Assembly: GCF_054482595.1 (NCBI RefSeq)
Contig: NZ_CM137008.1
DNA: 64,000 nucleotides
Strand: one strand, 5' to 3'
Part shown: piece after piece, positions 1 through 64,000 of the stretch
How the letters are laid out: each line of letters begins with the position of its first letter
Numbering within the stretch: position 1 is the first letter of the stretch
Translations under genes and position numbers: made by a program
The notes under the pieces: model-generated
The model's database searches: none
The model's input: only the letters and a program-made list of their open reading frames with translations
Told to the model about the DNA's origin: nothing

Positions 1-876
1 AAACCGATTTCTTCGACTTACACCTTAAAAGCGATTGAAACCGGTGAAGTGGTCTACGCTGATGGCAACGAAGTACCTTATCGTTGCTCTTTGCATCCGC
101 AATGCAAACTGGGGTCGACGCTGGTAATTCCGTTGCGTGGCGAAAATCAGCGGGTGATGGGTACCATCAAATTGTATGAAGCCAAAAACCGTTTATTCAG
201 TTCAATCAACCGCACGCTGGGCGAGGGGATTGCGCAACTGCTTTCGGCGCAGATCCTCGCCGGGCAATATGAGCGGCAAAAAGCGATGCTCACCCAGTCA
301 GAGATCAAACTGCTTCACGCCCAGGTGAACCCCCATTTTTTGTTTAATGCGCTTAACACCATTAAAGCGGTGATCCGTCGCGACAGCGAACAGGCCAGCC
401 AGCTGGTGCAGTATCTTTCCACTTTTTTCCGCAAAAACTTAAAGCGGCCTTCGGAGTTTGTTACTCTCGCCGACGAAATTGAACATGTGAACGCTTATCT
501 GCAAATTGAAAAGGCGCGCTTCCAGTCGCGGTTGCAGGTCAACATTGCTATTCCGCAAGAATTATCCCAGCAGCAATTGCCCGCGTTTACCCTGCAACCG
601 ATAGTGGAAAACGCCATTAAACATGGGACATCACAACTGCTGGATACAGGGCGAGTGGCAATCAGCGCCAGACGTGAGGGGCAACATTTAATGCTGGAGA
701 TCGAAGACAATGCCGGTTTGTATCAACCGGTAACCAATGCCAGTGGGCTGGGGATGAATCTGGTGGATAAGCGTTTACGTGAACGGTTTGGCGATGACTA
801 TGGGATAAGCGTCGCCTGTGAGCCTGATAGTTACACCCGAATAACGTTACGACTACCATGGAGGGACGAGGCATGA
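1..876 (+). CDS. btsS: Sensor histidine kinase BtsS/YehU, C-terminal part (LytS family); 5' end lies upstream of the window
   Basis: Frame 1 is open from position 1 with no stop; translation contains the LytS-type H-box [12 protein letters not shown] and a HATPase-like C-terminus; stop overlaps the start of the downstream LytTR regulator (ATGA at 873-876). Confidence 0.85.
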
Positions 877-1592
877 TTAAAGTCTTAATTGTCGATGATG
901 AACCGTTAGCACGGGAGAACCTGCGCGTATTTTTGCAGGAGCAGAGCGATATTGAAATCGTTGGAGAGTGTTCAAACGCCGTGGAAGGGATCGGCGCGGT
1001 GCATAAACTGCGCCCGGATGTGCTGTTTCTCGATATCCAGATGCCGCGCATCAGTGGTCTGGAAATGGTGGGGATGCTTGACCCGGAACATCGCCCGTAT
1101 ATCGTTTTTCTCACCGCGTTTGACGAATACGCTATTAAAGCCTTTGAAGAACATGCCTTTGATTATCTGCTGAAGCCAATTGATGAAGCGCGACTGGAGA
1201 AAACGCTGGCGCGTTTGCGTCAGGAACGCAGCAAGCAGGATGTTTCGCTGTTACCGGAAAATCAACAGGCGCTGAAATTTATCCCTTGTACGGGGCATAG
1301 TCGGATTTATTTGCTGCAAATGAAAGATGTGGCATTTGTCAGCAGTCGGATGAGCGGTGTCTACGTTACCAGCCACGAAGGGAAAGAGGGCTTTACCGAA
1401 TTGACATTACGTACCCTGGAAAGTCGTACACCACTACTGCGCTGCCATCGTCAGTATCTGGTTAACCTCGCGCATTTACAGGAGATTCGTCTGGAAGATA
1501 ACGGCCAGGCCGAGTTGATTTTGCGTAATGGCTTAACCGTGCCGGTCAGCCGCCGTTATCTGAAAAGCTTAAAAGAGGCGATTGGCCTGTAA
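873..1592 (+). CDS. btsR: LytTR-family response regulator BtsR/YehT (239 aa)
   Basis: Receiver domain start [16 protein letters not shown] and C-terminal LytTR-type DNA-binding region; ORF-track start 858 trimmed to the ATG at 873, which overlaps the upstream stop. Confidence 0.85.
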
Positions 1593-1638
1593 AAGACTGC
1601 TAAAATGGCTTTTTGCCTCATCAACACCTGAAGGCCTC

Positions 1639-2109
1639 ATGCTAAGTAACGATATTCTGCGCAGCGTGCGCTACATTTTGAAAGCCAATAACAATGACCT
1701 GGTGCGTATTCTGGCGTTGGGTAATGTCGAAGCCACCACGGAACAGATCGCCGTCTGGCTACGTAAAGAAGACGAAGAGGGTTTTCAGCGTTGTCCGGAC
1801 ATTGTTTTGTCGTCATTCCTCAATGGCCTGATTTATGAAAAACGCGGCAAGGATGAGTCTGCTCCGGCACTGGAGCCGGAACGTCGCATTAATAACAACA
1901 TCGTGCTGAAAAAATTACGCATCGCGTTTTCGCTGAAAACCGATGACATTCTGGCGATCCTCACCGAACAGCAGTTCCGCGTTTCGATGCCGGAAATTAC
2001 GGCGATGATGCGTGCACCGGATCATAAAAATTTCCGCGAATGCGGCGATCAATTTTTACGTTATTTTCTGCGTGGACTGGCAGCGCGCCAGCATGTGAAG
2101 AAAAGCTAA
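1639..2109 (+). CDS. yehS: YehS, DUF1456-family protein (156 aa)
   Basis: ORF 1582-2109 trimmed to the internal ATG at 1639 (MLSNDILRSVRYIL); length matches recalled YehS. Confidence 0.75.
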   Translation: MLSNDILRSVRYILKANNNDLVRILALGNVEATTEQIAVWLRKEDEEGFQRCPDIVLSSFLNGLIYEKRGKDESAPALEPERRINNNIVLKKLRIAFSLKTDDILAILTEQQFRVSMPEITAMMRAPDHKNFRECGDQFLRYFLRGLAARQHVKKS

Positions 2110-2118
2110 GACGGGTAT

Positions 2119-2143
2119 GGCGGCCATGCGAAACATGGCCGCC
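2119..2143. terminator. Hairpin between convergent yehS and yehR, probable bidirectional terminator
   Basis: Perfect inverted repeat ggcggccatg / catggccgcc with a 5-nt loop, flanked by A/T-rich sequence. Confidence 0.55.
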
Positions 2144-2149
2144 GACAGA

Positions 2150-2611
2150 TTATTTCACTTCTTTAAAACCAGCGGCTTTCATCACCAGTTCCATTTGCGC
2201 CATAGTGATACCTTTTTTGGCATCTTCAGCAGAAACGTTGATTCCTGAAATACCCTGCAGGGCTTTAAAATCTACTTTTTCCATATCGATAGTCACGTTT
2301 TCCTGCGCGTAGGTATCGGTATAGGTTAATTTTTCTTCAACACCCGCGATGTTTTTGTATTTGGCGCTTAACGGCTCAAGTGTCTTGGCAGCATCTTCTT
2401 TGGTGGTTGCACCAATGGAGGCAAATTGAATTTTGGTTTCAGAAGATTGCTTAAGCACCTTGTCACCTTTGTAGACATAGGTAATGGCAATTTCAGTGCC
2501 GTTCAGATTGGCGCTGAATTTCTTCGATTCTTCTTTGTCACCGCAGCCAGCAAGAGAGAAAACCAGAACAGATGCAACAACAAGGGAAAACAGCTTATTG
2601 AAAGCCTTCAT
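2150..2611 (-). CDS. yehR: YehR, predicted lipoprotein (153 aa)
   Basis: Signal peptide with lipobox LAGC (MKAFNKLFSLVVASVLVFSLAGCGDKEE); ORF trimmed to the ATG at 2611. Confidence 0.8.
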   Translation of the reverse strand: MKAFNKLFSLVVASVLVFSLAGCGDKEESKKFSANLNGTEIAITYVYKGDKVLKQSSETKIQFASIGATTKEDAAKTLEPLSAKYKNIAGVEEKLTYTDTYAQENVTIDMEKVDFKALQGISGINVSAEDAKKGITMAQMELVMKAAGFKEVK

Positions 2612-2735
2612 GTAAAACTCCATTTTATTTAATCAAGGAACTGGTGACTCTCACCAGGGGCTATATAGGATATGCCTAATACCGTGGCGTGAGCAGTCCG
2701 GAACTGGAGTAGAACTCTTAGTAAAAAGCACTATT

Positions 2736-4736
2736 TCATCCTTGTTGCTGAAGCATAGGGAATAATTGTTCGCACAGCAAAACACCGTTATTCATTGTTT
2801 CTACCCGTGCCTCGCTTTCTGTATTACGAAATTGTCCCAACACATGTGCCAGCCGATAAAAACCCACCGCGGTGAGGTCATTCGCCAGCAACTCTGCCTG
2901 ACCAATAGCACTCTGTTCCTGATAGCGCCAGCCGTTATGGAGCAGTTGAATAAGTAATGCCTGGCAGCGCATCAGCAACTGATGAGCAGTAGACGGCACA
3001 GGCAGAACGCTGGCAGAAGGTAGCGGTGCCACAGGCGCAGTTTCTGCGTCCAGCGCCCAGGCACGAGTCTTTGTCATCATTACCTGTGGTTCCAGTGTCA
3101 ATTGCCCATCAACAAAACTGACAAAGCCAGAAACCAGACACACGGGGTCGTCTGTTTGTTGCAAAAGCGCCGCCATGCGTTCAACGGCATAAGGCGCGCT
3201 GGCTGAGGCTGGCAGTGATAACGTCAGCTGATTATCTTCACCTTCGCCGCTGATTACCTGCGCATCCAGCGTTTGGCGGCTGCTATCCCAACCTAGTGAA
3301 ATACACTCAGCGACCGGCAGAATAAATAAGTTATCGACCTGATTAAGAGGCCGTATGCAGGCGGGGGGACGCTGGCGTAAATATTCCCGCAAAGCCACAA
3401 TGCCCGGCTGGCGCAACGGCGCGCTCAACATTTGCCAGGCATCTGGCGACAGTGGAACAACACTACTCAAGCGGTTACGGGTCGCGAACAGCAGTTCGCC
3501 TTCGGCACTGCGACGCGCTGCTTGTGAAACAATTTGCCCACCTGCCAGTGCGCCAGCCTGAAAACTAAACAGCCGACGTTTTGCCGCGGGAGCGTTTTCT
3601 TGTTCGCTTCTCGGCCAACTACGCGAAAGATGCAAAATACTGCCGGTGTCGGGATCGGTAAACCAGATGCGTAAACCATAATGCTCAATATCCTGCCAGC
3701 AACGCATACCTAAAGACACCAGCCGCAGATGATCAAGCTTTGCTTCTCCGGCAATGCCAGAGCCAACGACCGTGCGCCACGGCACAGGAGGAACTTCACC
3801 AACACTGTCGCGCCGGGCCATCTCTTGTGCGCAATTTAATCGACTGTTTAATGCCGCAAGCTGACGTAAGCATTCTCCGGCATGATAGTGGCTGGCGCGG
3901 GCGTGGAAGGCATCAACGCTGGCGCGCAGTTGCCGTAGCGATTCACTCACCCAGCGCCAGTTGCAGGCCTCTGCCGCCTGCAATGCGCGGTTGAAAGCGG
4001 CCTCGTAGTGAATAAGCGGCTGGCTGATGCCGCTCAGCCATAATGCCTGGCTTAGTTGTTGAACATATTGACGACACGTTTTGCCTTCTTCGCTGGCAAA
4101 CGGATCGTCAGATGATGTGACGTGTTCGCTGCGCATCTGCCAGATTAAATGAGTAAATTCCGCTTGCTGAGTTTTTGCCTGGACAAAGGCCTGTACTGCC
4201 AGTACGACATGTTCGCAAAGTGTGCCTTCAATACAATCACAACGGGCGAAACGAATGCTGCTACGGGAATAAAAACGCACATCGCTCATCGGTAAGCGGG
4301 CAGAGGGAATTTCGCCCGGCGTACAGAACAACTCAATGGTGATGCCTTTAGCGACCAGCGCCTGTGCGCGTTTGCGGGTGGTATCGGGCAGGGTAGCCAG
4401 TTCTTCCAGCCAGATTGCCGGATCCCACTCTTCTTCTTTTTCCGTGGGCTGGACGGTGGCACAAAGTCGTTGATAACTTAACACCAGCATCACGCGATGA
4501 CGGCACATGCCGCTGGCCCCGCAGCTGCACTGAGCCTCTTTCAGTGCCTGGCTGTTCGCCAGCTGGGTACGGACACCGTCACTGAAGGTGGCGATTAAAG
4601 CGCCGTTCTCATGGCTGATCTCCGGGACGTTGCCATTTTCCAGTTCCTTAAGACTGCGCTTAACAAAACCGGCATTGCTTAACGCTGTCAGGGCCTGCGG
4701 TGTCAGTTCTAATAATTCCGGACGTAGTGAATTCAT
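2736..4736 (-). CDS. yehQ: YehQ, SWIM zinc-finger protein (666 aa)
   Basis: Two CxC...CxH motifs (CSCGASGMCRHRVMLVL and CDCIEGTLCEHVVLAV); start ATG at 4734-4736 overlaps the yehP stop (ATGA). Confidence 0.8.
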   Translation of the reverse strand: MNSLRPELLELTPQALTALSNAGFVKRSLKELENGNVPEISHENGALIATFSDGVRTQLANSQALKEAQCSCGASGMCRHRVMLVLSYQRLCATVQPTEKEEEWDPAIWLEELATLPDTTRKRAQALVAKGITIELFCTPGEIPSARLPMSDVRFYSRSSIRFARCDCIEGTLCEHVVLAVQAFVQAKTQQAEFTHLIWQMRSEHVTSSDDPFASEEGKTCRQYVQQLSQALWLSGISQPLIHYEAAFNRALQAAEACNWRWVSESLRQLRASVDAFHARASHYHAGECLRQLAALNSRLNCAQEMARRDSVGEVPPVPWRTVVGSGIAGEAKLDHLRLVSLGMRCWQDIEHYGLRIWFTDPDTGSILHLSRSWPRSEQENAPAAKRRLFSFQAGALAGGQIVSQAARRSAEGELLFATRNRLSSVVPLSPDAWQMLSAPLRQPGIVALREYLRQRPPACIRPLNQVDNLFILPVAECISLGWDSSRQTLDAQVISGEGEDNQLTLSLPASASAPYAVERMAALLQQTDDPVCLVSGFVSFVDGQLTLEPQVMMTKTRAWALDAETAPVAPLPSASVLPVPSTAHQLLMRCQALLIQLLHNGWRYQEQSAIGQAELLANDLTAVGFYRLAHVLGQFRNTESEARVETMNNGVLLCEQLFPMLQQQG

Positions 4737-5869
4737 GACTGAAGATTCTCCGCAAGCCATGATGCCAGCTCGCCCGGTGTCATGGCGGCTATTTGTGCGC
4801 CGACATTTACCAGCACCTGGGCCGTATCGTGGTCATAGCAAGGTGTTGCGGTGCTATCGAGCGCCGCCAGTCCCAGCACTTTGATGCCGCTCTGGACACA
4901 CTTTTTCACCTGATGCGTCAGTAATGATGATGAACCCCCTTCGTAAAAATCGCTCACGAGGATAATGACGCTTTTCGCTGGTTGTTCAATAAGTTGCCGA
5001 CCATATTCCACGGCACTGGCGATATTGGTTCCGCCGCCTAATTGCACTTTCATTAATAACTCTACCGGATCGGCAACGTCTGCCGTGAGATCAACCACGC
5101 TGGTGTCAAACGCCACCAGATGGGTACGAATGCCGGGTAACTGCCATAAACAGGCCGCCATCACCGCAGAGTGGATCACCGAATCGACCATCGAGCCGCT
5201 TTGATCAACCAGTAAGACCAGTTGCCATTGTTCGCTTTGGCGTTTAATGCGGCTGTTAAAGCGGGGGGATTCGATATACAACTTGCCGTGTTGCGGGTGC
5301 CAGTGTTGCAGGTTGGCGCGCAGAGTACTTTTGAAATCAAAGTTTCGCGCCAGTGGAATAAATGAGCGGCGACGGCGATCGCGGACACCAGAAAAAGCCT
5401 GACGAACTTCCTTTGCCAGTCGAGCCATAATTTCTTCAACAACCTGGCGCACTATCCGGCGGGCGGCAGCCAGTACTTCGGGATTCATCAGATGTTTGGT
5501 GTGCAAAACGGCGCGTAGCAGGCTTTCAGAAGGCTGCATACGTTCCAGCACGTCGAGATTCGTCACCACATCTTCAATGCCATAGCGCAGTACGGCATCG
5601 CTTTCCAGCCGCTCAATCACCTGTTGCGGAAACAGCGTGTGAATACTGTTGATCCACTCAGGGGGGGTGAGATTTGAGCCACCTAATCCACCGGAGCGTT
5701 CACCACGCTGGAGCCGTTCAGGATCGCGCCCATACAGCCACTCCAGCGCGTGGTCTATCTGCCGGGCGTTGTCATCCAGCCCACAAAGCGTCGTTTCTGC
5801 CGCTTCGCCAAGAATTAATCGCCAGCGTTGTAGCTCACGGGTGGTCAGAAGATCGTTCAGTTCAGACAT
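4733..5869 (-). CDS. yehP: YehP, von Willebrand factor A (vWA) domain protein (378 aa)
   Basis: MIDAS-type motif LLVDQSGSM followed by ...GGGTNIASAV... and ...ILVSDFYEGG; start ATG 5867-5869 lies inside the yehM 3' end (8-nt overlap). Confidence 0.8.
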   Translation of the reverse strand: MSELNDLLTTRELQRWRLILGEAAETTLCGLDDNARQIDHALEWLYGRDPERLQRGERSGGLGGSNLTPPEWINSIHTLFPQQVIERLESDAVLRYGIEDVVTNLDVLERMQPSESLLRAVLHTKHLMNPEVLAAARRIVRQVVEEIMARLAKEVRQAFSGVRDRRRRSFIPLARNFDFKSTLRANLQHWHPQHGKLYIESPRFNSRIKRQSEQWQLVLLVDQSGSMVDSVIHSAVMAACLWQLPGIRTHLVAFDTSVVDLTADVADPVELLMKVQLGGGTNIASAVEYGRQLIEQPAKSVIILVSDFYEGGSSSLLTHQVKKCVQSGIKVLGLAALDSTATPCYDHDTAQVLVNVGAQIAAMTPGELASWLAENLQS

Positions 5870-8141
5870 GGAAAACTCCCCAGTTTTGCAGCGATGCCAG
5901 TGCCTGCTGTTCGAGTTGTTGATGATGTGCAATGGCTTGTGGTGGACAATGCAACGGCATTTGCAGCGCCGAAACGGGAAGTTGCGCCAGTTGATAATGC
6001 TCAAGCACCTGATGCGCCAGCGTCCCGCGTTCTCGTGGTGGTAGCCAGGCCATCGCCGCGCGTAAATCGGGCAGGGCATTGATAAAATTGGCATCACTCA
6101 GTTGATTTAAATGACTGCTGAAACCGGCGATAAATGCCGGCTGACAGGCCAGTTGATGACGGGCTAATGCCAGCAAACCGTGCAGCGCTTCGCCGGATTG
6201 TGCCGGGGATAACTGCGCCAGCATCGTCAGCGCCGCTTCGGCACTGGCGTTGGGATGTTCCAGACGCATCAGTGCGCCAAGAGCCGCGCCGCGATCCAGC
6301 GCCGGGGCATGGATTGCCTGACTGCGTCGCTCCAGTAAGGCTACCGCCGCAGAAAGAGAAATGCCGGGGAGCTGCACACCGCTATGCAGATCGCGCAGGA
6401 TATGACACAACGCTTGCCAGCTATGCAGGTGAGCGTGAAACTCCTTTTCATCCGGTCTGCCGTTGGATTCACACAGCCACAGCGTGCGATCGATAGCCGC
6501 GCATAACGTCGTTTGTAATATCTGCGCGCCTTGCATACCGCTAATTTCATCCAGCCGCCATAAGGCATATAGCACTTCCAGCGCCTGGCCCATTTCGGCA
6601 AATTGATTTTCCTGGGCTATTAATAATGTGAGTTGTTCCAGTAATTGTTGACTGAAGGACGCCAGACCCGCTAACGCTGCCTGGCTAAGACATGTGGTGA
6701 TACTGCCGATTCCACCCGCGTCCAGCATATCGGCTTCTAATTTATGGCGTGCGGCTTCCTGGAGTGTGGCACCAAAGCAGGCGGCCTCAATCAATGCCGC
6801 ATGCTGGCTAAGCGGGCGGGTTAATTTCCAGCGTTCTTCACCGTTGCCTGCAAGTGTCAGTGTGCTTCCCTGCTGGCGTACAATCCCTGGGATCTCCAGT
6901 ATTGCCAGCCGATGTAACACCTGACTTTGCGCTAGTCCATTGGGGTTAAAGCGATTTAAGGTAAGCTCCGCCGGAAGAGAGATTGCGGTACGTTCCAGTT
7001 CGCAGGTGACATCTTTTGGCAGAGGCGGTTGTGGCGTAGAAGGGGCAAGTTTACCGAATCCGTCACCCGCTAATGTGTCTATCAACGTTAGCAGAATCGG
7101 ATCGGTGTCGGGATGAATAACTCCGCGATAGCTCCACGGCAACGGCGCGTTCAGGGCTTCTTTAATCAGCGAGCCTGCTATGGCATCCAGCCAGTCAGTG
7201 CGTAACGGTAGTTTATGTCCGCGCAACTGTGCCAGCGCCATCGCATGCAGATGAGCGGCAGCCATATCCGCGGTCGAAGCAGGCAAGTGGTGTTGGCGCA
7301 AACGGGTAAGAACCGTTTTTAGCAGTTGTTCTCCCGCCTGCTGTAAGCCCCACTGCCAGCACCAGCTTTGCCAGACCGGGGCAGGCATTCCTGAAAGGTA
7401 TCCTGCCAGCACATCAAGGCGCTTTTCACTGTAGGGTGTGAGATAACAACCTGTAACGGCATCTGCCAGCGAGGGCAATTCTGGCTTGTTAATGTCCTGC
7501 GGGCATTCGCGCCACATTTTTGCCAGTGCCGGAGCGTGCCAGCCACCGCAGACGACTAACACGTCGCCATTATTTTGCTGCACCGCCCATGCAATCCAGC
7601 GAGCCATAAAGGCTTCGCGCTGACGATTGAGTGCATCGCCGGGGAAATCGCCCCGCAGTTGGGCAAAATAGTGCGCCAGTGCAGAGGGTAATGCAGTTTG
7701 CTGGCTTTCATCTTCGAACAAGTGATCCCACAGGGTATCGCTGTTATCCATGCGGGTGGCACGCAGCAGCAAGGTCTGGCTTTCCTCTTGCGTATCAGGC
7801 GAATCGTCCTCTTCTTCACTCTGTGCCCAGCAAGGCAAATCGATGAAGTAAGTTTGTGCCTGAATACGACGAGCGGCTTGTAGCGCCTGCCACTCCGGCG
7901 AAAATTCAGCAAATGGCGTCCAGGCACCACGCCCGGGGGCTGCACCGTCCTGATACTGGCAATAACTGTAAATAGCTACCGGAAGCTGGTGGGCTAAAAA
8001 CAGTTCGTCTACCCGGTCATTAAAATCAGCCGGGCCTTCAATCAACACGTATCGTGGCCGCTGGCTTTCGATTAACGATTTCACCAGCCGGGCGCAGGCC
8101 GGACTATGATGCCGGATGCCGACAATTAACGGCTCGCTCAT
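5862..8141 (-). CDS. yehM: YehM, large uncharacterized protein (759 aa)
   Basis: Long ORF trimmed to MSEPLIVGIRHH (ATG at 8139-8141), 10 nt downstream of the yehL stop; no motif I can assign with confidence. Confidence 0.75.
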   Translation of the reverse strand: MSEPLIVGIRHHSPACARLVKSLIESQRPRYVLIEGPADFNDRVDELFLAHQLPVAIYSYCQYQDGAAPGRGAWTPFAEFSPEWQALQAARRIQAQTYFIDLPCWAQSEEEDDSPDTQEESQTLLLRATRMDNSDTLWDHLFEDESQQTALPSALAHYFAQLRGDFPGDALNRQREAFMARWIAWAVQQNNGDVLVVCGGWHAPALAKMWRECPQDINKPELPSLADAVTGCYLTPYSEKRLDVLAGYLSGMPAPVWQSWCWQWGLQQAGEQLLKTVLTRLRQHHLPASTADMAAAHLHAMALAQLRGHKLPLRTDWLDAIAGSLIKEALNAPLPWSYRGVIHPDTDPILLTLIDTLAGDGFGKLAPSTPQPPLPKDVTCELERTAISLPAELTLNRFNPNGLAQSQVLHRLAILEIPGIVRQQGSTLTLAGNGEERWKLTRPLSQHAALIEAACFGATLQEAARHKLEADMLDAGGIGSITTCLSQAALAGLASFSQQLLEQLTLLIAQENQFAEMGQALEVLYALWRLDEISGMQGAQILQTTLCAAIDRTLWLCESNGRPDEKEFHAHLHSWQALCHILRDLHSGVQLPGISLSAAVALLERRSQAIHAPALDRGAALGALMRLEHPNASAEAALTMLAQLSPAQSGEALHGLLALARHQLACQPAFIAGFSSHLNQLSDANFINALPDLRAAMAWLPPRERGTLAHQVLEHYQLAQLPVSALQMPLHCPPQAIAHHQQLEQQALASLQNWGVFHV

Positions 8142-8151
8142 GCATCTTTCC

Positions 8152-9240
8152 TCACGGCAGGCGGTGGCGGGCTTGATAATAAGCCTGCCAGTGAGCTTCT
8201 TTATGTGTGGCGACACGCTGTTCGAAGTAACGGCGCAGACGAGCGCGATCTTCTTCGTTATCTTTGACGATGGTTCCGGCAATGCAGTCCACCAGATCGG
8301 CTGGCTCACCTGCGCGATTCGCTAAAAACCAGGCGCGGACGCCCACGGCGTGGGCCACGTTCACGGCTTCAGCGGTGGACATAATCGCTGTTAGTGTATC
8401 CATTGACGTTTTCTTTTCGCCGTTGGCACGCAGATCGCGGAAGGTGCGGACCAGTAACTCCAGTACCGCGTCAGGCACTTTATGCGGAATACCGCTATGG
8501 GCCAGCAAACGCGCCGAAGCACTGGCGACAAGCTCCAGCTCCTGGGCGAAATCCATAATCGGAAAGACAGTTTCAAAATCGAAGCGACGCTTTAGCGCAG
8601 CACTCATTTCATTGACGCCGCGATCGCGGGTATTGGCAGTGGCAATAATATTAAAGCCTTCTCGCGCATAGAGCTGACTGGCTTCACCAGTGAGTTCCGG
8701 CACCGTCATCACCCTGTCAGAAAGCATACCTAACAGACAGTCTTGCACTTCCAGCGGTGTACGCGTTATCTCTTCAAAACGGACGATTTTGCCGTCGCGC
8801 ATTCCCTGGTAAAGCGGGGCAGGGACCAGCGCTTCCGTTGATGGACCATGATTGATAAGCAGGGCGTAGTTCCAGCCGTACTTGATTTGATCTTCGGTAG
8901 TAGATGCGCCGCCCTGGATGGTTAACCCGGCATCGCCGCTAATAGCGGTTACCAGTAATTCAGACAGGAGAGATTTTGCGGTGCCAGGTTCCCCCACCAA
9001 CATCAAACCGCGTCCGGTGGCAAGAGTGACTAACATACGTTCGACAGCGGAGGGACTAATCACCACTTTACGGCTAATATTTTGCGCGCTATCGCCAAGG
9101 ATAAAAGCACGGGCCGCAGGCAAACTTAACTGCCAACCGGGCGGGCAAGGTGCGTTATCATTTTGTTTTAATTTTGCCAGTTCATCGGCGTATAACACAG
9201 CAGCAGGCGGACGCTGCAGATGATTATTCTGCGGTGACAT
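8152..9240 (-). CDS. yehL: YehL, MoxR-family AAA+ ATPase (362 aa)
   Basis: Walker A GEPGTAKS and AAA+ core; ORF trimmed to MSPQNNHLQRPPA (ATG at 9238-9240). Confidence 0.85.
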   Translation of the reverse strand: MSPQNNHLQRPPAAVLYADELAKLKQNDNAPCPPGWQLSLPAARAFILGDSAQNISRKVVISPSAVERMLVTLATGRGLMLVGEPGTAKSLLSELLVTAISGDAGLTIQGGASTTEDQIKYGWNYALLINHGPSTEALVPAPLYQGMRDGKIVRFEEITRTPLEVQDCLLGMLSDRVMTVPELTGEASQLYAREGFNIIATANTRDRGVNEMSAALKRRFDFETVFPIMDFAQELELVASASARLLAHSGIPHKVPDAVLELLVRTFRDLRANGEKKTSMDTLTAIMSTAEAVNVAHAVGVRAWFLANRAGEPADLVDCIAGTIVKDNEEDRARLRRYFEQRVATHKEAHWQAYYQARHRLP

Positions 9241-9349
9241 ATATTCATCCCTGAAATGTATTAATGAAATAAACGATATTTTACGCGCAATAAATGTTTG
9301 GCTCATTAGTTGTTTGAGCGAAAAATATCTGGAAAGCAGATCACAGTAA

Positions 9350-9388
9350 ATAAAAAAACCTGCTGGTGAGGCAGGTTCTTTTATTTAC
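9350..9388. terminator. Bidirectional intrinsic-terminator-like hairpin, unit A; candidate 3' end of an antisense sRNA
   Basis: aaaaaaa-cctgc-tggtgag-gcagg-ttcttttattt: GC stem flanked by an A-run on one side and a T-run on the other. Confidence 0.5.
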
Positions 9389-9672
9389 TATTTTCAGGCC
9401 TAACACCACAGCCTGTGCAACATCGTGTTCCAACGAACGAATTATAACCACGGCTGGACCCCGTTGCAATTAAGATAATGAGATTTATAATCCAGACCGT
9501 TGGGACGTTGCGCCGGATCGAACCTATTTCAAGTCCTGGCTACCGGACGGGTGGTGCTTCAGGTGGTGCCCTGAGCCGGAGTGCAACATCGTGGTCCAAC
9601 ATACGTAAACCAGTATTGACAGGCAGTGTAAGGGTAAGGTGCTGGTGTTGCGCTCCTTAATAAGGAGAGCGG

Positions 9673-9762
9673 ATGGACTCGCTGACACAAAAGTTAACCG
9701 TGCTCATTGCTGTACTGGAGCTATTAGTAGCTCTGTTACGGTTGATTGATTTGTTGAAGTAA
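9673..9762 (+). CDS. zorP: Small hydrophobic 29-aa protein MDSLTQKLTVLIAVLELLVALLRLIDLLK; candidate type I toxin (ZorO/ZorP-like)
   Basis: ATG 9673 preceded by AGGAG (9662-9669) that lies in an inverted repeat (ctcctta/taaggag) able to sequester the RBS; single predicted TM helix; followed by a hairpin. Symbol recalled from the E. coli O157 zor-orz locus; which copy is O and which is P is uncertain. Confidence 0.55.
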   Translation: MDSLTQKLTVLIAVLELLVALLRLIDLLK

Positions 9763-9783
9763 CGGGCAAATTGAAACGCATCT

Positions 9784-9810
9784 AAGGGGGAAAACCGCTT
9801 CCCCCTTTAA
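9784..9810 (+). terminator. Hairpin downstream of small toxin ORF copy 1
   Basis: aaggggg / ccccctt stem with a 10-nt loop and a short T-run. Confidence 0.4.
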
Positions 9811-9959
9811 TAAAATGATTACTGTTTTTATTAATTCATCATATAACTCATTTTTATTTATAAATTCATCGATTTTATATTCAACGCACCATTTGACCGG
9901 GATGTGAATATTTATGGTGGGCTATTGGCAAAAAATATCTGGAAAGTAGATCGCAGAAA

Positions 9960-9998
9960 ATAAAAAAACCTGCTGGTGAGGCAGGTTCTTTTATTTAC
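9960..9998. terminator. Bidirectional intrinsic-terminator-like hairpin, unit B
   Basis: Same sequence as 9350-9388. Confidence 0.5.
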
Positions 9999-10280
9999 TA
10001 CAGTGACGCTAACTTGCTGATTGTGCAACATTTCGTACCAACGAATAAATTATAACCATATCCACACTCCATTGCAATTCAGTGAGTGAGATTTATAATC
10101 CTGCCCGTTGGGAGGTTGTGCCGGATCGGACCAATTTTAAGTCCTGGCTGCCGGACGGGTGGTGCCGCAGGCGGTGCCCTGATCCGGAGAGCAACGTTTC
10201 GTACCAACATACGTAAACCAGTATCGACAGGCAGTGTAAGGGTAAGGTGCTGGTGTTGCGCTCCTTAATAAGGAGAGCGG

Positions 10281-10370
10281 ATGGACACGCTGACACAAAA
10301 GTTAACCGTGCTCATTGCCGTACTGGAGTTATTAGTGGCTCTGTTACGGTTGATTGATTTGTTGAAGTAA
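10281..10370 (+). CDS. zorO: Small hydrophobic 29-aa protein MDTLTQKLTVLIAVLELLVALLRLIDLLK; candidate type I toxin (ZorO-like)
   Basis: Second copy, differs by one residue (S3T); same RBS-sequestering architecture. Confidence 0.55.
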   Translation: MDTLTQKLTVLIAVLELLVALLRLIDLLK

Positions 10371-10391
10371 CGGGCAAATTGAAACGCATCT

Positions 10392-10418
10392 AAGGGGGAA
10401 TACCGTTCCCCCCTTTAA
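10392..10418 (+). terminator. Hairpin downstream of small toxin ORF copy 2
   Basis: aaggggg / cccccctt stem. Confidence 0.4.
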
Positions 10419-10479
10419 GAAAGCTATACTCGTCATACTTCAAGTTGCATGTGCTGCGACTTTAATTATCTAGAGTATA

Positions 10480-10797
10480 TTATTCTATTTCTTGGTTGAA
10501 TATATTCTGTAGTTTACGATTAAAAATTGCTATTACAGTTTCAGGTGATTCACCTCGTAATTTCCGCTCATCAATACACTCATCTCTTATATAAATCAAC
10601 GCATCATTTATTAGCGGGTCAGCATCTTCTCGATCACGTTGATGAAATGTTGAACGTAGCCGGAATCGCTCCAGTCGATAGACGGAACCTGTAAATAATT
10701 CAGAGCATTTATGGATCTCAAGTCTGAAGGAAAACGGATCTTCAGGTACAGGGACCTCATAATCGTAAATAGCAACCAGCTCTTTTTGCACGATCAT
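10480..10797 (-). CDS. yehK: YehK, small uncharacterized protein (105 aa)
   Basis: Complete ORF, co-directional with the giant paralogues upstream. Confidence 0.7.
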   Translation of the reverse strand: MIVQKELVAIYDYEVPVPEDPFSFRLEIHKCSELFTGSVYRLERFRLRSTFHQRDREDADPLINDALIYIRDECIDERKLRGESPETVIAIFNRKLQNIFNQEIE

Positions 10798-10858
10798 CGC
10801 TTTCCCCGCTGGTAAGTCGTGTTGATAACGGGCAGTTGCATCAATGCCCGCTGTGTTT

Positions 10859-13800
10859 TTAATGGAAAATGACGTCAGGTGCGCTTAACGCCTCACTCAA
10901 ATTAAACACATCAAGTTCGGCAAAAGTGACGGATTTATTGTCACGGTACACTCGAAGAGAACGGAAGCTCATTAACGCTTTGCTATCAACATTGTAGTGG
11001 TTAAAACCGGGTGAAAACTTAAGGACCAGCCGGTACTCGCCCAGGTCATAGACAAATGCATCCTCATAGCCTGACTCCCAGCCTTTGTATCGCATTCCCA
11101 TAAGCTGCCCAACGGTAGCGGATTTACCTTCCCAGCGAGTCAGGCTGTTACTGGTTGACTCGTCAGGTGTGAGCAGCACCGTGCGCCGCGCCAACTGGCG
11201 AAAAGGCGGCATAATTTCGTAATCGGCAAAAAGCTGTGCAAATTCACTGCGCATTTCTACTGTCATTTCTAACGGGTGGGCAATGCCAATCAGAGCGTCC
11301 GCAGGCAGGTCAATTGGCTCATCTTGCGCATTGCAGAACTCCCCCTCTGCGGCCACACGAAAGGCGTTGAGTAAACAACGCGGTTCATTTGCCGGATAAG
11401 CCCCCCATATTAATCGCTGGGTAACCAGACGGGTAAAGGGATGATTAACAAACAGAGAATGAAAATCTGCCAGCGACCAGCGTCGGGTGGTACGTAGGGC
11501 CGTTTCAAGACGCGGGAGCAGGTTTTTGCTCACCTGAGTAGCATCTTTTTTTAGCCCTTTTAGTCGGGCCAGTGCCTCGGGCGCTTTCAGTTGATCGTCA
11601 TCGGCACGCAACCGGGGAACACTTTTCTGGCGAACGTTTTGTTGATCAAAGATAACCGGGTTGAGGTTTTCATCGAAGCGAACGGTAAACTGCCGGGGAC
11701 CAAAATCAAAAATCAACGCCTGCGGATCATCAAGACCTAGTGTTGGGACTAATCTGTCCGCTAACTCTTCCTGGCTTAGCCCGCGATTTTCTGCGACCAC
11801 CTGAAGAAATTCCGCTGCGTTTTCACGTAATGAAGAGGATTTCGCCCGTTGTGATACATGATGCAGCTGTATCAGCGCCATATCATTATTCATCAAGGTA
11901 AGTATATTCAGACCAATGACAGCACGGGCAGATTTGCCTTCTTGTGGCCAGGCGAGGATCTGTGTCGTCAGATCCCGAGCCGTGCTTTCGTCACCAAAGA
12001 GACTTAACGCCAGAAATGCCCAGTTGTCTTTTGCGGGGGCACCAGCTTGTTGCCACGCAGTGAAGAGATCCCAGGCAAAAGCGGCCAGCGTTTGTGGCTG
12101 GCAAAACGTTTTCAGTTGTTCCAGACCGCTATAAAAACGTCCGCCCTGGGTAAAGCGCAGCATTTCGCCGATAATTTCCAGAGCGTCATCGGTAACAGGC
12201 TGATTATTAGTGATAAGTCGCGGCCTGGACCACATTGCCGGATGCCAGAAATCAGGGGCTTTTGGAATGCGTGCCGGGTAAATGTCCATTGGACCCTGTT
12301 TCAGTAAATGCTCCAGGGCAGGCCATACATCTGTACGCTGCCAGCGGTTTGCCACGGTTTGCAGCAATTCACCATGTCCCTGTTCGTAAAGTAAACGCAG
12401 GGCAAGTAATGCAGCTTCGCTATTATCGCTGGATTTGGTGAAGACAAGAGGGATAAGTGCAGTAGCCGTATGTTCCGGCCAATGTAAAATCCACTGGCGA
12501 GCCAGATCACGCTGCACCGCGAAACGTCGCCAGACGCGGGCAACGGGCAGGGCCAGTTCTGTTGCGCCAAAATTTAAAATTAACGGAAATGTTTCTTTTG
12601 GACGATGTAAAAAAGCCAACATCAGACCTGGTAGCGCATCCAACCCGAGGATACTGAGAAAATAGTCCTCACCCGCGAACAGATGTTTTTTCTCATTGAT
12701 ACGCAGCCAGAAGGTCAAAGCCATCTCACGCGGCAACTGTGCCAATAAATACAGGTTCCAGACACTCTTTTCCGGACGATAACGTGAGTAGTTGTCATTT
12801 TCCCATATGTTAATTAACGCTTCTATGTGACCGCTGCGGAGCGCCTGTTCTGCTAATTGTGCTTCCGGGGAGTTCCAGCCATTCAGGATCTCTTCAACCC
12901 GCCCCTGGTAGTAATGCCACTGAACAATGAGTGAATTGCGTGCAGCATCCAGTTTTCCGGGGAGTATATAATTCAGAAACAGCCATACATCATCCCCAAA
13001 ACCCAGTTCCTGTAATACAACTCGCCCACTTTTTTGTTCCATGCGTTCCGCAAGAGATTCCGTGCTGAAATAACGGGCAGACTCAGTGGAGGCAAGCCAC
13101 TCTTGTTCGCCTGGTTGCCAGTAAACTTGCGGGGTTAATTCGAGCGGTGCCAAATCAAGACGTGGAGCTGTCATTTTTTTCTTACTACGCCACGGTGGTG
13201 AAACGAGGATTTCAGGCAGATTGCTGTTATCGGTGCCATCAATAACCGGTTTGGGCGGTGCCAATAAATAACTATTCAGTACTGCCCGGGCTTGAGTACT
13301 TAACCACTGCATCACCTCTTCTGCCAGTTGTGGCTGCGATGCCATCAGCGTTTGTAACAGCGTACGCCAGTATTCATCGCGTGCTTTTTGCTGGGCAGGC
13401 AGCTTTTTGTCTTCGATGATTGGATAACCAAGGCGGGCTGGTGGTTCTTTTAACGCCAGCAGTTCTGCCAGTGCCGCGAGCGTCGCGTGGGGGAAGTTTT
13501 TACTGTATTTAGCCACACGTTGCAGGCTGGGTTTGTTTTTATCAGCCACCAGTAGCAAGGTGTGGATGACCTGCGGATGGTTAATTTGTACCAACAGACT
13601 GCCGCAATCTTCTTTATGGGCATACATCGCGAGGCGCGGAATGGCTGCCAGTCCTTGTTCGCGCAAAAGGGCGGCGCAGGCCGCGTAGCCGAAGTGGTTT
13701 TTTTGTGACATGTAGCTGGCTTCGCGATCGCTAAATACGTCCAGGCCCCAGTATCGTTCGAGTTTTTTTACCGCCGTATTATCAGTAGCAACGACCTTTA

Positions 13801-14491
13801 ACCACTCCTTTGAATGGAGACTTGACCGGGAGCTTTCAAGACTGGCGAGTTCATTGGCTATTTCAGGCTTTTCCGGGAGGATCAGCGCAATAAAAGGACG
13901 GCGAATTTTGGGTATTCCTGGCAGTGCGGCAATGAGTTTATCGGCACAACGCTGCCAGCAACTTTCCTCTGCCAGCGACAGATGCTTACGCAAACGGAGA
14001 TCGAAATCGTTATAGGTCGCGGAGCCATAACCGTAGCCATAGTCCTCGTCCTGATACTGCAAAGTGACGACCAGTGAATCACTCTCATAACGCCGCGCAA
14101 TGCACTGACGCGCCATCACTACATCCGTCGCATATTCCAGCCCCTCTTGTTGGACGATTTCGTCGAGCAACTGTTGGCTGTCATTTTGCGCGATACAGGC
14201 TAGCGCCGCCATTGTCCGGGCCGGGATTGAGGGTTTGTGTTCGCCGATCAAGTTGATGGCCTGCGTGATGGCGGACTGCCACTCCAGTGAAAAATTTTCA
14301 TAACGCCAGACAATGTTTTTTTTCTTCTCAGCTTTTTGTAGCAATTCATCACCCAGTGTCTGAATGATGCTTTCAGTGATAACAGGCACTGGTTCGCCCG
14401 GCCAATTGCGATGGCTGAGTGGTGTTTTACCCTTTTTATATTTCAGTTCCAGTTGGGCGTTATCAGCCAGCCACGGTAATTCCTTGTCCAT
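10859..14491 (-). CDS. yehI: YehI, giant DUF4132-type protein (1210 aa); paralogue lacking the N-terminal WGR-like domain
   Basis: Aligns with the two upstream paralogues from the LPWLAD(N/D)AQ motif onward; conserved C-terminal block (RLxPxLGLDD...FGPRQFTV..FDE.L.P); RBS aaggaaagag upstream. Confidence 0.8.
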   Translation of the reverse strand: MDKELPWLADNAQLELKYKKGKTPLSHRNWPGEPVPVITESIIQTLGDELLQKAEKKKNIVWRYENFSLEWQSAITQAINLIGEHKPSIPARTMAALACIAQNDSQQLLDEIVQQEGLEYATDVVMARQCIARRYESDSLVVTLQYQDEDYGYGYGSATYNDFDLRLRKHLSLAEESCWQRCADKLIAALPGIPKIRRPFIALILPEKPEIANELASLESSRSSLHSKEWLKVVATDNTAVKKLERYWGLDVFSDREASYMSQKNHFGYAACAALLREQGLAAIPRLAMYAHKEDCGSLLVQINHPQVIHTLLLVADKNKPSLQRVAKYSKNFPHATLAALAELLALKEPPARLGYPIIEDKKLPAQQKARDEYWRTLLQTLMASQPQLAEEVMQWLSTQARAVLNSYLLAPPKPVIDGTDNSNLPEILVSPPWRSKKKMTAPRLDLAPLELTPQVYWQPGEQEWLASTESARYFSTESLAERMEQKSGRVVLQELGFGDDVWLFLNYILPGKLDAARNSLIVQWHYYQGRVEEILNGWNSPEAQLAEQALRSGHIEALINIWENDNYSRYRPEKSVWNLYLLAQLPREMALTFWLRINEKKHLFAGEDYFLSILGLDALPGLMLAFLHRPKETFPLILNFGATELALPVARVWRRFAVQRDLARQWILHWPEHTATALIPLVFTKSSDNSEAALLALRLLYEQGHGELLQTVANRWQRTDVWPALEHLLKQGPMDIYPARIPKAPDFWHPAMWSRPRLITNNQPVTDDALEIIGEMLRFTQGGRFYSGLEQLKTFCQPQTLAAFAWDLFTAWQQAGAPAKDNWAFLALSLFGDESTARDLTTQILAWPQEGKSARAVIGLNILTLMNNDMALIQLHHVSQRAKSSSLRENAAEFLQVVAENRGLSQEELADRLVPTLGLDDPQALIFDFGPRQFTVRFDENLNPVIFDQQNVRQKSVPRLRADDDQLKAPEALARLKGLKKDATQVSKNLLPRLETALRTTRRWSLADFHSLFVNHPFTRLVTQRLIWGAYPANEPRCLLNAFRVAAEGEFCNAQDEPIDLPADALIGIAHPLEMTVEMRSEFAQLFADYEIMPPFRQLARRTVLLTPDESTSNSLTRWEGKSATVGQLMGMRYKGWESGYEDAFVYDLGEYRLVLKFSPGFNHYNVDSKALMSFRSLRVYRDNKSVTFAELDVFNLSEALSAPDVIFH

Positions 14492-14500
14492 GCTCTTTCC

Positions 14501-17500
14501 TTATTCAAACAGGGCTTCAATATCGTTAATTAGCTCGCTGGCGGTGATGGCATCGAGTACGGAGAGCTGCGCTTCCTGTGTTGAATTACTCCCCCAGCCA
14601 TAGCTTTCCGCTTTGCCTTCCCATAGCCACTGCTTGCTTAAGAGTTGCTCGGCACTCAGTTCGGCTGGCGACATGCCTACCGCAAAGCCTTCATCGATTT
14701 CCATGATTAACGACCAGCGGCCCAGAGGTTTGATCATCCAGCCGATCCAGCCTCCATCCTGTGGTTCGCCCTTTATCCAGCCTTTATTCGCCAGCCCCAT
14801 TACCCGACCGCTCGGGCATTTTCTGCCTGCCCAGCGGGTCAGTTCGCTGGCATTGCGCTCGGTTTCTGTCAGGGCGTAACTGTTACGGTCGAGCTGGCGG
14901 AACGGCGGTAGCAGTTCGTAGTCGGCAAAAAGCTGCCCAAATGCGGCGGCATCCGTCGGTGATATTTCCAGAACGTGAGGAATACCAACAGAGATATCGC
15001 CTTCCGGCAGGGTGAAAAGATCATCGTCAGCGGTGCTGTAGCTGTTATCTTCCGCTACCCGGAAACAGGCCAGTAGCTGGTTTTCGGCGCTATAAACGCC
15101 CCAAATCAGACGGCGGGTTAAGTGGCGAACTAGCGGATGCTCAACCAGGAAGAGCTGAAAGTTATCCGGTGACCAGCGGCGACGCAGGCACATGGCGGAT
15201 TCCAGCCTTGCTACCTGCTGGGCGGCGACGGTACGCGCATCTTTTTTCAGCAGTTTGTAGCGGTTAACAGCATCGTTCGCCTGTGATTCATCATCGCTTT
15301 TGTTTGGTTTGGGCAGGTCTTTCAGACGGCTGCCAGAAACATCACGCACAAACGGTTTTAAGGTTTCATCAAAGCTGACGGTGAACTGGCGTGAGCCGAA
15401 ATCCAGCAGCAACGAACCGTTATCATCCAGACCGAGATCCGGTGCTAACCGATCTTCAAGCTCTGCCACCGTGAGTTCGCGGCTTTCGGCAATGTCGGCA
15501 ATTTTTTCTTTTGCCCGCTCCTGTAATGCTTTGAATTTCAGTTTCTGGGCAATACCGTTAAGCTGCATCAGGGCGATATCACTACCGATAGCGGCGAGAA
15601 TATCCAACCCAACGGTGGCGCGTTTATGCTGGGATTCACCAGGCCAGGCGCGTATTAATGGCGTCAGTTTGCGGGCGGTGTCATCGTTACCAAGAACGCC
15701 TAACGCAGTGAACGCCCAACTCTCTTTCGACGGTGCGCCCGCAGTCAGCCAGGCGGTAAACAGATCCCAGGCAAATTCAGCCAGTGAGTCGGCGGTACAG
15801 GCATCTTTCACCTGCAATAATCCCGGATACAGGGCCTCTTCCTGAGGGAAGCGGAGCATTTCACCGAGGTGCTGGAGTGCGCTATCTGGCAGTGATTGGG
15901 CGTTTGTATTTAATACCGGGCGCGTCCAGAGCGATGGCTGATAAAAGGCCGGAAGAGTGGGGATTTTTGTCGGGTGATTATCTAAGGGATCGAGCGCAAG
16001 CAGAGCGTTCACCGCGTCGGTTACTTCCGGCTGGTTATAACGCCGGGCGATTTCTTGCAGTAATGGCTGATGACCGTTTTCGGTAAGCATACGTAAGGCA
16101 GCGCGAGCGTTATCTTGTGCTTCACCGGCTTTGCCGAGCGCCGAAGGCAGCAGGCCGGTTATGGCGTGTTCCGGGTATTTTAGCAGCCAGCTACGGGCGT
16201 CTTGTCGTAGGGTTTTGAGTTTGTTGAAGGCGCGGGCAATGAATGGAGCCAATTCGACAGCCGCGAAATATTGTGCCACGGGAAGAGCTTCCTGCGGATA
16301 GCGAGATGCTGAGTGGATAAAACCTGTTAAACCAGCAAGTCGAAGATGCAACATTACTTGTTTTTCACCTGTATGTGGTTCTTTACTAAGGATATTCCAC
16401 ATCTCAATAGCTTTATTTATGGGTAAAACATGGAGTGAAGAAAGCTTCCATTCGCCCTGATAAGGGGCGTTATAGGACTTAAAAGCATCGATCAAAGTTA
16501 AATAATCTTCACGCTGCCAAGCATCCAACGCTATTTCTGGAATATCAATATAGCCTCTATGTTTGTTCCAATCCCAGCGGTCGAATCCCAGGGAATTCAG
16601 AAAACCTTTTTCTCCCTCTGCTTGCTGACGAGGTTGCCAATTATGCTGCACTTGTAGTCTTTTGCTTTTTGTTTCATTTATTGTACAGAAAGATTCCAGG
16701 GGTAATGGTGCTAAATCCAGCACTGGAGTCGGCGATTTTTTCTTTTTAGCCTGCCACGGCGGTGAGACTAATACGGCAGGCAGCATATCGGCGTTCGCAT
16801 AAACTGAAGGTTGTGTCAGTTGTTGCTGGCATGACTTAAGAACGGTAACTGTCGGGGCAGATAGCCAGGAGATCACCCGTTCTACTAATGTTGGTTGTGA
16901 GATAAGCATCGTCATTAGCATCATGCGCCAGCGCTTTTCATCTTTTTGTGCCAGAAGTTCTGCTAATGCCGCCAGCGCTGCATGTGGAAAGCGAACGAAA
17001 GCCTTTGTCATGCGATCGTGGCAACGCTTTCCCTGCTCACTTGCATGGATAAGTAGTGTAAGTGCTTGCGGGTGGTTGATATGCATCAACACTTCCCCAC
17101 ATGTGTCACCAGCAGCGTAAGGGGCAAAACGGGCCAACGCAGCGACACCTTGCTCCTTGAGTACTGTCGCACACCAGATTTTACCGCCGTAATAATCATC
17201 AAATACCTGCCCTGGCTGTCCTGGATAGTATTTCCCCAGTTCTGCCAATACCTGCTCGTCGGTGGTCGTCAGTTTTAGCCATTCCAGCGCATATACCCCT
17301 TTTTGTCCGCAAAGATGTCTGGCAATCTCATGAGCTACTTCTGGTTTTTCCGGCAACAATAGTGCGACCAGCGGCTGGTTCCAGGCGGGCATGTTTCCGA
17401 GAGCGGCAATCAGTTTGTCGGCGCAGCGCTGCCATACATCGTCATTTGCAAGTGAGAGATGCTTACGCAGGCGCATTTCAACCGAAGCGAAGCGTGACAG

Positions 17501-18259
17501 ATAGTCAGGCTGCTTGTTATCCGGGGTAAAAGTAATGAGGTGGGCATCATAATTCCAGTCAAATCGGATGAATTGCAATGCGATGACAACCTCAGTGGCA
17601 TATTCCAGACCACCTTCCTGGACAATTTGATCCATTAACTCTTCGTGATCGTTACGATTGAAGCCTTGCTCCAGCGCAACCAGTACCGCCAGAACCATCG
17701 GTAGTAGTGTGGTGCTAATCGGCGAGTCGATAAGGCCCACTGCTTGTGTAATCGCCTGCTGCCAGTCCAGTGAACAGGTGCTGTAATCGAAGGTGATCAC
17801 CTTTTTAAAACGCCGGTGAGTATTCGCGGAGACGGAGCGTAGCAGGGTTAATTCATTCTCCTTTGGCACAGGATCGCCAGGCCAGCGTCGATGACTTAGT
17901 GTGGTTGGCGCAACCTCTGTCGGTAAAATGATTTGGGCGTCGTCTGCCAGCCAGGGGAGGTGGTCTCCAGTCAATGCTGGTTTGTCTTGTGGCAAAGGGG
18001 CTATTTCAGGGCATTCGATAACCTGGGTGGGTACAGATGTCGGTGTCATCACGGATACTTCTTCTACGTAGCCCTTTTTTGTTTTCTCCGCAATCAGCTT
18101 CAGTTCCGCTTTTTCCGCCGCCGCAGCATCTGCAAAGCTTTTTACCTGACTTTGCCCGTTAGTGCCGACTTTACCCCAGGTTATATGCAGCTCGTTTCTC
18201 TGCTGCTCCACCGCCCAGAATTTATGTGATTTTTCGTCCTGATAAATATAGGTTTTCAT
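14501..18259 (-). CDS. Giant WGR-domain / DUF4132-type protein (1252 aa), MolR/YehH-like paralogue
   Basis: N-terminal MKTYIYQDEKSHKFWAVEQQRNELHITWGKVGTNGQ (WGR-like); N-terminal and C-terminal segments are near-identical at DNA level to the 1266-aa paralogue; RBS aagga upstream. Confidence 0.8.
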   Translation of the reverse strand: MKTYIYQDEKSHKFWAVEQQRNELHITWGKVGTNGQSQVKSFADAAAAEKAELKLIAEKTKKGYVEEVSVMTPTSVPTQVIECPEIAPLPQDKPALTGDHLPWLADDAQIILPTEVAPTTLSHRRWPGDPVPKENELTLLRSVSANTHRRFKKVITFDYSTCSLDWQQAITQAVGLIDSPISTTLLPMVLAVLVALEQGFNRNDHEELMDQIVQEGGLEYATEVVIALQFIRFDWNYDAHLITFTPDNKQPDYLSRFASVEMRLRKHLSLANDDVWQRCADKLIAALGNMPAWNQPLVALLLPEKPEVAHEIARHLCGQKGVYALEWLKLTTTDEQVLAELGKYYPGQPGQVFDDYYGGKIWCATVLKEQGVAALARFAPYAAGDTCGEVLMHINHPQALTLLIHASEQGKRCHDRMTKAFVRFPHAALAALAELLAQKDEKRWRMMLMTMLISQPTLVERVISWLSAPTVTVLKSCQQQLTQPSVYANADMLPAVLVSPPWQAKKKKSPTPVLDLAPLPLESFCTINETKSKRLQVQHNWQPRQQAEGEKGFLNSLGFDRWDWNKHRGYIDIPEIALDAWQREDYLTLIDAFKSYNAPYQGEWKLSSLHVLPINKAIEMWNILSKEPHTGEKQVMLHLRLAGLTGFIHSASRYPQEALPVAQYFAAVELAPFIARAFNKLKTLRQDARSWLLKYPEHAITGLLPSALGKAGEAQDNARAALRMLTENGHQPLLQEIARRYNQPEVTDAVNALLALDPLDNHPTKIPTLPAFYQPSLWTRPVLNTNAQSLPDSALQHLGEMLRFPQEEALYPGLLQVKDACTADSLAEFAWDLFTAWLTAGAPSKESWAFTALGVLGNDDTARKLTPLIRAWPGESQHKRATVGLDILAAIGSDIALMQLNGIAQKLKFKALQERAKEKIADIAESRELTVAELEDRLAPDLGLDDNGSLLLDFGSRQFTVSFDETLKPFVRDVSGSRLKDLPKPNKSDDESQANDAVNRYKLLKKDARTVAAQQVARLESAMCLRRRWSPDNFQLFLVEHPLVRHLTRRLIWGVYSAENQLLACFRVAEDNSYSTADDDLFTLPEGDISVGIPHVLEISPTDAAAFGQLFADYELLPPFRQLDRNSYALTETERNASELTRWAGRKCPSGRVMGLANKGWIKGEPQDGGWIGWMIKPLGRWSLIMEIDEGFAVGMSPAELSAEQLLSKQWLWEGKAESYGWGSNSTQEAQLSVLDAITASELINDIEALFE

Positions 18260-18271
18260 TGTTAAATCCTT

Positions 18272-21200
18272 TTAATCAAACAGTGATTCAATGTCGTTAA
18301 TCAGCTCGCTGGCGGTGATGTCGTCGAGCATGGAGAAAGTGGGTGAGGATTGTTTACCATAGCGATCATAAGGGGCGGTGATTTTTACGCTTTCGACAGG
18401 CAGCAGGTCGCTATACCCCGTTTCGCCATAAATTAATGAAAAAGGTTCTGTTTCAAGTTCGAGAGCACCATAAGGGGTAGATTTGCGCATCGCATAGACG
18501 CTGCCGCTTTCTTCCAGACGTTGCCAGCCTCTGCGTTCCAGCCCGACAATGCGTCCGGCCTGGCAGAGACGTCCGTTCCAGCGTGACAATTCATGGACAT
18601 TACGTTCGTTATCAGCAAGGTGGTAACTACCACGTTCGAGCTGTTGGAAAGGGGGAAGCAGTTCGTAATCAACGTAAATTTGCCTGAATGCAGCGGCGGA
18701 TTCAGGGGGGATTTCCAGCACATGCGGTATACCGATGTTTCCTGCTGGCAGCGTGAATAACTCATCCTGCGCATCGCTGTAAGTGCTGTCTTCTGCCACG
18801 CGAAAACAGGTGATAAGAGCGTTTTCATCGTTATAAACCCCCCATAACAGCCGTCGGGTTAAGTGACGTACCAGCGGATGCTCCACCAGAAACAGGCGGA
18901 ACTGCTCTGCCGTCCAGCGTCTGCGCTGGCACATAGCCTGTTCCAGACGGGTAATTTGCTGGCTGGCGATAGCACGAACATCTTTTTTCAACTGTTTGAA
19001 GAGATTAACTGCGTCAGTTGCCAGTGTTTTATCATCGCTCTGGTTTGGCTTAGGTAAATCTTTCAGGACTTTGCCGTTTGCATCGCACACTACAGGTTTT
19101 AAGGTTTCGTCAAAACCAACGGTGAATTTGCGGGGGCCGAAATCCAGTATCAGCGAGCCACTGCTATCAAGCCCTAAATCCGGTGCCAGGCGATCTTCCA
19201 GTTCGGCCATTGTCAGTCCGCGATTTTCGGCGACCATATTGATTCTGTCGCTGGCATTTTCCTGTAATGCAACGAATTTAATCTTTTGCGCAATGCCATT
19301 AAGCAACATAAGCGCAATGTCGCTACCGATACTGGCTAACACATCCAGCCCGTAAACCGCGCGTTTATGCTGGGATTCACCCGGCCAGGCGCGGATGAGC
19401 GGGGTTAGTTTACGCGCGGTGTCGTCATTGCCTAGAATCCCCAGCGAGGTAAATGCCCAGTTCTCTTTTGCGGGTGCGCCTGCTTCTGTCCATGCCGTGT
19501 AGAGATCCCAGCCAAAGTCAGCCAGTGATTCGCGGGTGAAGGTCTCTTTGATGATCGCCAGCCCAGCGTAGGAGGTAATGTCGCGTGGAAAGCTCAACAT
19601 TGTGCCGAGGTGGCGCATAGCGTCATCTGGCAGAGGCAGGTTGTTACTTTTAAGCCGAGGTCTGCGCCATAAGGTGAACTGATAAAAGCCGGGCAGTGGG
19701 GCGATTTTTGCAGGATATTCTTCCAGTGGGGCGCTATCAAATAATGTTGCCAGCGCAGATAAAACATCAGGTTGATTATATCCTTGGGCGATTTCCTCAA
19801 TCGTTTCTCGCTGGTTTAATTTCACTAGCAGGAGGAGTGCCTGGCGGGCATATTCCCGATTTTGGCACGGTTTGCCCAGCGCCAAAGGCAGTAGCCCGGC
19901 GGCGGCATGGCGCGGGTTATTTGCCAGCCAATTAACGGCATCCTTGTAAGCTATTTTTTTCTGTAACCGCTGCGCCATTGGTAAGGCTAGTTCACTGGCT
20001 CCAATAAAAAGGGTGAATATCCACAGGCGTTGATGATCTCGTTGCAAGCAGGTCATAAACGCAGGAATGGCCGTACTACCAAAAACCGCCAGAATCTCTT
20101 TCTCACCTGAATATCGCTCCTCAATGATTATTTGGTTGAGAAATGAAATCGCCTGTTGTCCCGGTAAGTAACAAAGCGCAGATAGATTCCAGCTTTTGTT
20201 GGCATTGTTGTGATATTTCGCAAACTCAGCTTTTAGTGCTGGAAAATCAAAGCGCAACAAGGCATCAACAGCGCTTTGCGGTATATATTTTTTTTCATGT
20301 AAGTCATTTTCGCAATGCAGCCATTCATTAAAACCTAATTGCCAAAGGATTTGTTGTTCTGGTGTAAAAGGAATGAAAGATGTCTCCCAGCTTTCTTTTT
20401 CAATTAGTGGCAGAACGGTAAATAAGGTTTGCTGTGATGCCTGATATTGCGCAATTTCACTGAATCTGGATATGTCAGTATGACTGATTAACTCTGTAAT
20501 TCCTGGTGTGATATCCGTGACGGCAGGAATGGGAAGTACCGGTAAATCAAATACGGGTATGACATTCTTTTTCTTATTTATTACCCACGGTGGAGCGACA
20601 AGCAGCTCCGGCAACATATCCACAGTGGCATATTCACATTCTTCAGCTACTGGCAGCGGACGACATTCAGATAAGATGCCTGCCGCCTTAGCATTAACCC
20701 AGGGAATGACCTCGCATACTAACTCTGGCGTGGCGGTAATCAGTTTGACAAGCGCTTTACGCCACTCATTATTTTCATGTATTGCCAGCAAAGTAGCATA
20801 AGCGGCAATAGCCGCAGCGGGATGTTTTTGGCAGGCTTTGCTTAAGTATTCCAGGTGCTTTTTCTTGCCATTTACACCGAGGATCAGAATTTGAATCGCA
20901 TCCGGGTGATTCGTTTTCCATAGCCATTTGACAAGATCTTCAGCATTGGCGTGTATGTGAGTGAAAAGGTCCGTGTATTTTACGGGATAGTCGACAGGTA
21001 GCTTGAGAAGAATCCGGCTTACACCACGCATTCCATTATTTGCCAGCAACGTAGCCAGATATTTGCGGAAATCATTATATAGCGGTGGGAAACCATATTT
21101 TTCCTGGATGGCCAGGGCAACATCATCGCTTACCATCATACTTAACCAGGTCATCGCCGGAACGTTTTGGTCTGCATAACGTAGCGCCATAGCATTGGCA

Positions 21201-22072
21201 ATATCCGGGCATTCGGGGAGCAGTAACGCCGCAAAAGGTTGCCGTGCTGGGGATAGCGTCGGAATGGCGGCGAGTACTTTATCTACACAGCGTTGCCACT
21301 CATCTTCTGAAGCGAGTGAAAGATGATGACATAGACGTTGATGCCAACTCGGCAGCGATTCTGCTTTGTGATTAGGTGGAATGATGGTGGTTACTGCGCC
21401 TTTTACTGGTTTATATCTAAGTTGAAGAGCGAGAAGGGCAATTTCAACGGCACTTTCCAGACCACAGCGAATGACTAAGTCATCGACCAGTTCATCTGCA
21501 GAGTAAGAGTTCCAGAAACTCCAGAGCAATGCTGCATCAGATTGTGCACTCCCTGTCTGTTGATTACCCTGAACTCGCATTTGTAACTCAGCAAAAGCCT
21601 GCTGCCAGTTTTCTGGATAAGAACGGTAATTGTTGGCGGGATCATATGCCCTGGTGTTATTCGCGATGAGCTGCCATATTTGACCATCTTTGTGCAGATA
21701 ATTGATCTCTCTGGGGCGAGAGCGATGAGGAAAAGCAAATCGATTAATATCGTCAGTTAGCCGAATGACCGCATCATCAGCCAGCCAGGGGCGTTGGTTT
21801 TTACTCTCAGGGGAAGTTTCAACTTCAGGAGTGGCTTTGGTAATGGGGGGGATATGCACGTTTGCTGAAGCATTTTCCACATAGCCTTTTTTCGTTTTCT
21901 CTGCGATCAGCTTAAGCTCCGCTTTTGCCGCTGCCGCAGCATCCGCAAAACTTTTTATCTGGCTTTGCCCGTTAGTGCCGACTTTGCCCCAGTTGATATG
22001 CAGCTCGTTTCCCTGCTGCTCAACCGCCCAGAATTTATGTGATTTTTCGTCCTGATAGATAAAGTGTCTCAT
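18272..22072 (-). CDS. molR: Giant WGR-domain / DUF4132-type protein (1266 aa), MolR-like (misnamed molybdate metabolism regulator)
   Basis: N-terminal MRHFIYQDEKSHKFWAVEQQGNELHINWGKVGTNGQ; position next to metG matches recalled K-12 molR, where it is a pseudogene. Confidence 0.75.
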   Translation of the reverse strand: MRHFIYQDEKSHKFWAVEQQGNELHINWGKVGTNGQSQIKSFADAAAAAKAELKLIAEKTKKGYVENASANVHIPPITKATPEVETSPESKNQRPWLADDAVIRLTDDINRFAFPHRSRPREINYLHKDGQIWQLIANNTRAYDPANNYRSYPENWQQAFAELQMRVQGNQQTGSAQSDAALLWSFWNSYSADELVDDLVIRCGLESAVEIALLALQLRYKPVKGAVTTIIPPNHKAESLPSWHQRLCHHLSLASEDEWQRCVDKVLAAIPTLSPARQPFAALLLPECPDIANAMALRYADQNVPAMTWLSMMVSDDVALAIQEKYGFPPLYNDFRKYLATLLANNGMRGVSRILLKLPVDYPVKYTDLFTHIHANAEDLVKWLWKTNHPDAIQILILGVNGKKKHLEYLSKACQKHPAAAIAAYATLLAIHENNEWRKALVKLITATPELVCEVIPWVNAKAAGILSECRPLPVAEECEYATVDMLPELLVAPPWVINKKKNVIPVFDLPVLPIPAVTDITPGITELISHTDISRFSEIAQYQASQQTLFTVLPLIEKESWETSFIPFTPEQQILWQLGFNEWLHCENDLHEKKYIPQSAVDALLRFDFPALKAEFAKYHNNANKSWNLSALCYLPGQQAISFLNQIIIEERYSGEKEILAVFGSTAIPAFMTCLQRDHQRLWIFTLFIGASELALPMAQRLQKKIAYKDAVNWLANNPRHAAAGLLPLALGKPCQNREYARQALLLLVKLNQRETIEEIAQGYNQPDVLSALATLFDSAPLEEYPAKIAPLPGFYQFTLWRRPRLKSNNLPLPDDAMRHLGTMLSFPRDITSYAGLAIIKETFTRESLADFGWDLYTAWTEAGAPAKENWAFTSLGILGNDDTARKLTPLIRAWPGESQHKRAVYGLDVLASIGSDIALMLLNGIAQKIKFVALQENASDRINMVAENRGLTMAELEDRLAPDLGLDSSGSLILDFGPRKFTVGFDETLKPVVCDANGKVLKDLPKPNQSDDKTLATDAVNLFKQLKKDVRAIASQQITRLEQAMCQRRRWTAEQFRLFLVEHPLVRHLTRRLLWGVYNDENALITCFRVAEDSTYSDAQDELFTLPAGNIGIPHVLEIPPESAAAFRQIYVDYELLPPFQQLERGSYHLADNERNVHELSRWNGRLCQAGRIVGLERRGWQRLEESGSVYAMRKSTPYGALELETEPFSLIYGETGYSDLLPVESVKITAPYDRYGKQSSPTFSMLDDITASELINDIESLFD

Positions 22073-22173
22073 TCTGCATCCCTGTAATTTTATCCAGTTG
22101 AATGCAGATGCTACCAGTATTTATGCGGGTTAGAGAGAGACAAAATCGTAAGAAAACAACTTTAGGAATTTAT

Positions 22174-22202
22174 AAAGAAAAGGCGCTGTCGATGCAGCGC
22201 CT
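22174..22202 (-). terminator. Intrinsic terminator downstream of metG
   Basis: Minus-strand hairpin aggcgctg-catcga-cagcgcct followed by a U-run (plus-strand aaaaa 22176-22180). Confidence 0.6.
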
Positions 22203-22212
22203 TGAAGGGGGA

Positions 22213-24246
22213 TTATTTCACCTGATGACCCGGTTTAGCACCGGCATCCGGGCTTAGCAGGAAAATATCTTTCCCGCCAGGACCGGCAGCCATCACCATG
22301 CCTTCAGAGATACCGAAGCGCATTTTACGTGGTGCCAAGTTAGCCACCATAATGGTGTGACGACCAATCAGTGCCTGCGGATCCGGGTAAGCAGAACGAA
22401 TGCCGGAGAAGACATTGCGTTTTTCACCGCCGAGATCCAGCGTCAGGCGCAGCAGTTTGTCAGAACCTTCAACAAACTCTGCGTTTTCAATCAGCGCCAC
22501 GCGCAGGTCAACTTTAGCGAAGTCGTCAAAGGTGATGGTTTCCTGAATCGGATCATCTGCCAGTGGGCCAGTAACTGGCGCGGCAGCTGCTTTCACTTCT
22601 TCTTTAGACGCTTCCACCAGTGCTTCAACCTGCTTCATATCGATGCGGTTATACAGCGCTTTGAACGGATTCACTTTGTGGCCCAGCAGCGGTTGCTGGA
22701 TACCATCCCAGGTCAGTTCCGTATTTAGGAATGCTTCTGCGCGCTCGGTCAGTTTCGGCAGTACCGGCTTCAGGTAAGTCATCAGCACGCGGAACAGGTT
22801 TATGCCCATCGAGCAAATTGCCTGCAGGTCAGCATCGCGGCCTTCCTGTTTCGCCACCACCCACGGAGCCTGTTCATCGACATAGCGGTTAGCCAGATCA
22901 GCCAGCGCCATAATTTCGCGCACTGCTTTACCAAATTCGCGGCTTTCCCACGCTTCACCAATCACTTCAGCGGCATCAGTGAAGGTTTTGTACAACTGCG
23001 GGTCAGCCAGTTCGCTTGCCAGCACGCCGTCAAAACGCTTATTAATAAAGCCTGCGTTGCGGGAGGCCAGGTTAACCACTTTGTTCACGATATCGGCATT
23101 CACACGCTGAACGAAATCTTCCAGGTTGAGATCGATATCATCAATGCGCGAAGAGAGTTTCGCAGTGTAGTAGTAACGCAGGCTGTCGGCGTCAAAATGA
23201 TTCAGCCAGGTGCTGGCTTTAATAAAGGTGCCGCGAGACTTGGACATCTTCGCACCGTTCACTGTCACATAGCCGTGAACAAACAAGTTGGTCGGCTTGC
23301 GGAAGTTGCTGCCTTCCAGCATTGCAGGCCAGAACAGGCTGTGGAAGTAAACAATATCTTTACCGATGAAGTGGTACAGCTCGGCGGTGGAGTCTTTCTT
23401 CCAGTATTCATCGAAGCTTACGCTGTCGCCGCGCTTATCGCACAGATTCTTGAAAGAACCCATGTAGCCAATCGGTGCGTCCAGCCAGACGTAGAAATAT
23501 TTGCCCGGCGCGTTCGGAATTTCAAAACCGAAGTACGGTGCGTCGCGGGAGATATCCCACTGTTGCAGGCCAGATTCAAACCACTCCTGCATTTTGTTTG
23601 CCACCTGCTCCTGCAACGCACCGCTGCGGGTCCATGCCTGCAACATTTCGCTGAAAGAGGGCAGATCAAAGAAGAAGTGTTCAGAATCACGCATTACCGG
23701 GGTAGCGCCAGAAACCACCGATTTCGGCTCGATCAGTTCAGTCGGGCTGTAGGTCGCGCCGCAGACTTCGCAGTTATCGCCGTATTGATCCGGGGATTTA
23801 CATTTCGGGCAGGTGCCTTTCACAAAACGGTCCGGCAGGAACATGCCTTTTTCCGGATCGTACAGCTGAGAGATGGTGCGGTTTTTAATAAAACCGTTTT
23901 CTTTCAAGCGAGTATAGATAAGCTCAGACAACTGGCGGTTCTCTTCGCTGTGCGTCGAGTGATAGTTGTCATAGCTGATGTTAAAGCCTGCGAAATCAGT
24001 CTGATGCTCCTGACTCATTTCGCCAATCATCTGCTCCGGGGTGATACCAAGCTGCTGAGCTTTCAGCATGATCGGTGTACCGTGGGCATCGTCGGCGCAG
24101 ATGAAGTTGACCTCGTGGCCGCGCATTCGCTGGTAACGGACCCAGACATCAGCCTGGATGTGCTCCAGCATATGGCCGAGGTGGATTGAGCCGTTAGCGT
24201 ACGGCAGTGCGCACGTCACCAGAATTTTCTTCGCGACTTGAGTCAT
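22213..24246 (-). CDS. metG: Methionine--tRNA ligase (677 aa)
   Basis: [29 protein letters not shown] (HIGH-type motif), KMSKS present; ORF trimmed to the ATG at 24244-24246. Confidence 0.95.
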
Positions 24247-24377
24247 AGTAGGCATTACTTCTTAATAGTGAAAAGGGGTTAGATAGTACCAAATGGGAAA
24301 ATGTTAAGTAAGTACTTCTCTATATTCTTCAGGTAAACTATCAGCTGATGGTTTATCTATACAAAAAAGGAGTCGGG

Positions 24378-25487
24378 ATGAACGAACAATCCCAGGCCAA
24401 ATCACCAGAAGCCTTGCGCGCAATGGTCGCCGGGACACTGGCCAATTTTCAGCACCCAACCCTGAAGCATAACCTCACTACGCTGAAAGCGTTGCACCAT
24501 GTCGCCTGGATGGACGACACGTTGCATGTGGAACTGGTTATGCCATTCGTCTGGCATAGCGCGTTTGAAGAGTTAAAAGAGCAATGTAGCGCCGAACTGC
24601 TGCGTATCACCGGGGCGAAAGCTATCGACTGGAAACTGTCGCACAATATCGCCACCTTAAAACGCGTGAAGAATCAGCCGGGTATTAATGGCGTGAAGAA
24701 CATCATTGCGGTCAGTTCCGGTAAAGGCGGCGTGGGTAAATCCTCCACGGCGGTAAACCTGGCGCTGGCACTGGCGGCGGAAGGGGCGAAAGTCGGCATT
24801 CTGGACGCCGATATCTACGGCCCATCAATTCCCACCATGCTGGGCGCAGAAAATCAGCGTCCAACTTCGCCGGACGGTACCCATATGGCACCGATTATGT
24901 CTCATGGCCTGGCAACCAATTCAATTGGTTATCTGGTCACTGACGACAATGCGATGGTGTGGCGTGGACCGATGGCGAGCAAGGCGTTAATGCAGATGTT
25001 GCAGGAAACCTTGTGGCCGGATCTCGACTATCTGGTGCTTGATATGCCGCCAGGCACCGGTGACATTCAATTGACGCTGGCGCAAAACATTCCAGTAACT
25101 GGTGCAGTCGTGGTCACCACCCCGCAGGACATCGCGTTGATCGATGCGAAAAAAGGCATTGTGATGTTCGAGAAAGTCGAGGTTCCGGTGCTCGGTATTG
25201 TCGAGAACATGAGTGTGCATATTTGCAGTAACTGTGGTCACCATGAACCGATTTTCGGTACCGGTGGTGCAGAGAAACTGGCTGAAAAATACCATACACA
25301 GCTGCTGGGGCAGATGCCGTTACACATCTCCTTACGTGAGGATCTCGATAAAGGCACGCCAACGGTTATCAGCCGTCCGGAGAGCGAATTTACCGCTATC
25401 TACCGCCAGCTGGCTGACCGCGTTGCAGCTCAGCTCTACTGGCAGGGTGAAGTCATTCCAGGCGAGATTTCCTTCCGCGCGGTCTAA
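24378..25487 (+). CDS. apbC: Fe-S cluster carrier ATPase ApbC/Mrp (369 aa)
   Basis: P-loop GKGGVGKSST, CxxC motif (CSNCGHHEPIFG); RBS aaggag before the ATG at 24378. Confidence 0.9.
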   Translation: MNEQSQAKSPEALRAMVAGTLANFQHPTLKHNLTTLKALHHVAWMDDTLHVELVMPFVWHSAFEELKEQCSAELLRITGAKAIDWKLSHNIATLKRVKNQPGINGVKNIIAVSSGKGGVGKSSTAVNLALALAAEGAKVGILDADIYGPSIPTMLGAENQRPTSPDGTHMAPIMSHGLATNSIGYLVTDDNAMVWRGPMASKALMQMLQETLWPDLDYLVLDMPPGTGDIQLTLAQNIPVTGAVVVTTPQDIALIDAKKGIVMFEKVEVPVLGIVENMSVHICSNCGHHEPIFGTGGAEKLAEKYHTQLLGQMPLHISLREDLDKGTPTVISRPESEFTAIYRQLADRVAAQLYWQGEVIPGEISFRAV

Positions 25488-25515
25488 CGCCTATTAACCA
25501 TTCTGGTTATTCTTC

Positions 25516-25558
25516 ATACACCGCAGAGATGTTATATTGATGCGGTGTATTTGTTTTT
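25516..25558 (+). terminator. Intrinsic terminator after apbC
   Basis: tacaccgca...tgcggtgta stem followed by tttgttttt. Confidence 0.6.
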
Positions 25559-25748
25559 GCCGCATTAATGAACACTTATTTAATACTGCGAATATTCTGC
25601 GGACCTTCGTCCGAAACTCTACAAAGTCGATTGATCGTACAGGCAATGCTTCATTATCATCCTTCGTGCTGTGTAGTGGATGTACAGCTATAGTTTGTTA
25701 TGCACTCATTCTATCCAGGCATAACCTTTACTACAGGGATAACGTTCA

Positions 25749-26030
25749 ATGAATAAGTATTGGCTGTCAGGAATTATTTTTCTTGCCTATGGATTGGCTT
25801 CTCCCGCGTTCTCTTCAGAGACTGCCACATTAACGATTAATGGCAGGATCAGTCCCCCAACATGCAGTATGGCTATGGTTAATAGTCAACCTCAACAGCA
25901 TTGTGGTCAGTTAACGTATAATGTCGATACCCGTCATCAGGTTTCTTCGCCCGTCAAAGGTGTAACGACAGAAGTGGTTGTTGCAGGTAGTGATAGCAAA
26001 CGTCGAATCGTGTTAAATCGCTACGATTAA
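25749..26030 (+). CDS. yehE: YehE, small secreted protein (93 aa)
   Basis: N-terminal signal peptide (MNKYWLSGIIFLAYGLASPAFS). Confidence 0.75.
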   Translation: MNKYWLSGIIFLAYGLASPAFSSETATLTINGRISPPTCSMAMVNSQPQQHCGQLTYNVDTRHQVSSPVKGVTTEVVVAGSDSKRRIVLNRYD

Positions 26031-26060
26031 TTTGGCAACCTGATTTTAATTGCATTTAGA

Positions 26061-26100
26061 AAGCCGAAATCATTTATATAAATGATTTCGGCTTTTTTAT
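26061..26100 (+). terminator. Intrinsic terminator after yehE
   Basis: 15-bp perfect stem aagccgaaatcattt / aaatgatttcggctt followed by tttttt. Confidence 0.65.
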
Positions 26101-26322
26101 TGATATCAACAATACCATTTACATAAATCTACATTAATTAATAGATGCGATAAATATTTAATGCTCTTAAGCATTTGTTGTAATTATATTGCAATGGTTA
26201 ATTTGTTTTAAATCAATAAAACAATATGTTTACATTGCGGTAACTTTTTTGATGTGAGAAATTTGTTTCCAAGAGATACAGACTCTTAACAACCAAAAAT
26301 AAATTTTATTAAGGAACATATT
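26101..26322 (+). promoter_or_regulatory. AT-rich upstream region of the yehDCBA fimbrial operon (probable silenced promoter)
   Basis: Strongly AT-rich over more than 200 bp compared with the flanking coding sequence; exact promoter elements not assigned. Confidence 0.4.
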
Positions 26323-26865
26323 ATGAAACATTCAATCATTGCTGCCGCTGTCTTTTCTTCTTTTTTTATGAGCGCTGGAGTATTTGCTGCAGACGTTGAT
26401 ACCGGAACATTAACCATTAAAGGAAATATTGCAGAATCTCCGTGTAAATTCGAAGCGGGTGGTGATTCAGTAAGTATTAATATGCCAACTGTACCAACCA
26501 CTGTCTTTGAAGGTAAAGCTAAATATTCTACCTATGATGATGCAGTCGGTGTAACCAGCAGCATGTTAAAAATTAGCTGCCCGAAAGAAGTTGCTGGTGT
26601 AAAACTCTCGTTGATTACCAACGATAAAATAACTGGTAACGATAAGGCGATAGCCAGTAGCAACGATACTGTGGGTTACTATCTCTATTTAGGTGATAAC
26701 AGCGATGTCCTGGATGTTTCTGCACCTTTTAATATTGAGAGTTATAAAACAGCGGAAGGTCAATATGCTATTCCGTTTAAAGCAAAATACCTGAAACTGA
26801 CAGATAACTCAGTGCAATCAGGTGATGTATTATCTTCTCTGGTTATGCGTGTGGCGCAGGATTAA
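26323..26865 (+). CDS. yehD: Fimbrial major subunit YehD (180 aa)
   Basis: Signal peptide; fimbrial subunit-like size and composition (two Cys forming a probable disulfide, Tyr-rich C-terminus); RBS aagga. Confidence 0.85.
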   Translation: MKHSIIAAAVFSSFFMSAGVFAADVDTGTLTIKGNIAESPCKFEAGGDSVSINMPTVPTTVFEGKAKYSTYDDAVGVTSSMLKISCPKEVAGVKLSLITNDKITGNDKAIASSNDTVGYYLYLGDNSDVLDVSAPFNIESYKTAEGQYAIPFKAKYLKLTDNSVQSGDVLSSLVMRVAQD

Positions 26866-26898
26866 TAAATAAAATTGCAAGTTTCTCCAGGTAATAAA

Positions 26899-26927
26899 CA
26901 TGGCCGCTATCCCCATGGCGGCTTTTT
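26899..26927 (+). terminator. Weak hairpin plus T-run between yehD and yehC (candidate attenuator)
   Basis: gccgc / gcggc stem with a 10-nt loop followed by ttttt. Confidence 0.35.
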
Positions 26928-26945
26928 AATTTAAGAGGCATTAAA

Positions 26946-27620
26946 ATGAAAGGATTATCATCTTTACTCATTTTTTCTATGGTCCTTCCTGCACATGCCG
27001 GAATTGTTATCTACGGGACGCGCATTATTTACCCGGCAGAAAATAAAGAAGTGATGGTGCAGTTGATGAACCAGGGAAACCGTTCTTCGCTGCTGCAGGC
27101 GTGGATTGATGATGGCGATACGTCATTACCACCAGAAAAAATTCAGGTTCCTTTCATGTTAACGCCACCAGTGGCAAAAATAGGGGCAAATTCCGGGCAG
27201 CAAGTAAAAATCAAAATTATGCCGAATAAACTGCCCACTAATAAAGAAAGCATTTTTTATCTGAATGTTCTGGATATTCCACCAAATAGTCCAGAACAAG
27301 AAGGTAAGAATGCACTGAAGTTTGCGATGCAAAACAGAATCAAATTGTTTTACCGGCCGGCGGGTATTGCTCCGGTAAATAAAGCGACCTTTAAAAAGTT
27401 ACTGGTAAATCGCAGTGGCAATGGATTGGTGATAAAAAATGACTCAGCTAATTGGGTGACGATTTCGGATGTCAAAGCTAATAATGTCAAAGTCAATTAT
27501 GAAACTATTATGATTGCCCCCTTAGAAAGTCAGAGTGTTAATGTCAAAAGTAATAATGCAAATAACTGGCATCTGACCATTATCGATGACCATGGCAACT
27601 ATATTAGTGACAAAATTTAA
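26946..27620 (+). CDS. yehC: Periplasmic fimbrial chaperone YehC (PapD-like)
   Basis: Signal peptide MKGLSSLLIFSMVLPAHA; position between subunit and usher; RBS aagagg. Confidence 0.8.
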   Translation: MKGLSSLLIFSMVLPAHAGIVIYGTRIIYPAENKEVMVQLMNQGNRSSLLQAWIDDGDTSLPPEKIQVPFMLTPPVAKIGANSGQQVKIKIMPNKLPTNKESIFYLNVLDIPPNSPEQEGKNALKFAMQNRIKLFYRPAGIAPVNKATFKKLLVNRSGNGLVIKNDSANWVTISDVKANNVKVNYETIMIAPLESQSVNVKSNNANNWHLTIIDDHGNYISDKI

Positions 27621-27635
27621 TTGCAGGAACTGCCT

Positions 27636-30116
27636 ATGTTGAGAATGACCCCACTTGCATCAGCAATCGTAGCGTTATTGCTCGGCATTGAAGCTTATGC
27701 AGCTGAAGAAACCTTTGATACCCATTTTATGATAGGTGGAATGAAAGACCAGCAGGTTGCAAATATTCGTCTTGATGATAATCAACCCTTGCCGGGGCAG
27801 TATGACATCGATATTTATGTCAATAAGCAATGGCACGGGAAATATGAGATCATTGTTAAAGACAACCCGCAAGAAACATGTTTATCAAGGGAAATTATCA
27901 AGCGGTTAGGCATTAATAGCGATAACTTCGCCAGCGGTAAGCAATGTTTAACATTTGAGCAACTTGTTCAGGGTGGGAGCTATACCTGGGATATCGGGGT
28001 TTTTCGTCTCGATTTCAGTGTCCCGCAGGCCTGGGTGGAAGAACTGGAAAGTGGCTATGTTCCACCGGAAAACTGGGAGCGGGGTATTAATGCGTTTTAT
28101 ACCTCTTATTATGTGAGTCAGTATTACAGTGACTATAAAGCGTCGGGTAATAGTAAGAGTACATATGTACGTTTTAACAGCGGGTTAAATTTACTGGGGT
28201 GGCAACTGCATTCTGATGCCAGTTTCAGTAAAACAAATAACAATCCAGGGGCGTGGAAAAGCAATACCCTGTATCTGGAACGTGGATTTGCCCAACTTCT
28301 CGGCACGCTTCGCGTGGGTGATATGTACACATCAAGCGATATTTTTGATTCTGTTCGCTTCAGAGGTGTGCGGTTGTTTCGTGATATGCAGATGTTGCCT
28401 AACTCGAAACAAAATTTTACGCCACGGGTGCAGGGGATTGCTCAGAGTAACGCGCTGGTAACTATTGAACAGAACGGTTTTGTGGTTTATCAGAAAGAGG
28501 TTCCCCCTGGCCCGTTTGCAATTACAGATTTGCAGTTGGCCGGTGGTGGAGCAGATCTTGATGTCAGCGTGAAAGAGGCGGACGGTTCGGTAACCACCTA
28601 TCTGGTGCCTTATGCAGCCGTGCCAAATATGCTGCAACCCGGCGTGTCGAAATATGATTTTGCGGCGGGTCGTAGCCATATTGAAGGGGCGAGCAAACAA
28701 AGTGATTTTGTCCAGGCGGGTTATCAGTATGGTTTTAATAACTTATTGACGCTGTATGGTGGCTCGATGGTCGCGAATAATTATTACGCGTTCACTTTGG
28801 GGACTGGCTGGAATACACGCATTGGTGCCATTTCCGTCGATGCCACGAAGTCGCATAGTAAACAAGACAACGGCGATGTGTTTGACGGGCAAAGTTATCA
28901 AATTGCCTACAACAAATTTGTGAGCCAAACGTCGACGCGTTTTGGTCTGGCGGCCTGGCGTTATTCGTCGCGTGACTACCGGACATTTAACGATCACGTT
29001 TGGGCAAACAATAAAGATAATTATCGCCGTGATGAAAACGATGTCTATGACATTGCCGATTATTACCAGAATGATTTTGGTCGCAAAAATAGCTTTTCCG
29101 CCAATATGAGCCAGTCATTGCCAGAAGGTTGGGGTTCTGTGTCATTAAGTACGTTATGGCGAGATTACTGGGGGCGTAGCGGCAGTAGTAAGGATTATCA
29201 GTTGAGTTATTCCAACAACCTGCGACGGATAAGCTATACCCTCGCGGCAAGCCAGGCTTATGACGAGAATCATCATGAAGAGAAACGTTTTAATATTTTT
29301 ATATCGATTCCCTTTGATTGGGGTGATGACGTTTCGACGCCTCGTCGGCAAATATATATGTCTAACTCAACGACGTTTGATGATCAGGGGGTTGCCTCAA
29401 ATAATACGGGATTATCAGGAACAGTAGGGAGTCGGGATCAGTTCAATTATGGTGTCAACCTGAGTCATCAACATCAGGGAAATGAAACGACAGCTGGAGC
29501 GAATTTAACCTGGAACGCGCCGGTGGCAACAGTGAATGGCAGTTATAGTCAGTCGAGTACTTATCGACAGGCTGGAGCCAGTGTTTCAGGGGGCATTGTC
29601 GCCTGGTCGGGTGGCGTTAATCTGGCGAACCGTCTTTCCGAAACGTTTGCTGTGATGAATGCGCCAGGAATTAAAGATGCTTATGTCAATGGGCAAAAAT
29701 ATCGCACAACAAACCGTAATGGAGTGGTGGTATACGACGGAATGACACCTTATCGGGAAAATCACCTGATGCTGGATGTGTCGCAAAGCGATAGCGAAGC
29801 AGAATTACGTGGCAACCGGAAAATTGCCGCCTCTTATCGCGGCGCGGTTGTACTGGTTAATTTTGATACCGATCAGCGCAAGCCCTGGTTTATAAAAGCG
29901 TTAAGAGCGGATGGGCAACCATTAACGTTTGGTTATGAAGTCAATGATATCCATGGTCATAATATTGGCGTTGTCGGCCAGGGAAGTCAGTTATTTATTC
30001 GCACCAATGAAGTACCGCCATCGGTTAATGTAGCAATTGATAAGCAACAAGGACTTTCATGCACAATCACCTTCGGTAAAGAGATTGATGAAAGTAGGAA
30101 TTATATTTGCCAGTAA
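27636..30116 (+). CDS. yehB: Outer-membrane fimbrial usher YehB (826 aa)
   Basis: Large beta-barrel usher-like protein; ORF-track TTG start 27621 trimmed to the ATG at 27636. Confidence 0.85.
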   Translation: MLRMTPLASAIVALLLGIEAYAAEETFDTHFMIGGMKDQQVANIRLDDNQPLPGQYDIDIYVNKQWHGKYEIIVKDNPQETCLSREIIKRLGINSDNFASGKQCLTFEQLVQGGSYTWDIGVFRLDFSVPQAWVEELESGYVPPENWERGINAFYTSYYVSQYYSDYKASGNSKSTYVRFNSGLNLLGWQLHSDASFSKTNNNPGAWKSNTLYLERGFAQLLGTLRVGDMYTSSDIFDSVRFRGVRLFRDMQMLPNSKQNFTPRVQGIAQSNALVTIEQNGFVVYQKEVPPGPFAITDLQLAGGGADLDVSVKEADGSVTTYLVPYAAVPNMLQPGVSKYDFAAGRSHIEGASKQSDFVQAGYQYGFNNLLTLYGGSMVANNYYAFTLGTGWNTRIGAISVDATKSHSKQDNGDVFDGQSYQIAYNKFVSQTSTRFGLAAWRYSSRDYRTFNDHVWANNKDNYRRDENDVYDIADYYQNDFGRKNSFSANMSQSLPEGWGSVSLSTLWRDYWGRSGSSKDYQLSYSNNLRRISYTLAASQAYDENHHEEKRFNIFISIPFDWGDDVSTPRRQIYMSNSTTFDDQGVASNNTGLSGTVGSRDQFNYGVNLSHQHQGNETTAGANLTWNAPVATVNGSYSQSSTYRQAGASVSGGIVAWSGGVNLANRLSETFAVMNAPGIKDAYVNGQKYRTTNRNGVVVYDGMTPYRENHLMLDVSQSDSEAELRGNRKIAASYRGAVVLVNFDTDQRKPWFIKALRADGQPLTFGYEVNDIHGHNIGVVGQGSQLFIRTNEVPPSVNVAIDKQQGLSCTITFGKEIDESRNYICQ

Positions 30117-30129
30117 TAGTCAGGTGGTT

Positions 30130-31164
30130 ATGAATATTCGTATAATGTTATTTATAGTAATGATGATGGTTATGCCTGTGAGTTATGCTGCATGTTATGG
30201 CGAGTTGTCAGCACAGCATAATTTGGTTGTTCAGGGGGATTTTGCGCTAACTCAAAATCAAACAGCAACTCATACATATACTTTTAATGATACTTCTTGC
30301 GTCAGTACTAATACAGTAGCGCAGATAGACCCCTCGGATATTGTGATTGGACTCTATAATGACACCATCAAACTTAAGTTGCATTTTGAATGGGAGAAAA
30401 AAGGTAGCATCACGCTTTCAAATAACCAAACTAGTTTTACGAGTGGATATAATGTCACTGTGACATCGGCAGCGAGCGATGCCATAGTGAATTTGTCTGG
30501 TGGGGGAAGTGGATCTCTCATGATTAACAGTGTCGCGACATTAAGCAGTGCTTCATCATCTACTCGTTTGGCTGCTTTTTTACAATTTGCAGGTTGTTTT
30601 CTAGGCGGCACCTCATGGGATATCTGTGTGCAAAACTATAAAAATGCATTATCAAAAAATGCAGGTGTCTATTCCTTTAATCTGGCATTGTCATATAACC
30701 CGATAACAACGACCTGCAAACCTGATGATTTATTAATTACTTTAGAGAGTATTCCAATTTTACAATTACCAACCACAGGTAACAAAGCAACAATAAATAG
30801 CAAAAAAGGGGATATTATTCTGCGCTGTAAAAATTTATTAGGTCAGCAGAATCAAACATCACGGAAAATGCAGGTGTATTTATCAAGTTCTGACTTGTTA
30901 ACCAACAGCAACACAATACTGAAAGGTGCGGAAGATAATGGCGTAGGATTTATTCTTGAAAGTAATGGTTCGCCAGTCACACTTTTAAATATCACTAACA
31001 GCAGTAAAGGATACACAAATTTAAAAGAAATTGCGGCAAAGTCAAAACTTACAGATACAACGGTTTCAATTCCGATAACAGCCAGTTACTACGTCTACGA
31101 TACAAACAAAGTTAAATCTGGCGCACTGGAGGCAACCGCACTAATCAACGTGAAATACGACTAA
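30130..31164 (+). CDS. yehA: Fimbrial subunit / putative tip adhesin YehA (344 aa)
   Basis: Signal peptide MNIRIMLFIVMMMVMPVSYA; C-terminal fimbrial subunit-like region; ORF trimmed to the ATG at 30130 after the yehB stop. Confidence 0.8.
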   Translation: MNIRIMLFIVMMMVMPVSYAACYGELSAQHNLVVQGDFALTQNQTATHTYTFNDTSCVSTNTVAQIDPSDIVIGLYNDTIKLKLHFEWEKKGSITLSNNQTSFTSGYNVTVTSAASDAIVNLSGGGSGSLMINSVATLSSASSSTRLAAFLQFAGCFLGGTSWDICVQNYKNALSKNAGVYSFNLALSYNPITTTCKPDDLLITLESIPILQLPTTGNKATINSKKGDIILRCKNLLGQQNQTSRKMQVYLSSSDLLTNSNTILKGAEDNGVGFILESNGSPVTLLNITNSSKGYTNLKEIAAKSKLTDTTVSIPITASYYVYDTNKVKSGALEATALINVKYD

Positions 31165-31218
31165 TAACAAGCAAGACGAGCAAGTGGCTAATAATAAAAA
31201 ATAACAAGGTGTCTGCAT

Positions 31219-31247
31219 TGCCCCCTCATGATGAGGGGGCTTTTTTT
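31219..31247 (+). terminator. Intrinsic terminator after yehA
   Basis: gccccctcat / atgagggggc stem followed by ttttttt; the T-run overlaps the rcnB stop codon on the opposite strand. Confidence 0.7.
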
Positions 31248-31584
31248 AGCGATGATAAAAAATCTCACCGTCGTAGGCTTTAATGATTTTACCGTCGGTG
31301 TCGCTGATCAACACGTACGCGCCACCCATATAGGTCCAGTGGGTTCCGGCGTCAGGTGCGGGCAGGTTACGTAACTGCCACTGCTTAATGTTGTACTCAT
31401 CGGTTCGGTACATCTCTGGGACGGTATCACCTGGTTTGAAATGCTTAAAGTCAGCAATGAAACTACTTAACTCATACTTAGAAATTCCCGAGGTATTGGT
31501 CGAACCCGCGGTGGCTGGTGCGGCCCAGGCGGCACTGGTAACCAGCAAAAGCGCACCCAGCAACATCTTATTTTTAATGGTCAT
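31246..31584 (-). CDS. rcnB: RcnB (YohN), periplasmic protein modulating Ni/Co efflux (112 aa)
   Basis: ORF trimmed to MTIKNKMLLGALLLVTSAAWA (signal peptide); lies downstream of rcnA. Confidence 0.8.
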   Translation of the reverse strand: MTIKNKMLLGALLLVTSAAWAAPATAGSTNTSGISKYELSSFIADFKHFKPGDTVPEMYRTDEYNIKQWQLRNLPAPDAGTHWTYMGGAYVLISDTDGKIIKAYDGEIFYHR

Positions 31585-31802
31585 AAACTCTCCACTTTGG
31601 GGATCTGTAATATCAGTCGCATATCTTTCCTGCCATACAATATAACTGACAAGCGATATTTTGTTAGTGATCCCATGATTTCGTAAAAAGTGTAAATGAA
31701 AGGATGCCCTAAAAGCATCCTTAGCGAGCAGAGAGTCAGCGGAAATAGCTGATTTAAGAATCATCCTGGGCTGAAGATAACATGCAAGCCTAAAGGATTG
31801 AG

Positions 31803-32627
31803 TTATCGCATTATGCCCATGAATCCATGTACGCCCATATACACACCAACTAAGCCAATCAACAGACTGGAAAAATAGGGGGCGCGTTTAGCGAGAGTGT
31901 TAAATCCGCTCCAGCGTTTTGCGACCTGCTGAACGCTGATTGCTGCGCCAACGCCTACGGTGACAAGCGTTAACGCCAGGCCAATGCTGAAACTGACGAC
32001 CAGTGTTGCGCCCAGTGTCTGGGCTTTCAACTGAATGCATATCAACAGCACGGTAATTGCTGCAGGGCAGGGGATAAGGCCACCGGTTAAGCCAAATAAC
32101 AAAATTTGCCAGTTGGTGACCTCTCTACCATCAAAGCGTCGTTTAATGTCATTGGCATGGGCTCGTGCATGGGCATCCTGATACTCGCCATGTTCGTGAT
32201 GGTGATGATGTCCTTGGTCGTGGTGATCTTCGTGATCGTGGTGATGATGCTCATGATCATGCTCGTGCATATTCTCCAGCCAGTTGCGTTCGCCGCGCCA
32301 GGTACGCCAGAACATCCAGAACGCGGTGCTAATAATGATCACTGCGGAAATCAGCTGGAGCCACGGTTCTGCTGATTGAGCAGTAAAGCGCTTACTGATC
32401 ACCATCCCGCCAAAGGCAATCAACCAGACCACCGCGGTATGCGAAATGGTTGCTGCCAGTCCGAGCATCACCGCCTGTTTAATGGTGCCTTTGATGGCGA
32501 TGATAAACGCCGCCATCATCGTTTTTGAGTGCCCTGGTTCCAGGCCATGAAGCGCACCAAGTAAGATGGCGCTGGGGATGAAGAACCAGGCGTTTCCTTG
32601 CTGAAGAAGAGTTGTAAATTCGGTCAT
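31803..32627 (-). CDS. rcnA: Nickel/cobalt efflux transporter RcnA (274 aa)
   Basis: Six-TM-like protein with a His-rich loop HEHDHEHHHHDHEDHHDQGHHHHHEHGE. Confidence 0.9.
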   Translation of the reverse strand: MTEFTTLLQQGNAWFFIPSAILLGALHGLEPGHSKTMMAAFIIAIKGTIKQAVMLGLAATISHTAVVWLIAFGGMVISKRFTAQSAEPWLQLISAVIIISTAFWMFWRTWRGERNWLENMHEHDHEHHHHDHEDHHDQGHHHHHEHGEYQDAHARAHANDIKRRFDGREVTNWQILLFGLTGGLIPCPAAITVLLICIQLKAQTLGATLVVSFSIGLALTLVTVGVGAAISVQQVAKRWSGFNTLAKRAPYFSSLLIGLVGVYMGVHGFMGIMR

Positions 32628-32664
32628 GATAATAATTCTTAGTATTAATTCGGCAATCCGATTC

Positions 32665-32701
32665 TACTCCCCCCCCCAGTACCTGATACTACCCCCCAGT
32701 A
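32665..32701. promoter_or_regulatory. RcnR operator: two TACT-(C/G tract)-AGTA sites in the divergent rcnA-rcnR intergenic region
   Basis: tactcccccccccagta (32665-32681) and tactaccccccagta (32687-32701); matches the recalled RcnR operator architecture. Confidence 0.7.
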
Positions 32702-32749
32702 GATTAATAGTGCTATGATTTTTCATGTTCTTGTTAACCAGGTGTTGCC

Positions 32750-33022
32750 ATGTCTCATACAATCCGTGATAAACAGAAACTGAAAGCGCGTGCCAGTAAG
32801 ATTCAGGGCCAGGTCGTGGCGCTCAAGAAAATGCTCGACGAGCCGCACGAATGCGCTGCAGTTTTACAACAGATTGCTGCTATCCGTGGCGCGGTAAACG
32901 GTCTGATGCGGGAAGTGATTAAAGGTCATCTAACGGAACATATCGTTCACCAGGGGGATGAGCTAAAACGTGAAGAAGATCTGGATGTCGTTCTGAAGGT
33001 GCTGGATTCATATATCAAATAA
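32750..33022 (+). CDS. rcnR: Ni/Co-responsive repressor RcnR (90 aa, CsoR/RcnR family)
   Basis: 90-aa protein divergent from rcnA. Confidence 0.9.
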
Positions 33023-33104
33023 TTTATTAACGCGATTGTAAAACTGCCGTTTTTCCTCGTTTACAACGGGTGCGCTGGACATTACCATCCTCCTCTGCGA
33101 TTTA

Positions 33105-33240
33105 TCATCGCAACCAAACGACTCGGGGTGCCCTTCTTTGTGAAGGCTGAGAAATACCCGTATCACCTGATCTGGATAATGCCAGCGTAGGGAAGTCACG
33201 GACCACCAGGTCATTGCTTCTTCACGTTATGGCAGGAGCA
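33105..33240 (+). ncRNA. TPP riboswitch (THI element) in the thiM leader
   Basis: Contains ctcggggtgcccttctttgtgaaggctgagaaatacccgtatcacctgatctggataatgccagcgtagggaa, matching the recalled thiM THI-box aptamer; the platform reaches the SD ggcaggagc. Confidence 0.85.
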
Positions 33241-33244
33241 AACT

Positions 33245-34033
33245 ATGCAAGTCGACCTGCTGAGTTCCGCGCAATCTGCGCACACGTTACACCTTTTTCA
33301 CCAACATTCCCCTCTTGTGCATTGCATGACCAATGATGTGGTGCAAACCTTTACTGCCAATACCTTGCTGGCGCTCGGTGCATCGCCAGCGATGGTTATC
33401 GAAACCGAAGAGGCCAGTCAGTTTGCGGCTATCGCCAGTGCCTTGTTGATTAACGTTGGCACGCTGACGCAGCCACGCGCACAGGCGATGCGTGCCGCCG
33501 TTGAGCAAGCAAAAAGCTCTCAAACACCCTGGACGCTTGATCCAGTAGCGGTTGGTGCGCTCGATTATCGTCGCCATTTTTGTCATGAACTTTTATCTTT
33601 TAAACCGGCAGCGATACGTGGTAATGCTTCGGAAATCATGGCATTAGCTGGCGTTGCTACTGGCGGACGGGGAGTGGATACCACTGACGCGGCAGCTAAT
33701 GCGATACCCGCTGCACAAACACTGGCACGGGAAACTGGCGCAATCGTCGTGGTCACTGGCGAGATGGATTATGTTACCGATGGACATCGTAGCATTGGTA
33801 TTCACGGTGGCGATCCGTTAATGACCAAAGTGGTAGGAACTGGCTGTGCATTATCGGCGGTTGTCGCTGCCTGCTGTGCGTTACCAGGCGATACGCTGGA
33901 AAATGTCGCATCTGCCTGTCACTGGATGAAACAAGCCGGAGAGCGCGCAGTCGCCAGAAGCGAGGGGCCAGGCAGTTTTGTTCCACATTTCATTGATGCG
34001 CTCTGTCAATTGACGCAGGAGGCGCAGGCATGA
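33245..34033 (+). CDS. thiM: Hydroxyethylthiazole kinase ThiM (262 aa)
   Basis: Preceded by the TPP riboswitch; stop overlaps the thiD start. Confidence 0.9.
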
Positions 34034-34830
34034 AACGAATTAACGCTCTGACGATTGCCGGTACTGATCCGAGTGGTGGTGCGGGGATTCAGGCCGATCT
34101 TAAAACCTTCTCGGCACTTGGCGCTTATGGTTGCTCAGTTATTACTGCACTGGTGGCGCAAAATACCCGTGGCGTACAGTCGGTGTATCGCATTGAGCCT
34201 GATTTTGTCGCCGCCCAGCTCGATTCGGTGTTCAGCGATGTGCGAATCGATACCACTAAAATCGGTATGTTGGCGGAAACCGATATTGTTGAAGCGGTGG
34301 CAGAACGGTTGCAACGTTATCAGATCCAAAACGTGGTACTCGACACCGTTATGCTGGCAAAAAGCGGCGACCCGCTGCTTTCACCTTCGGCAGTTGCCAC
34401 GCTACGCAGTCGATTATTGCCACAGGTTTCATTAATAACGCCAAACTTGCCCGAAGCAGCCGCCTTGCTCGACGCGCCACACGCGCGCACCGAACAGGAA
34501 ATGCTGGAACAAGGGCGATCGCTGTTGGCGATGGGCTGTGGCGCAGTGCTAATGAAAGGTGGTCATCTGGATGATGAACAAAGCCCGGACTGGCTGTTTA
34601 CTCGTGAGGGAGAACAACGATTTACTGCACCGCGCATTATGACCAAAAACACCCACGGCACTGGTTGTACACTCTCTGCGGCGTTGGCTGCACTACGCCC
34701 GCGCCATACAAACTGGGCTGACACCGTACAGGAGGCAAAAAGCTGGCTTTCATCGGCGTTAGCCCAGGCCGACACGCTGGAAGTTGGTCACGGTATTGGT
34801 CCGGTTCACCACTTCCACGCCTGGTGGTGA
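34030..34830 (+). CDS. thiD: Hydroxymethylpyrimidine / phosphomethylpyrimidine kinase ThiD (266 aa)
   Basis: N-terminal [27 protein letters not shown] (ribokinase-like fold); translationally coupled to thiM. Confidence 0.9.
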
Positions 34831-34894
34831 GCACCGTACTATAGCTGCTTTGGTTATTGTCAGCCTTTGGCACTGACATTCAGGGATGAAACCA

Positions 34895-35713
34895 ATGCAG
34901 CTAAGAATTACCAGTCGAAAAAAACTCACCGCTCTATTATGCGCTCTTGGGCTAATTTCCATCGTTGCAATTTATCCGCGTCAGACGGTGAATTTTTTCT
35001 ATTCGACAGCAGTTCAGATTACAGACTACATCCACTTCTACGGTTATCGCCCGGTTAAATCTTTCGCTATTCGTATTCCTGCCAGTTACACCATTCACGG
35101 AATAGATGTTTCGCGCTGGCAGGAGCGGATCGTCTGGCAGCGGGTGGCAAAAATGCGCGATAACGGTATCCGCTTACAATTTGCCTTTATCAAGGCGACG
35201 GAAGGCGAAAAGCTGGTGGACCCCTATTTTTCGCGTAACTGGCAACTAAGCCGCGAAAATGGCCTGCTGCGCGGGGCGTATCATTATTTCTCCCCGTCGG
35301 TAGCAGCGCCTGTTCAGGCGCGATTATTTCTGCAAACGGTGGATTTCTCACAAGGCGATTTCCCTGCCGTGCTGGACGTAGAAGAACGGGGAAAATTATC
35401 GGCAAAAGAATTACGCAAGCGGGTAAGTCAGTGGCTAAAAATGGTCGAAAAAAGTACGGGAAAAAAGCCGATTATTTACTCAGGAGCCGTTTTTTATCAC
35501 ACCAATCTGGCGGGCTATTTCAATGAATATCCGTGGTGGGTGGCTCACTACTATCAACGTCGTCCGGACAATGACGGCATGGCCTGGCGTTTCTGGCAGC
35601 ATTCCGACCGTGGACAGGTAGATGGCATCAATGGTCCGGTGGATTTTAATGTATTTAATGGCACGGTGGAGGAGTTGCAGGCATTCGTTGATGGGATTAA
35701 AGAAACGCCTTAA
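34895..35713 (+). CDS. yegX: YegX, glycoside hydrolase family 25 (lysozyme/muramidase-like), signal-anchored (272 aa)
   Basis: N-terminal hydrophobic anchor; GH25-like catalytic region; ATG 34895 preferred over 34886 because of the better-spaced aggga RBS. Confidence 0.75.
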   Translation: MQLRITSRKKLTALLCALGLISIVAIYPRQTVNFFYSTAVQITDYIHFYGYRPVKSFAIRIPASYTIHGIDVSRWQERIVWQRVAKMRDNGIRLQFAFIKATEGEKLVDPYFSRNWQLSRENGLLRGAYHYFSPSVAAPVQARLFLQTVDFSQGDFPAVLDVEERGKLSAKELRKRVSQWLKMVEKSTGKKPIIYSGAVFYHTNLAGYFNEYPWWVAHYYQRRPDNDGMAWRFWQHSDRGQVDGINGPVDFNVFNGTVEELQAFVDGIKETP

Positions 35714-35764
35714 ATAAGAAGCAGTGATATACTCCCACCAGACTCCCTGGCAGGAAAAAGACAA

Positions 35765-36511
35765 ATGGAACAAGCGCATACCCAGCTGATTGCCCAACTG
35801 AACGAGCGTATTTTAGCGGCGGATAACACGCCGCTTTATATTAAGTTTGCCGAAACGGTAAAAAATGCCGTGCGCAGCGGGGTGCTGGAGCATGGCAATA
35901 TTTTGCCCGGTGAGCGTGATTTAAGTCAGTTAACCGGCGTTTCGCGCATTACGGTGCGCAAGGCGATGCAGGCGCTGGAAGAAGAGGGCGTGGTGACGCG
36001 TTCGCGTGGTTACGGCACGCAGATCAACAACATCTTCGAATACTCGTTGAAAGAAGCGCGAGGTTTTTCTCAGCAGGTGGTATTGCGCGGGAAAAAGCCC
36101 GATACGCTATGGGTTAACAAGCGTGTCGTGAAATGTCCCGAAGAAGTCGCGCAGCAGCTGGCGGTCGAAGCGGGAAGTGATGTCTTTTTGCTTAAGCGTA
36201 TTCGCTATGTCGATGAAGAAGCGGTATCGATTGAGGAATCGTGGGTTCCGGCGCATTTAATTCATGATGTTGATGCCATCGGAATTTCTCTTTATGACTA
36301 TTTCCGCAGCCAGCACATTTACCCACAACGTACACGTTCCCGCGTTAGCGCCCGGATGCCAGATGCCGAGTTTCAGTCACATATTCAGTTAGATAGCAAA
36401 ATACCGGTGCTGGTGATCAAGCAAGTGGCGCTTGACCAACAGCAACGGCCTATTGAGTACAGCATTAGCCACTGTCGCAGCGATCTATACGTTTTTGTGT
36501 GCGAGGAGTAG
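35765..36511 (+). CDS. yegW: GntR-family transcriptional regulator YegW (248 aa)
   Basis: N-terminal winged-HTH typical of GntR/HutC regulators plus a UTRA-like C-terminus. Confidence 0.85.
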   Translation: MEQAHTQLIAQLNERILAADNTPLYIKFAETVKNAVRSGVLEHGNILPGERDLSQLTGVSRITVRKAMQALEEEGVVTRSRGYGTQINNIFEYSLKEARGFSQQVVLRGKKPDTLWVNKRVVKCPEEVAQQLAVEAGSDVFLLKRIRYVDEEAVSIEESWVPAHLIHDVDAIGISLYDYFRSQHIYPQRTRSRVSARMPDAEFQSHIQLDSKIPVLVIKQVALDQQQRPIEYSISHCRSDLYVFVCEE

Positions 36512-37450
36512 TTCCTCGCGCGTTGGCGCACAATCACCGCCCCGATGCCCGACAACCCACGACGCCACTGCATTGCCCAGTAATACGGCATCCGCCAGTG
36601 GCAGACCAGAGGCCAGCCCGGCAAGTACGCCACCGGCATGACTGTCGCCCGCCCCAATGGTGTCGACAACTTGCGTTGGAAATGCCGGAATGCAGCCAGA
36701 AGCGTCGTTGCTGAAATACCATGCGCCTTCTTTATCGAGACGAACGATCAACGGCGCGGCAAATTTCTCCTGCCATTGTTTGCCAAGTGTTGTTATCTCT
36801 GCGGGTAAAGCAAAACGTTCGGCGGCAATCTCAGCCTCTTGACGATTGAGCGACACTAAAGGGCGACAGGCCATGATCCGCGCCAGTAATGCATCCGGGA
36901 TATCGCCAATACGTGGGCCAAAATCGATAAACGGCGTCACGTCTTGCAGCTCTTCCAGCCATTCCACTAACAATTCGCCGCAGGGCGAGGCCAGTTGATA
37001 ACCGGAAAAATAGAGCAGGCTGCCAGGCGCAACGGTTAATCGCGCCAGCCACTGGCGATTCCACTGATTTTCCACACCGCTGAATGACATAAAAGTACGT
37101 TCGCCATCCGGCTCAACCAGCGCCAGACACCAGCCGTTATCGCCTTCGGCGTTATCGATCAGGCTGATTAACCCCTCTTTCGCCATCCGGTTGCGAATAA
37201 TCTCCGCCCACACGCCCTGACCGAGCGGCAAGGCATTACCCGCTTCGATGCCGAGGCGCTTTAACGCCACGGCAATATTCAGTGCGCAGCCGCCAACGTT
37301 AACGCTCTGCTGTTTCAGTTCGATATCGCACCCACGCCAGGGGAGGGCATAAGCGTCGGCGATCACGTCAATGACCGCCGCGCCGACGACCATCACCGGC
37401 TGACGCGAGGTTAATTCAGGCAGCAGCGTGTGTAATCGAGCGCCGCTCAT
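36485..37450 (-). CDS. yegV: PfkB-family carbohydrate/nucleoside kinase YegV (321 aa)
   Basis: Ribokinase-like motifs (GAGDSHAGG); 3' end overlaps the convergent yegW 3' end by 27 nt. Confidence 0.85.
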   Translation of the reverse strand: MSGARLHTLLPELTSRQPVMVVGAAVIDVIADAYALPWRGCDIELKQQSVNVGGCALNIAVALKRLGIEAGNALPLGQGVWAEIIRNRMAKEGLISLIDNAEGDNGWCLALVEPDGERTFMSFSGVENQWNRQWLARLTVAPGSLLYFSGYQLASPCGELLVEWLEELQDVTPFIDFGPRIGDIPDALLARIMACRPLVSLNRQEAEIAAERFALPAEITTLGKQWQEKFAAPLIVRLDKEGAWYFSNDASGCIPAFPTQVVDTIGAGDSHAGGVLAGLASGLPLADAVLLGNAVASWVVGHRGGDCAPTREELLLAHKNV

Positions 37451-38451
37451 ACCGCCTCCCGTTGTTGACGATATTTCGCCAGCGCTGTGGCATAGCGGTT
37501 GAAATCAAGCTGATTTACCGCATCCAGCTCCGCCTTTAATGCAGGATCGATAGCGTTAACGCCATGCAACGCGCCGCAAATCGCCGTCGCCATAGCGCCG
37601 ATGGTGTCTGTGTCGCCGCCAAGGTTAGCGCACAGGACGGCGCAGCGATTCGGGTCGGTTTGTGCCAGTTCAACCAGCGCAATGGCGCACGGAACGGACT
37701 CAATAGTGCTGGTACCTGCGCCAACGACCTGGTAAAGCTGTTCGCTGGCGGATTCAGTGCCGTCGGCATTGCGCACAATTTTCAGCGCAATCTCCAGACG
37801 TGCTGCCAGTGAGGCGCTGAAGGTAGTGATGCGTTTTTGCTGTGCATGTCGCGCAATTGAAGGCAGTGAATCAACAATTACTGACCAGCTTTCTCCGTCA
37901 ATGGCACGAGAAATCGCCCATGCGATGACTACCGCGCCTGCAACCGCCAGATCGGATTTATGGGTCGGGCTGGACGCCAGCGCCACATCATCAATAAAGG
38001 AATCAACATCGTGCGCCGGAAGCAAACAACCTAATGGCGAGACGCGCATCGCTGCGCCGTTTGTCACGCCATTGTTTTCCAGTTCAGCAACGGGTTTACC
38101 GTCGCGAATGGCGTTAAGCGCAATCTTCGAGGTCGGACCTAGTACGTTTTTATTAAAGGCGTCGAAACGCAGCGCCCAGTCGAGAATATTACGCCCAATC
38201 AGATCCGGATCGATCTTGCCTTCACGTTCCAGTAACGCATCCGCCAGACACAGCGCCATCGAGGTATCGTCGGTGAATTCGGCGCGGTTAAAATAACAGG
38301 CCGCGTTATTCTCCTTTGGTCCAGGCAGAAAACGGTCAATCCAGCCAAAGTGTGCTTTAACGCGGCTGCGTGGCCAAAGCTCGGAGGGCATCCCCATCGC
38401 ATCCCCTAACGCCTGCCCATAAAGAGCACCGAGAATACGTTCTGTTTTCAT
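37447..38451 (-). CDS. yegU: ADP-ribosylglycohydrolase-family protein YegU (334 aa)
   Basis: Family assignment by recalled sequence similarity; translationally coupled to yegT and yegV. Confidence 0.8.
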   Translation of the reverse strand: MKTERILGALYGQALGDAMGMPSELWPRSRVKAHFGWIDRFLPGPKENNAACYFNRAEFTDDTSMALCLADALLEREGKIDPDLIGRNILDWALRFDAFNKNVLGPTSKIALNAIRDGKPVAELENNGVTNGAAMRVSPLGCLLPAHDVDSFIDDVALASSPTHKSDLAVAGAVVIAWAISRAIDGESWSVIVDSLPSIARHAQQKRITTFSASLAARLEIALKIVRNADGTESASEQLYQVVGAGTSTIESVPCAIALVELAQTDPNRCAVLCANLGGDTDTIGAMATAICGALHGVNAIDPALKAELDAVNQLDFNRYATALAKYRQQREAV

Positions 38452-39725
38452 TTAACTTCCCCTTGTGTCAACGCAATATCGCGATCATCGACCTTGATAG
38501 CCGTAATTTCGTTGTCGGATTCGCGGAAAAAAATCATGAAAAGCACGGCGATAATGGCAATCATCACCGCGCCAAAAGTCCACATCCCGGACCAGTTGAA
38601 AGTCAGTCCGTTTACCGGTTCCTGATAAGCGAACATCTTTTCCATCATCACACCGCCAAGACGATAGCCGAGCAAACTGCCGAAGCCCTGGCAGCAGAGC
38701 GTGATCAGACCCTGCGCGGCGGTACGCATATGCACGGGGGCTTTTTTATCGACATAGATGTAAGCGGTAACGTAGTAAAAATCGTAACTTACGCCGTGCA
38801 GCAAAATGCCGAGGAACAGTAACGCGTAGGTGAAATATTCATCCGCACTACCGTAAATAAAGAAGCCATAGCGGATCGCAGCGGTGACCAGACCAAGCAA
38901 TAATACCTTTTTGATACCAAAGCGTTTAGTGAAAAACGGCAATGCCAGCATAAAGAAGATTTCAGAGAACTGGCCGAGCGTCATCCAGCCAGTGGCGTTT
39001 TTCATGCCGACTTCGGTCAGATACCCGTTGGCAAAGATGTAATAGAACGCCAGTGGCATCGCAAACAGGAATGAACAGAAGAAAAAGACGAGGAAGTTTT
39101 TATCGCGCAGCAGGATCAGCGCATCCAGGCCGAGCATGACTTTAATGTCCATTTTGCCGGTGCTTTTTGGCGGCGTGTCGGGCAGGAAAAACGCAAACAC
39201 ACCGAGCAGAGCAGAACTTCCGGCGGTAATCAGCAGCGGGATGTTAGTCGGTGAGATATCGGCATACCCCAGCATTTGCGGCAAGAAACCACATGCCAGA
39301 CCGGAGGCAATCCAGCCGATAGTGCCCATCACACGAATGCGCGGGAAATCACGCTCCACATCCGGCACGTTGGCAAAAGCGATGCTGTTAGTCAGCGCAA
39401 TGGTCGGCATATAGGTTAGCGAGTAGGCCAGCAGTAACGGGAAGAACCCGGCAAAAGTGGTCTGTTGCGCAGCGAAATACATCAGCACCGCACCAGCGAA
39501 CATCAATACCGCCAGCACTTTCTGCGCCGAGAAAAAGCGGTCAGTGATGGAGCCAACCAGAATTGGCGACAGGATCGCCGCAATGGCTGTGCAGGCATAC
39601 GACCAGCCAATTTCTCCGGCACTAAAACCGCTTTTACTTAACCACAGCCACAATGGCACAAACCACGCGCCCCAGATAAACCATTCAACAAACATCATGA
39701 ACGACAGCTTTGCTGTTGTTTTCAT
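38448..39725 (-). CDS. yegT: MFS nucleoside:H+ symporter-family transporter YegT (425 aa)
   Basis: 12-TM MFS-like hydrophobicity pattern; first gene of yegTUV. Confidence 0.85.
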   Translation of the reverse strand: MKTTAKLSFMMFVEWFIWGAWFVPLWLWLSKSGFSAGEIGWSYACTAIAAILSPILVGSITDRFFSAQKVLAVLMFAGAVLMYFAAQQTTFAGFFPLLLAYSLTYMPTIALTNSIAFANVPDVERDFPRIRVMGTIGWIASGLACGFLPQMLGYADISPTNIPLLITAGSSALLGVFAFFLPDTPPKSTGKMDIKVMLGLDALILLRDKNFLVFFFCSFLFAMPLAFYYIFANGYLTEVGMKNATGWMTLGQFSEIFFMLALPFFTKRFGIKKVLLLGLVTAAIRYGFFIYGSADEYFTYALLFLGILLHGVSYDFYYVTAYIYVDKKAPVHMRTAAQGLITLCCQGFGSLLGYRLGGVMMEKMFAYQEPVNGLTFNWSGMWTFGAVMIAIIAVLFMIFFRESDNEITAIKVDDRDIALTQGEVK

Positions 39726-39981
39726 CTTTTAATTCCTTCATGACAGGTAATGTAAGGTACGCGATGACAATACCATTTAATAATACCTTTTAAATACCTT
39801 TGCGGTGAAAACTTGACCGCGGTAACATTTTTTCTGATGAATCGAGCCAACAGAAAACGCTGAAAAAACATCCAAAAGATGGAAAAACTCGCCCGTAACG
39901 ACCAGGATTATGATTGCCCGCAAAAGGCGGGCCAGGAAAATCCATAGCCGATATCCAATCGGAATTTACGGGAGCATAGTA

Positions 39982-41034
39982 ATGACAGATATTGCGCAGT
40001 TGCTTGGCAAAGACGCCGACAACCTTTTACAGCACCGTTGTATGACTATTCCTTCTGACCAGCTTTATCTCCCCGGACATGACTACGTAGACCGCGTGAT
40101 GATTGACAATAATCGCCCGCCTGCGGTGTTACGTAATATGCAGACGTTGTACAACACCGGGCGTCTGGCTGGCACAGGATATCTTTCTATTCTGCCGGTT
40201 GACCAGGGCGTTGAGCACTCTGCCGGAGCTTCATTTGCTGCTAACCCGCTCTACTTTGACCCGAAAAACATTGTTGAACTGGCGATCGAAGCGGGCTGTA
40301 ACTGTGTGGCGTCAACTTACGGCGTGCTGGCGTCGGTATCGCGGCGTTATGCGCATCGCATTCCATTCCTCGTCAAACTTAATCACAACGAGACGCTAAG
40401 TTACCCGAATACCTACGATCAAACGCTGTATGCCAGCGTGGAGCAGGCGTTCAACATGGGCGCGGTTGCGGTTGGTGCGACTATCTATTTTGGCTCGGAA
40501 GAGTCACGTCGCCAGATTGAAGAAATTTCTGCGGCTTTTGAACGTGCGCACGAGCTGGGCATGGTGACAGTGCTGTGGGCCTATTTGCGTAACTCCGCCT
40601 TTAAGAAAGATGGCGTTGATTACCATGTTTCCGCCGACCTGACTGGTCAGGCGAACCATCTGGCGGCGACCATTGGCGCGGACATCGTCAAACAGAAAAT
40701 GGCGGAAAATAACGGCGGTTATAAAGCGATTAATTACGGTTATACCGACGATCGCGTGTACAGCAAGTTAACCAGCGAAAACCCGATTGATCTGGTGCGT
40801 TATCAGTTAGCTAACTGCTATATGGGCCGGGCTGGGTTGATAAACTCCGGCGGTGCTGCGGGCGGTGAAACTGACCTCAGTGATGCAGTGCGTACTGCGG
40901 TTATCAACAAACGCGCTGGCGGAATGGGGCTGATTCTTGGACGTAAAGCGTTCAAGAAATCGATGGCTGACGGCGTGAAACTGATTAACGCCGTGCAGGA
41001 TGTTTATCTCGATAGCAAAATTACTATCGCCTGA
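39982..41034 (+). CDS. fbaB: Fructose-bisphosphate aldolase class I FbaB (350 aa)
   Basis: ORF trimmed to [16 protein letters not shown] (ATG at 39982). Confidence 0.9.
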
Positions 41035-41039
41035 TACGA

Positions 41040-41185
41040 ACGGCACTACCCCGTAGGACGGATAAGGCGTTTACACTGCATCCGGCAACCTATGCCTGAT
41101 GCGACGCGGAAGCGTCTTATCATGCCTACATAGCACTGCCACGTATGTTTACACCGCATCCGGCATAAAAACACGCACACTTCGT
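41040..41185. repeat. REP/BIME cluster (several repetitive extragenic palindromes)
   Basis: tgcctgatgcgacgcggaagcgtcttatcatgcctaca plus gcatccggca-type units at 41080-41100 and 41150-41170. Confidence 0.7.
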
Positions 41186-41187
41186 TA

Positions 41188-41215
41188 CGGCTTCCCCCGG
41201 GAGGCCGTTTTTATG
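41188..41215 (+). terminator. Intrinsic terminator downstream of fbaB and the REP cluster
   Basis: cggcttcc-cccg-ggaggccg hairpin followed by ttttt. Confidence 0.5.
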
Positions 41216-41275
41216 CCTGTCATTCTGGATTAATTTTCATATTGTCGTTTTTGTGATCGTTATCTCGACATTTAA

Positions 41276-43475
<2,200 letters not shown>

Positions 43476-43484
43476 GGACGGTAT

Positions 43485-43937
43485 ATGACTAACCTGTTTG
43501 TTCGTAGCGGAATTTCTTTTGTCGATCGTAGCGAAGTTTTAACCCATATCGGTAATGAGATGCTCGCCAAAGGTGTGGTTCATGATACCTGGCCACAGGC
43601 ATTAATTGCCAGAGAAGCAGAATTCCCTACCGGGATAATGCTTGAGCAGCACGCCATTGCAATACCGCATTGTGAGGCGATTCATGCTAAGTCGTCAGCC
43701 ATTTATCTGTTAAGGCCAACAAATAAAGTTCATTTTCAGCAAGCGGATGATGATAATGACGTGGCGGTATCGTTGGTTATTGCGTTGATTGTGGAAAATC
43801 CGCAGCAGCAATTGAAACTTTTACGCTGTTTATTTGGCAAGTTACAACAGCCCGATATCGTTGAGACACTAATCACTCTTCCTGAAACTCAGTTAAAGGA
43901 ATACTTCACAAAGTATGTTTTAGATTCAGACGAATAA
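43485..43937 (+). CDS. gatA: PTS galactitol-specific EIIA (150 aa)
   Basis: Operon position and length; PTS EIIA-like. Confidence 0.9.
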   Translation: MTNLFVRSGISFVDRSEVLTHIGNEMLAKGVVHDTWPQALIAREAEFPTGIMLEQHAIAIPHCEAIHAKSSAIYLLRPTNKVHFQQADDDNDVAVSLVIALIVENPQQQLKLLRCLFGKLQQPDIVETLITLPETQLKEYFTKYVLDSDE

Positions 43938-43967
43938 ATCCCTCTGTAACAATAAAAAGGACTATTT

Positions 43968-44252
43968 ATGAAACGCAAGATTATTGTCGCTTGCGGAGGC
44001 GCGGTTGCGACCTCTACGATGGCGGCGGAAGAAATTAAAGAGTTGTGTCAGAGTCATAATATTCCTGTTGAATTAATCCAGTGTCGGGTTAATGAAATAG
44101 AAACCTATATGGATGGCGTGCATTTGATATGCACCACTGCCAAAGTGGAGCGTAGTTTTGGCGATATTCCATTAGTTCACGGCATGCCTTTTGTTTCTGG
44201 TGTCGGTATCGAAGCATTACAAAATAAAATTCTGACTATCTTACAGGGGTGA
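43968..44252 (+). CDS. gatB: PTS galactitol-specific EIIB (94 aa)
   Basis: Small EIIB with Cys near the N-terminus ([11 protein letters not shown]). Confidence 0.9.
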
Positions 44253-44255
44253 CCT

Positions 44256-45611
44256 ATGTTTTCAGAAGTCATGCGTTATATTCTCGATCTCGGCCCTACG
44301 GTGATGTTGCCGATTGTCATCATTATTTTTTCTAAAATATTAGGCATGAAGGCAGGCGATTGCTTTAAAGCGGGTCTGCATATCGGGATTGGCTTTGTTG
44401 GCATTGGCCTTGTGATTGGCTTAATGCTGGATTCCATTGGCCCGGCGGCGAAAGCGATGGCGGAAAATTTCGACCTGAATCTGCATGTGGTCGATGTCGG
44501 CTGGCCGGGCTCTTCACCAATGACCTGGGCGTCGCAAATTGCGCTGGTGGCGATTCCGATTGCGATTCTGGTTAACGTGGCGATGTTACTGACCCGTATG
44601 ACGCGGGTGGTAAATGTTGATATCTGGAATATCTGGCATATGACCTTCACCGGCGCGTTGCTGCATCTGGCAACCGGTTCATGGATGATAGGGATGGCGG
44701 GTGTGGTAATTCACGCGGCGTTTGTTTATAAGCTCGGCGACTGGTTTGCCCGCGATACCCGAAATTTCTTTGAGCTGGAAGGCATTGCAATCCCGCACGG
44801 TACGTCGGCGTATATGGGGCCAATTGCGGTGCTGGTCGATGCTATCATCGAGAAAATCCCAGGCGTTAACCGAATTAAATTTAGCGCCGACGATATTCAG
44901 CGCAAATTTGGTCCGTTTGGCGAGCCTGTCACCGTGGGTTTTGTGATGGGGCTGATTATCGGCATCCTCGCGGGTTACGATGTCAAAGGTGTATTGCAGC
45001 TGGCGGTAAAAACGGCGGCAGTGATGCTGCTGATGCCACGGGTGATTAAACCCATCATGGATGGTTTAACGCCCATCGCTAAGCAGGCTCGTAGTCGTTT
45101 ACAGGCGAAGTTCGGCGGTCAGGAGTTCCTGATTGGCCTTGATCCGGCGTTGCTGCTGGGACATACGGCGGTGGTATCGGCAAGCCTGATTTTTATCCCA
45201 CTCACCATTTTAATTGCTGTTTGTGTGCCGGGTAATCAGGTGCTGCCGTTTGGCGATCTTGCCACCATCGGCTTCTTCGTGGCGATGGCGGTCGCCGTGC
45301 ATCGTGGAAATCTGTTCCGCACCTTAATCTCGGGTGTCATCATTATGAGCATCACCCTGTGGATCGCGACGCAAACTATTGGTTTGCACACCCAACTGGC
45401 GGCTAATGCTGGGGCGTTAAAAGCCGGGGGTATGGTGGCTTCAATGGATCAGGGCGGTTCTCCCATTACCTGGTTACTGATTCAGGTTTTCTCCCCGCAA
45501 AATATTCCCGGTTTCATTATTATCGGTGCAATTTATCTGACCGGTATTTTCATGACCTGGCGTAGAGCGCGTGGCTTTATTAAACAAGAGAAAGTCGTTC
45601 TCGCAGAATAA
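44256..45611 (+). CDS. gatC: PTS galactitol-specific EIIC permease (451 aa)
   Basis: Polytopic membrane protein in the gat operon. Confidence 0.9.
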   Translation: MFSEVMRYILDLGPTVMLPIVIIIFSKILGMKAGDCFKAGLHIGIGFVGIGLVIGLMLDSIGPAAKAMAENFDLNLHVVDVGWPGSSPMTWASQIALVAIPIAILVNVAMLLTRMTRVVNVDIWNIWHMTFTGALLHLATGSWMIGMAGVVIHAAFVYKLGDWFARDTRNFFELEGIAIPHGTSAYMGPIAVLVDAIIEKIPGVNRIKFSADDIQRKFGPFGEPVTVGFVMGLIIGILAGYDVKGVLQLAVKTAAVMLLMPRVIKPIMDGLTPIAKQARSRLQAKFGGQEFLIGLDPALLLGHTAVVSASLIFIPLTILIAVCVPGNQVLPFGDLATIGFFVAMAVAVHRGNLFRTLISGVIIMSITLWIATQTIGLHTQLAANAGALKAGGMVASMDQGGSPITWLLIQVFSPQNIPGFIIIGAIYLTGIFMTWRRARGFIKQEKVVLAE

Positions 45612-45659
45612 TTTTTACCTGAGGGGGAGTTTATCCCCCCTTAACAATCAGGAGTTTTT

Positions 45660-46700
45660 ATGAAATCAGTGGTGAATGATACTGATGGTATCGTGCGCGT
45701 TGCAGAAAGCGTCATTCCTGAAATTAAACATCAGGATGAGGTACGGGTAAAAATTGCCAGCTCGGGCTTATGTGGTTCCGATTTACCCAGGATATTTAAA
45801 AATGGTGCACATTATTATCCAATAACGTTAGGCCATGAATTTAGCGGCTATATTGATGCGGTGGGATCCGGTGTTGATGATTTACACCCTGGCGATGCGG
45901 TTGCCTGTGTGCCGTTATTACCCTGTTTTACTTGTCCAGAGTGTTTGAAAGGGTTTTATTCCCAGTGCGCAAAATATGATTTTATTGGCTCGCGGCGTGA
46001 TGGTGGATTTGCTGAATATATTGTCGTTAAGCGAAAAAATGTCTTTGCTCTACCCACGGATATGCCTATTGAGGATGGGGCTTTTATTGAGCCGATTACC
46101 GTTGGACTGCATGCTTTTCATTTAGCGCAAGGTTGTGAGAATAAAAACGTTATTATTATTGGTGCCGGAACCATTGGCCTGCTGGCTATTCAGTGCGCTG
46201 TCGCGCTGGGAGCAAAGAGTGTGACGGCTATCGACATTAGCTCAGAAAAACTGGCACTGGCAAAATCTTTCGGTGCGATGCAAACATTTAACAGTAGCGA
46301 AATGAGCGCGCCGCAAATGCAGAGCGTTTTACGCGAACTGCGCTTTAATCAGCTTATCCTCGAGACGGCTGGCGTACCGCAAACTGTCGAACTGGCGGTA
46401 GAGATTGCCGGTCCTCATGCCCAACTGGCGCTGGTGGGCACGTTGCATCAGGATCTGCATTTAACATCGGCAACGTTTGGCAAAATATTGCGTAAAGAGC
46501 TGACGGTTATCGGCAGTTGGATGAACTACTCCAGCCCTTGGCCGGGGCAGGAGTGGGAAACGGCGAGCCGGTTGCTGACAGAACGTAAGTTAAGCCTGGA
46601 GCCATTAATCGCTCACCGTGGAAGCTTTGAAAGCTTCGCCCAGGCGGTGCGTGACATCGCTCGTAATGCCATGCCGGGCAAAGTGTTGCTCATTCCCTGA
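45660..46700 (+). CDS. gatD: Galactitol-1-phosphate 5-dehydrogenase GatD (346 aa, Zn-dependent MDR family)
   Basis: Zn-ADH-like motifs (GHEFSG; Cys cluster CFTCPEC); Rossmann GAGTIG. Confidence 0.9.
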   Translation: MKSVVNDTDGIVRVAESVIPEIKHQDEVRVKIASSGLCGSDLPRIFKNGAHYYPITLGHEFSGYIDAVGSGVDDLHPGDAVACVPLLPCFTCPECLKGFYSQCAKYDFIGSRRDGGFAEYIVVKRKNVFALPTDMPIEDGAFIEPITVGLHAFHLAQGCENKNVIIIGAGTIGLLAIQCAVALGAKSVTAIDISSEKLALAKSFGAMQTFNSSEMSAPQMQSVLRELRFNQLILETAGVPQTVELAVEIAGPHAQLALVGTLHQDLHLTSATFGKILRKELTVIGSWMNYSSPWPGQEWETASRLLTERKLSLEPLIAHRGSFESFAQAVRDIARNAMPGKVLLIP

Positions 46701-46705
46701 AACCG

Positions 46706-46735
46706 CGGGCCAGCGTGATGCTGGCCCGGTATTGT
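46706..46735 (+). terminator. Hairpin after gatD
   Basis: cgggccagc-gtgat-gctggcccg stem with a weak T-run. Confidence 0.45.
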
Positions 46736-46799
46736 GCAAAACAGATCATTCACCAATGGTCCCCCTTCGTTTACACTAGCTACAATTGAATATGGGTAA

Positions 46800-47579
46800 A
46801 TGACGATGAATTCATTCGAGCGAAGGAATAAGATCATCCAATTAGTGAATGAACAGGGAACCGTGCTTGTTCAGGATCTGGCGGGAGTATTTGCTGCCTC
46901 GGAAGCGACAATCCGTGCCGATTTGCGCTTTCTCGAACAAAAAGGCGTGGTTACGCGCTTTCATGGCGGTGCGGCGAAAATAATGTCCGGTAATAGTGAA
47001 ACCGAGACCCAGGAAGTCGGGTTTAAAGAGCGATTTCAGCTCGCCAGCGCGCCAAAAAACAGAATAGCGCAGGCGGCAGTCAAAATGATCCATGAAGGGA
47101 TGACCGTTATTCTCGACAGCGGAAGTACCACAATGCTTATCGCCGAAGGATTAATGACCGCTAAAAATATCACGGTGATTACCAACAGTCTCCCGGCAGC
47201 GTTTGCCCTTTCCGAAAATAAAGACATTACTCTGGTCGTCTGTGGTGGCACGGTCCGCCATAAAACGCGCTCGATGCATGGTTCCATTGCCGAGCGTTCA
47301 TTGCAGGATATTAATGCCGATTTAATGTTTGTCGGTGCTGATGGTATTGATGCGGTTAATGGTATTACGACCTTTAATGAGGGTTATTCCGTTAGCGGTG
47401 CGATGGTCACAGCCGCTAATAAAGTGATTGCCGTTCTCGATTCATCGAAATTTAACCGTCGCGGTTTTAATCAGGTACTGCCAATCGAAAAAATTGACAT
47501 TATTATTACCGATGATGCTGTATCAGAGGTGGATAAACTGGCATTGCAGAAGACACGGGTGAAATTAATTACGGTGTAG
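46800..47579 (+). CDS. gatR: DeoR-family repressor GatR, uninterrupted (259 aa; alternative start at 46806)
   Basis: N-terminal HTH (RRNKIIQLVNEQGTVLVQDLAGVFAASEATIRADLRFLEQKG) and a DeoR-type C-terminal domain; a single continuous ORF. Confidence 0.85.
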   Translation: MTMNSFERRNKIIQLVNEQGTVLVQDLAGVFAASEATIRADLRFLEQKGVVTRFHGGAAKIMSGNSETETQEVGFKERFQLASAPKNRIAQAAVKMIHEGMTVILDSGSTTMLIAEGLMTAKNITVITNSLPAAFALSENKDITLVVCGGTVRHKTRSMHGSIAERSLQDINADLMFVGADGIDAVNGITTFNEGYSVSGAMVTAANKVIAVLDSSKFNRRGFNQVLPIEKIDIIITDDAVSEVDKLALQKTRVKLITV

Positions 47580-47590
47580 TATTGTTCTGT

Positions 47591-47627
47591 ATGCCGGATA
47601 AGGTATTTACACCGCATCCGGCATTAC
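47591..47627. repeat. REP-like palindrome between convergent gatR and yegS
   Basis: tgccggat-aaggtatttacaccgca-tccggca inverted repeat. Confidence 0.5.
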
Positions 47628-47660
47628 GGATTCTCCCTGGTTCAAGAGAGAATAGTTTGA

Positions 47661-48560
47661 TTAACGCAATAATGGACAATCTGGTGGTAATCGACAACGC
47701 AACGCCGCCGGAAGTATTTCAATATGAAAGTTTTGTCCGCTCAACGGTTCGCCATCAAGATTAAAAGTGATTTCGTGTGGGGCTTGTATATCAAACCACG
47801 ACGAAGCGCCTTCGATAATATTCGGGTTATCTTCGTCAGATTTTAAGGTTGATACGAGAGCCGGAAGAATTTCATCGCCGGTAAAAATGCGCAGTTGCAG
47901 CAAGCCATCGTTAATTAACGCGTTCGGACACAATTGCTGACCGCCACCGGCCTGACGCCCGTTACCAATACCAATGACCAGGGCGTCACCTTGCCAGTGA
48001 AAGTTTTCACCGCGGATTTCACAACGGTCCGGTTGCAGAGTATCCATGCGCATTAAGCCATGAATGATGTAAGAGACGCCACCCAGCGCGGCTTTTAATT
48101 TTTCCGGCGTTTCTGTGGTAATACGCGTCCCAAATCCGCCTGTCGCCATATTAATAAAACAGGTTTGTTTGTTGACCTGCGCCATATCTATCGCAATGGC
48201 GTTACCGGCAATTGCCAGTTTCAGCGCCTTATCCAGTGCCTCAGGAATCCCTACACTGGTGGCAAAATCATTGGCGGTTCCTAATGGCAAAATTCCCAGC
48301 GCGGGTATGTCATCCCCCTCACACTGAATCAACGCCGTAGAAACTTCATTAATGGTGCCATCGCCACCACCGGCAATCACCGTTGCGACGCCCAACTTCC
48401 GGGCCTCCTCTACATATCGTGCGGCATCGCCTTTCTCCCAGGTGACCCGCACATGGATCGTCATTCCTTCCTCACGCAACAGCATAATTGCTTCGCGCAA
48501 GGGTAGATTGTCAGTACTTTTGCCATTAAGAATCAGTAAGCTGGCGGGAAATTCTGCCAT
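47661..48560 (-). CDS. yegS: Lipid kinase YegS (DAGK_cat family, 299 aa)
   Basis: Diacylglycerol-kinase catalytic-domain glycine-rich motifs (GGDGT). Confidence 0.9.
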
Positions 48561-48974
48561 GATCGTATGTGCCTTTATGATTGGTCTGTAGATAGTGTAG
48601 AGCAGAAAACAAAAGGTGGAGTCAGAACAGGATGAAAGTCGGAGGATAAAAAGTCAGTTCAAGTATGGAGGATTCAGTGGTTACCACCAGGAGCTTGCAA
48701 TGGGGACAGCGAATACTAACGGCTGCCACCGATAAATTTCAAAAAAGAGCATATGCCTAATATTCAACCAAACAGTGGCATCTTAAATATACTATTCCAA
48801 ATATATTAAAGCCCCCATGGAGTTACCCTGAAGGGCCTCAATGTCCGTAATTCCTACTTATGTAGGAAATGTTGTACAGAACATTTATTATAATCCTATT
48901 CAATTATAATAATCATGCCATTATTATATTTAAACACTAGAGAGTGTCGTTGGTATTTAATGGGGGAAGGTGAG

Positions 48975-49292
48975 ATGAAAAAGATAGCTGCTATATCATT
49001 AATTAGTATTTTTATTATGTCTGGTTGTGCTGTGCATAATGATGAGACAAGTATCGGTAAATTTGGTCTTGCATATAAAAGTAATATTCAGCGTAAACTC
49101 GATAACCAATACTACACCGAAGCCGAAGCTTCTTTAGCCAGGGGCAGAATATCTGGTGCAGAAAATATAGTAAAAAATGATGCAGCCCATTTCTGTGTTA
49201 CTCAGGGCAAAAAAATGCAGATAGTTGACCTGAAGACAGAAGGTGCAGGATTACATGGCGTCGCTCGTCTGACATTCAAATGTGGAGAGTGA
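48975..49292 (+). CDS. yegR: YegR, small predicted lipoprotein (105 aa)
   Basis: ORF trimmed to MKKIAAISLISIFIMSGCAV (lipobox); RBS ggaagg; lies in an AT-rich context. Confidence 0.7.
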   Translation: MKKIAAISLISIFIMSGCAVHNDETSIGKFGLAYKSNIQRKLDNQYYTEAEASLARGRISGAENIVKNDAAHFCVTQGKKMQIVDLKTEGAGLHGVARLTFKCGE

Positions 49293-49450
49293 GAATATTT
49301 TTTGGTAAGCGTCAAACATGCGCGTTCTGGTTGTGCTTAGCCGGAACCTGTGCGAGCACGATGCCGTTACGTGAAAGGCATCGTGCTATGAAGGGAGATT
49401 CTATCGATGTGGTCAATGGAAGACGGTGACCAGGGATAGGGCTTATGCAT

Positions 49451-49537
49451 AAAAAATAAGCCCGTGTAAGGGAGATTACACAGGCTAAGGAGGTGGTTCC
49501 TGGTACAGCTAGCATTTTATGGGTTATGTTTTTCAGC
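49451..49537 (-). ncRNA. cyaR: CyaR (RyeE) small regulatory RNA
   Basis: Minus strand reads GCTGAAAAACATAACCCATAAAATGCTAGCTGTACCAGGAACCACCTCCTTAGCCTGTGTAATCTCCCTTACACGGGCTTATTTTTT, matching recalled CyaR including its terminator. Confidence 0.85.
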
Positions 49538-49621
49538 GAAACGGATGATAACCTTAATAAATGCAGCTGTATGTGATCGGTTTCTAAGAATTTTCCATCC
49601 GGGAAAAATAATCGAAATTAA

Positions 49622-50983
49622 TCACTTACCGTGGGGATTACGCGTGGTTTCCCCGGAGAAATTACGCATCAGCAGCGCGTAATTGAGCTCAAGATCCTGC
49701 GGGACCGGGAGCCACACAGTATAACCATCGCCTGGTGCTATCGGCATAGCTTCGCCTTTGGCGTTTTCCATGTGCTCAAGGGTAAAATTAATGTTGCCTT
49801 GCGGCGTCATCAGCTCAAGGCTGTCGCCAACGGAGAATTTATTTTTCACCGCTACCGCCGCGAGGTCCCCCTTGCGCTCACCGGTAAACTCACCAACAAA
49901 CTGCTGGCGGTCAGAAACTGAATAACCGTATTCGTAGTTCTGATAATCGTCGTGAGTATGACGACGCAGGAAACCTTCGGTATAGCCACGATGCGCCAGA
50001 CCTTCCAGAGTTTCCAGCAGGCTGGTATCGAACGGTTTTCCCGCAGCGGCGTCATCGATAGCTTTGCGGTAAACCTGTGCGGTGCGTGCACAATAGTAGA
50101 AAGATTTGGTACGACCTTCGATTTTCAGCGAATGCACGCCCATTTTGGTCAGGCGTTCTACATGGGCGATGGCGCGCAGATCTTTCGAGTTCATGATGTA
50201 AGTGCCGTGCTCATCTTCAAACGCGGTCATATACTCGCCCGGACGCTGGGCCTCTTCGATCATAAACACTTTGTCGGTTGGTGCGCCGATACCCAGCGTC
50301 GGCTCAACATTTTGCACCGGAATCGGCTCGTACTTGTGTACGATGTTGCCAACGTCATCTTCTTTCCCTTCCTGGACGTTGTACTCCCAGCGGCAGGCGT
50401 TGGTGCAGGTACCCTGGTTCGGATCGCGCTTGTTGATATAGCCAGAGAGCAGGCAGCGACCGGAGTAGGCCATGCACAGCGCACCGTGAACGAAGATCTC
50501 GATCTCCATATCCGGCACCTGATTGCGGATCTCTTCAATCTCTTCCAGCGACAGCTCGCGAGAGAGGATCACGCGGGTCAGGCCCATTTGCTGCCAGAAT
50601 TTCACCGTCGCCCAGTTTACGGCGTTAGCCTGCACCGAGAGGTGGATCGGCATTTCAGGGAAGTGCTCACGCACCAGCATAATCAGCCCTGGATCGGACA
50701 TAATCAGCGCATCCGGCCCCATTTCCACCACCGGTTTCAGGTCACGGATAAAGGTTTTCAGCTTGGCGTTGTGCGGTGCAATGTTGACCACGACATAAAA
50801 CTTTTTCCCCAGCGCGTGGGCTTCATTGATGCCGAGCTGAAGATTTTCGTGGTTGAATTCGTTGTTGCGCACACGCAGGGAGTAACGCGGCTGGCCCGCA
50901 TAAACAGCATCTGCGCCATAAGCGAAAGCGTAACGCATATTTTTCAGCGTTCCCGCCGGGGAAAGGAGTTCCGGTTTAAACAT
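49622..50983 (-). CDS. yegQ: Peptidase U32-family protein YegQ (453 aa)
   Basis: Full-length ORF with U32-family Cys-rich region. Confidence 0.9.
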   Translation of the reverse strand: MFKPELLSPAGTLKNMRYAFAYGADAVYAGQPRYSLRVRNNEFNHENLQLGINEAHALGKKFYVVVNIAPHNAKLKTFIRDLKPVVEMGPDALIMSDPGLIMLVREHFPEMPIHLSVQANAVNWATVKFWQQMGLTRVILSRELSLEEIEEIRNQVPDMEIEIFVHGALCMAYSGRCLLSGYINKRDPNQGTCTNACRWEYNVQEGKEDDVGNIVHKYEPIPVQNVEPTLGIGAPTDKVFMIEEAQRPGEYMTAFEDEHGTYIMNSKDLRAIAHVERLTKMGVHSLKIEGRTKSFYYCARTAQVYRKAIDDAAAGKPFDTSLLETLEGLAHRGYTEGFLRRHTHDDYQNYEYGYSVSDRQQFVGEFTGERKGDLAAVAVKNKFSVGDSLELMTPQGNINFTLEHMENAKGEAMPIAPGDGYTVWLPVPQDLELNYALLMRNFSGETTRNPHGK

Positions 50984-51129
50984 AATTCTCTCGTTCTGAT
51001 GACAGGTCAGATCCGCTTCACCTGATGAAGCGGTTAGGGGAGTGCCCCCACTTTAAGGGCGGGCATTGTAGCGCTGTGGGGGGATCTGGTAAAGCGCCGG
51101 ACGCCAACAACCCACGCCCGGCATCGTAA

Positions 51130-51462
51130 TTACGTATTGTCTTTCACCGTCTGGCTTGTGCCATTGGCTTTAACGGAGGCAATTCCGGTTTCACGAGATT
51201 GCGCGGTGGCGTACATCTGGCTGGAGCCGATAATTTGATGATTAGCGGCTTTCAGATTGAAATAGAATTTGCCGTTACTTGCCGTTTTTTTCTCATAGCG
51301 TTCTTCTTGCGGGCTGTTGCTACGCACCGACGCGATGCCCTTTTCCGCAGAGGCTTTTGAGGTATACAGCTCGCTGGTGAGGATAGTCTCACCATTGCCC
51401 GCTTTTAGCACAAACCGGAACTGATTATCACTGCTCTTACTGAGTTCAAACCAACCAGCCAT
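51130..51462 (-). CDS. yegP: YegP, tandem DUF1508 protein (110 aa)
   Basis: Two internal repeats (FRFVLKAGNGETILTSELYTSKASAEKGIASVRSN and FYFNLKAANHQIIGSSQMYATAQSRETGIASVKAN); ORF trimmed to the ATG at 51462 with an aaggag RBS. Confidence 0.8.
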   Translation of the reverse strand: MAGWFELSKSSDNQFRFVLKAGNGETILTSELYTSKASAEKGIASVRSNSPQEERYEKKTASNGKFYFNLKAANHQIIGSSQMYATAQSRETGIASVKANGTSQTVKDNT

Positions 51463-51652
51463 AATGACTCCTTGATTGAAATTGTGTATCGAAAACAGCA
51501 TCTAAAGGTGCTGTTTACCGATTAAAGTATGAGCGATTTTCTGATGCCTGCCAGGGCGGAGAGATAATGTCAGTTTGCTGACCATGCGTGGGATAATGTT
51601 GCCGGATCGGGTCTGAACGCCATCTCCGGCTAACAAAATAATGTCGCTAAAA

Positions 51653-52375
51653 CTAAACGATGCGGCAGGCGTCGGCTTCCCAGCGGTAACCGACGCCATA
51701 AACGGCGCGGATAAATGACTGTTCGGCGTCGAGAGATTCCAGCTTGCGGCGCAGGTTTTTAATGTGGCTGTCGATGGTGCGGTCGGTTACTACGCGGTAG
51801 TCGTCATAAAGATGATTGAGCAATTGCTCGCGGGAGAACACTTTTCCTGGTTCGTGAGAGAGCGTTTTCAGCAGACGAAATTCCGCAGGCGTCAGGTCAA
51901 GCATTTTACCGCGCCATGAAGCCTGAAAACGACCTTCGTCGATAATCAACGGACTTTCAGCATCCTGTTGCTGCAATTCGCGCTGCGGTTTGCAACGGCG
52001 CAAAATGGTTTTGACGCGCGCTACCACTTCCCGTGGGCTGTACGGCTTGCAGATGTAGTCATCTGCGCCAATCTCCAGCCCCAGCAGGCGGTCGATCTCT
52101 TCGATTTTTGCTGTCACCATCACGATAGGAATGTCAGAAAAACGACGAATTTCCCGGCACAGCGTCAAGCCATCGGTGCCAGGGAGCATCAGATCCAACA
52201 GGATCAGATCCGGTGGTGTCTGGCGCACATACGGCAGTACCTGATCGCCGTGGCTGATAAGCGTCGGCGCATAGCTCGCAGCACGCAGATAATCAATGAG
52301 CAACTGCCCCAGCTTCGGTTCATCTTCCACGATCAAAATACGCGGTGTGTTTTCGTCGATTGGTAACTCGGTCAT
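51653..52375 (-). CDS. baeR: OmpR-family response regulator BaeR (240 aa)
   Basis: Receiver domain ([14 protein letters not shown]...[14 protein letters not shown]) plus winged-helix output; start overlaps the baeS stop. Confidence 0.95.
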
Positions 52376-53775
52376 ACTTCTCTCTGTAAATCCCGTTCCA
52401 GCGGTAACTCTACTGTAATGCTTACCCCGCCAAAAGGCGAATGGGCAGCAATAATGCGGCCATTATGTGCTTCAACAATGTTCAGGCAAATCGCCAGCCC
52501 CAGCCCGGAACCGCCGCTGGCGCGGTTGCGGGAACCTTCGGTGCGATAAAAACGTTCAAACAATTTTTGTAGCTGATCGTCACTGACACCTGGCGCACTG
52601 TCGGCAAAGGTCAGGCGCACCGTTTTGTCGCGCTGCCCGGCAGAGATTTGCAGGCTGCCGCCGCTGTCAGTGTAGCGCAGGCTGTTTTCCAGTAAGTTAT
52701 TGAATAACTGCATTAAACGGTCGCGATCGCCAAATACGGTAATACTGTCTGGCAGGGAAAATTGCAGTTTCAGGCCACGACTGGCGAATCGTTCGCGAAA
52801 TGCGCCGCCCGCCACTTCCAGCAGTGGGATCAAATCTACCGGTGCTTTTTGATAGGCGAGAGCGCCTTCATCAGACATCGACAACTGATGGAGATCGTCA
52901 ACCAGTTTGGTCAGTGTACCGACCTCCGCCTGTAAAGACGCCACCGTCTCCGGCGTGAATTTACGCACGCCATCCTGAATGGCTTCCAGTTCACCGCGCA
53001 GCACCGCTAATGGCGTACGCAGTTCGTGAGAAATATCGGCCATAAAATCGCGCCGCATTTGCTGGTTTTTCTCCAGTGTGCTGGCAAGCTGGTTGAAGTC
53101 TTGCGCCAGTTTGCCCAGTTCATCTTCACTGGTGGGCGTTACGCGGGTAGTGAAATCGCCCGCCGCCAGTTTGTGCGTGCCATCGACAAGTCGTTTTACC
53201 GGTGCCAGTAAACCGCGCGCCAGCAGAAAAGTGGCAAGTGCCGCGAGTAACGTTGCCAGGGCGACAATCAACCAGCTGGTTTGCCGCTGTTGTTTATCGA
53301 AATTGATATCAGTATTGCGCGTTAACCGCTCAACGGGGGAGGCGATCACCGCGCCAACTTCCGCACCGTTGACCAGAATGGGTCGCCGTGTACCGTCAGG
53401 TGGAATCGGCGCTCGCGGACCAACCAGCACTTTGTTGTTTTGATCAACCACCCAGAACTGGGTACGCCAGCCGTGCGGTGGCATACCCGGGCCGGGTTTA
53501 TCTTCCGAATTATCGTGTTCAAATGAACGCAGGATCTGAAAGACAAAGCGATCATTGTTGCGCAGGAAGCGCCAGTTGCCATGCTGCGCATACTGCTCGC
53601 CAAGCGCATCACTTAACAGTTGTAATCGCTGTTCATTACCATGCTTGATGTAATCAATAAAGCCACGCTCAAAACTGATACGCACCGCCCAGTGCATACT
53701 GATCAGCAAGACAATGCAGGTGGCGAAAATCGCCAGAAACAGTTTGCCGGTAATACCAGGTCGCCAGAACTTCAT
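52372..53775 (-). CDS. baeS: Envelope-stress sensor histidine kinase BaeS (467 aa)
   Basis: HAMP, H-box ([14 protein letters not shown]) and HATPase motifs; overlaps the mdtD stop. Confidence 0.95.
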
Positions 53776-55187
53776 TGCGCGCTCCTTTTTCGCCGCGAAA
53801 TAGCTACATTTTGATGCGTATCGTTCGGCACTCTGGCAAAGATGAACGCCGGAAGGGCGATGATAAACGCCATGCTAAGCCAGGTGTACATAAAGACGGT
53901 TTGTGTGGTGCCGCTGTCGACGCTGACATGCTGCGAACCAAAAAGTCCCAGCAACAGCCCGGCGATGGTGACGCCGATACTCATCGACAATTGCATAATC
54001 ATCGACAGCAGGCTGTTTCCGCTGCTCGCCAGATTGTCCGGGAGATCTTTCAGCGTCAGGGTGTTCATGGAGGAGAAACGCGTCGAGTTGACCATCCCTT
54101 GTAAAAACAGGACGAACGGCAAAACGTAGTACCAGCCCAGCAGAGCGGTAGTCATAAACAACAGGGTGACCAGCGACAGACCCAGCGTGGTCGCTACCAG
54201 TACCCGACGATAACCAAAGCGATTCACCACCTGTACAACAATTCGCTTCATTCCCATGCTGCCAAGCACCATCGGGATCATCATCAGTCCGGCATGAAAC
54301 GGCGAGAAACCGAGGCCAATTTGCAGGAAAACCGGTGTCATAAAGGGCAACATGCCACTGCCAATACGTCCGGCAAAGCTCCCCGCCAGGCCCAGCGAAA
54401 AGGTACGAGTGCGGAACAGTTTCAGACTGAAAAGAGCGCGGTTGTTATTTCTGGCGTGCAGCAGATAAAGCACCAGTGCCACCACACCAACTGCGACCAG
54501 GCCAGCAATCGCCAGCGGCGATAAACCTGTACCTTTACTGCCGTCCAGCGCCAGGGTTAATACCGCCATGCCAACCGCCAGCAATAAAAAGCCGGAAAGA
54601 TCAAAGCGCCGCGTCTGCATGGTGTAGTTCGGCATTAACAGCAATGTGGCGATCGCACCGATAATCCCCACCGGAATGTTGATCAAAAAGATCCAGTGCC
54701 ACGACGCGTACTCCACCAGCAGACCGCCGAGCGCCGGACCGAGCAGCGGACCGACCTGACCGGGTAACGTGACAAAGGTCATCGCCGCCATATATTGCTC
54801 GCGCGGTACGATTTTCATCACCGTCAATCTGCCGACCGGCACCATCATCGCGCCGCCAACGCCCTGTAACGCGCGTGCCAGCAACAGTTCGTTCAGCGTG
54901 CCGGAAAGCGCGCAAAACAGTGAACCGAGAGTAAACAGCACGATGGCGGTAAAGAAAATATTGCGCACGCCGACTTTGTCCGCCAGCCAGCCGCTGGCGG
55001 GCAGCATCACCGCCACGGTCAGCACATAAGAGACAATGACCATGTGCATATGCAACGGACTTTCCCCGAGGCTTTGCGCCATTGAGGGAAGGGCGGTGTT
55101 TACGATGGTGGTGTCCAGCGACTGCATAAAGAAGCCGAAAGCCACAATCCACAATTGCCAACGGGTGCTGTCGGGAAGATCTGTCAT
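53772..55187 (-). CDS. mdtD: MFS transporter MdtD (471 aa)
   Basis: 14-TM MFS-like protein lying between mdtC and baeS. Confidence 0.9.
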
Positions 55188-58100
55188 TTACTCGGTTACC
55201 GTTTGTTTAGGTTTACGCGAAAAACGCAGCCGCAGACGGTCGAAAAAGAGATACACCACCGGCGTGGTATACAGCGTAAGGAGCTGGCTCATTACCAGTC
55301 CGCCGACAATGGTGATCCCCAGGGGTTGCCGCAGCTCCGAGCCGTCGCCGCCCGACAATACCAGCGGCAGCGCACCAAACAGCGCCGCCAGGGTAGTCAT
55401 CATAATCGGGCGAAAACGCAGCAGACAGGCCTGGAAAATAGCTTCCTGCGGCGTCAGGTTACCGTGCCGTTGGGCTTCAAGCGCAAAATCGACCATCATA
55501 ATGGCGTTTTTCTTCACGATGCCGATTAATAGCATGATCCCTATCAGGGCGATTAGGCTGAACGGGGCATTGAACAGCTCCAGCGCCAACAGCGCTCCAA
55601 CGCCCGCCGAGGGCAGGGTGGAGAGAATCGTCAGCGGATGTACGTAACTCTCGTAAAGGATACCCAGCACGATATACACCGTGGCGATGGCGGCGATAAT
55701 CAGGATCACCTGCGAGTTCATCGTCTCCTGGAACACCTGCGCCGTGCCGGCAAAACTGCCGCGCACCGTCGAAGGCACACCAAGCTGGGTCATTGCGCGA
55801 TCGATCGCCGCACTGGCGTCCGAGAGCGATTTTCCGGTCGGCAGGTTAAACGAAATGGTCGAGGCCGCCGATAATCCCTGATGATTCACCGATAGTGGGG
55901 CATTCGCCGGTTGCCATTTAGCGAAATACGACAGCGGGATCGCTTTGCCTTCGTTATTGATAACGAACATTTTTTCCAGCGCACTGATGTCCTGGGTATA
56001 GCGCGGATCCACTTCCATCACCACTTTATACTGGTTCATCGGCTGGTAAATGGTCGAGATTTGCCGCTGACCGAAGGCGTTATTTAACAGACTGTTGGCG
56101 GCTTGTACGTCGATTCCCAGCCGTGCCATGGTGTCGCGGTCGTAAACCAGATTCATCTCCGCGCCGTTATCCTGCTGATCGGAGTTCACGTCCGCCAGTT
56201 CCGGCAACGTCGCCAGTTTTTTGCGGATTTTCGGCTCCCATTCTCGCAGTGCCGCCAGGTCGTCGGATAACAACGTGTACTGGTAGCTGGCGTTCGACTG
56301 ACGCCCACCAACGCGAATATCCTGTACCGCCATCAGGAACAGATTCGCCCCCGGTTCTTTCGCCAGTTTTACGCGCAGACGGTCGATAATTTGCTGCGCC
56401 GTTTCGCTGCGTTCGTCGCGTGGCTTGAGGGTGATAAACATCATCCCGCTGTTCACTCGCGAACCGCCTGTAAAGCCGGTGACATTATCCACTGCCGGAT
56501 CGTCACGGATAATTTTCATGAAATCCTGCAACTTACCGCGCATCGCCTGAAACGAAATACTCTGATCCGCCTGAATCCCGCCCATCAACACGCCAGTGTC
56601 CTGCTCCGGGAAGAAGGTTTTCGGGATCGAGATATACAGCCAGATATTCAGCGCAATGGTGCCAAGCAGCACCACGCCCACCAGACGGGTATGATTGAGC
56701 ACCCATTTCAGTGACTTGCCGTAGCCTTGTTGCAGGGCTACCAACATGCGACCAAAACCACGCAGTCGCTTTTGCTCGCGCGGCTTGCTGGCTTTCAGCA
56801 TCCAGCCACACATCATTGGCGTTAATGTCAGAGAAACCAGCAACGATATACCAATGGCGACAGAAAGCGTCACGGCAAATTCGCGTAACAGTCGGCCCGG
56901 CAATCCGCCCATCAACAGCAGCGGCAGGAACACCGCCACCAGTGACAGACTCATCGACAGCACCGTAAAACCGACTTCGCGAGTACCTTGCAGTGCGGCT
57001 TGCAACGGTTTCATTCCCGCTTCCAGATGACGTGCAATGTTTTCCAGCACCACGATGGCGTCATCCACCACGAAACCAGTAGCGATGGTGAGCGCCATTA
57101 ACGAAAGGTTATTGAGACTGAATCCGCACAGGTACATCGCCGCAAACGTACCAATCAGCGAAACCGGCACCGAAACGGCGGGAATAATAGTGGCGCGACC
57201 CGAGCGCAGGAATAAAAACACCACCAGAATCACCAGCGCCACCGAGATAATCAGCGTTTGCTCGACTTCTTCCAGCGAGGCGCGAATGGTGGGGGAGCGA
57301 TCCTGGGCAATTTGCAGATCAATCGCCGCCGGAATGGTTTCCTGCAACTCCGGTAATTTTGCCCGGATGCTGTCAACCGTCTGGATAATATTGGCTTCCG
57401 GCAGTTTGCGGATCATCAGTAAAATAGCCGGTTTGGCGTTGGTCATCCCGGCGTTGCGCACATCCTGCACTGAGTCGGTCACCGTCGCCACATCGCCCAG
57501 ACGAACCGCGCCGCCGTTGTTGTAGTGAATAATCAACGGCTGATATTCAGCGGCGGTTTTTAGCTCATCATTGGTCTGGATCTGCCAGCGGTGAGTGCCA
57601 TCTTCCAGCGCGCCCTGCGGTTTACGCACGTTGGCATTGCTGACGGCGGTGCGTACGTCGTCCAGCGACACGCCCTGATTAAACAGCGCCTGCGGATTCA
57701 GCCCGACGCGTACGGCGGGCAGTGAGCTGCCGCCGACATCGACATCACCAACACCGTCGATTTGCGAAATCGTCGGAGCCAGCTGCGTCGAGGCGAAATC
57801 GTACAGTTCACCCTGCGAATAAGTATCGGACGTCAGCGTGAGGATCATAATTGGCGCATCCGACGGGTTCGCTTTGCGATAGGTCGGGCGGCTGGGCATC
57901 CCACTGGGCAGCAAACTTTGTGCAGCGTTGATCGCCGCCTGCACATCACGCGCTGCGCCGTTGATATCCCGGTCAAAATCAAACTGCAAAATAATACGCG
58001 TGCTGCCGAGCGAACTGCTGGAGGTCATTTCACTGACTCCGGCAATGCGCCCAAGTGAGCGCTCCAGCGGCGTGGCAACGGAAGACGCCATTGTTTCTGG

Positions 58101-58265
58101 TGACGCACCGGGCAGCGAGGCGCTGACCATAATCACCGGAAAATCGACCTGCGGCAGCGGGGCGACCGGCAGCATACGGAAGCCCAGTATGCCGCACAGG
58201 GTAATGGCAACCGACAGTAAAATCGTCGCCACCGGACGGTAAATGAAGAGGGCAAAAAACTTCAC
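55188..58265 (-). CDS. mdtC: RND multidrug efflux permease MdtC (1025 aa)
   Basis: AcrB-family length and motifs; directly abuts the mdtB stop. Confidence 0.95.
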
Positions 58266-61200
58266 TTACGCCTCCTCTTCATGACGGGCAAAGCGGCTTT
58301 TGGTCCACAATGCCAGGCGGTCGAACAGCAGATAAATCACCGGCGTGGTGAACAGCGTCAGCACCTGGCTGACAATCAGGCCGCCGACCATGCCGATACC
58401 TAACGGACGACGCAGTTCCGCGCCGACCCCGGTACTCAACATCAGCGGCAGCGCGCCAAGCAGAGCCGCCAGGGTGGTCATCAGGATCGGACGAAAACGC
58501 AACAGACAAGCCTGGTAGATTGCCTCGCGCGGCGACATGCCTTGCTCGCGCTCGGCAGCCAGCGCGAAGTCGATCATCATGATGGCGTTCTTCTTCACGA
58601 TACCGATCAGCAAAATAATGCCGATAATCGCAATCACATCCAGTTCGCTACCAGCAATCAGCAACGCCAGCAGTGCGCCAACCCCTGCGGTGGGTAGCGT
58701 CGAGAGAATGGTGATCGGGTGAATAAAGCTCTCGTACAGAATGCCGAGCACGATATACATCGCCACCACCGCCGCGACAATCAGCCAGACAGTGCTGCCC
58801 AGCGCCGACTGGAAGGCGAGGGTGCTGCCCTGGAACTGCGTGGTGATATCCACCGGCAGATTCAGCGTCTTTTCGGTGTCCATAATCGCCTGCACCGCAT
58901 CGCCCAGCGAATAGTTATCCGGCACGTTAAAGGAGATGGTCGTTACCGGGAACTGATCCAGATGGTTGATGGAGAGCGGCGCAAAACGCTGCTCAATTTT
59001 GGCAATTGAGCTTAGCGGCACCACGCCGCCGTCGCTGCTGGTCAGGCGAATGGTATCCAGCGCCGCGAGGCCTGGGGTATTTTCGGTGTTGTGCTCCAGC
59101 ACCACGCGATACTGGTTGGCCTGAGTATAAATAGTGGAAATCAGCCGCTGACCAAACGCGTTGTACAGGGCGTTATCGACATCCGCCATGCTGATCCCCA
59201 GACGGCTGGCGCTGTCGCGATCAACATTGACATACGCCACCAGCCCTTTGTCCTGCCAGTCGCTGGAGACATCAGAAAGCTGTGGCAGTTGCTGGAGTTT
59301 TTCCATCAACTGTGGCACCCAGGTACTGAGCGCATCCAGTGACGTGGCCTGCAAGGTAAACTGGTACTGGGTGCGGCTGACCTGAGTATCAATAGTCAGA
59401 TCCTGCGTTGGTTGCAGGAAGAGATCGACGCCCGGCACTTTATCTACCGCCGTTTGCAGACGGGCGATGACTTTTTGCACCCGATCATCACGTTCATCCA
59501 ACGGTTTGAGGTTGATTTGTAAACGTGCACTGTTCAGCGACGGGTTAGTGCCATCAACGCCAACAAATGAGGTCAGGCTTTGCACTGCCGGATCCTGCAA
59601 AATCACGTCCGCGACCTGGCGTTGTCGCTGGGCCATATTGGCAAAGGAGCTGGATTGCGGTGCCTGCAAAGTGCCCTGAATAATGCCATTGTCCTGTACC
59701 GGGAAGAAACCTTTCGGAATGAACACCCACAGCAGCACGCTAAGCAGCAGCGTGCTGAGTGCCACGCTTAAGGTCAGCCACGGATGATTCAGCACTTTCG
59801 CCAGTCCACGACCATAGGCGGCGATTATCCTGTCGAACATTTTTTCCGAGGCACGGGAGAAGCGGTTCTGTTTACGCAACGACTCCTGGCTGAGCATCCG
59901 CGCGCACATCATCGGTGTCAGGGTCAGCGACACCACCGCTGAGATCAAAATCGCTACCGCCAGGGTAATAGCAAATTCGCGGAACAGTCGCCCGACGATA
60001 TCGCCCATAAACAGCAGTGGGATCAACACCGCAATCAGTGAGAAGGTCAGCGAGATAATGGTAAAGCCGATTTCACCTGCGCCCTTGAGCGCCGCCGCCA
60101 ACGGTTTTTCGCCTTTTTCGATATAGCGGGAAATGTTTTCGATCACCACGATGGCGTCATCGACCACGAATCCGGTGGCGATAGTTAACGCCATCAGTGT
60201 CAGGTTATTGATTGAAAAATCGAGAAACACCATAACCGCGAAAGTGCCGATTAACGACAGCGGTACAGCAACACCGGGAATGATGGTCGCCGGAATGTTG
60301 CGCAAAAACAGGTAGATAATCATGACTACCAGCGCGATAGCCATCATCAATTCAAACTGAGTATCATCGACGGATGCGCGGATATTGGTGGTGCGATCGG
60401 AAAGCACTGTCACCTTCACCGATTTCGGCAGACTCTCAGTGAGCTGTGGCAGCATCTGCCGAATGCTGTCGGCGGTGGAGATAATGTTAGCACCGGGCTG
60501 GCGCTGAACATTCATCACAATGGCCTGTTCTTTGTTCGCCCACGCGCCGAGCCAGCTGTTTTCTGCACCTTGCTCTACAGTTGCGACATCGCCCAGACGA
60601 ATTGGCGCGCCGTTCTGGTAGGCGATGATTAGCTGGCGATACTCTTCGGCGGATTGCATCTGGTCGTTCGCGGAAAGCGTGACCGCACGGGAAGGGCCGT
60701 CGAGGCTACCTTTTGCCGAGTTAACGTTAGCGCCGGTAATGGCGGTGCGCACGGTTTCGCTGGTCAGGCCGAGGGCGGCAATCGCCTGAGCGTTAAGTTT
60801 GACGCGAACAGCCGGACGCTGACCGCCGGAAAGCGTCACCAGGCCGACGCCGGAAATCTGCGAGATTTTCTGCGCGACGCGGGTTTCCACCATATCTTCC
60901 ACTTGCGTCATCGGCATGGCGGTTGAGGTGACGGCGAGCGTCATGATCGGCGGATCTGCCGGGTTCACTTTGCTGTAAACCGGCGGGTTAGGCAGATCGC
61001 TCGGTAGCAGGTTAGTGGCGGCGTTAATCGCGGCCTGCACTTCCTGCTCGGCGACATCGAGCGGTAATGTTAGCTGGAACTGCAAAGTGATAACTGACGC
61101 ACCGCCGGAACTTTGCGACGACATCTGTTTCAGGCCAGACATCTGCCCGAACTGGCGTTCTAGCGGCGCGGTAACGGCAGAGGTCATGACATCCGGGCTG

Positions 61201-61388
61201 GCACCTGGGTAGAGCGTGACCACCTGAATGGTCGGATAGTCCACTTCCGGCAGCGCCGAAACGGGCAGGGCGCGATAACCGATAATCCCGGCGAGTAAGA
61301 TCGCCACCATCAGCAGCGTGGTGGCCACAGGACGCATAATAAACAGGCGCGACGGGCCGCCTGTGCTGCTCGGGGGTAACACCTGCAT
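58266..61388 (-). CDS. mdtB: RND multidrug efflux permease MdtB (1040 aa)
   Basis: AcrB-family paralogue of MdtC; start overlaps the mdtA stop by 1 nt. Confidence 0.95.
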
Positions 61389-62635
61389 CAGGAGCGTGCT
61401 CCTTTTTTCGCGTATTCGCGGCTGGTGGCTTTCTCTTCCGGAGTAGTGGCGCTCTGGGCTTCCACCACTTCCACTTTCGCCCCTTCGGTCAGGCGATCAA
61501 TGCCGTCTGTCACCACGCGATCGCCCGCAGAAATACCTGCACGGATCACCACTTTCTGACTGTCCTGAATGCCCGGCGTCACCAGATGTTTGCTGACCTT
61601 GTTTTCGCTATTCAGCACCCAGACAAAATGGCCTTCATTGCCCATTTGCAGGGCGGCTGTTGGGATCACTACGGCGTTTTGTTCGGTGTCGACTAACATG
61701 CGCGCGTTAACAAACTGATTGGGAAACAGCGCATCATCATGATTATTAAAGCGTGCTTTCACTTTAATCGTACCGGTAGTGGCATCGATTTGGTTATCTA
61801 GACTTAACAGCGTGCCTTCACTTAATTTCTTCGAGTTGGTGCGATCCCAGGCTTCTACCACCAGCGGTTTTCCGGCTTTCTGCGCCTGCACTACGGTAGC
61901 GATATCGCTTTCCGGCAGGGTAAAGACTAAATCGATAGGATGCGTCTGGGTGATCACCACGATCCCGGTGGTATCACCACTGGAGATTTGGTTACCAACA
62001 TCAACCTGCTTGAGACCAACGCGACCATCGACTGGTGCGGTAATCCGGCTCCAGTCGAGTTGCAGCTGCGCGCTGGCAACGCTTGCTTCATCAGCCTTAA
62101 TGGTGCCTTCGGTTTCACTGACCAGCGCCTGTTGGGCATCCAGCTCCTGGCGGGAAACGAGATTGGTTTTTGCCAGTTGTTGATAACGCGCCAGGTCACG
62201 GCGGGCGTTGGCAAGCGTGGCTTTATCTTTTGCCAGTTGGCCCTGGGCTTGTGCTAATGCAACTTTGAACTGGCTGGGGTCAATTTCTGCCAGTAAATCG
62301 CCTGCTTTGACCTGCTGGCCTTCCTGGAAATGTAACGCTATCAGTTGGCCGTCCACGCGGCTGCGCACCGTAACGGTATTAGCGGCGGTAATGGTGCCAA
62401 GCCCGGTGAGGTAACGCGGAACTGCCTGTTCTACGGCGGTCGCCGCCTGAACCGGGGCTAATGGGCCGGAACGCATACCACGTCGACCACCCGCTGGCGA
62501 TTGCTGCGCTTGTTTCGTCGCCCCTGGGGCTGCACTCCGGGAGTCATTGCGGCCTTGCCAGAACCAGAATGCGGCGATGGCGGCGATAACCACCACGATT
62601 ACGATTACCCAACGGGATTTATAACTACCTTTCAT
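61388..62635 (-). CDS. mdtA: RND membrane-fusion (periplasmic adaptor) protein MdtA (415 aa)
   Basis: ORF trimmed to [19 protein letters not shown] (ATG at 62633-62635); HlyD-like adaptor. Confidence 0.9.
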
Positions 62636-62683
62636 CGTTAAGAGTTTCTCTTCCTGAAACGTTTCGCGGAATGATACTAGTGT

Positions 62684-62714
62684 AGCCAGCCAATAAGGGA
62701 GAAAAATGGAGGAA
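62684..62714 (-). promoter_or_regulatory. Candidate BaeR box upstream of mdtA
   Basis: Minus strand reads ttcctccatttttctcccttattggctggc, close to the recalled BaeR consensus TTTTTCTCCATDATTGGC. Confidence 0.55.
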
Positions 62715-62854
62715 TTATGAAACACTGTCTGGAATCGTCTGAATGACGGGCACATTTGCGAGCACGCATCCAGTAATAACACATGAAACTATTTTATCTA
62801 CGCGTTAGCGATAGACTGCTTGCATGGCGAAAGGAGGTAAGCCGACGATTTCAG

Positions 62855-63000
62855 CGGGACGCTGAAACGGGAAAGCCCCTCCCGAGGAAGGGGCCATAAA
62901 TAAGGAAAGGGTCATGATGAAGTGGATCATCATCGTGGTGCTCTTAGTCATAAGCTTCCCGGCTTACTAAGACTACCAGGGCGGGGGAAACCCCGCTCTA
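62855..63000 (-). ncRNA. Candidate Sib antisense antitoxin sRNA, copy 1 (boundaries approximate)
   Basis: Inferred from the ibs/sib architecture, in which the antisense sRNA fully overlaps the ibs ORF; hairpin elements at both ends of the unit. Confidence 0.4.
62914..62970 (+). CDS. Ibs-family hydrophobic toxin peptide (18 aa, MMKWIIIVVLLVISFPAY)
   Basis: ATGATG start, wholly hydrophobic peptide ending in AY, RBS aggaaaggg; location between mdtA and yegL matches the recalled K-12 ibsA/ibsB-sibA/sibB locus. Confidence 0.65.
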   Translation: MMKWIIIVVLLVISFPAY

Positions 63001-63179
63001 CCCTCACTCCTGAAAGTATGCCTTCACGATAAGATTGTCAATCCGCAGGCTTTGCAGTCTGCGATCCTGCCAGCAAATATTCTTTGCGAGTCGTTACGCA
63101 ATAATCACAGAGGAAACTATTTTGTTCACGCGTTAGCGATAGACTGTATTCAGGGCGAAAGGAGGTAAGCCGACGATTT

Positions 63180-63330
63180 CAGCGGGATGCTGAAACGGGA
63201 AAGCCCCTCCCGGAGAAGAGGGCTTTTAATAAGGAAAGGGTTATGATGAAGCACGTCATCATACTGGTGATACTCTTAGTGATTAGCTTCCAGGCTTACT
63301 AAGAACACCAGGGGGAGGGGGAAACCTCTC
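63180..63330 (-). ncRNA. Candidate Sib antisense antitoxin sRNA, copy 2 (boundaries approximate)
   Basis: As copy 1; minus-strand hairpin gccctcttctccgggaggggc followed by a T-rich run just beyond the ibs start. Confidence 0.4.
63243..63302 (+). CDS. ibsA: Ibs-family hydrophobic toxin peptide (19 aa, MMKHVIILVILLVISFQAY)
   Basis: Near-identical to recalled IbsA (MMKHVIILVILLVISFPAY); A versus B assignment uncertain. Confidence 0.65.
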   Translation: MMKHVIILVILLVISFQAY

Positions 63331-63522
63331 CCTAACCCTCACTCCTGAAATTATGTCACTCCGCCCTTAGTGTCAATCGACGGCTCTCCGTTCTTGCGAG
63401 GCGAATAGCAAAATTTTCTGCGCCGCCGGGCCTAATTCTGAAAGTTTCTTCGTTTGCTCTTATTTCATTATTGCAGTCGGTATGATACCGGACCTCGATA
63501 ATTCTCTAAGAAAGGATTTCTT

Positions 63523-64000
63523 ATGAGCGAACAAATCACGTTTGCCACCAGCGATTTTGCCAGTAACCCGGAACCACGTTGCCCCTGCATTTTGCTGCTG
63601 GATGTTTCTGGTTCTATGAACGGTAGACCTATTAATGAACTTAACGCCGGATTGGTTACCTTTCGTGATGAACTGCTTGCTGATCCGCTGGCTTTAAAAA
63701 GAGTGGAACTCGGCATTGTGACGTTCGGCCCGGTGCATGTGGAACAACCCTTTACCAGCGCCGCTAATTTTTTTCCGCCCATCCTGTTTGCCCAGGGCGA
63801 TACACCAATGGGTGCGGCCATTACCAAAGCCCTGGATATGGTAGAGGAGCGGAAACGTGAGTATCGTGCAAATGGTATTTCGTATTATCGCCCGTGGATT
63901 TTCCTGATTACCGATGGTGCACCAACCGATGAGTGGCAGGCTGCAGCCAACAAAGTGTTTCGGGGGGAAGAAGATAAAAGGTTTGCTTTCTTTTCCATCG
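63523..64000 (+). CDS. yegL: vWA-domain protein YegL, N-terminal 159 codons; continues beyond the window
   Basis: Frame open from the ATG at 63523 to the window end; MIDAS-type motif LLLDVSGSM and ITDGAPTD; absent from the ORF track because no stop falls inside the window. Confidence 0.8.

Follow-up and report, generated by a model that had tools for sequence, protein, structure and literature searches.

An uninterrupted gatR repressor gene directly downstream of gatYZABCD in an Escherichia coli chromosome, and candidate operator boxes for its product

The gat locus and the gatR reading frame

The window analyzed here, a single stretch of 64,000 nucleotides, is part of an E. coli chromosome, and its gatR region matched 5,109 of 5,426 complete E. 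coli genomes at 95 to 100% identity. The genes are arranged in the order fbaB-gatYZABCD-gatR-yegS, an order that is the same in K-12, HS, CFT073, and the annotation of AR434. The gene called gatR occupies the position that identifies it, between gatD and yegS and directly 3′ of gatYZABCD, and is followed by yegS on the opposite strand at 47661-48560. The genes of the locus are as follows.

41330-42184, plus strand: gatY, full-length open reading frame
42213-43475, plus strand: gatZ, full-length open reading frame
43485-43937, plus strand: gatA, full-length open reading frame
43968-44252, plus strand: gatB, full-length open reading frame
44256-45611, plus strand: gatC, full-length open reading frame, 451 amino acids
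45660-46700, plus strand: gatD, full-length open reading frame
41330-46700, plus strand: the regulated operon gatYZABCD, from the open reading frame listing
46806-47579, plus strand: gatR, encoding a 257-amino-acid DeoR/GlpR-family repressor of the galactitol operon, from the open reading frame, Pfam domains, RefSeq boundaries, and protein identity

A single open reading frame spans 46800 to 47579 on the plus strand, with an ATG start, 259 codons followed by a stop, and zero internal stops in both the open reading frame listing and the raw sequence. Pfam indicated an N-terminal DeoR HTH domain (HTH_DeoR, PF08220) at residues 8 to 60 (E = 1.3e-16, 60.5 bits versus a cutoff of 21) and a C-terminal sensor domain (DeoRC, PF00455) at residues 85 to 238 (E = 1.8e-51, 174.7 bits versus a cutoff of 31.8). 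Because both DeoR domains were found, we conclude that gatR is a real gene rather than a chance open reading frame, and the listing, the raw sequence, and the domains bear out the first-pass annotation of an uninterrupted 259-codon DeoR-type frame. Moreover, a sequence search of solved chains aligned the C-terminal structure of DeoR (PDB 7l6l) to GatR residues 83 to 254, within the sensor domain (E = 1.4e-11); the same search found no structure of GatR itself or of a GatR complex with DNA.

The frame assigned to gatR by the first-pass annotation, 46800 to 47579, stood, but its start probably did not. RefSeq records of AR434, HS, and CFT073 give gatR as a coding sequence of 774 nt, or 257 amino acids, that begins at the second ATG, which is position 46806 of the window. 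The sole Shine-Dalgarno-like run, GGG at 46794-46796, leaves a gap of 3 nt to the first ATG and of 9 nt to the second, and because of that difference in spacing, the start at 46806 is favored over the start at 46800. On the RefSeq boundaries and the position of GGG, we consider 46806 the likelier start of gatR.

The six gat structural genes each had the length of the corresponding RefSeq coding sequence in AR434, HS, and CFT073, and from 41330 to 47660 the comparison with HS gave a lone indel, of one base, at 45635 between gatC and gatD. We conclude that the regulated operon is intact too, because the lengths were equal to those in RefSeq and the only indel relative to HS fell within a spacer.

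The regions flanking the gat genes varied among strains. Identity to AR434 was 100% for the gatR query and approximately 99% across the 16 kb around it. Between yegQ and yegP, AR434 carries a ParD/ParE toxin-antitoxin pair (locus 12375-13154) and CFT073 carries a different four-gene insert, while approximately 21 bp occupy the spot in the window (51074-51096), like HS; the yegQ-yegP spacer looks like a small hotspot for integration. A P2-like prophage remnant, containing a late control D fragment and ogrK, lies between yegR and yegQ in K-12 and is absent from the window, in which yegR is followed directly by yegQ (49293-49621), as in HS. REP/BIME-type repeats were located at approximately 41045-41170, in the fbaB-gatY spacer, and at 47583-47625; the sequence GTTTACAC(T/C)GCATCCGGCA occurs twice in the spacer, along with inverted counterparts, and a related REP copy, GCCGGATAAGGTATTTACACCGCATCCGGCA, lies directly 3′ of the gatR stop. 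An IS200C copy is present in the fbaB-gatY spacer of CFT073, and the window has no IS200C there. Farther afield, Gilliamella spp. of the bee gut have the arrangement gatABCD-gatR, with a GatR that is 59% identical to E. coli GatR, and with gatY downstream of gatR and no adjacent gatZ the cluster is rearranged.

Disrupted and functional alleles of gatR

The interruption of K-12 gatR by IS3E has been textbook material since 1996, the year in which Nobelmann and Lengeler reportedly described the gene in its uninterrupted state. The MG1655 record annotates gatR (b4498) as a pseudogene split into a 299-nt and a 475-nt fragment with IS3E (1,258 bp) between them, which supports the first-pass statement that an IS element breaks the gene in K-12. 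Three nucleotides separate IS3E from the second fragment in that record, consistent with a 3-bp target duplication. Alignment with the K-12 fragments, which the first-pass annotation had proposed as a check, was performed on the two fragments joined (774 nt) and indicated no indel and 12 nucleotide differences from window gatR, with one amino acid difference, I196V.

The B lineage carries a different lesion. In NEBExpress (locus 1843-2606), IS1 is inserted within gatR and is flanked by a 9-bp target duplication, CGATTTCAG. Because the element is IS1 in B and IS3E in K-12, we conclude that the two main laboratory lineages lost GatR independently. Both insertion sites have equivalents in the window.

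47031-47039, unstranded: equivalent of the IS1 site, target CGATTTCAG, unoccupied in the window, from the NEBExpress annotation and junction sequences
approximately 47102-47104, unstranded: equivalent of the IS3E site, after gatR nucleotide 299 (approximately codon 100), unoccupied, from the MG1655 annotation and fragment lengths

The consequence of the K-12 insertion is a constitutive gat operon (PMC5850726, PMC4072538, PMC3045373, PMC9189660, and a 2026 bioRxiv preprint), and these sources confirm the first-pass statement on K-12, namely, that disruption of gatR is the cause. One passage of PMC5850726 names the K-12 element as IS1, and the MG1655 record gives it as IS3E. The IS1 loss in the B lineage fits the de novo IS insertions in gatR that arose during evolution in the mouse gut (PMC5850726). 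The MG1655 record also marks gatC as a pseudogene (locus 4922-6279), and the reference K-12 gat locus has two lesions, gatR::IS3E and gatC.

GatR of the window was nearly identical to proteins with experimental support. HS GatR and the GatR reconstructed from K-12 are identical to one another, and the window protein matched them at 256 of 257 residues, the lone difference being I196V. Moreover, direct translation indicated that window GatR and CFT073 GatR agree at 257 of 257 residues despite 23 synonymous differences, and a single GatR accession, WP_001367074.1, is common to AR434 and CFT073. When HS gatR, amplified with gatD and yegS primers, replaced the pseudogene of MG1655, the gat operon became regulated, and in mice, constitutive derivatives of the regulated strain then arose when IS elements inserted anew into gatR (PMC5850726). 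Silencing of gatR by CRISPRi in vivo was strongly beneficial in CFT073 and LF82 and gave no signal in MG1655 (2026 bioRxiv preprint); the phenotype in CFT073 and LF82 is the behavior of an active repressor. Expression of gat was also lower in NCM3722, a K-12 strain in which gatR is undisrupted, than in MG1655 (PMC3045373). We conclude that the gene and the operon are intact in the window and that the encoded protein is that of the active CFT073 repressor, one residue from the HS allele.

The window has Val at residue 196, where HS, K-12, Enterobacter ENT03, and two Gilliamella orthologues have Ile. By comparison of these alleles, V196 is a conservative, lineage-wide variant. Genes at least 99% identical to window gatR were present in approximately 360 complete genomes, which suggests that the window carries a normal natural allele.

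The frequency of uninterrupted gatR was determined in the 5,426 complete E. coli genomes with a 281-bp query that spans both the IS3E and IS1 sites, the gene being scored as uninterrupted when at least 80% of the query matched in one place. The central part of gatR was uninterrupted in 4,725 genomes, split or truncated in approximately 382, and absent from approximately 319, in a collection that is enriched for laboratory strains and with BLAST counts that detect large insertions only, not frameshift or nonsense alleles. A 960-bp query returned uninterrupted gatR in 4,756 of the same genomes, and the gap of approximately 31 fits IS1-split genomes of the B lineage, which the longer query would merge into one place. 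Split cases in evenly spaced samples of the ranking were K-12-like laboratory strains (O16:H48, approximately 4.63 to 4.66 Mb) and one B derivative. Because 4,725 of 5,426 genomes had it uninterrupted, intact gatR is the norm of the species. We conclude that window gatR is in the wild-type, ancestral, and usual E. coli state, shared by approximately 9 of 10 sequenced genomes, and that K-12 is the exception. The noteworthiness that the first-pass annotation implied for an intact gatR was not upheld by these counts; intact gatR was already known, and there is nothing new in the gene.

Candidate promoters and operator boxes

The fbaB-gatY spacer contains the fbaB terminator (41187-41208, with a T-run), and the following elements were assigned between it and gatY.

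41265-41294, plus strand: predicted sigma-70 promoter of gatYZABCD, with −35 TCGACA (41265-41270), an 18-nt spacer, and −10 CATTAT (41289-41294), from a consensus scan
41249-41270, unstranded: putative CRP-like site TTTTGTGATCGTTATCTCGACA, read from the sequence
41243-41250, plus strand: candidate GatR box TGTCGTTT, upstream of the CRP-like site, from motif matches and cross-genus alignment
41302-41319, minus strand: candidate tandem GatR boxes, TGTCGTTT at 41312-41319 and TTTCGATT at 41302-41309, 10 nt apart, from the motif and alignment

The promoter scan returned one site versus 0.9 expected by chance, which is weak alone, and the position of the predicted promoter is conserved within Escherichia and Pluralibacter. 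From that position, we infer that the gatY transcript would start at approximately 41301 to 41303. The CRP-like sequence TTTTGTGATCGTTATCTCGACA has a perfect TGTGA half and matches at 3 of 5 positions in the other, and its center falls approximately 41.5 bp upstream of the predicted start. Its GAT-N-ATC-C core is positionally conserved across genera, in which the TCACA half-site is perfect, and the gatY promoter is predicted to be CRP dependent.

Loci for comparison were fetched with one degenerate DNA pattern for gatY, which was too permissive, with class II aldolases of Firmicutes and Vibrionaceae among the matches listed. Seven loci among the matches listed were kept, being gat syntenic or closest in GatY: a divergent Escherichia (E69), Pluralibacter, Enterobacter asburiae, Enterobacter ENT03, Kosakonia cowanii, Citrobacter youngae, and Superficieibacter electus. 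The regions upstream of gatY in all seven aligned with that of E. coli, and CTTTCG/CGAAAG boxes were positionally conserved in three places: two boxes (ACTTTCGAAACTTTCATTTTT) upstream of the CRP-like site, one box around the gatY −10 element, and a pair downstream of the −10 element, TTTCGAA...AAACGAAAG. In the window, TGTCGTTT at 41243-41250, with a further TTTTCA nearby at 41234-41239, aligns with the CTTTCA/CTTTCG boxes of Enterobacter, Kosakonia, and Citrobacter. The minus-strand pair of TTTCGATT and TGTCGTTT spans the predicted transcript start up to the ribosome-binding site and aligns with TTTCGAA...AAACGAAAG in five other genera. The motif TKTCGWTT, which was defined after the sequence had been viewed, occurred 11 times in the 64-kb window versus 11.5 expected, a total not above chance, such that the clustering of 3 of the 11 matches within the 77 bp from 41243 to 41319 is no more than descriptive support.

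The first-pass annotation had placed the candidate GatR operator between 41230 and 41320. That interval does cover the predicted promoter and all of the candidate boxes, but in doing so it takes in the entire promoter region. Assignment of 41230-41320 as the GatR operator region is best described as plausible, and the alignment suggests that it could be refined to the candidate boxes. A literature search, which did not reach the primary GatR papers, found no published description of GatR operator boxes.

Two other repeats were considered. The 13-nt sequence AAAACA[A/G]ATCATT, present upstream of gatY (41275-41287) and upstream of gatR (46739-46751), was rejected as an operator because it includes the polymorphic position 41284 and is not conserved across genera. 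A 13-nt inverted repeat (I4, 41238-41250 and 41312-41324), considered as a hairpin or palindromic operator, resolved into two opposed copies of TGTCGTTT.

Three single-nucleotide differences from K-12 and HS were present in the gatY promoter region, at 41269, 41284, and 41324. Position 41269 is C, giving a −35 element of TCGACA where K-12 and HS have TCGATA; position 41284, next to the −10 element, is C where K-12, HS, CFT073, and E69 have A; and position 41324 is G, which puts GTG in place of an in-frame ATG two codons before gatY. Of these three bases of the window, only the C at 41269 is shared by CFT073 and the divergent E69. As TCGACA is closer to the consensus than TCGATA, the first change points to a promoter that would be stronger, not weaker.

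Two elements were assigned between gatD and gatR.

46703-46729, plus strand: GC-rich hairpin downstream of gatD, GGGCCAGC / GCTGGCCC, lacking a T-run, read from the sequence
46749-46777, plus strand: candidate gatR promoter, with −35 TTCACC (46749-46754), a 17-nt spacer, and −10 TACACT (46772-46777), read from the sequence

The candidate gatR promoter was below the threshold of the consensus scan, and its hexamers are weak, with matches at 4 of 6 positions each. From this promoter, the gatR transcript is predicted to begin at approximately 46784. A CTTCGTTT box at 46765-46772 lies within the spacer of this promoter, and Enterobacter ENT03 and Kosakonia have, 5′ of their gatR genes, TTCACC-N17-TAAACT / TTACACT with a CCTTCGATT box and additional CTTTCG boxes. 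The box in the promoter spacer and the conservation of the arrangement in Enterobacter and Kosakonia suggest possible autoregulation of gatR. The scan called no terminator-like site after gatD, and the hairpin there would be at most a weak terminator, so that transcripts from the gatY promoter may also run on into gatR. Between gatD and gatR, the sequence departs from that of HS and K-12 at only one base, 46781, outside the hexamers.

Probable GatR control of the gat operon and comparison with related repressors

Because window GatR matches that of CFT073 exactly and that of HS at all residues but one, and because gatYZABCD is without a frameshift, it can soundly be inferred that the gat operon would be under repressor control in the window strain. 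We put at roughly 90% the probability that window gatR is a wild-type E. coli gatR that keeps gatYZABCD off until a galactitol-derived inducer is present. In the likeliest mechanism, GatR would act as a DeoR-type repressor in oligomeric form that would bind CTTTCG-type boxes (TGTCGTTT and TTTCGATT) flanking and overlapping the putatively CRP-dependent gatY promoter, at approximately 41234 to 41320, and would probably also bind the CTTCGTTT box in its own promoter. Bound GatR would block RNA polymerase and hold gatYZABCD off, and a galactitol-derived ligand on the C-terminal sugar-phosphate sensor domain would cause its release. Sensors of the DeoR family usually take a phosphorylated intermediate, and the inducer of GatR is probably of the same kind.

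One alternative is that GatR of the window is a tight, poorly inducible repressor and that V196 and the promoter variants keep gat largely silent, which we consider improbable. The window protein is that of CFT073, and the CRISPRi study suggested that CFT073 and LF82 do not de-repress gat in the mouse gut, the benefit of silencing being read there as failed de-repression (2026 bioRxiv preprint); moreover, residue 196 was Ile in all other orthologues examined. The change from Ile to Val is very conservative, however, and approximately 360 genomes carry gatR at 99% identity or more, while the result in mice may reflect low galactitol in that model. The −35 element is also nearer to consensus in the window than in K-12 (TCGACA versus TCGATA), which would argue against silence. 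A gatR with an intact frame and an inactive or unexpressed product, leaving the strain gat constitutive like K-12, is very improbable: the sequence by itself would be compatible with a missense change that abolishes function or with a gatR promoter that is dead, and the promoter hexamers are weak (4 of 6 each) and went uncalled in the consensus scan, but we rate this possibility low because the protein is that of CFT073 GatR, which has repressor activity, and because the gatD-gatR spacer is one base from that of HS and K-12, the HS gene having restored regulation when amplified with gatD and yegS primers (PMC5850726).

We therefore favor an ordinary, inducible wild-type GatR in the window strain. 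It is doubtful that V196, the TCGACA −35 element, and the C at 41284 would together set a regulatory set-point different from that of K-12 and HS, with tighter repression and a stronger induced level; if they did, the difference could bear on how strains compete for galactitol in the gut, an environment in which gat regulation is known to be strongly selected. As a discovery, intact gatR is of small value, since a specialist would expect it in E. coli. For annotation, the window strain is to be treated as gat regulated, unlike MG1655, and the same point is relevant when gut colonization data from constitutive K-12, in which gat loss-of-function mutations sweep, are extended to natural isolates. 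From the cross-genus alignment comes a concrete and inexpensive hypothesis for the operator boxes that GatR may recognize.

GatR of the window resembles GatR of E. coli generally in its locus, gene order, length of 257 amino acids, and pair of DeoR domains. The gene is intact also in HS, CFT073, LF82, NCM3722, and EC3132, whereas b4498 of K-12 is a pseudogene; relative to the K-12 reference, window gatR is without IS3E and carries the 12 nucleotide differences and I196V. The sole solved chain matched, that of the E. coli DeoR C-terminal domain (7l6l), belongs to a distant member of the family. The closest characterized paralogue is AgaR of the aga N-acetylgalactosamine operons, with 38% identity over 254 amino acids and the best NCBIfam match. 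Window GatR scored 232.7 bits in the AgaR equivalog model (NF040755), below the cutoff of 260, and is a paralogue rather than AgaR itself. AgaR also governs a tagatose-bisphosphate-aldolase/PTS cluster (kbaZ and kbaY) but differs in locus and substrate. The agaR-kbaZ region of K-12 is filled with CTTTCGTTT-type boxes (CTTTCGTAAAACTTTCGTTTCATTTCGTTTT, ATCTTTCGTTTT, and AAACGAAAG) that resemble the gatY boxes, and AgaR was reportedly footprinted on such repeats by Ray and Larson in 2004; at the gat locus of E. coli, the box sequence has drifted to TGTCGTTT. SrlR (GutR) is a DeoR/GlpR-family repressor of a hexitol PTS that scored near AgaR, window GatR reaching 227.8 bits in the SrlR equivalog model (NF007753), below the cutoff of 350. 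It belongs to another operon and another locus than gatR, and its loss likewise results in a constitutive operon, that for glucitol.

Follow-up and report, generated by a model that had tools for sequence, protein, structure and literature searches.

Organization of the yegR-cyaR region

The DNA analysed here (the window, 64 kb in length) is part of the E. coli chromosome. The 801 bp around the feature under study show 100% identity to several RefSeq genomes, and a BLAST search with this segment returned matches in 5423 of the 5426 complete E. coli genomes. The region comprises yegR, a short spacer and the intact gene for the small RNA CyaR, with yegS and trhP as the surrounding genes (Table 1). 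No phage genes are present between yegR and cyaR in the window.

A preliminary description of the window had placed an intact CyaR on the minus strand about 160 bp from yegR. Both statements agree with our analysis, as mapping of the K-12 annotation reproduced the proposed range exactly and the measured spacer is 158 bp long. The Rfam family RF00112 matches the minus strand at 49454-49539 with 100.7 bits (gathering score 47) and is covered over model positions 1-85 of 85. The cyaR terminator consists of an 11-pair stem (49486-49459) followed by the U-run TATTTTTTAT, which qualifies it as an intrinsic terminator, and was the only one reported by the terminator scan.

Close to the 3' end of cyaR, the sequence GGGCTTAT (49439-49446) is the reverse complement of ATAAGCCC (49456-49463), which lies inside the attachment core described below. 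On the cyaR strand, the 3' stem of the terminator could thus alternatively pair with sequence past the U-run (49439-49463). This pairing potential is missing from the virgin sites of sister lineages.

Elsewhere in the window, the open reading frame matching gatR (46800-47579) is uninterrupted and encodes 259 aa, whereas gatR of K-12 is split by IS3E. Further Rfam matches above the gathering score correspond to two OrzO-P antitoxin RNAs, a TPP riboswitch and two Sib RNAs (9352-9427, 9962-10035, 33114-33210, 62899-63041 and 63228-63376), all of them ordinary for this chromosomal region. An 11-bp inverted repeat at 9345 overlaps the first OrzO-P copy.

Table 1. Coordinates of the features at the yegR-cyaR locus (window positions)
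Feature	Position	Strand	Size, basis or comment
yegS	47661..48560	-	Ancestral neighbour of the cyaR core; context
Inserted block (putative fossil attL, yegR, hairpins, putative fossil P arm)	48642..49450	.	~809 bp; global alignment to outgroups
Degenerate core copy, read as a fossil attL core	48648..48674	+	18/27 identical to the core
yegR	48975..49292	+	105 aa
Spacer between yegR and cyaR	49293-49450		158 bp
Hairpin A	49324..49347	+	10 pairs, 4-nt loop, three G-U pairs; fold
Hairpin B	49355..49387	+	Perfect 11-bp inverted repeat, 11-nt loop; arms 49355-49365 and 49377-49387
Putative fossil P arm of a P2-like attP	49404..49450	+	Alignment to the P2 Int arm-site region
attB core of P2-family phages, unoccupied	49451..49477	+	Last 27 nt of cyaR
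cyaR (CyaR/RyeE sRNA), intact	49451..49537	-	K-12 b4438 annotation (87 nt) mapped through pairwise alignment
trhP (yegQ)	49622..50983	-	Upstream of cyaR; context

The attachment core and its occupancy

P2 integrates by means of a tyrosine integrase together with IHF, Cox serving in excision, and the attB sites of tyrosine-integrase systems are simple core sites. The site at cyaR is presumably locI, the classical preferred P2 site of E. coli C.

The attB core used by P2-family phages (AAAAAATAAGCCCGTGTAAGGGAGATT) spans the loop of the cyaR terminator, the 3' half of its stem and the U-tract (the terminator hairpin occupies 49459-49486). It is identical in 27 of 27 positions to the annotated attP core of P2 (AF063097, 24356-24382) and represents the only match in the window with three or fewer mismatches, 0 being expected. 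The preliminary description had implied that the spacer or its hairpin defines the att core, and had considered the site useful for defining it. The core is instead found inside cyaR, 63 bp away from that hairpin. The P2 attB at the 3' end of cyaR is a textbook locus, and its core needs no fresh definition because it is annotated in the P2 GenBank record and cyaR is already a listed insertion site. The genome paper of E. coli W names the cyaR RNA as a P2-type prophage insertion site, which holds Wphi2 in strain W, ogr-D' in K-12 and P2*B in strain B and is empty in Crooks; cyaR and rybB are both given there as P2-type insertion sites (PMC3032704).

Lysogens define the same boundaries, with BLAST breakpoints at 49451 and 49477. 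On the yegR side, their host sequence continues up to ...GGGAGATT and is followed by the P' arm of P2 and int, giving the order yegR, spacer, core, int at attL and ogr, P arm, core, cyaR at attR. In the prophage record of vB_EcoM-720R8, which includes host flank, the core is found at positions 1-27 and at ~31977-32003, about 32 kb apart. The core is therefore duplicated in lysogens as a direct repeat at both prophage ends.

A continuous, unoccupied junction like that of the window is the majority state in E. coli, being present in 4207 of the 5426 complete genomes (~78%). The K-12-type junction with D' and half a core was found in 358 of the 5426, and in ~860 of them the site is split by a larger insert, which was a P2-like prophage in the examples inspected. 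Relative to K-12, the window thus carries an unoccupied P2-family attachment site, as the preliminary description had proposed. This holds only in a relative sense, since the flank of the site, meaning the spacer together with yegR, is very probably itself the scar of an older P2-like element.

On the basis of established P2 biology, a P2-type tyrosine integrase would recombine the identical 27-bp attP core with positions 49451-49477 and leave the prophage between two core copies, with int by the yegR side and ogr by cyaR. As the core is identical in phage and host, integration would restore the cyaR terminator: the incoming phage core would rebuild it and keep the small RNA gene intact.

The same cyaR site is also used by another lineage of integrases, which shares 84% identity with P2 Int (L054 7380-7560; also L041, L047, L066 and L099). 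Here, host identity ends after 22 nt of the core (...GTGTAAGGG|CGTTT...), which implies that at least two att/Int specificities share the cyaR target. In the IMG/VR contig 2565956724_000008 (47,980 bp; L075 and L076), the yegR-side spacer is present near both ends in inverted orientation, probably as an assembly artefact or as an inverted duplication around a prophage.

Stem-loops in the spacer

The 11-bp perfect inverted repeat noticed in the preliminary description (agcacgatgcc and ggcatcgtgct) forms hairpin B. Perfect inverted repeats of at least 11 bp with a loop of 3-30 nt occurred in only 54 of 100,000 shuffles of the spacer, and three loci of this kind exist in the 64-kb window. The predicted fold has an energy of -20.8 to -24.6 kcal/mol and z values of about -4.7 to -5.1 on either strand. 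Hairpin B is located on the coding strand of yegR, 62 nt downstream of its stop codon, and occupies the place of the P2 ogr/late-operon (F-operon) terminator, just upstream of the P arm.

The upstream hairpin A contains three G-U pairs and is hence restricted to plus-strand RNA, where it belongs to the 3' UTR of yegR. In K-12, it has a C-G pair where the window has U-G. The larger part of the spacer (49293-49440, plus strand) folds with -56.2 kcal/mol and a z value of -4.64.

Several assignments of hairpin B were considered and discarded. Neither strand carries a U-tract after it, and it was rejected as a Rho-independent terminator because its stem lacks a T-run on either strand. It is not a REP/BIME element or another dispersed repeat, being single-copy: the 801-bp query containing hairpin B matched a median of one place per genome, and the extra matches are explained by the duplication of the core in lysogens. 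A relaxed Rfam search of positions 48560-49620 produced nothing credible except CyaR, which argues against a known RNA family. Among sequenced phages, hairpin B was matched only in records that include host flank.

Sequence variation in hairpin B was analysed in 97 prophage-flank contigs, which were picked by the neighbouring P-arm fossil. An earlier sample picked by the hairpin pattern itself is biased and was excluded from the analysis of stem variation. In the 97 contigs, the stems of hairpin B show six substitutions, three of which give G-U pairs on the plus strand and three of which break pairs, with no compensatory changes; the loop varies at four positions.

These data bear on the suggestion that hairpin B, with or without hairpin A, is a selected functional element at the 3' end of the yegR mRNA, such as an atypical terminator or an exonuclease stabiliser. 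The location of hairpin B 62 nt past the yegR stop on the coding strand, the plus-strand-only pairing of hairpin A with its three G-U pairs, the three stem substitutions out of six that yield G-U on this strand, and the z value of -4.6 for the whole spacer are all consistent with selection on the transcript. However, hairpin B lacks a U-tract, compensatory double changes are absent while three substitutions break pairs, and variability in the stems is not clearly lower than in the loop. We consider such a function possible but doubtful, and it would be compatible with the explanation of the locus favoured below. Hairpin B is probably a relic stem-loop that has come to lie in the yegR 3' UTR, where it may today simply be a stable structure within the untranslated region; it might also contribute to forming or stabilising the 3' end.

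Immediately past the yegR stop codon, some strains contain a 170-bp AT-rich indel located between positions 49299 and 49300 (L005 690-875; L002). It is found in 948 of the 5426 complete E. coli genomes and carries an annotated hypothetical ORF of 41 aa in one record. Its interpretation as a phage fragment was rejected, as it has no phage similarity.

Insertion of yegR and the spacer next to cyaR

The ancestral state of the locus was examined using an outgroup scan with one genome per species, in which an exact match to the cyaR terminator region was required and 15 loci were recovered. E. fergusonii and E. marmotae were missed by this exact-match scan, so that the insertion can be dated only coarsely. 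E. whittamii, Escherichia sp. E1V33 and E69 (~90% identical, a divergent lineage that carries the label E. coli) have ~90 bp between the cyaR core and the start of yegS. In Enterobacter sp. EA-1, Kosakonia and Silvania, yegS likewise adjoins the cyaR core. Neither yegR nor P-arm-like sequence is present at these three Escherichia sites or at the three sites from other genera. Since yegS adjoins the core without yegR in both sister lineages and other genera, yegR and the spacer represent an insertion.

The boundary of the inserted block on the cyaR side coincides exactly with the core, and its left edge was derived from the alignments to E69, E1V33 and E. whittamii. The block has a GC content of 0.31-0.37 compared to ~0.52 in the flanks. 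At the left boundary, defined independently by the outgroup alignments, lies a second core-like sequence. An identity of 18/27 with the core is reached by 3 of the ~128,000 positions and strands in the window, the true core included. This copy is followed by a weakly P'-like stretch (48675 to ~48705). Core and P' together show ~69% identity over 58 nt, a weak similarity whose score was reached by 14 of 2000 shuffles, and in a whole-window scan the P' similarity at the left edge is at background level. A tblastn search of the block with P2 proteins revealed no coding remnants of Int, Ogr or D (no match better than E = 0.5), and the left part of the block was matched in sequenced phages only by records with host flank.

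These features suggest that a block composed of a fossil attL, yegR and the spacer entered the E. coli lineage by an insertion exactly at the core, and that this block is a scar left by an older P2-like prophage, in which everything between the arms would have been lost or replaced. Alternatively, the yegR block could be ancestral to Escherichia and have been lost from E. whittamii, E1V33 and E69, for example through Int-mediated excision between core-like repeats. The block is indeed bounded by the core and a core-like sequence, and excision by a resident P2-type Int is conceivable. This scenario is improbable given that yegS adjoins the cyaR core in Enterobacter sp. EA-1, Kosakonia and Silvania as well and that the block has a low GC content; even if it were true, the block would count as a mobile scar of the phage type.

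Outside Escherichia, the sequence adjoining the core differs again in Kluyvera ascorbata ATCC 33433 (L019) and in Mangrovibacter (L012, L014 and L024); in Kluyvera, an ORF ends ~20 bp from the cyaR core. The 3' end of cyaR may be a recurrent insertion point beyond this genus.

The yegR gene

The only gene of the inserted block, yegR, has a low GC content and encodes a predicted lipoprotein (Pfam PF27694). Almost all YegR homologues are found in E. coli and Shigella, and the few distant ones (47-66% identity) are located in unrelated, non-phage chromosomal contexts. In tblastn searches, yegR was present in sequenced phages only as host flank. The phage protein family PHROG 21109 matches yegR, and we suspect that it was built from host flanks. 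We regard yegR as unproven phage cargo: its phage matches are host flanks and its homologues are non-phage, so that it is the position of the gene that suggests a cargo origin. No papers linking yegR to a prophage origin were found in the literature searched.

Origin of the core-proximal spacer

The 47 bp of the spacer next to the core are homologous to the P arm of the P2 attachment site. The sequence TCGATGTGGTCAATG (49404-49418) matches the P2 P arm in 15 of 15 positions and GTGACCAG (49426-49433) in 8 of 8. Both matches occur in the same order as in P2 and at a distance from the core similar to that of the annotated Int arm-binding site of P2. The local alignment of the spacer to the P2 P arm has a score of 38, which was reached by none of 2000 shuffles, and the spacer is the best P-arm match anywhere in the 64-kb window. 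Compared to P2, one Int arm repeat is kept and the second is degenerate, and the IHF region contains a 16-bp deletion. Strain 47538 has a variant of the spacer with 12 more bp, which align with the IHF region of P2. The spacer lies outside attB, and its core-proximal part appears to be a decayed P2-type P arm.

The similarity between spacer and P arm is real, and a pairwise match by itself gives no direction. It could also have arisen if the spacer were original bacterial DNA, from which P2-family phages took their P arm (for instance, by aberrant excision), in which case the window would carry a true virgin attB. We regard this direction as very improbable. The sister Escherichia lineages and three other genera possess the core without such a flank; the phage copy is complete, with two arm-type repeats and the IHF region as annotated protein-binding sites, whereas in the host copy one repeat is degenerate and 16 bp are deleted; and the same arm repeats recur in the P' arm of the phage. 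The idea that hairpin B is a working part of the attachment site, as an accessory protein-binding or structural element defining or enhancing attB, is hardly credible. Although the repeat is not a chance feature and is separated from the core by 63 bp, the virgin sites of sister lineages have the core but no hairpin B, and the related lineage L011 has different sequence in its place. Moreover, the crossover junctions of lysogens lie at the core, and the attB sites of tyrosine-integrase systems are simple core sites. Accordingly, we rejected hairpin B as a part of the att core or attB.

Additional sequence features were observed around the putative P arm. The right end of the core (10 nt, aagggagatt; 49468-49477) is repeated at 49391-49400, just past hairpin B and 76 bp upstream of the core, with a chance expectation estimated at ~0.003. 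Spacers of the K-12 type have aaggaggatt in place of aagggagatt, as at the right end of the degenerate core at the left edge. One weak BLAST match (E = 0.9), between the spacer and the right end of the phage 186 genome, was taken as chance.

In L011 (E. coli SCPM-O-B-8794, ~94% identical), the 242 nt to the left of the core have the upstream stem-loop and ...CCTGTGCGA in common with the window. They continue with unrelated sequence and with a different, better-preserved P2-like P arm that replaces hairpin B and the fossil arm. This arrangement points to one more layer of integration and deletion that arose independently.

The K-12 remnant and successive integration events

The K-12 remnant is reportedly a subject of a 1992 study by Barreiro and Haggard-Ljungquist, together with the P2 attachment sites. 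The annotation of NC_000913 gives the order cyaR, ogrK, yegZ (a pseudogene, D') and yegR, with the cryptic prophage PR-X at 2167183-2167811, and so agrees with the preliminary description, which had placed ogrK and yegZ between cyaR and yegR in K-12. The yegZ pseudogene corresponds to the 3' part of P2 gene D, and the PR-X feature starts 18 nt inside cyaR. The pairwise alignment to K-12 that the preliminary description had called for reveals an insertion relative to the window, with ~630 extra bp comprising ogrK and the truncated gene D, and the core shared with the remnant junctions is present as well. In P2, the segment aligned with this extra DNA starts at position 23741 (within gene D), includes ogr with its terminator as well as the P arm, and stops where the attP core ends.

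K-12 has kept the whole spacer, hairpin B included, with a few substitutions, which places the remnant in the 3' end of cyaR and outside the spacer. At the yegR-side junction of K-12, the core is cut back to its first 18 nt (AAAAAA(A)TAAGCCCGTGTA), which are fused to gene D. The ogrK/D' segment would be a second, younger layer, derived from a later integration at the same core and a subsequent deletion that reached from position 18 of the attL core into gene D.

Another truncated remnant was observed in the IMG/VR contig 2734482778_000014 (L082 ~430-5400), where 18 nt of the core are fused to genes for a tail fibre and a tail-fibre-assembly protein, followed by an ORF of 794 aa resembling an ATPase. 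PR-X of K-12 and the L082 element are two independent remnants with an identical core breakpoint after GTGTA. The shared breakpoint gives a hint that these prophages are whittled down through aberrant recombination, catalysed by Int at its cleavage site.

Taken as a whole, the locus is best explained as an empty P2-type attB flanked by an older P2-like scar, with the K-12 remnant as a second layer, and we hold this explanation with high confidence. The identity of the core, the occupancy states, the homology to the P arm and the indel against the outgroups are shown by the data, and the order of events is inferred, as are the recombination mechanism, a phage origin of yegR and a present role for hairpin B. 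A more specific reading treats the empty E. coli site as a miniature prophage skeleton, in which a degenerate attL core, a P'-like stretch, yegR, the stem-loops, a decayed P arm and the intact core follow one another. In this arrangement, an ancient P2-like phage would have delivered or trapped yegR, an orphan gene for a lipoprotein, as its position suggests, and K-12 would display three nested generations of events at one core. We favour these proposals as jointly likely to be both correct and unpublished, with less assurance than the general explanation. The literature searched, to which the key P2 papers of 1992 and 2004 did not belong, contained no statement of the skeleton reading.

As first noted, the finding re-identifies a textbook locus and is ordinary. 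The interpretation of the flank as a scar is a modest addition, in which the E. coli flank would be the fossil of an earlier integration, and it would explain the origin of the orphan gene yegR. The presence of a cdt toxin island at the same site in E. albertii points to a recurrent cargo entry point across Escherichia. Caution is advisable when the spacer is used as a clean attB, for att engineering or for calling prophage boundaries, as it carries a partial Int arm site. Prophage predictors routinely include the spacer and yegR in their predictions, as seen in ~100 IMG/VR contigs.

Comparison with known systems

The site resembles the attB/attP system of P2 with its Int, IHF and Cox proteins in having the identical 27-bp core and the same orientation, with int towards yegR and ogr towards cyaR. 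The core is doubled at attL and attR in lysogens, and the PR-X remnant of K-12 aligns to D'-ogr-P arm-core of P2. The site of the window, in contrast, is empty, and its yegR-side flank would be a decayed P arm and not neutral host DNA. The attL of a lysogen formed at this site would consequently resemble a crippled attP consisting of a fossil P arm, the core and P'.

The integration target belongs with other small RNA genes used at their 3' ends, such as tRNA genes, ssrA (tmRNA) and rybB. In all of them the core covers the 3' end of a gene for a structured RNA, the phage copy restores this end and the gene survives, and no difference of substance separates cyaR from the others. Hairpin B is comparable to the P2 ogr/F-operon terminator, as both have a GC-rich stem in the same orientation just upstream of the P arm, and their distances from the core are similar (63 bp in the window and 67 bp in P2). 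Unlike the P2 terminator, hairpin B has no U-tract, and the two share no sequence similarity.

A cleaner parallel is found in the type strain of E. albertii, NBRC 107761 (L010 ~4938-8340), where cdtA, cdtB and cdtC are located between yegS and cyaR. Starting from the same boundary by yegS, this locus contains the core and P' arm, ~3.4 kb with cdtABC, the P arm and the cyaR core, and both its attL (core and P') and its attR (P and core) are well preserved. With the cdt block of E. albertii, a P2-like phage has left behind a toxin island at this very site. P2-like phages with cdt-V among their genes are said to have been described by Svab et al. in 2013. Like the window, the E. albertii remnant has cargo placed between attL and attR. 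The two differ in that the cargo of E. albertii is a toxin operon, whereas the sole cargo gene in E. coli is yegR, for which a phage link is not demonstrable, and in that the E. coli arms are far more decayed. The comparison nevertheless supports the reading of the E. coli block as probably the same kind of object in an older and more eroded state.

Follow-up and report, generated by a model that had tools for sequence, protein, structure and literature searches.

The yegP gene encodes a protein in which two tandem DUF1508 domains form an intramolecular pseudo-dimer, and it is very probably a monocistronic σS gene with a promoter of its own, located outside the mdtABCD-baeSR operon that precedes it. 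The gene was analyzed within a window, i.e., the whole stretch of 64,000 nucleotides taken from contig NZ_CM137008.1 of NCBI RefSeq assembly GCF_054482595.1. YegP is a cytoplasmic protein of 110 aa, in which two DUF1508/UPF0339 domains, each made of a three-stranded β-meander and a helix, pack together and thereby mimic, in one chain, the homodimer of their single-domain relatives. The gene would most likely act as a monocistronic, σS-dependent general-stress gene, which is transcribed from the promoter CTGGCA-17-CATACT in the spacer behind baeR, and the transcript would end at a hairpin just past the stop codon.

The yegP Gene and Its Neighborhood

On the minus strand of the window, the genes follow each other in the order mdtA-B-C-D, baeS, baeR, yegP, and yegQ (Table 1), where the open reading frames (ORFs) of mdtA, mdtB, mdtC, mdtD, and baeS were named by order and size. 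A first-pass annotation of this DNA had placed yegP downstream of the baeSR-mdt genes in the same orientation, which is correct. The 110 residues encoded by yegP open with MAGWFELSK and are identical to the protein quoted in that annotation. The window as a whole resembles E. coli chromosomes with identities of up to 100%. Over the yegP region, the identity is 100% to E. coli chromosomes in which the gene carries the name “yegP: YegP family protein,” and a segment of 901 bp around the gene, annotated as yegQ, yegP, and baeR, is matched in 5423 of 5426 complete E. coli genomes.

Some public annotations (e.g., P0005) use a longer ORF of 123 aa, which starts at an in-frame ATG further upstream, at position 51501 (extension 51463..51501, minus strand). 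This ATG lacks a Shine-Dalgarno sequence, the region upstream is unconserved in Enterobacter, and homologous proteins begin with MAGWFEL or MSGWFEL. Judged from the sequence, it is probably a mis-called start. The start of the 110-aa protein is favored because the ATG at 51462 is preceded by the motif AAGGAG, and this motif has been kept in Enterobacter, Kluyvera, Kosakonia, and a Pseudomonas-labelled genome.

Table 1. Position of yegP, its neighboring genes, and the associated sequence elements in the window.
Feature	Coordinates	Strand	Remarks
baeS	52372..53775	minus	assigned by order and size
baeR	51653..52375	minus	final gene of mdtABCD-baeSR; separated from yegP by 190 nt
Weak hairpin GTCAG-CAAA-CTGAC	51569..51582	minus	5 bp; -5.7 kcal/mol; without T-run
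Predicted yegP promoter CTGGCA-17-CATACT	51526..51554	minus	-35 at 51554..51549; -10 at 51531..51526
Stable hairpin at predicted 5′ end of yegP mRNA	51488..51522	minus	-13.7 kcal/mol; z = -4.7
Shine-Dalgarno sequence AAGGAG	51468..51473	minus	5 nt upstream of ATG at 51462
yegP coding sequence	51130..51462	minus	110 codons and TAA stop; ORF translation of 110 aa
First DUF1508 module (residues 5-53)	51304..51450	minus	self-alignment; Pfam stretch 11-57; AF2 secondary structure
Second DUF1508 module (residues 56-104)	51151..51297	minus	self-alignment; Pfam; AF2 secondary structure
yegP terminator	51092..51123	minus	GC-rich hairpin 51123..51095, then UUU; -18.3 kcal/mol
yegQ	49622..50983	minus	next after yegP

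The Internal Repeat of YegP

The first-pass annotation had also described YegP as two tandem copies of a module of approximately 50 aa, and self-alignment, Pfam, and the solved structure bear this out. In the best local, ungapped self-alignment, residues 5-53 are paired with residues 56-104 at a period of 51 aa, with 19 identities over 49 positions and a BLOSUM62 score of 91. The two peptides that had been quoted as evidence correspond to residues 15-49 and 66-100, which are identical at 17 of 35 positions. Statistical alignment, which that annotation had named as a possible refutation, leaves little room for doubt: shuffling the second half 5000 times gave a score of 23.3 ± 4.6 (z = 14.8) with a maximum of 50, such that none of the 5000 shuffles reached 91, and shuffles of the whole protein, evaluated at the best cut, scored 48 or less. 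In addition, the Pfam model DUF1508 (PF07411) matches YegP in two stretches with 153.1 bits, compared to a gathering cut-off of 22 (E = 1.7e-45). Because of the shuffle statistics and the two Pfam stretches, the repeat is real and far above chance. A further Pfam match, to CarboxypepD_reg, was dismissed as noise (15.5 bits vs. a cut-off of 32.3).

The halves share only 50% identity in a codon-aligned DNA comparison, and no repeat was found in yegP at the DNA level; it is visible in the protein only. The age of the duplication was addressed with a set of 28 homologues (48-94% identity), among which the mean identity amounts to 54% between N-terminal halves and 53% between C-terminal halves, but to 40% between N- and C-terminal halves. 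Since N-terminal halves resemble each other more than they resemble C-terminal halves, the duplication is older than the divergence of the YegP subfamily and, as judged from these sequences, is ancient. Both halves have retained the motif F-x-L-K-A-x-N-x3-I-x2-S-x2-Y-x8-G-I-x-S-V-x2-N (column counts over the 28 homologues; K also [KR]). It is hardly conceivable that the internal similarity arose by chance, from low complexity, or through a recent duplication of DNA. The shortness of the module is all that speaks for such an origin, whereas the shuffle statistics, two independent Pfam domain matches, and a fold that is seen twice in solved and predicted structures argue against chance or low complexity, and both the low DNA identity of the halves and the excess of N-to-N over N-to-C identity argue against a recent event.

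In the AlphaFold model of YegP (pLDDT 92), which agrees with the NMR structure 2K8E at a TM score of 0.95, the first module consists of β-strands at residues 4-9, 15-20, and 26-29, followed by a helix at residues 36-49, and the second module of strands at residues 56-60, 66-71, and 77-80, followed by a helix at residues 87-100. The resulting β-β-β-α fold of each domain superposes on solved family members. DUF1508 domains were reported to exist as single-domain homodimers (6Q2Z), as tandem pseudo-dimers (2K8E), and as extended arrays (Gong et al., bioRxiv 10.1101/2024.11.21.623966), and 2K8E has been termed a “symmetric pseudo-dimer” (bioRxiv 10.1101/2024.11.21.623966). The two-domain build of YegP is thus already known from Pfam, InterPro, a structure deposited in 2008, and recent papers; being catalogued, the repeat adds little as a finding.

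Breadth and Architectures of the DUF1508 Family

When 1.84 billion cluster representatives (50% identity) were scanned in full with HMMER, 3802 of them matched at E ≤ 1e-3, and the family ranges over bacteria, archaea, and phages. Across the YegP subfamily of ~110 aa, the two-domain build is fixed. Other members are considerably more elaborate: the top-scoring proteins (P0121-P0166) reach up to about 1,560 aa and consist almost wholly of the two-domain YegP unit, repeated 5-9 times, and in several long array proteins that were scanned, Pfam recognizes DUF1508 only, in 8-10 copies. Four copies of DUF1508 are combined with a proprotein-convertase P-domain in P0186. In P0253 (323 aa), tandem DUF1508 is fused to HEPN_RiboL-PSP, a predicted RNase domain, and the C-terminal positions 358-405 of the NCBIfam model NF008923 (PRK12284, tryptophan-tRNA ligase) match YegP/DUF1508. 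On the level of sequence, the P0253 fusion and the C-terminus of PRK12284 hint at an RNA-related ligand.

Transcription of yegP

Position and orientation of yegP had led the first-pass annotation to suggest that co-expression by read-through is possible under envelope stress. Spelled out, yegP would function as the last gene on an mdtABCD-baeSR transcript that BaeR switches on at the mdtA promoter. This reading is weakly supported by the sequence. In its favor, yegP is the next gene downstream of baeR on the same strand, and the order mdtC-mdtD-baeS-baeR-yegP-yegQ is retained in Enterobacter and Kluyvera. However, the ORFs from mdtA through baeR overlap or abut, whereas the spacer of 190 nt between baeR and yegP contains a conserved promoter; the layout thus differs from operon-like spacing without an internal promoter.

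The hexamers CTGGCA and CATACT were assigned to the baeR>yegP spacer by genomic SELEX with RpoD holoenzyme, with RNA polymerase binding there (PMC3946193). Equivalent promoters are CTGGAA-17-CATACT in Enterobacter and CTCGCA-17-CATACT in Kluyvera. CTGGAA-17-CATACT also precedes a yegP homologue of 84% identity in the Pseudomonas-labelled genome, where the neighboring genes are unrelated to baeSR; together with a homologue in Kosakonia, it demonstrates that close relatives of yegP occur without baeSR, which further argues against read-through as the main route. Judged by its sequence, the -10 element CATACT would suit σS, with C at position -8 and A/T-rich DNA following it. BaeR reportedly binds to a box with the consensus TTTTTCTCCATDATTGGC. 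No such box lies near yegP, and the sole match in the window with up to three mismatches to the consensus (62689..62706) is located upstream of mdtA.

Published transcriptomes show that yegP follows the RpoS regulon. Its expression was reported to be RpoS-dependent by a factor of 185 in strain EDL933 (PMC2907692), and the gene is found among the hub genes of the general stress response, which include osmY, dps, elaB, and otsB, and is co-induced with osmY, dps, and otsB (PMC9501238; PMC10734530). In the searchable literature, yegP and baeR are named together in only three papers, and the passages concerned in two of these, PMC2907692 and PMC3946193, report no co-regulation. The RpoS ChIP-seq supplement of Peano 2015 does not include yegP, and neither yegP nor baeR is mentioned in the SMRT-Cappable-seq supplements.

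The 3′ end of the yegP transcript has been mapped: in MG1655, Term-seq assigns to yegP a “primary” 3′ end at position 2165559(+) (PMC7815308, supplementary file 1 of Adams et al., 2021), which, placed on the window by sequence, corresponds to position 51092, the second U after the terminator hairpin. Between baeR and yegP, a consensus scan for canonical terminators in E. coli yielded the weak 5-bp hairpin only, and since the hairpins in the E. coli spacer are weak and lack a T-run, some transcripts might pass. Likewise in favor of read-through, the 200 nt ahead of yegP are free of listed 3′ ends in the same Term-seq data (PMC7815308), although the missing 3′ end of baeR may be due to low baeR expression in the sampled conditions. 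Against it, Enterobacter possesses a strong intrinsic terminator that follows baeR and precedes the promoter of yegP (L001 4876..4909); it consists of GAAACCCGCC-CTCT-GGCGGGTTTT followed by a T-run, and 6 of the 10 bp in its stem are GC pairs (-18.1 kcal/mol). The weak E. coli hairpin aligns with this Enterobacter terminator and is degenerate, and the E. coli spacer carries ~54 extra nt after the baeR stop codon compared to Enterobacter.

A stable hairpin follows directly on the -10 element and would thus form the very start of the yegP mRNA. None of 200 shuffled sequences was equally stable, and the sequence has no obvious conservation in Enterobacter or Kluyvera. The hairpin could be a 5′ stabilizer or a weak block to read-through, a role that is inferred. 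An E-value-mode scan with Rfam detected no RNA families in 50800..51900. On the other side of yegP, a promoter-like sequence, TTTACC-17-TACAAT (51065..51093, minus strand), begins at the U-run of the yegP terminator and precedes yegQ; Enterobacter and Kluyvera have the identical sequence. The yegQ leader additionally contains a perfect palindrome, CCGCTTCA-CCTGA-TGAAGCGG (51013..51033).

Taken together, adjacency and the lack of a canonical E. coli terminator after baeR speak for the suggested co-expression, but as the main route, read-through from the mdtABCD-baeSR operon is unlikely in view of the conserved promoter, the reported dependence on RpoS, the lack of a BaeR box, and the terminator in Enterobacter. 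The gene is best read as a transcription unit of its own of ~430 nt, which appears to be driven mainly by a stationary-phase promoter. With a promoter and a terminator to itself, yegP would be a neighbor rather than a member of the mdtABCD-baeSR operon. Minor read-through into yegP may nevertheless occur in E. coli, because no strong terminator follows baeR there.

Putative Ligand and Function

An experimental function of YegP was not found in the searchable literature, and indications come from the company that the domain keeps elsewhere. In some Menshen NsnA proteins, tandem DUF1508 forms the N-terminal part, in the “sensor” position, and has been proposed to resemble the sPC4/Whirly binders of single-stranded nucleic acids (PMC12065111). 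In some Bub ubiquitin-like proteins, it precedes the β-grasp domain (bioRxiv 10.1101/2024.11.21.623966). Because nucleases, tRNA synthetases, ubiquitin-like proteins, and antiphage proteins carry the tandem module in other contexts, the best inference is that YegP would be a small module that senses or binds a ligand, which may be single-stranded nucleic acid. Basic charge was considered as a sign of nucleic acid binding and rejected: the pI of E. coli YegP is 9.4, but values range from 5.3 to 10.1 in the family, i.e., charge is not a family trait.

The same associations could point to a different role, in which YegP is no general-stress protein but a stand-alone component of antiphage defense or the DNA-damage response that uses tandem DUF1508 as an infection sensor. 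Homologues of yegP are located downstream of the DNA-damage regulators capK/capS at 57 loci (PMC13373217), and the sensor position in Menshen NsnA as well as the fusion to a HEPN RNase-type domain in P0253 would fit such a role, yet the authors of the capK/capS study leave the role open (PMC13373217). A phage counterpart exists, since the PHROGs family phrog_1422 matches YegP over positions 1-110 of 110 (E = 1.9e-64), but a YegP homologue is found in only 3 of 50,697 phage records; in a plasmid collection, 52 records, some of them chromosome-sized, contain one. The homologue in Kosakonia (L006 4001..4333; 79% identical) lies away from baeSR, and its neighbors are genes for a DNA methylase, DUF4928, HTH_35, and pyocin S, a context that, on sequence grounds, is typical of mobile or defense islands. 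The location beside the DNA methylase, DUF4928, and pyocin S genes would again be in line with a defense role. In contrast, E. coli yegP has a fixed position in the core genome, as seen in 5423 of 5426 genomes, between housekeeping genes and not in a variable island, and none of the PADLOC defense-system models matched YegP (0 families at E ≤ 1). For E. coli YegP, a dedicated role in defense therefore appears improbable, even a little more so than read-through as the main route to expression.

Also unlikely, about as much as that route, is a combined scenario, according to which YegP would be a free-standing tandem-DUF1508 sensor of single-stranded nucleic acid or a stress ligand, with envelope-stress read-through added on top of σS control in E. 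coli. The extra envelope-stress input is conceivable because the strong baeR terminator of the Enterobacter type is missing. The analysis commits only to YegP as a small, stress-induced, pseudo-dimeric binding module, for which single-stranded nucleic acid would be the leading candidate ligand.

The DUF1508 family is large and recurs fused to or beside defense and stress modules. E. coli YegP offers a natural entry point for screens of ligands and phenotypes, because its structure is solved, stationary-phase cells contain it in abundance, and it is amenable to genetics. The regulatory layout described above shows which yegP mRNA is to be expected: one with its own promoter, a 5′ hairpin, and a mapped 3′ end, preceded by a baeR gene without a strong terminator.

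Comparison With Known Systems

The closest known counterpart is YegP of E. coli K-12 (UPF0339; PDB 2K8E; two copies of PF07411), which is the same gene and protein, shares 109 of the 110 residues, occupies the identical position between baeR and yegQ, and has the identical two-domain fold. The sole difference is residue 37, which is Ala in the window (codon at 51352..51354, minus strand) and Thr in the 2K8E construct. This residue is variable across YegP homologues, and T37 is listed as a phosphosite in an E. coli phosphoproteome (PMC8055822). SO_3888 of Shewanella oneidensis (PDB 2K49) comes from a different organism, is 65-66% identical to YegP, and resembles an orthologue. HVO_2922 (6Q2Z), NMB1088 (3BID), and Atu0232 (2K7I), in contrast, have one DUF1508 domain per chain instead of two, and their PDB entries contain 2 to 8 chains. 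With the sPC4/Whirly superfamily, YegP may share a dimeric or pseudo-dimeric module of β-sheet plus helix, a likeness that has been proposed previously for tandem DUF1508 (PMC12065111). Regarding regulation, the mdtABCD-baeSR operon is adjacent to and co-oriented with yegP, with synteny in Escherichia, Enterobacter, and Kluyvera, but yegP is set apart from it by the 190-nt gap, its own predicted promoter and terminator, the absence of a BaeR box, and its reported dependence on RpoS.

Follow-up and report, generated by a model that had tools for sequence, protein, structure and literature searches.

Two questions are raised by the mdtABCD-baeSR locus: how many genes belong to the operon, and which bases upstream of mdtA serve as the operator for BaeR, the response regulator that the operon itself encodes. 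MdtABC is an RND pump in which MdtA is the adaptor, MdtB and MdtC are the permease subunits and TolC is the partner. As part of one envelope stress response, mdtABCD-baeSR matters for resistance, both intrinsic and induced, to novobiocin, bile salts, certain β-lactams, metals and tungstate. The operon, the position of its BaeR box and its autoregulation are already known from the literature and from genome annotation. Here, we correct the gene count of an initial annotation to six, and we propose a modest refinement of the operator, the conserved part of which would lie just 5′ of the published box. The analysis covers a 64,000-nt stretch of contig NZ_CM137008.1 (assembly GCF_054482595.1), referred to below as the window; negative positions are counted from the mdtA ATG.

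Gene content of the locus

Six genes lie on one strand in the order mdtA-mdtB-mdtC-mdtD-baeS-baeR (window 62635-51653, minus), identical to the RefSeq annotation:

61388..62635, minus strand: mdtA, periplasmic adaptor subunit of the RND pump MdtABC (415 aa; ATG start and TGA stop codon)
58266..61388, minus strand: mdtB, RND permease subunit (1040 aa; ATG start)
55188..58265, minus strand: mdtC, second RND permease subunit (1025 aa; GTG start)
53772..55187, minus strand: mdtD (iceT), MFS transporter (471 aa; ATG start)
52372..53775, minus strand: baeS, envelope-stress sensor histidine kinase (467 aa; ATG start)
51653..52375, minus strand: baeR, OmpR/PhoB-type response regulator (240 aa; ATG start)

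All six proteins passed the NCBIfam cut-offs, five of them with equivalog models and MdtD with a subfamily model. MdtA matched NF008589 (the MdtA/MuxA equivalog) with 721 bits against a cut-off of 391, in agreement with the RefSeq name mdtA, and MdtB matched the MdtB/MuxB model NF007798 with 2243 bits (cut-off 1584). The corresponding values were 2210 bits for MdtC (NF007905, cut-off 1774), 969 bits for MdtD (NF007799, cut-off 426), 930 bits for BaeS (NF007837, cut-off 603) and 450 bits for BaeR (NF007982, cut-off 380). BaeS contains HAMP (PF00672), HisKA (PF00512) and HATPase_c (PF02518) domains, and BaeR contains a receiver domain (Response_reg, PF00072) and a winged-helix domain (Trans_reg_C, PF00486). 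The match of BaeR to PDB 4B09, ‘BaeR’, spans all 240 residues (E = 3.5e-159). By Pfam and PDB 4B09, the two proteins thus have the regulator and kinase domain sets of an OmpR/PhoB-family two-component system.

The GTG start of mdtC is also the RefSeq start; the MdtC profile match begins at residue 1, and a strong ribosome-binding site, GAGGAGG, lies 5 nt upstream. Mechanical extension of the mdtA reading frame reaches a GTG at 62782 (464 aa) and crosses the promoter (window 62636-62782, minus). We prefer the ATG at 62635 because the NCBIfam profile aligns from residue 4 and because RefSeq annotates this start.

A 2.2-kb query from the locus was present in 5422 of 5426 complete E. coli genomes, with 100% identity in several strains (e.g. 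AR_0369). Between yegL and mdtA, and co-directional with mdtA, are two SIB_RNA antitoxin sRNAs, sibB and sibA (Rfam RF00113, 140 and 150 bits; window 62899-63041 and 63228-63376, minus), each with an Ibs type I toxin ORF opposite, on the plus strand. These elements are the ~330-bp repeat that can be recognised in the unprocessed sequence 5′ of mdtA. About 235 nt separate the end of sibB from the mdtA ATG in MG1655. Several differences from K-12 are located in the sib region, for example at 62923-62926.

BaeR occupies the mdtA promoter, which carries a near-consensus box

The published consensus for the BaeR box is TTTTTCTCCATDATTGGC (Nishino 2005), in the form in which it is quoted in PMC3799227 and PMC3915751. 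According to the initial annotation, a sequence resembling this box lies 50-80 bp upstream of mdtA, and we found one in that interval:

62706-62689, minus strand: candidate BaeR box TTTTTCTCCCTTATTGGC, -71 to -54

This 18-mer agrees with the consensus at 17 of 18 positions (one mismatch), and is the sole match in the 64 kb on both strands, even when up to three mismatches are allowed. An alternative BaeR consensus, TCTNCANAA, was reportedly proposed by Yamamoto in 2008. Exact copies of this 9-mer are absent from the mdtA promoter, and three occur elsewhere in the window, where 7.45 would be expected by chance. A relaxed CTNCA core is present in the mdtA promoter at -76, with one-mismatch versions at -87 and -66.

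From -148 to -1, the mdtA promoter is base-for-base identical to that of E. coli K-12 MG1655, for which BaeR ChIP-exo data have been published. Two BaeR peaks were reported upstream of mdtA, peak_5 at MG1655 positions 2153931-2153967 (PMC7657598, Data Set S2) and peak_6 at 2153972-2153998 (PMC7657598). Transferred to the window, they correspond to:

62684..62720, minus strand: ChIP-exo peak_5, -85 to -49, covering the BaeR box
62679-62653, minus strand: ChIP-exo peak_6, -44 to -18, overlying the -10 region and the probable start of transcription

Expression of the operon is BaeR-dependent under stress. In 5% ethanol, the log2 changes caused by deletion of baeR were -4.0 for mdtA, -3.8 for mdtB, -3.6 for mdtC, -3.4 for iceT/mdtD and -4.6 for baeS, such that the five assayable operon genes fell 10- to 25-fold (16-fold for mdtA), whereas deletion of baeR in unstimulated cells left the operon genes unchanged (PMC7657598). 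BaeR has also been described as the regulator of its own operon (PMC3219618), and the mdt-bae operon is among the reported BaeR binding sites (PMC2731931). Given the identity of the promoter to that of MG1655, the published ChIP-exo and RNA-seq data mean that positive autoregulation has already been demonstrated experimentally. The autoregulation suggested by the initial annotation is therefore borne out by a peak over the box and by BaeR-dependent expression that includes baeS; a lack of BaeR binding in ChIP was named there as evidence against the proposal, and the published experiment gave the opposite outcome (PMC7657598). Since peak_5 spans both the 18-mer and the repeats upstream of it, the peak does not by itself distinguish which of these bases BaeR contacts.

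A conserved promoter element lies 5′ of the published box

The 160 nt preceding mdtA were aligned for 80 Enterobacteriaceae, and mean majority-base fractions were calculated for successive segments:

-160 to -112: far upstream, conservation 0.44
-111 to -88: Block A, conservation 0.77
-87 to -66: TTTCATAATTCCTCCATTTTTC, conservation 0.94
-65 to -54: 3′ part of the 18-mer, conservation 0.58
-53 to -45: spacer, conservation 0.89
-44 to -36: -10 region TAGTATCAT, conservation 0.99
-35 to -1: 5′ UTR, conservation 0.83

In these 80 sequences, a conserved element, TTTCATAATTCCTCCATTTTT (-87 to -67), lies just 5′ of the 18-mer box. Conservation within the promoter is lowest (58%) in the 3′ part of the 18-mer, which includes ATTGGC. 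In genera other than Escherichia and Citrobacter, the sequence closest to the consensus is found 10 bp further upstream, on the upstream element.

A generic sigma-70 scan gave as many promoter-like matches in the locus as the mean of shuffled sequences, and we therefore placed the -10 region by conservation:

62671..62679, minus strand: putative -10 region TAGTATCAT, -44 to -36, 99% conserved, under ChIP-exo peak_6

We infer that the -10 hexamer lies within this region. No conserved -35 element was detected upstream of it in the 80-sequence alignment; the ATTGGC-bearing part of the 18-mer occupies the -35 position. The lack of a conserved -35 element fits an activator-dependent promoter. One sigma-70 scan match upstream of the conserved -10 region (62743-62714, TTCAGA-18-CATAAT, 9/12) was set aside, the number of hits being equal to the shuffle mean.

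Block A (CATTCAGACGATTCCAGACAGT; window 62723-62746, minus) has a majority-base fraction of 77% in the 80 Enterobacteriaceae and contains a loose direct repeat, TTCAGAC/TTCCAGAC. The CpxR box is GTAAA-N5-GTAAA. Inspection of the block from -111 to -88 by eye revealed no convincing match to this box.

Phased half-sites as a candidate operator

We constructed a 10-nt half-site matrix from six sites in the spy and acrD promoters only, which were picked by eye, leaving out mdtA. Between -250 and -1 of mdtA, the three best scores were at -76, -66 and -87, which define the following elements:

-87, minus strand: R1 half-site TTTCATAATT, CTNCA-type
-76, minus strand: R2 half-site CTCCATTTTT, CTNCA-type
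-66, minus strand: R3 half-site CTCCCTTATT, CTNCA-type
62692..62722, minus strand: proposed full operator R1-R2-R3, with spacing of 11 and 10 bp

The three elements are direct repeats separated by about one helical turn, and the two best tandem half-site scores in the whole window, considering both strands, are those of the mdtA promoter. Across the 80 Enterobacteriaceae, R1 and R2 together are 94% conserved. The third-best tandem score in the window, CTGCACCATCACTTCTTTATT (27043-27062, minus), is antisense inside an ORF (26946-27620, plus) and was judged to be due to chance.

On sequence grounds, the best reading of the mdtA operator is a set of three CTNCA-type half-sites in phase, to the bases of which BaeR would bind. 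R1 and R2 would constitute a deeply conserved core and R3 a lineage-specific addition. Given that the evolutionarily conserved part adjoins the 18-mer on its 5′ side, the 18-mer probably represents no more than a portion of the operator. In the simplest reading, BaeR would recognise phased CTNCAnnnT half-sites, in keeping with a winged-helix regulator of the OmpR/PhoB family, and the 18-mer and the 9-mer TCTNCANAA would be two views of such a half-site.

The main alternative is that the 18-mer (-71 to -54) alone is the complete operator, bound by one dimer, and that the conserved sequence 5′ of it is an UP-like element or a site for another factor, such as CpxR. Three BaeR targets of E. coli carry the 18-mer (with no mismatch at spy and one each at acrD and mdtA), a literature table gives one BaeR binding site at the regulator's own promoter (PMC3219618), and CpxR has been reported as a co-regulator of mdtA (PMC3160322). 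However, conservation follows the upstream repeats (94% from -87 to -66 versus 58% from -65 to -54), the best match to the consensus moves to the upstream element outside Escherichia and Citrobacter, and -87 and -76 score as half-sites with a matrix to which mdtA contributed no sequence. Moreover, spy of MG1655 has a distal tandem of CTTCATAATCTCTGCAAAATC at -221 and -210 in addition to its exact 18-mer at -156 to -139, and the upstream BaeR ChIP-exo peak (-218 to -198) is on the distal tandem and not on the 18-mer, which is outside both spy peaks (PMC7657598). No BaeR peak was found at acrD in the same ChIP-exo data, and the published peak file has no CpxR peak at mdtA, the two BaeR peaks accounting for all mdtA entries (PMC7657598). 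We consider the 18-mer an unlikely candidate for the complete operator, although one to be taken seriously.

The phased half-site reading can also be put in a stronger form. The functional operator would then be the tandem TTTCATAwTTCCTCCATTTTT (-87 to -67; window 62722-62702) rather than the 18-mer; the 3′ two-thirds of the 18-mer, CTCCCTTATTGGC, would be an auxiliary third half-site, specific to Escherichia and Citrobacter, in the -35 position; and the 18-mer and TCTNCANAA would reduce to one CTNCAnnnT half-site. We regard the chances of this stronger form as evenly balanced. If it is correct, motif scans based on the 18-mer miss BaeR sites in most other Enterobacteriaceae, and the refined operator would change the choice of motif for predicting BaeR regulons in those species.

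Operon extent and remaining alternatives

Direct reading of the five junctions confirmed the coordinates and the types of overlap or abutment given in the initial annotation:

61388, minus strand: mdtA/mdtB junction, TGATG, 1-nt overlap of the mdtB ATG with the mdtA TGA stop
58266/58265, minus strand: mdtB/mdtC junction, TAAGTG, abutment with GTG directly after the TAA stop
55188/55187, minus strand: mdtC/mdtD junction, TAAATG, abutment with ATG directly after the TAA stop
53772-53775, minus strand: mdtD/baeS junction, ATGA, 4-nt overlap
52372-52375, minus strand: baeS/baeR junction, ATGA, 4-nt overlap

Junctions of 1, 0, 0, 4 and 4 nt leave no room between the genes for internal promoters or terminators. 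The TGATG overlap of mdtA and mdtB is conserved in all 77 assessable orthologous loci of the Enterobacteriaceae (about 30 genera). Terminator-like sites in the region are not above chance (19, versus 13.7 ± 3.8 in shuffles). A weak sigma-70-like match is present inside baeS (52489-52462), such matches being at chance level in the region; an internal promoter serving baeSR alone could nevertheless exist.

The single polycistronic unit proposed in the initial annotation is supported by genome annotation and by the coordinated, BaeR-dependent expression of its genes in published RNA-seq, with log2 changes of -3.4 to -4.6 in the baeR deletion providing indirect support for one transcript over all six genes (PMC7657598). 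Almost certainly, window 62635-51653 is the E. coli mdtABCD-baeSR operon, with one activator-dependent promoter, 5′ of mdtA, producing a single six-gene mRNA.

At the mdtA/mdtB junction, the ribosome-binding site of mdtB can form a hairpin (AGGAG-CACG-CTCCT; window 61390-61403) with the final codons of mdtA. The stem, formed by the mdtB GGAG and the CTCC just before TGATG, is kept in most of the orthologs assessed, with a variable loop. This hairpin is possibly a translational-coupling device, by which translation of mdtB would depend on ribosomes finishing mdtA; constraint on the coding sequence of the MdtA C-terminus could also account for its conservation. Read on the other strand, this palindrome precedes a run of T residues and is scored as terminator-like.

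The initial annotation described the operon as having seven genes. NCBIfam and RefSeq support the operon but not the number, since RefSeq annotates six genes and five junctions separate six genes; we conclude that ‘seven’ was a miscount. The candidate for a seventh gene is the next one in line after baeR:

51462-51130, minus strand: yegP, co-directional, starting 190 nt after baeR

We searched the 190-nt spacer (window 51463-51652) for an intrinsic terminator and found none that was convincing, the fold being no better than that of shuffled sequences (z = -1.2); consequently, the 3′ end of the unit is not defined by sequence. The spacer contains a weak A/U-rich hairpin, AAACAGCA...UGCUGUUU, and then UUCGAU, about 50 nt before yegP. 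Read-through that co-transcribes yegP with mdtABCD-baeSR, giving a seven-gene unit, would be favoured by the orientation of yegP and by a spacer in which a weak hairpin followed by UUUUCGAU takes the place of a strong terminator. Nonetheless, we consider it very improbable: the gap of 190 nt compares with -4 to 0 nt at the junctions within the operon; the text that gave the count of seven lists only five junctions; the unit is given as mdtABCD-baeSR in RefSeq, in the literature and in the ChIP-exo study alike; and yegP is missing from the differential-expression rows for the baeR deletion, in which the operon genes are all present (PMC7657598).

We dismiss the reading of the box as a fortuitous T-rich stretch without regulatory function. 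Although the promoter region is AT-rich and matches with up to three mismatches are expected in ~19 of 100 shuffled windows, none of 100 dinucleotide-preserving shuffles contained a match with at most one mismatch. The box also has the expected position and strand, and this reading is already contradicted by published expression and ChIP-exo data, including an in vivo BaeR peak over the box in the identical MG1655 sequence.

Proposed mechanism

We propose that envelope stress leads BaeS to phosphorylate BaeR, and that BaeR-P then binds the direct-repeat half-sites that lie in phase between about -87 and -54. These half-sites, which stop 9-12 bp short of the -10 element on its upstream side, would substitute for a -35 element, and BaeR-P would recruit RNA polymerase by analogy with PhoB at pho boxes; we know of no contact between BaeR and sigma-70 region 4. 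Transcription would start at about -30 ± 5, 7 nt downstream of the predicted TAGTAT/TATCAT hexamer. With baeS and baeR at the end of the transcript, activation of the operon by BaeR-P would close a positive autoregulatory loop, and stop codons that overlap or abut the next start codon may permit translational coupling down the operon.

Comparison with known systems

The window and E. coli K-12 (b2074-b2079) have in common the six genes of mdtABCD-baeSR, their order and their junction types. They differ by scattered SNPs in coding regions and in the sib/ibs region, with no visible functional difference; the SNPs scattered through the locus indicate that the window is not from K-12.

Within E. 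coli, the spy and acrD promoters share with mdtA an 18-mer of the form TTTTTCTCC-N3-ATTGGC and CTNCA-type half-sites in 11-bp phase. The mdtA promoter differs in having three contiguous half-sites, spaced by 11 and 10 bp, that end next to the -10 element.

PhoB-dependent promoters, with class II-like activation, have pho boxes, ~11-bp direct repeats just upstream of the -10 element that replace the -35 element, and the PhoB operon is self-activated. Although the BaeR half-site, CTNCAnnnT, is not the pho-box motif, the mdtA promoter appears to be similarly organised, with ~11-bp direct repeats just upstream of the putative -10 element and a regulator encoded in the operon that it activates.

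Follow-up and report, generated by a model that had tools for sequence, protein, structure and literature searches.

Two ibs/sib modules between mdtA and yegL

The region between mdtA and yegL in the DNA analysed here (a stretch of 64 kb, referred to as the window) is almost certainly the chromosomal ibsB/sibB-ibsA/sibA locus of E. coli, which consists of two tandem type I toxin-antitoxin modules, the first unit being a W4/I5 variant that appears to differ mainly at the RNA level. The original prediction had placed two ibs/sib type I units at this position, and it was borne out by two matches to the Rfam family SIB_RNA, by collinearity with K-12 and by the Ibs annotation in RefSeq. Sequence and translation confirmed two ORFs on the + strand of the gap with start codons 329 bp apart, in line with the earlier proposal of two hydrophobic peptides in repeat units of about 330 bp.

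61388-62635, - strand: mdtA (context), 415 aa, starting at the annotated ATG at 62635
62914-62970, + strand: ORF 1, ibsB-type toxin, 18 aa (MMKWIIIVVLLVISFPAY); begins ATGATGAAGTGGATC, ends TAA; coding DNA ATGATGAAGTGGATCATCATCGTGGTGCTCTTAGTCATAAGCTTCCCGGCTTACTAA
63243-63302, + strand: ORF 2, ibsA toxin, 19 aa (MMKHVIILVILLVISFQAY); begins ATGATGAAGCACGTC, ends TAA
63523-64000, + strand: yegL, 5' part (context), starting at 63523

The encoded peptides of 18-19 residues start with MM(K/R) and are highly hydrophobic, and both ORFs lie wholly within the spans of the Sib RNAs on the opposite strand. The Shine-Dalgarno sequence AAGGAAAGGG is located 4 nt upstream of the ATG in each of them. The repeat units align over approximately 265 bp (roughly 62785-63047 versus 63114-63382) and are separated by a non-homologous spacer of about 65-70 bp; mean column identity over all 338 columns of the two-unit alignment is 86%. 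The list of open reading frames of the window has a longer mdtA of 464 aa, which begins at a GTG at 62782 next to the first repeat unit and takes in the BaeR box.

A whole-window Rfam scan yielded matches to SIB_RNA (RF00113) over ORF 1 (63041-62899, - strand; 140.1 bits, E 6.7e-29) and over ORF 2 (63376-63228, - strand; 149.5 bits, E 3.3e-31). Both are full-length to the model and, with a gathering score of 56, far above chance. The first 36 positions of the model lie ahead of the RNA start and span the conserved promoter; its end falls about 30 nt short of the Sib 3' end.

Of 5,426 complete E. coli genomes, 5,419 contain an 891-bp stretch covering the locus (62640-63530); identity is 100% with E. 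coli AR_0369 and 98.7% with K-12 derivatives. For the AR_0369 counterpart (NZ_CP027140.1), RefSeq has WP_012767741.1 (type I toxin-antitoxin system Ibs family toxin) over ORF 1 and WP_010723109.1 (IbsA) over ORF 2, flanked by mdtA and yegL. The locus is thus already known, as its exact sequence, peptide and arrangement are present in RefSeq.

In MG1655 the order is sibA, ibsA, sibB, ibsB, adjoining mdtA and yegL, and the window is collinear with it; position, order and orientation of ibsB/sibB (b4668/b4437) and ibsA/sibA (b4667/b4436) are the same. The alignment to K-12 ibsA/ibsB and sibA/sibB, which had been suggested as a check, is gap-free and contains 12 substitutions over the 891 bp. Five of these are located at 63124, 63147, 63174 and 63188 (ibsA upstream region and 5' UTR) and at 63206 (SibA terminator stem). 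Apart from 63206, neither the ibsA ORF nor the remainder of SibA differs from K-12, and the ibsA ORF and its peptide (WP_010723109.1) are identical to K-12 IbsA. IbsB is labelled only 'putative toxic peptide' in the MG1655 annotation. The K-12 ibs/sib genes of the mdtA-yegL region were reportedly treated by Fozo et al. in 2008.

SibB and SibA antisense RNAs

The ends of the two putative antitoxin RNAs were transferred from MG1655 via the gap-free alignment, while their promoters were read from the sequence and the loops of SibB were placed by means of the K-12 alignment and predicted folds, together with a comparison of the loops of 22 units.

63041-63013, - strand: SibB promoter; -35 TTGACA (63041-63036), 17-nt spacer, -10 TACTTT (63018-63013)
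63005 to 62870, - strand: SibB antitoxin RNA, 136 nt; ends from MG1655 sibB 2153646-2153781
62956-62961, - strand: SibB P5 loop CGGGAA (Sib +45..+50), antisense to codons F15-P16; one K-12 difference, at 62961
62921-62926, - strand: SibB P6 loop UCCACU (Sib +80..+85), antisense to codons 3-5; from the K-12 alignment and the folds of both alleles
63376-63348, - strand: SibA promoter; -35 TTGACA (63376-63371), 17-nt spacer, -10 TAATTT (63353-63348)
63340 to 63197, - strand: SibA antitoxin RNA, 144 nt; ends from MG1655 sibA 2153311-2153454

Judged by the K-12 annotation, the start site of SibB would be 63005. Each Sib (about 140 nt) is perfectly complementary to the entire ibs ORF, the ribosome-binding site and part of the 5' UTR. 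Both -35 hexamers equal the consensus, and both -10 hexamers are weak. A generic promoter scan recovered neither Sib promoter because the -10 hexamers match the consensus at only three of six positions. The generic promoter/terminator scan returned one promoter-like match (62743-62714, - strand) and one terminator-like match, both at chance level.

Compared with shuffled controls, the folds of SibB and SibA had z-scores of -4.4 and -3.7, respectively. The following elements were seen in the predicted fold: (i) a closing stem, P1; (ii) the P5 hairpin, the loop of which is antisense to codons 15-16; (iii) P6, a 7-bp AUGAUGA/UCAUCAU hairpin with its loop antisense to codons 3-5; (iv) J1/7, a single-stranded stretch of 11 nt that covers the Shine-Dalgarno site; (v) a G+C-rich terminator hairpin at Sib +111..+132. 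Sib lengths (136 and 144 nt, by homology), promoters and fold are the same in K-12 MG1655.

Published mechanism and its transfer to the locus

In the account given in PMC2943612, each of five ibs genes of K-12 encodes a hydrophobic toxin of 18-19 residues and is faced by an antisense Sib RNA of about 140 nt. Over-production of Ibs is lethal and Sib represses Ibs, as that source states in citing Fozo et al. 2008. SibC recognises ibsC via two independent domains, TRD1 (the P5 loop, within the ORF) and TRD2 (J1/7, over the translation start), which fall in paralogue-variable regions and determine cognate specificity (PMC2943612). Translation is blocked once Sib has paired with ibs, and RNase III probably processes the resulting duplex (PMC4147584). 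IbsC depolarises the membrane (PMC8309996).

The ibsC/sibC pair (Han et al. 2010, PMC2943612) has the same architecture as the units of the window, with an sRNA antisense to the whole ORF and the translation start region. SibC and the Sibs of the window share the P1 stem, the P5 loop, the P6 hairpin over an ATGATG...CATCAT inverted repeat, J1/7 and the terminator. However, ibsC/sibC is a separate paralogue with its own locus, and TRD1 and TRD2 have been mapped only for SibC and SibD, so the corresponding positions in SibB and SibA are assigned by homology. By position, the P5 loop of SibB would correspond to the TRD1 core of SibC.

By analogy with K-12, Sib would be produced constitutively. 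It would first touch its cognate ibs mRNA via exposed single-stranded elements, which in SibC are the P5 loop (TRD1) and J1/7 (TRD2); the duplex would then spread, leading to a block of translation and RNase III-dependent decay. Any Ibs that is made would enter the inner membrane and depolarise it. For the Sib ends, the ibs start site and the expression of Sib, the assignment relies on homology to K-12 or to ibsC/ibsD, and toxicity of the Ibs peptides of the window and its relief by the cognate Sib are presumed to be as reported for K-12 Ibs.

The W4/I5 allele of the first unit

The original prediction described the first copy as a divergent variant with W4 that is shorter by one residue. W4 is real, and the peptide is indeed shorter than IbsA. 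However, 18 residues is the canonical length of this peptide, since K-12 IbsB (MMKLLIIVVLLVISFPAY) also has 18 aa, and the variant is a common allele. Only two substitutions, L4W and L5I, separate the first peptide (RefSeq WP_012767741.1) from K-12 IbsB, and they result from a change of four adjacent bases, CTAC to TGGA, at 62923-62926. A synonymous change from CCC to CCG at 62961 lies in the P5 loop.

The TGGA (W4/I5) allele was detected in 2,372 of 5,426 complete E. coli genomes (about 44%), including O157:H7, ST131 and clone D i2, and the K-12 allele in 4,548 of the 5,426. Counts were obtained with a 58-mer centred on the four bases, such that every 28-nt megablast seed must contain a variant base; the two counts overlap because many strains have both alleles as separate units. 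A pattern scan with ATGATGAAGNNNNTCATCATCGTGGT, covering one genome per species, returned seven loci. It placed the W4/I5 unit also in Escherichia whittamii, and other B-type units in E. albertii and further Escherichia. Two of the loci, in an Acholeplasmataceae MAG (L015) and a Chloroflexi MAG (L018), were discarded as chance matches within unrelated coding sequence. Given its frequency in E. coli and its presence in E. whittamii, the W4/I5 allele is old and common.

Array size and unit composition across strains

Strains differ in the size of the mdtA-yegL array, which comprises one to four units and can lose single ones.

MB7671: ibsA only
K-12: LL + ibsA
Window and A30: WI + ibsA
O157:H7: IL + WI + ibsA
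ST131: IL + WI + LL + ibsA

Variation in Ibs copy number between strains has been described, an example being the seven Ibs genes of O157:H7 Sakai (PMC2887945). In E. coli 2014C-3599 (L009:888-938) a premature stop cuts ibsA to 16 aa (MMKHVIILVILLVISF*), and the RefSeq label is still Ibs family toxin. In E. whittamii (L016:13595-13880) a single unit is present, with a W4/I5 ORF and a B-type upstream part. Its downstream flank is closer to unit A and the yegL side than to unit B, and the unit looks like a B/A hybrid that may have been left by unequal recombination.

The W4/I5 unit is the second unit in the three-unit array of O157:H7 and the four-unit array of ST131, where peptide, P5 loop (CGGGAA) and P6 loop (UCCACU) are identical to those of the window; in the two-unit array of the window, by contrast, it is the mdtA-proximal unit. 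Derivation of the first unit from K-12 ibsB by point mutation was considered and rejected, as the same combination of P5 and P6 loops is also seen in O157:H7, ST131, clone D i2, A30 and E. whittamii. The J1/7 segment of the window unit is K-12-like (UUUAUGG), whereas O157 and ST131 have UUUAAGG. This K-12-like J1/7 beside P5 and P6 loops of the O157/ST131 type suggests that the W4/I5 unit of the window may be a mosaic produced by unequal crossing-over or gene conversion.

Variation in the antisense loops

All five differences between the window and K-12 within SibB are situated in two hairpin loops, four in P6 (GUAGCU in K-12, UCCACU in the window) and one in P5 (GGGGAA in K-12, CGGGAA in the window). 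Seventeen Sib positions varied across 22 B-type units, nine of them within the 23 nt that make up the P5 loop, the P6 loop and J1/7. This enrichment had a hypergeometric P of 2.5e-4 when calculated per site and of 0.045 with adjacent changes merged as single events, the sample of 22 units from 13 genomes being small and phylogenetically non-independent. Units of one array nearly always differ in their P5/P6 loop combination, with the exception of an apparently recent duplicate in 2014C-3599. Throughout the 22 B-type units, the W4/I5 peptide is linked to P5 CGGGAA and P6 UCCACU.

The location of the variation would fit the model of Han et al., in which variable loops confer specificity of a Sib for its own ibs mRNA. 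In B-type units the peptide varies at residues 4, 5 and 15, precisely those whose codons face the P6 and P5 loops, and the synonymous codon for P16, in the P5 loop, varies as well (CCG, CCC, CCA). These patterns suggest that the peptide changes may largely be by-products of variation at the RNA level. The W4/I5 unit would then be mainly a cis-encoded pair with a variant specificity at the RNA level, not a changed toxin; by construction, such a pair remains self-complementary. The contact made by the P6 loop of SibC was described as 'non-productive' by itself (Han et al., PMC2943612), which leaves the role of the P6 loop, the one with the 4-nt change, as a discriminator unproven.

Distance to the mdtA promoter

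A BaeR-box-like site upstream of mdtA lies outside the toxin-antitoxin modules.

62706-62689, - strand: BaeR-box-like site TTTTTCTCCCTTATTGGC of the mdtA promoter, with one mismatch to TTTTTCTCCATDATTGGC

It differs by one base from TTTTTCTCCATDATTGGC, which we take to be the BaeR box consensus, and it is the sole match in the 64 kb window, with 0.04 expected by chance. The distance of about 200 bp between the ibs ORF and the candidate BaeR box given in the original prediction agrees with the 208 bp measured to the first ibs ATG. The further proposal that antisense transcription could disturb neighbouring promoters, here that of mdtA, is speculation. By homology with K-12, 164 bp lie between the end of SibB and the BaeR box, and the arrangement is found likewise in K-12. 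A literature search for sibB together with mdtA returned no paper linking the two.

Alternative explanations

Selection on W4/I5 at the protein level, for a toxin whose membrane activity or target has changed, would make the change in the RNA loop the by-product. The change is non-synonymous, it places a bulky Trp in the N-terminal part of the helix, and the allele is old and frequent. Moreover, position 5 of IbsC is the sole N-terminal residue (V5) reported as important for toxicity, according to the summary of Mok et al. in PMC8309996. The same summary has the other N-terminal residues of IbsC as dispensable for toxicity, and I5 is a conservative, hydrophobic replacement. The exact coincidence of peptide positions 4, 5 and 15 with the P6 and P5 loops also speaks against selection on the protein, as does the variation of the synonymous P16 codon, which can only be RNA-level or neutral. 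Protein-level selection is therefore unlikely, and the W4/I5 unit is better read as mainly an RNA-level variant.

Decay of the units into relics of 'QUAD' repeats that have no present function could account for the range of one to four copies among strains and the loss of single units, for the truncated ibsA of one strain (2014C-3599, L009) and for the tolerance of a SibA deletion in K-12 (PMC2943612). Yet ORFs, Shine-Dalgarno sites, consensus -35 boxes and RNA folds are intact in both units, ibsA equals that of K-12, and the locus is retained in 5,419 of 5,426 genomes. As work on K-12 also reports abundant Sib RNAs and toxic Ibs peptides (PMC2943612, PMC4147584, PMC8309996), this explanation is hardly credible. 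Only slightly less improbable is a modulation of BaeR-dependent mdtABCD by Sib/ibs transcription through read-through, collision or occlusion. The elements are close (SibB 3' end at 62870, BaeR box at 62706-62689), SibB is co-directional with mdtA, and the tail CUUUCC of the SibB terminator is a poor U-tract, so that some read-through is conceivable. Against this, K-12 homology places the end of SibB at 62870, in a strong 9-bp G+C hairpin that leaves 164 bp to the BaeR box, and transcription of ibsB points away from mdtA. Furthermore, the mdtA-proximal stretch equals that of K-12 but for one base at 62784 and holds nothing particular to the window. The preferred reading of the region thus remains that of two tandem type I modules, the first of them a W4/I5 variant mainly at the RNA level.

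Other RNAs and toxin-antitoxin genes in the window

A second tandem type I toxin-antitoxin locus is present at 9352-10370. The Rfam scan also located a small RNA and a riboswitch.

9352-9427 and 9962-10035, - strand: OrzO-P antitoxin RNA matches, 99.9 and 88.8 bits
9673-9762: ZorO/ZorP-like ORF, 29 aa (MDSLTQKLTVLIAVLELLVALLRLIDLLK)
10281-10370: ZorO/ZorP-like ORF, 29 aa (MDTLTQK...)
33114-33210, + strand: TPP riboswitch, 71.2 bits
49454-49539, - strand: CyaR sRNA, 100.7 bits

The yehI-yehL locus (OrzO-P/Zor) is absent from K-12 MG1655 (PMC2887945), and the window therefore does not come from K-12, despite 98.7% identity at ibs/sib. The positions of CyaR and of the TPP riboswitch are consistent with the K-12 map of the chromosomal region.

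Implications

The locus, a textbook type I toxin-antitoxin pair, is of little consequence except for getting the annotation right. Two corrections are useful: the W4 copy is a common allele and no oddity, and the sequence gives no support for cross-talk with the mdtABCD efflux promoter.

A more tentative idea, which we regard as possible but rather doubtful, is that the mdtA-yegL array represents a natural collection of Sib/ibs specificities orthogonal to one another, with W4/I5 as one ancient class and P6 as a true discriminator. If so, each unit of an array of one to four units would carry its own P5/P6 loop combination, and the W4/I5 class (P5 CGGGAA, P6 UCCACU) would be ancient and shared with E. 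whittamii, with unequal crossing-over shuffling the classes among lineages. The P6 loop of B-type units would be a true discriminator, unlike that of SibC, and the polymorphism at residues 4, 5 and 15 would be a by-product of selection on RNA recognition. The concentration of natural variation in the loops is a mildly interesting by-product of the analysis, as it extends the published idea of paralogue specificity to population data.

Follow-up and report, generated by a model that had tools for sequence, protein, structure and literature searches.

We find that yegL, the gene that is cut by the end of the window (the whole 64,000-nucleotide stretch of DNA analysed here, from contig NZ_CM137008.1), heads a self-contained three-gene cassette, yegL-pphC-yegI, which encodes a vWA protein, a PP2C-type phosphatase, and a Ser/Thr protein kinase and belongs to the TerY-phosphorylation (TerY-P) triads; we put the probability that these gene identities and the triad membership are correct at roughly 0.9. 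Databases and the literature already contain the gene itself with its vWA annotation, the neighbouring kinase and phosphatase genes, and the TerY-P concept, and as it was stated in the initial annotation of this DNA the finding matters little, because it stays within existing knowledge. No published experiments on the function of YegL were found in the literature searched.

Results

The yegL reading frame and its upstream region

The yegL frame opens with an ATG at position 63523 and runs without a stop codon through the window end, which gives 159 codons. Positions 63523..64000 (+ strand) therefore hold the 5′ 478 nt of the coding sequence, codons 1-159 of 219, as assigned from the open frame, Pfam, and an AlphaFold2 (AF2) model searched with Foldseek; the remaining 182 nt lie past the edge. 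The frame is 100% identical to the annotated yegL of NZ_CP027140 and other genomes, and its 159 residues are identical to residues 1-159 of YegL (b2073) of K-12 strain MG1655. The last 4 kb of the window is 99.5% identical to MG1655, and therefore the DNA comes from a close relative of K-12 and not from K-12 itself. Using megablast, the interval 62700-64000 was matched in 5,419 of 5,426 complete E. coli genomes, many of them at 100% identity and carrying the annotation "yegL: vWA domain-containing protein".

Direct reading of the sequence showed a Shine-Dalgarno-like AAGGA (63512-63516, + strand) that lies 6 nt before the start codon of yegL. A scan of the + strand between 62600 and 63700 found no sigma-70 consensus promoter, and the total number of scan hits did not exceed that in shuffled sequences. 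The nearest flanking operon gene, mdtA, is divergently oriented (start codon at 62635, - strand), with the yegL start 888 bp away, and the gap between them holds two ibs/sib toxin-antitoxin loci, in which the ibsB and ibsA toxin open reading frames (ORFs) each face a Sib antitoxin RNA (Rfam SIB_RNA, 140 and 150 bits). The initial annotation had placed yegL 10 kb beyond the efflux operon, which is incorrect: the distance from mdtA is 0.9 kb, and it is the efflux operon itself that is about 11 kb long.

The vWA fold and MIDAS of YegL

The 159-residue fragment alone matched the Pfam families VWA_2 (1.4e-07, 32.5 bits against a cut-off of 27 bits) and VWA (1.5e-06), and the full 219-residue protein matched VWA at 7.2e-10. 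The motif LLLDVSGSM forms residues 24-32 (positions 63592-63618) and contains the first three MIDAS residues, D27-x-S29-x-S31, encoded by GAT GTT TCT GGT TCT at 63601..63615 (+ strand; D27 codon, 63601-63603). The MIDAS threonine, T94, was located from the sequence and the alignment in a G-D-T-P-M-G loop (63802..63804, + strand), and the last MIDAS residue, D131 (63913-63915), lies within T130-D131-G132 (63910..63918, + strand) at the end of strand beta4 (WIFLITDG). All five residues are therefore inside the window, an alignment of 53 family members shows each of them to be at least 90% conserved, and D27, S29, and S31 are invariant among the 12 closest homologues. The same level of conservation (at least 90% of the 53 sequences) was found for F189, W191, S193, and S195 of a Ser-rich C-terminal helix, F189-x-W191-L-S193-x-S195. 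Among 1.84 billion cluster representatives searched, 5,180 are related to YegL at E <= 0.001, and for 724 the match is at E <= 1e-30.

The AF2 model of YegL, built from the 53-sequence alignment, had a pLDDT of 95 and a pTM of 0.91 and consisted of alternating beta and alpha elements. A Foldseek comparison of this model with the PDB gave 209 matches at E <= 0.001, with E values down to 1.5e-08, and the top 50 were all vWA domains; the matches included ITIH4, von Willebrand A3, CMG2/ANTXR, collagen VI, integrin I-domains, ArnB (PDB 8s05_B, at rank 9), TFIIH p44, and Rea1-MIDAS. A sequence search of the PDB with YegL found ITIH4 at an E value of 0.13 only, and no close relative with a solved structure. 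The earlier reading of a vWA protein with a DxSxS motif at the window edge is thus borne out by the open frame, the Pfam match, and the conserved MIDAS, and the vWA fold is borne out by the model. YegL is a TerY-family protein of the cytoplasm that consists of a single vWA domain; its MIDAS is complete, and it is predicted to bind metal.

The genes downstream of yegL

The genes past the window end were read from genomes that are 100% identical to the window over 62700-64000 (NZ_CP027140, our locus L001). The order after yegL was found to be pphC (yegK), yegJ on the opposite strand, yegI, yegD, and alkA, which is the same as in K-12. The yegL and pphC genes overlap by 4 nt and are translationally coupled. 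PphC matched Pfam PP2C_2 at 5.7e-52, YegJ is a DUF2314 protein encoded by a gene with a GC content of about 36%, and yegI is annotated as a protein kinase. The initial annotation had named a PP2C-type phosphatase and a protein-kinase-like gene as neighbours outside the window, and pphC and yegI are indeed there, so the downstream genes are not unrelated to kinase/phosphatase signalling.

With Pfam Pkinase, YegI did not reach an E value of 0.01, and weak matches to kinase models were obtained in PADLOC and NCBIfam. It was found that 47 YegI orthologues keep the GxGGEG loop, K41, D143, D161-x-D163, and TPPE, and that C309, H315, C324, and C327, which form a zinc-ribbon-like signature, are invariant among them. 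Rajagopalan and Dworkin reported that YegK/PphC is an active PP2C-like phosphatase that dephosphorylates YegI, and YegI has been described as an autophosphorylating Ser/Thr kinase that crosses the inner membrane twice as a hairpin, with both termini in the cytoplasm (10.1101/303594, 10.1101/819920).

The model of YegI residues 440-648 (pLDDT 93) showed a long coiled-coil hairpin with a small helical insert. Conserved within the insert are two G-I/F-G hairpins (IPGVGpaRK...GIETAADV...VkGFG), which look like HhH DNA-binding motifs, and Pfam HHH_5 matched them below threshold in 14 of the 47 orthologues. A Foldseek search with the C-terminal model returned coiled-coil noise only (E > 0.09). Because the fold search gave only noise, the HhH reading is drawn from the motifs and the sub-threshold Pfam hits, and possible DNA binding by the YegI C terminus is a lead, not a result.

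Distribution and conservation of the cassette

A degenerate-peptide scan based on the conserved stretch around WIFLITDG in the 12 closest sequences was run on one genome per species for 100,044 species, and it gave 598 confirmed YegL-related loci. In the best 80 of these 598, in which the YegL homologue is 59-96% identical to YegL (59-79% outside E. coli), ORFs were called and searched with PphC and YegI. In 71 of the 80 loci the YegL homologue is directly followed, in the same orientation, by homologues of PphC and full-length YegI, and most of the YegI homologues in these 71 include the C-terminal domain. In five loci the contig ends inside the kinase gene, and in the other four the contig is cut directly after the vWA gene or the kinase is absent (in locus L029 an unrelated ORF follows PphC); a PP2C gene lies downstream in 76 of the 80. 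The triad hosts are Beta-, Gamma-, and Alphaproteobacteria, Planctomycetes, Chloroflexi, Cyanobacteria, Acidobacteria, Firmicutes, and Methanoregula archaea, and they include Burkholderiales, Herbaspirillum, Xanthomonas, Competibacteraceae, Methylocystis, and Saccharibacillus/Bacillus.

The flanking genes at the 80 loci differ between lineages, and no conserved flanking partner gene was found. The sole neighbour that recurs, accounting for 12 of the 118 flanking proteins, is a TetR regulator, and it does so in Competibacteraceae. Most genes next to the triads are ordinary; a handful of flanks match defence models (RT-Toprim, TIR, mad, LmuB), which is a raw tally for which we claim no enrichment.

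Within E. coli, yegL-pphC is present as a single copy in 5407 of 5426 complete genomes, and the GC content of the cassette is near the genome average. The yegJ gene lies between pphC and yegI in 1,901 of 5,426 genomes (about 35%), including the closest relatives of the window, and is absent from all of the non-E. coli triad loci among the 80. An uninterrupted cassette was seen in 71 of the 80 related loci and about 65% of E. coli genomes; pphC and yegI are split by yegJ in the lineage of the window. Between two divergent E. coli lineages the dN/dS values were 0.05 for yegL, 0.14 for pphC, and 0.11 for yegI (mdtA, 0.04), and therefore the three genes are maintained by purifying selection.

Comparison with the ter locus

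The TerY-phosphorylation triad was defined by Anantharaman, Iyer, and Aravind in 2012, as cited in PMC11090510, and the passages on it in PMC11090510 and PMC4978471 describe a TerY-like vWA protein, a PP2C phosphatase, and a Ser/Thr kinase with a C-terminal zinc ribbon, hypothesised to form a metal-sensing, phosphorylation-dependent switch tied to DNA-processing and restriction systems. In a BLASTP comparison, YegL was 32% identical to TerY1 of the IncHI2 ter locus over 181 aa (E 1e-27), in an alignment that reaches through the F-x-W-x-S-x-S helix at the C terminus, and in a tblastn search with YegL 2,331 plasmids gave matches to the TerY genes of their ter loci. The ter locus of the IncHI2 plasmid NZ_CP117034 encodes TerW, TerY1, TerX (TerD family), TerY2, TerY3 (VWA + TerY_C), a PP2C_2 protein, and a kinase, and thus shares with the yegL cassette a MIDAS vWA protein, a PP2C_2 phosphatase, and a Ser/Thr kinase in the same order. 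Both kinases are followed by a Cys/His zinc-ribbon-like segment, and the ter-locus kinase aligns with YegI over this segment (CPWC/CPYC). The TerY similarity, together with the same vWA, PP2C, kinase order, therefore indicates that the yegL cassette is of the TerY-P triad kind.

The two differ in several respects. The ter locus has three vWA genes (TerY1, Y2, and Y3), whereas the yegL cassette has one, which is without a TerY_C domain; the ter PP2C has a 280-aa N-terminal extension that PphC lacks; and YegI adds a transmembrane hairpin and a coiled-coil/HhH-like C terminus. Unlike the ter locus, the surroundings of yegL contain no biosynthetic genes and no genes for TerD/TerZ/TerA-F, TerW, or TerC, either in the window or in L001, and none of these ter genes recurs among the 118 flanking proteins of the related loci.

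Comparison with validated TerY-P defence systems and other vWA modules

E. coli carrying TerY-P triads is resistant to T7-like phages (Gao et al. 2020, in the passages of PMC11090510 and PMC7699616 that cite it), and a P. aeruginosa variant gives resistance to Autographiviridae (Costa et al., 10.1101/2022.08.12.503731). Like the yegL cassette, these are stand-alone three-gene systems of a vWA protein, a PP2C phosphatase, and a Ser/Thr kinase. However, the PADLOC TerY HMM gave an E value of 0.032 and 11.7 bits for YegL, which is not a significant match, both at default settings and with E <= 10; PphC had no match, and YegI matched only generic kinase models (PD-T4-6/MkoA, 1e-4). The canonical plasmid TerY1 is likewise unmatched, and therefore the PADLOC TerY models are narrow. 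The kinase of the validated systems also has a C-terminal OB fold (PMC11090510), whereas YegI has a transmembrane hairpin and a coiled-coil hairpin with the HhH-like insert, and Pfam searches detected no OB-fold family in YegI. We therefore rejected assignment of the yegL cassette to the validated defence subfamily, given the lack of a significant PADLOC match and of an OB fold: it has the TerY-P triad architecture and lies outside that subfamily. The TerY-P modules of type II/III-A CoCoNuT (McrBC-like) systems resemble it in having a TerY-like vWA protein, a PP2C phosphatase, and a kinase with a C-terminal zinc ribbon (PMC11090510), but no McrB/McrC, HEPN, or helicase genes adjoin yegLKI in E. 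coli or the 80 related loci.

Some vWA proteins work with Hanks-type kinases and Ser/Thr phosphatases, as in ArnA/ArnB, the archaellum regulators of Sulfolobus, where ArnB is a vWA protein regulated by Ser/Thr kinases, and in PpkA/PppA, which form the threonine-phosphorylation pathway of the P. aeruginosa H1-T6SS. These differ from YegL in that no FHA partner, T6SS, or archaellum genes are found near yegL, and the sequence identity is about 17%. Furthermore, the vWA domain of PpkA is fused to the kinase and is periplasmic, whereas YegL is a separate cytoplasmic protein.

The window encodes a further vWA protein with a DxSxS motif, YehP (4733-5869, - strand), which belongs to the yehLMPQ cluster and the VWA_CoxE subfamily (1e-71). 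YehP is paired with a MoxR-type AAA+ ATPase (YehL), whereas YegL is paired with a kinase and a phosphatase, and a BLASTP comparison of YegL with YehP gave no significant pairwise similarity (E = 0.035). The initial annotation had called the two proteins unrelated and had grouped them as two vWA-based modules of one region. The first statement holds at the subfamily level (VWA_CoxE as opposed to the TerY type) but not for the fold, which is the same. As to the second, both vWA proteins are in the window, but they are about 58 kb apart and there is no evidence of a link; with different subfamilies and different partners as well, we rejected a YegL-YehP connection.

Domain fusions of YegL-like vWA proteins

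The 150 best representative relatives were surveyed for fusions. Among them, vWA domains 45-56% identical to YegL were found fused to TIR (four proteins), to caspase or CHAT (three proteins, once with a TRADD-like N domain), and to a protein kinase (two proteins), and further fusions were found with AAA+ ATPases, a double GTPase, DUF4236 (which also occurs in the ter locus), TerY_C, and zinc ribbons. The gene for one caspase-vWA fusion overlaps by 4 nt with the PP2C_2 gene that comes after it, and the CHAT-TRADD_N-vWA gene stands alone beside a transposase and a VapC toxin. Signalling and effector domains like these fusion partners are typical of prokaryotic conflict systems, and the kinase-vWA fusions argue for direct cooperation between the vWA protein and the kinase.

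A scan of viral contigs found no YegL relatives, and a tblastn search of GenBank phages gave three hits, all to unannotated metagenomic "Bacteriophage sp." records at 39-44% identity. We find no evidence in these searches for a phage origin of yegL.

Discussion

The MIDAS cation of vWA domains normally serves protein-ligand binding and not metal detoxification, and in integrin I-domains the C-terminal helix is allosterically coupled to the MIDAS. With this background, a model can be proposed in which YegI would autophosphorylate at the inner membrane and PphC would reverse this phosphorylation, both activities being taken from the literature, and YegL would be the third partner of the switch, binding an acidic or phosphorylated residue of a partner through the MIDAS divalent cation. 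Candidate partners would be YegI, PphC, or a target protein. YegL might, in addition, be a phosphorylation target, with the conserved Ser-rich helix at its C terminus as one candidate site; by analogy with integrin I-domains, this helix would be a plausible control point. The kinase and phosphatase activities would then set whether YegL is engaged and so gate a YegL-dependent output. We regard the chances that YegL is an adaptor or substrate of a kinase/phosphatase switch as about even; it may be a substrate, a regulator, or an effector.

The favoured reading of the output is a stress or biological-conflict response that touches DNA, such as anti-phage defence or a response to DNA damage, instead of housekeeping signalling. 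Indirect support for it comes from the effector-domain fusions, from the phage resistance given by other TerY-P triads, and from the HhH-like hairpins of YegI. In addition, YegL and YegI were both classed as strong "DNA-damage-up" proteins on overproduction in the study of Xia et al. (10.1101/354589), a phenotype that may be non-specific, since it comes from overproduction, and the yegL-pphC-yegI genes are barely expressed under laboratory conditions (10.1101/303594, 10.1101/819920). An anti-phage or DNA-conflict role of the cassette is possible, and we hold it only tentatively. In its full form, which we put forward as a speculation of similarly low probability, yegL-pphC-yegI would be a distinct, horizontally mobile TerY-P conflict subfamily missed by defence HMMs, in which the zinc ribbon and coiled-coil/HhH-like tip of the membrane-anchored kinase might let it sense a phage protein or DNA that is foreign or damaged, PphC would reset the system, and YegL would be the MIDAS-dependent adaptor to a DNA-perturbing or growth-arresting response.

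The cassette might instead carry out housekeeping or stress-physiology signalling, with YegI and PphC regulating ordinary E. coli proteins (in stationary phase or envelope stress, for example) and YegL acting as a metal-dependent scaffold. This agrees with the near-core, single-copy, fixed position of the cassette in E. coli and its near-average GC content, with the lack of a recognisable defence island at most of the 80 loci, and with the authors of the YegI/PphC work, who framed their results as general Ser/Thr signalling and found weak stationary-phase expression (10.1101/819920). However, the phyletic pattern is that of a mobile cassette, in which YegL stays 59-79% identical across phyla and archaea amid unrelated flanks, and such a pattern is atypical for housekeeping regulators; close vWA relatives are, moreover, fused to death-type effectors (TIR, caspase, CHAT). 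We consider housekeeping signalling a possible but doubtful explanation.

A role in metal or tellurite resistance, with YegL sensing or sequestering metal ions as has been thought of for TerY in the ter operon, would follow from the clear homology of YegL to TerY and from the MIDAS being a metal site. The 2012 proposal of TerY-P as a metal-sensing switch (Anantharaman et al., as cited in a passage of PMC11090510) points the same way. Against this, the ter genes that were looked for neither occur near yegL nor recur beside the 80 triads, and the normal use of a MIDAS cation in vWA proteins is, as noted above, the binding of protein ligands, so we regard this role as very unlikely.

The least likely of the readings considered is that the cassette is a cryptic or decaying remnant without current function in the lineage of the window: no condition with robust expression has been reported (10.1101/303594, 10.1101/819920), yegJ interrupts pphC-yegI in the window's close relatives among others, IS1 or IS5 insertions occur in some E. 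coli records, PphC activity differs between K-12 and B strains (10.1101/303594), and yegL was deleted harmlessly in the genome-reduced strain DGF-298 (according to a passage of PMC10652928), but almost all E. coli genomes have the three ORFs intact, the dN/dS values of these genes are comparable to that of mdtA, and the MIDAS and the kinase catalytic residues are conserved.

Taken together, these results place YegL among the few conserved K-12 proteins that have a clear fold and obvious partners and are yet unstudied, and the role of the vWA partner would explain a widespread three-component Ser/Thr switch. If the tentative reading of yegL-pphC-yegI as a distinct TerY-P conflict subfamily is true, such a subfamily sits in nearly every E. 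coli, including K-12, and has relatives in which TIR, caspase, or CHAT effectors are built into one protein with this vWA module. Knowledge of what YegL does could also extend the K-12 inventory by a cryptic module for immunity or stress.

Allelic divergence of pphC and insertions between pphC and yegI in E. coli

The window ends inside yegL, and the genes beyond it were read from locus L001 (NZ_CP027140), which is 100% identical to it over positions 62700-64000. The nucleotide identity of pphC, the PP2C phosphatase gene, was found to be only 80% between two E. coli lineages (L001 10480-11241 vs. L004 2980-3732), with a dS of 0.82 and a dN of 0.115; the surrounding genes yegL, yegI, and mdtA were 92-94% identical between the same two lineages. 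pphC is a localized hot spot at which alleles have diverged, in keeping with the report that PphC activity is not the same in K-12 as in B strains.

In L001, pphC and yegI are separated by yegJ (DUF2314; 11306-11767, minus strand), which lies just past the window end and has a GC content of about 36%. Of 5,426 complete E. coli genomes, 1,901 carry this gene; it was absent from all 79 non-E. coli triad loci among the best 80 of 598 confirmed relatives (one genome per species). It has the look of an insertion specific to one lineage, interrupting an ancestral overlap of pphC and yegI. A 2026 paper (PMC13232886) reports that YegJ binds RNase E. Insertion sequences were also seen between pphC and yegI, namely, IS1A in L003 (CP137936.1) and IS5 in H46 (NZ_CM184348.1). 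The CP137936.1 record, 365 kb in length, is labelled a plasmid but carries the chromosomal mdtABC-yegL-yegD-alkA segment, which points to either a wrongly assigned replicon or the capture of a large piece of chromosome.

Other features of the window

The mdtA-yegL intergenic region is taken up by two tandem type I toxin-antitoxin loci, sibB/ibsB and sibA/ibsA, already known features of K-12. The Sib antisense RNAs (Rfam RF00113, minus strand) are at 62899-63041 (140 bits) and 63228-63376 (150 bits), opposite the plus-strand toxin ORFs ibsB (62914-62970) and ibsA (63243-63302), which are 18-19 codons long.

The yehLMPQ cluster (2736-9306, minus strand) encodes the other vWA protein, YehP (4733-5869, minus strand), which matches VWA_CoxE (1e-71) and the gene of which adjoins that of the MoxR-like ATPase YehL. 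YehP is a vWA module of a different kind than YegL.

Domain features of YegI and YegL-type proteins

The residues C309, H315, C324, and C327 are invariant in orthologues of the kinase YegI (L001 11967-13913), forming a zinc-ribbon-like motif after the kinase domain (residues 300-340). The C-terminal part (residues 440-648) was confidently predicted to be a coiled-coil hairpin with two HhH-like G-I/F-G hairpins, and a fold search of the model gave no confirmation of HhH. Neither feature is treated in the available text of the two YegI/PphC papers (10.1101/303594 and 10.1101/819920).

YegL-type vWA domains (45-56% identity) were found joined to TIR, caspase, CHAT plus TRADD-N, protein kinase, AAA+, and GTPase domains (proteins P0129, P0198, P0137, P0152, P0161, P0164, P0134, and P0195, among the 150 best cluster representatives; loci L085 and L086). 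The caspase-vWA gene is followed directly by a PP2C_2 gene, with an overlap of 4 nt.

Distribution of the cassette

In Competibacteraceae and relatives, the kinase gene is directly followed by a co-oriented TetR-family regulator gene of roughly 200 aa (L031, L041, L047, L052, L053, L059, L060, L063, L066, L068, L082, and L083), and this regulator gene may be a lineage-specific fourth cassette gene. Complete yegL-pphC-yegI cassettes are present in Methanoregula and other Methanomicrobiales (L046, L048, L051, L056, L062, L067, L070, L072, L078, and L080), methanogenic archaea in which YegL is about 60% identical to E. coli YegL. Among bacteria, they occur in eight phyla or more. This distribution indicates that the intact cassette has moved between domains by horizontal transfer.
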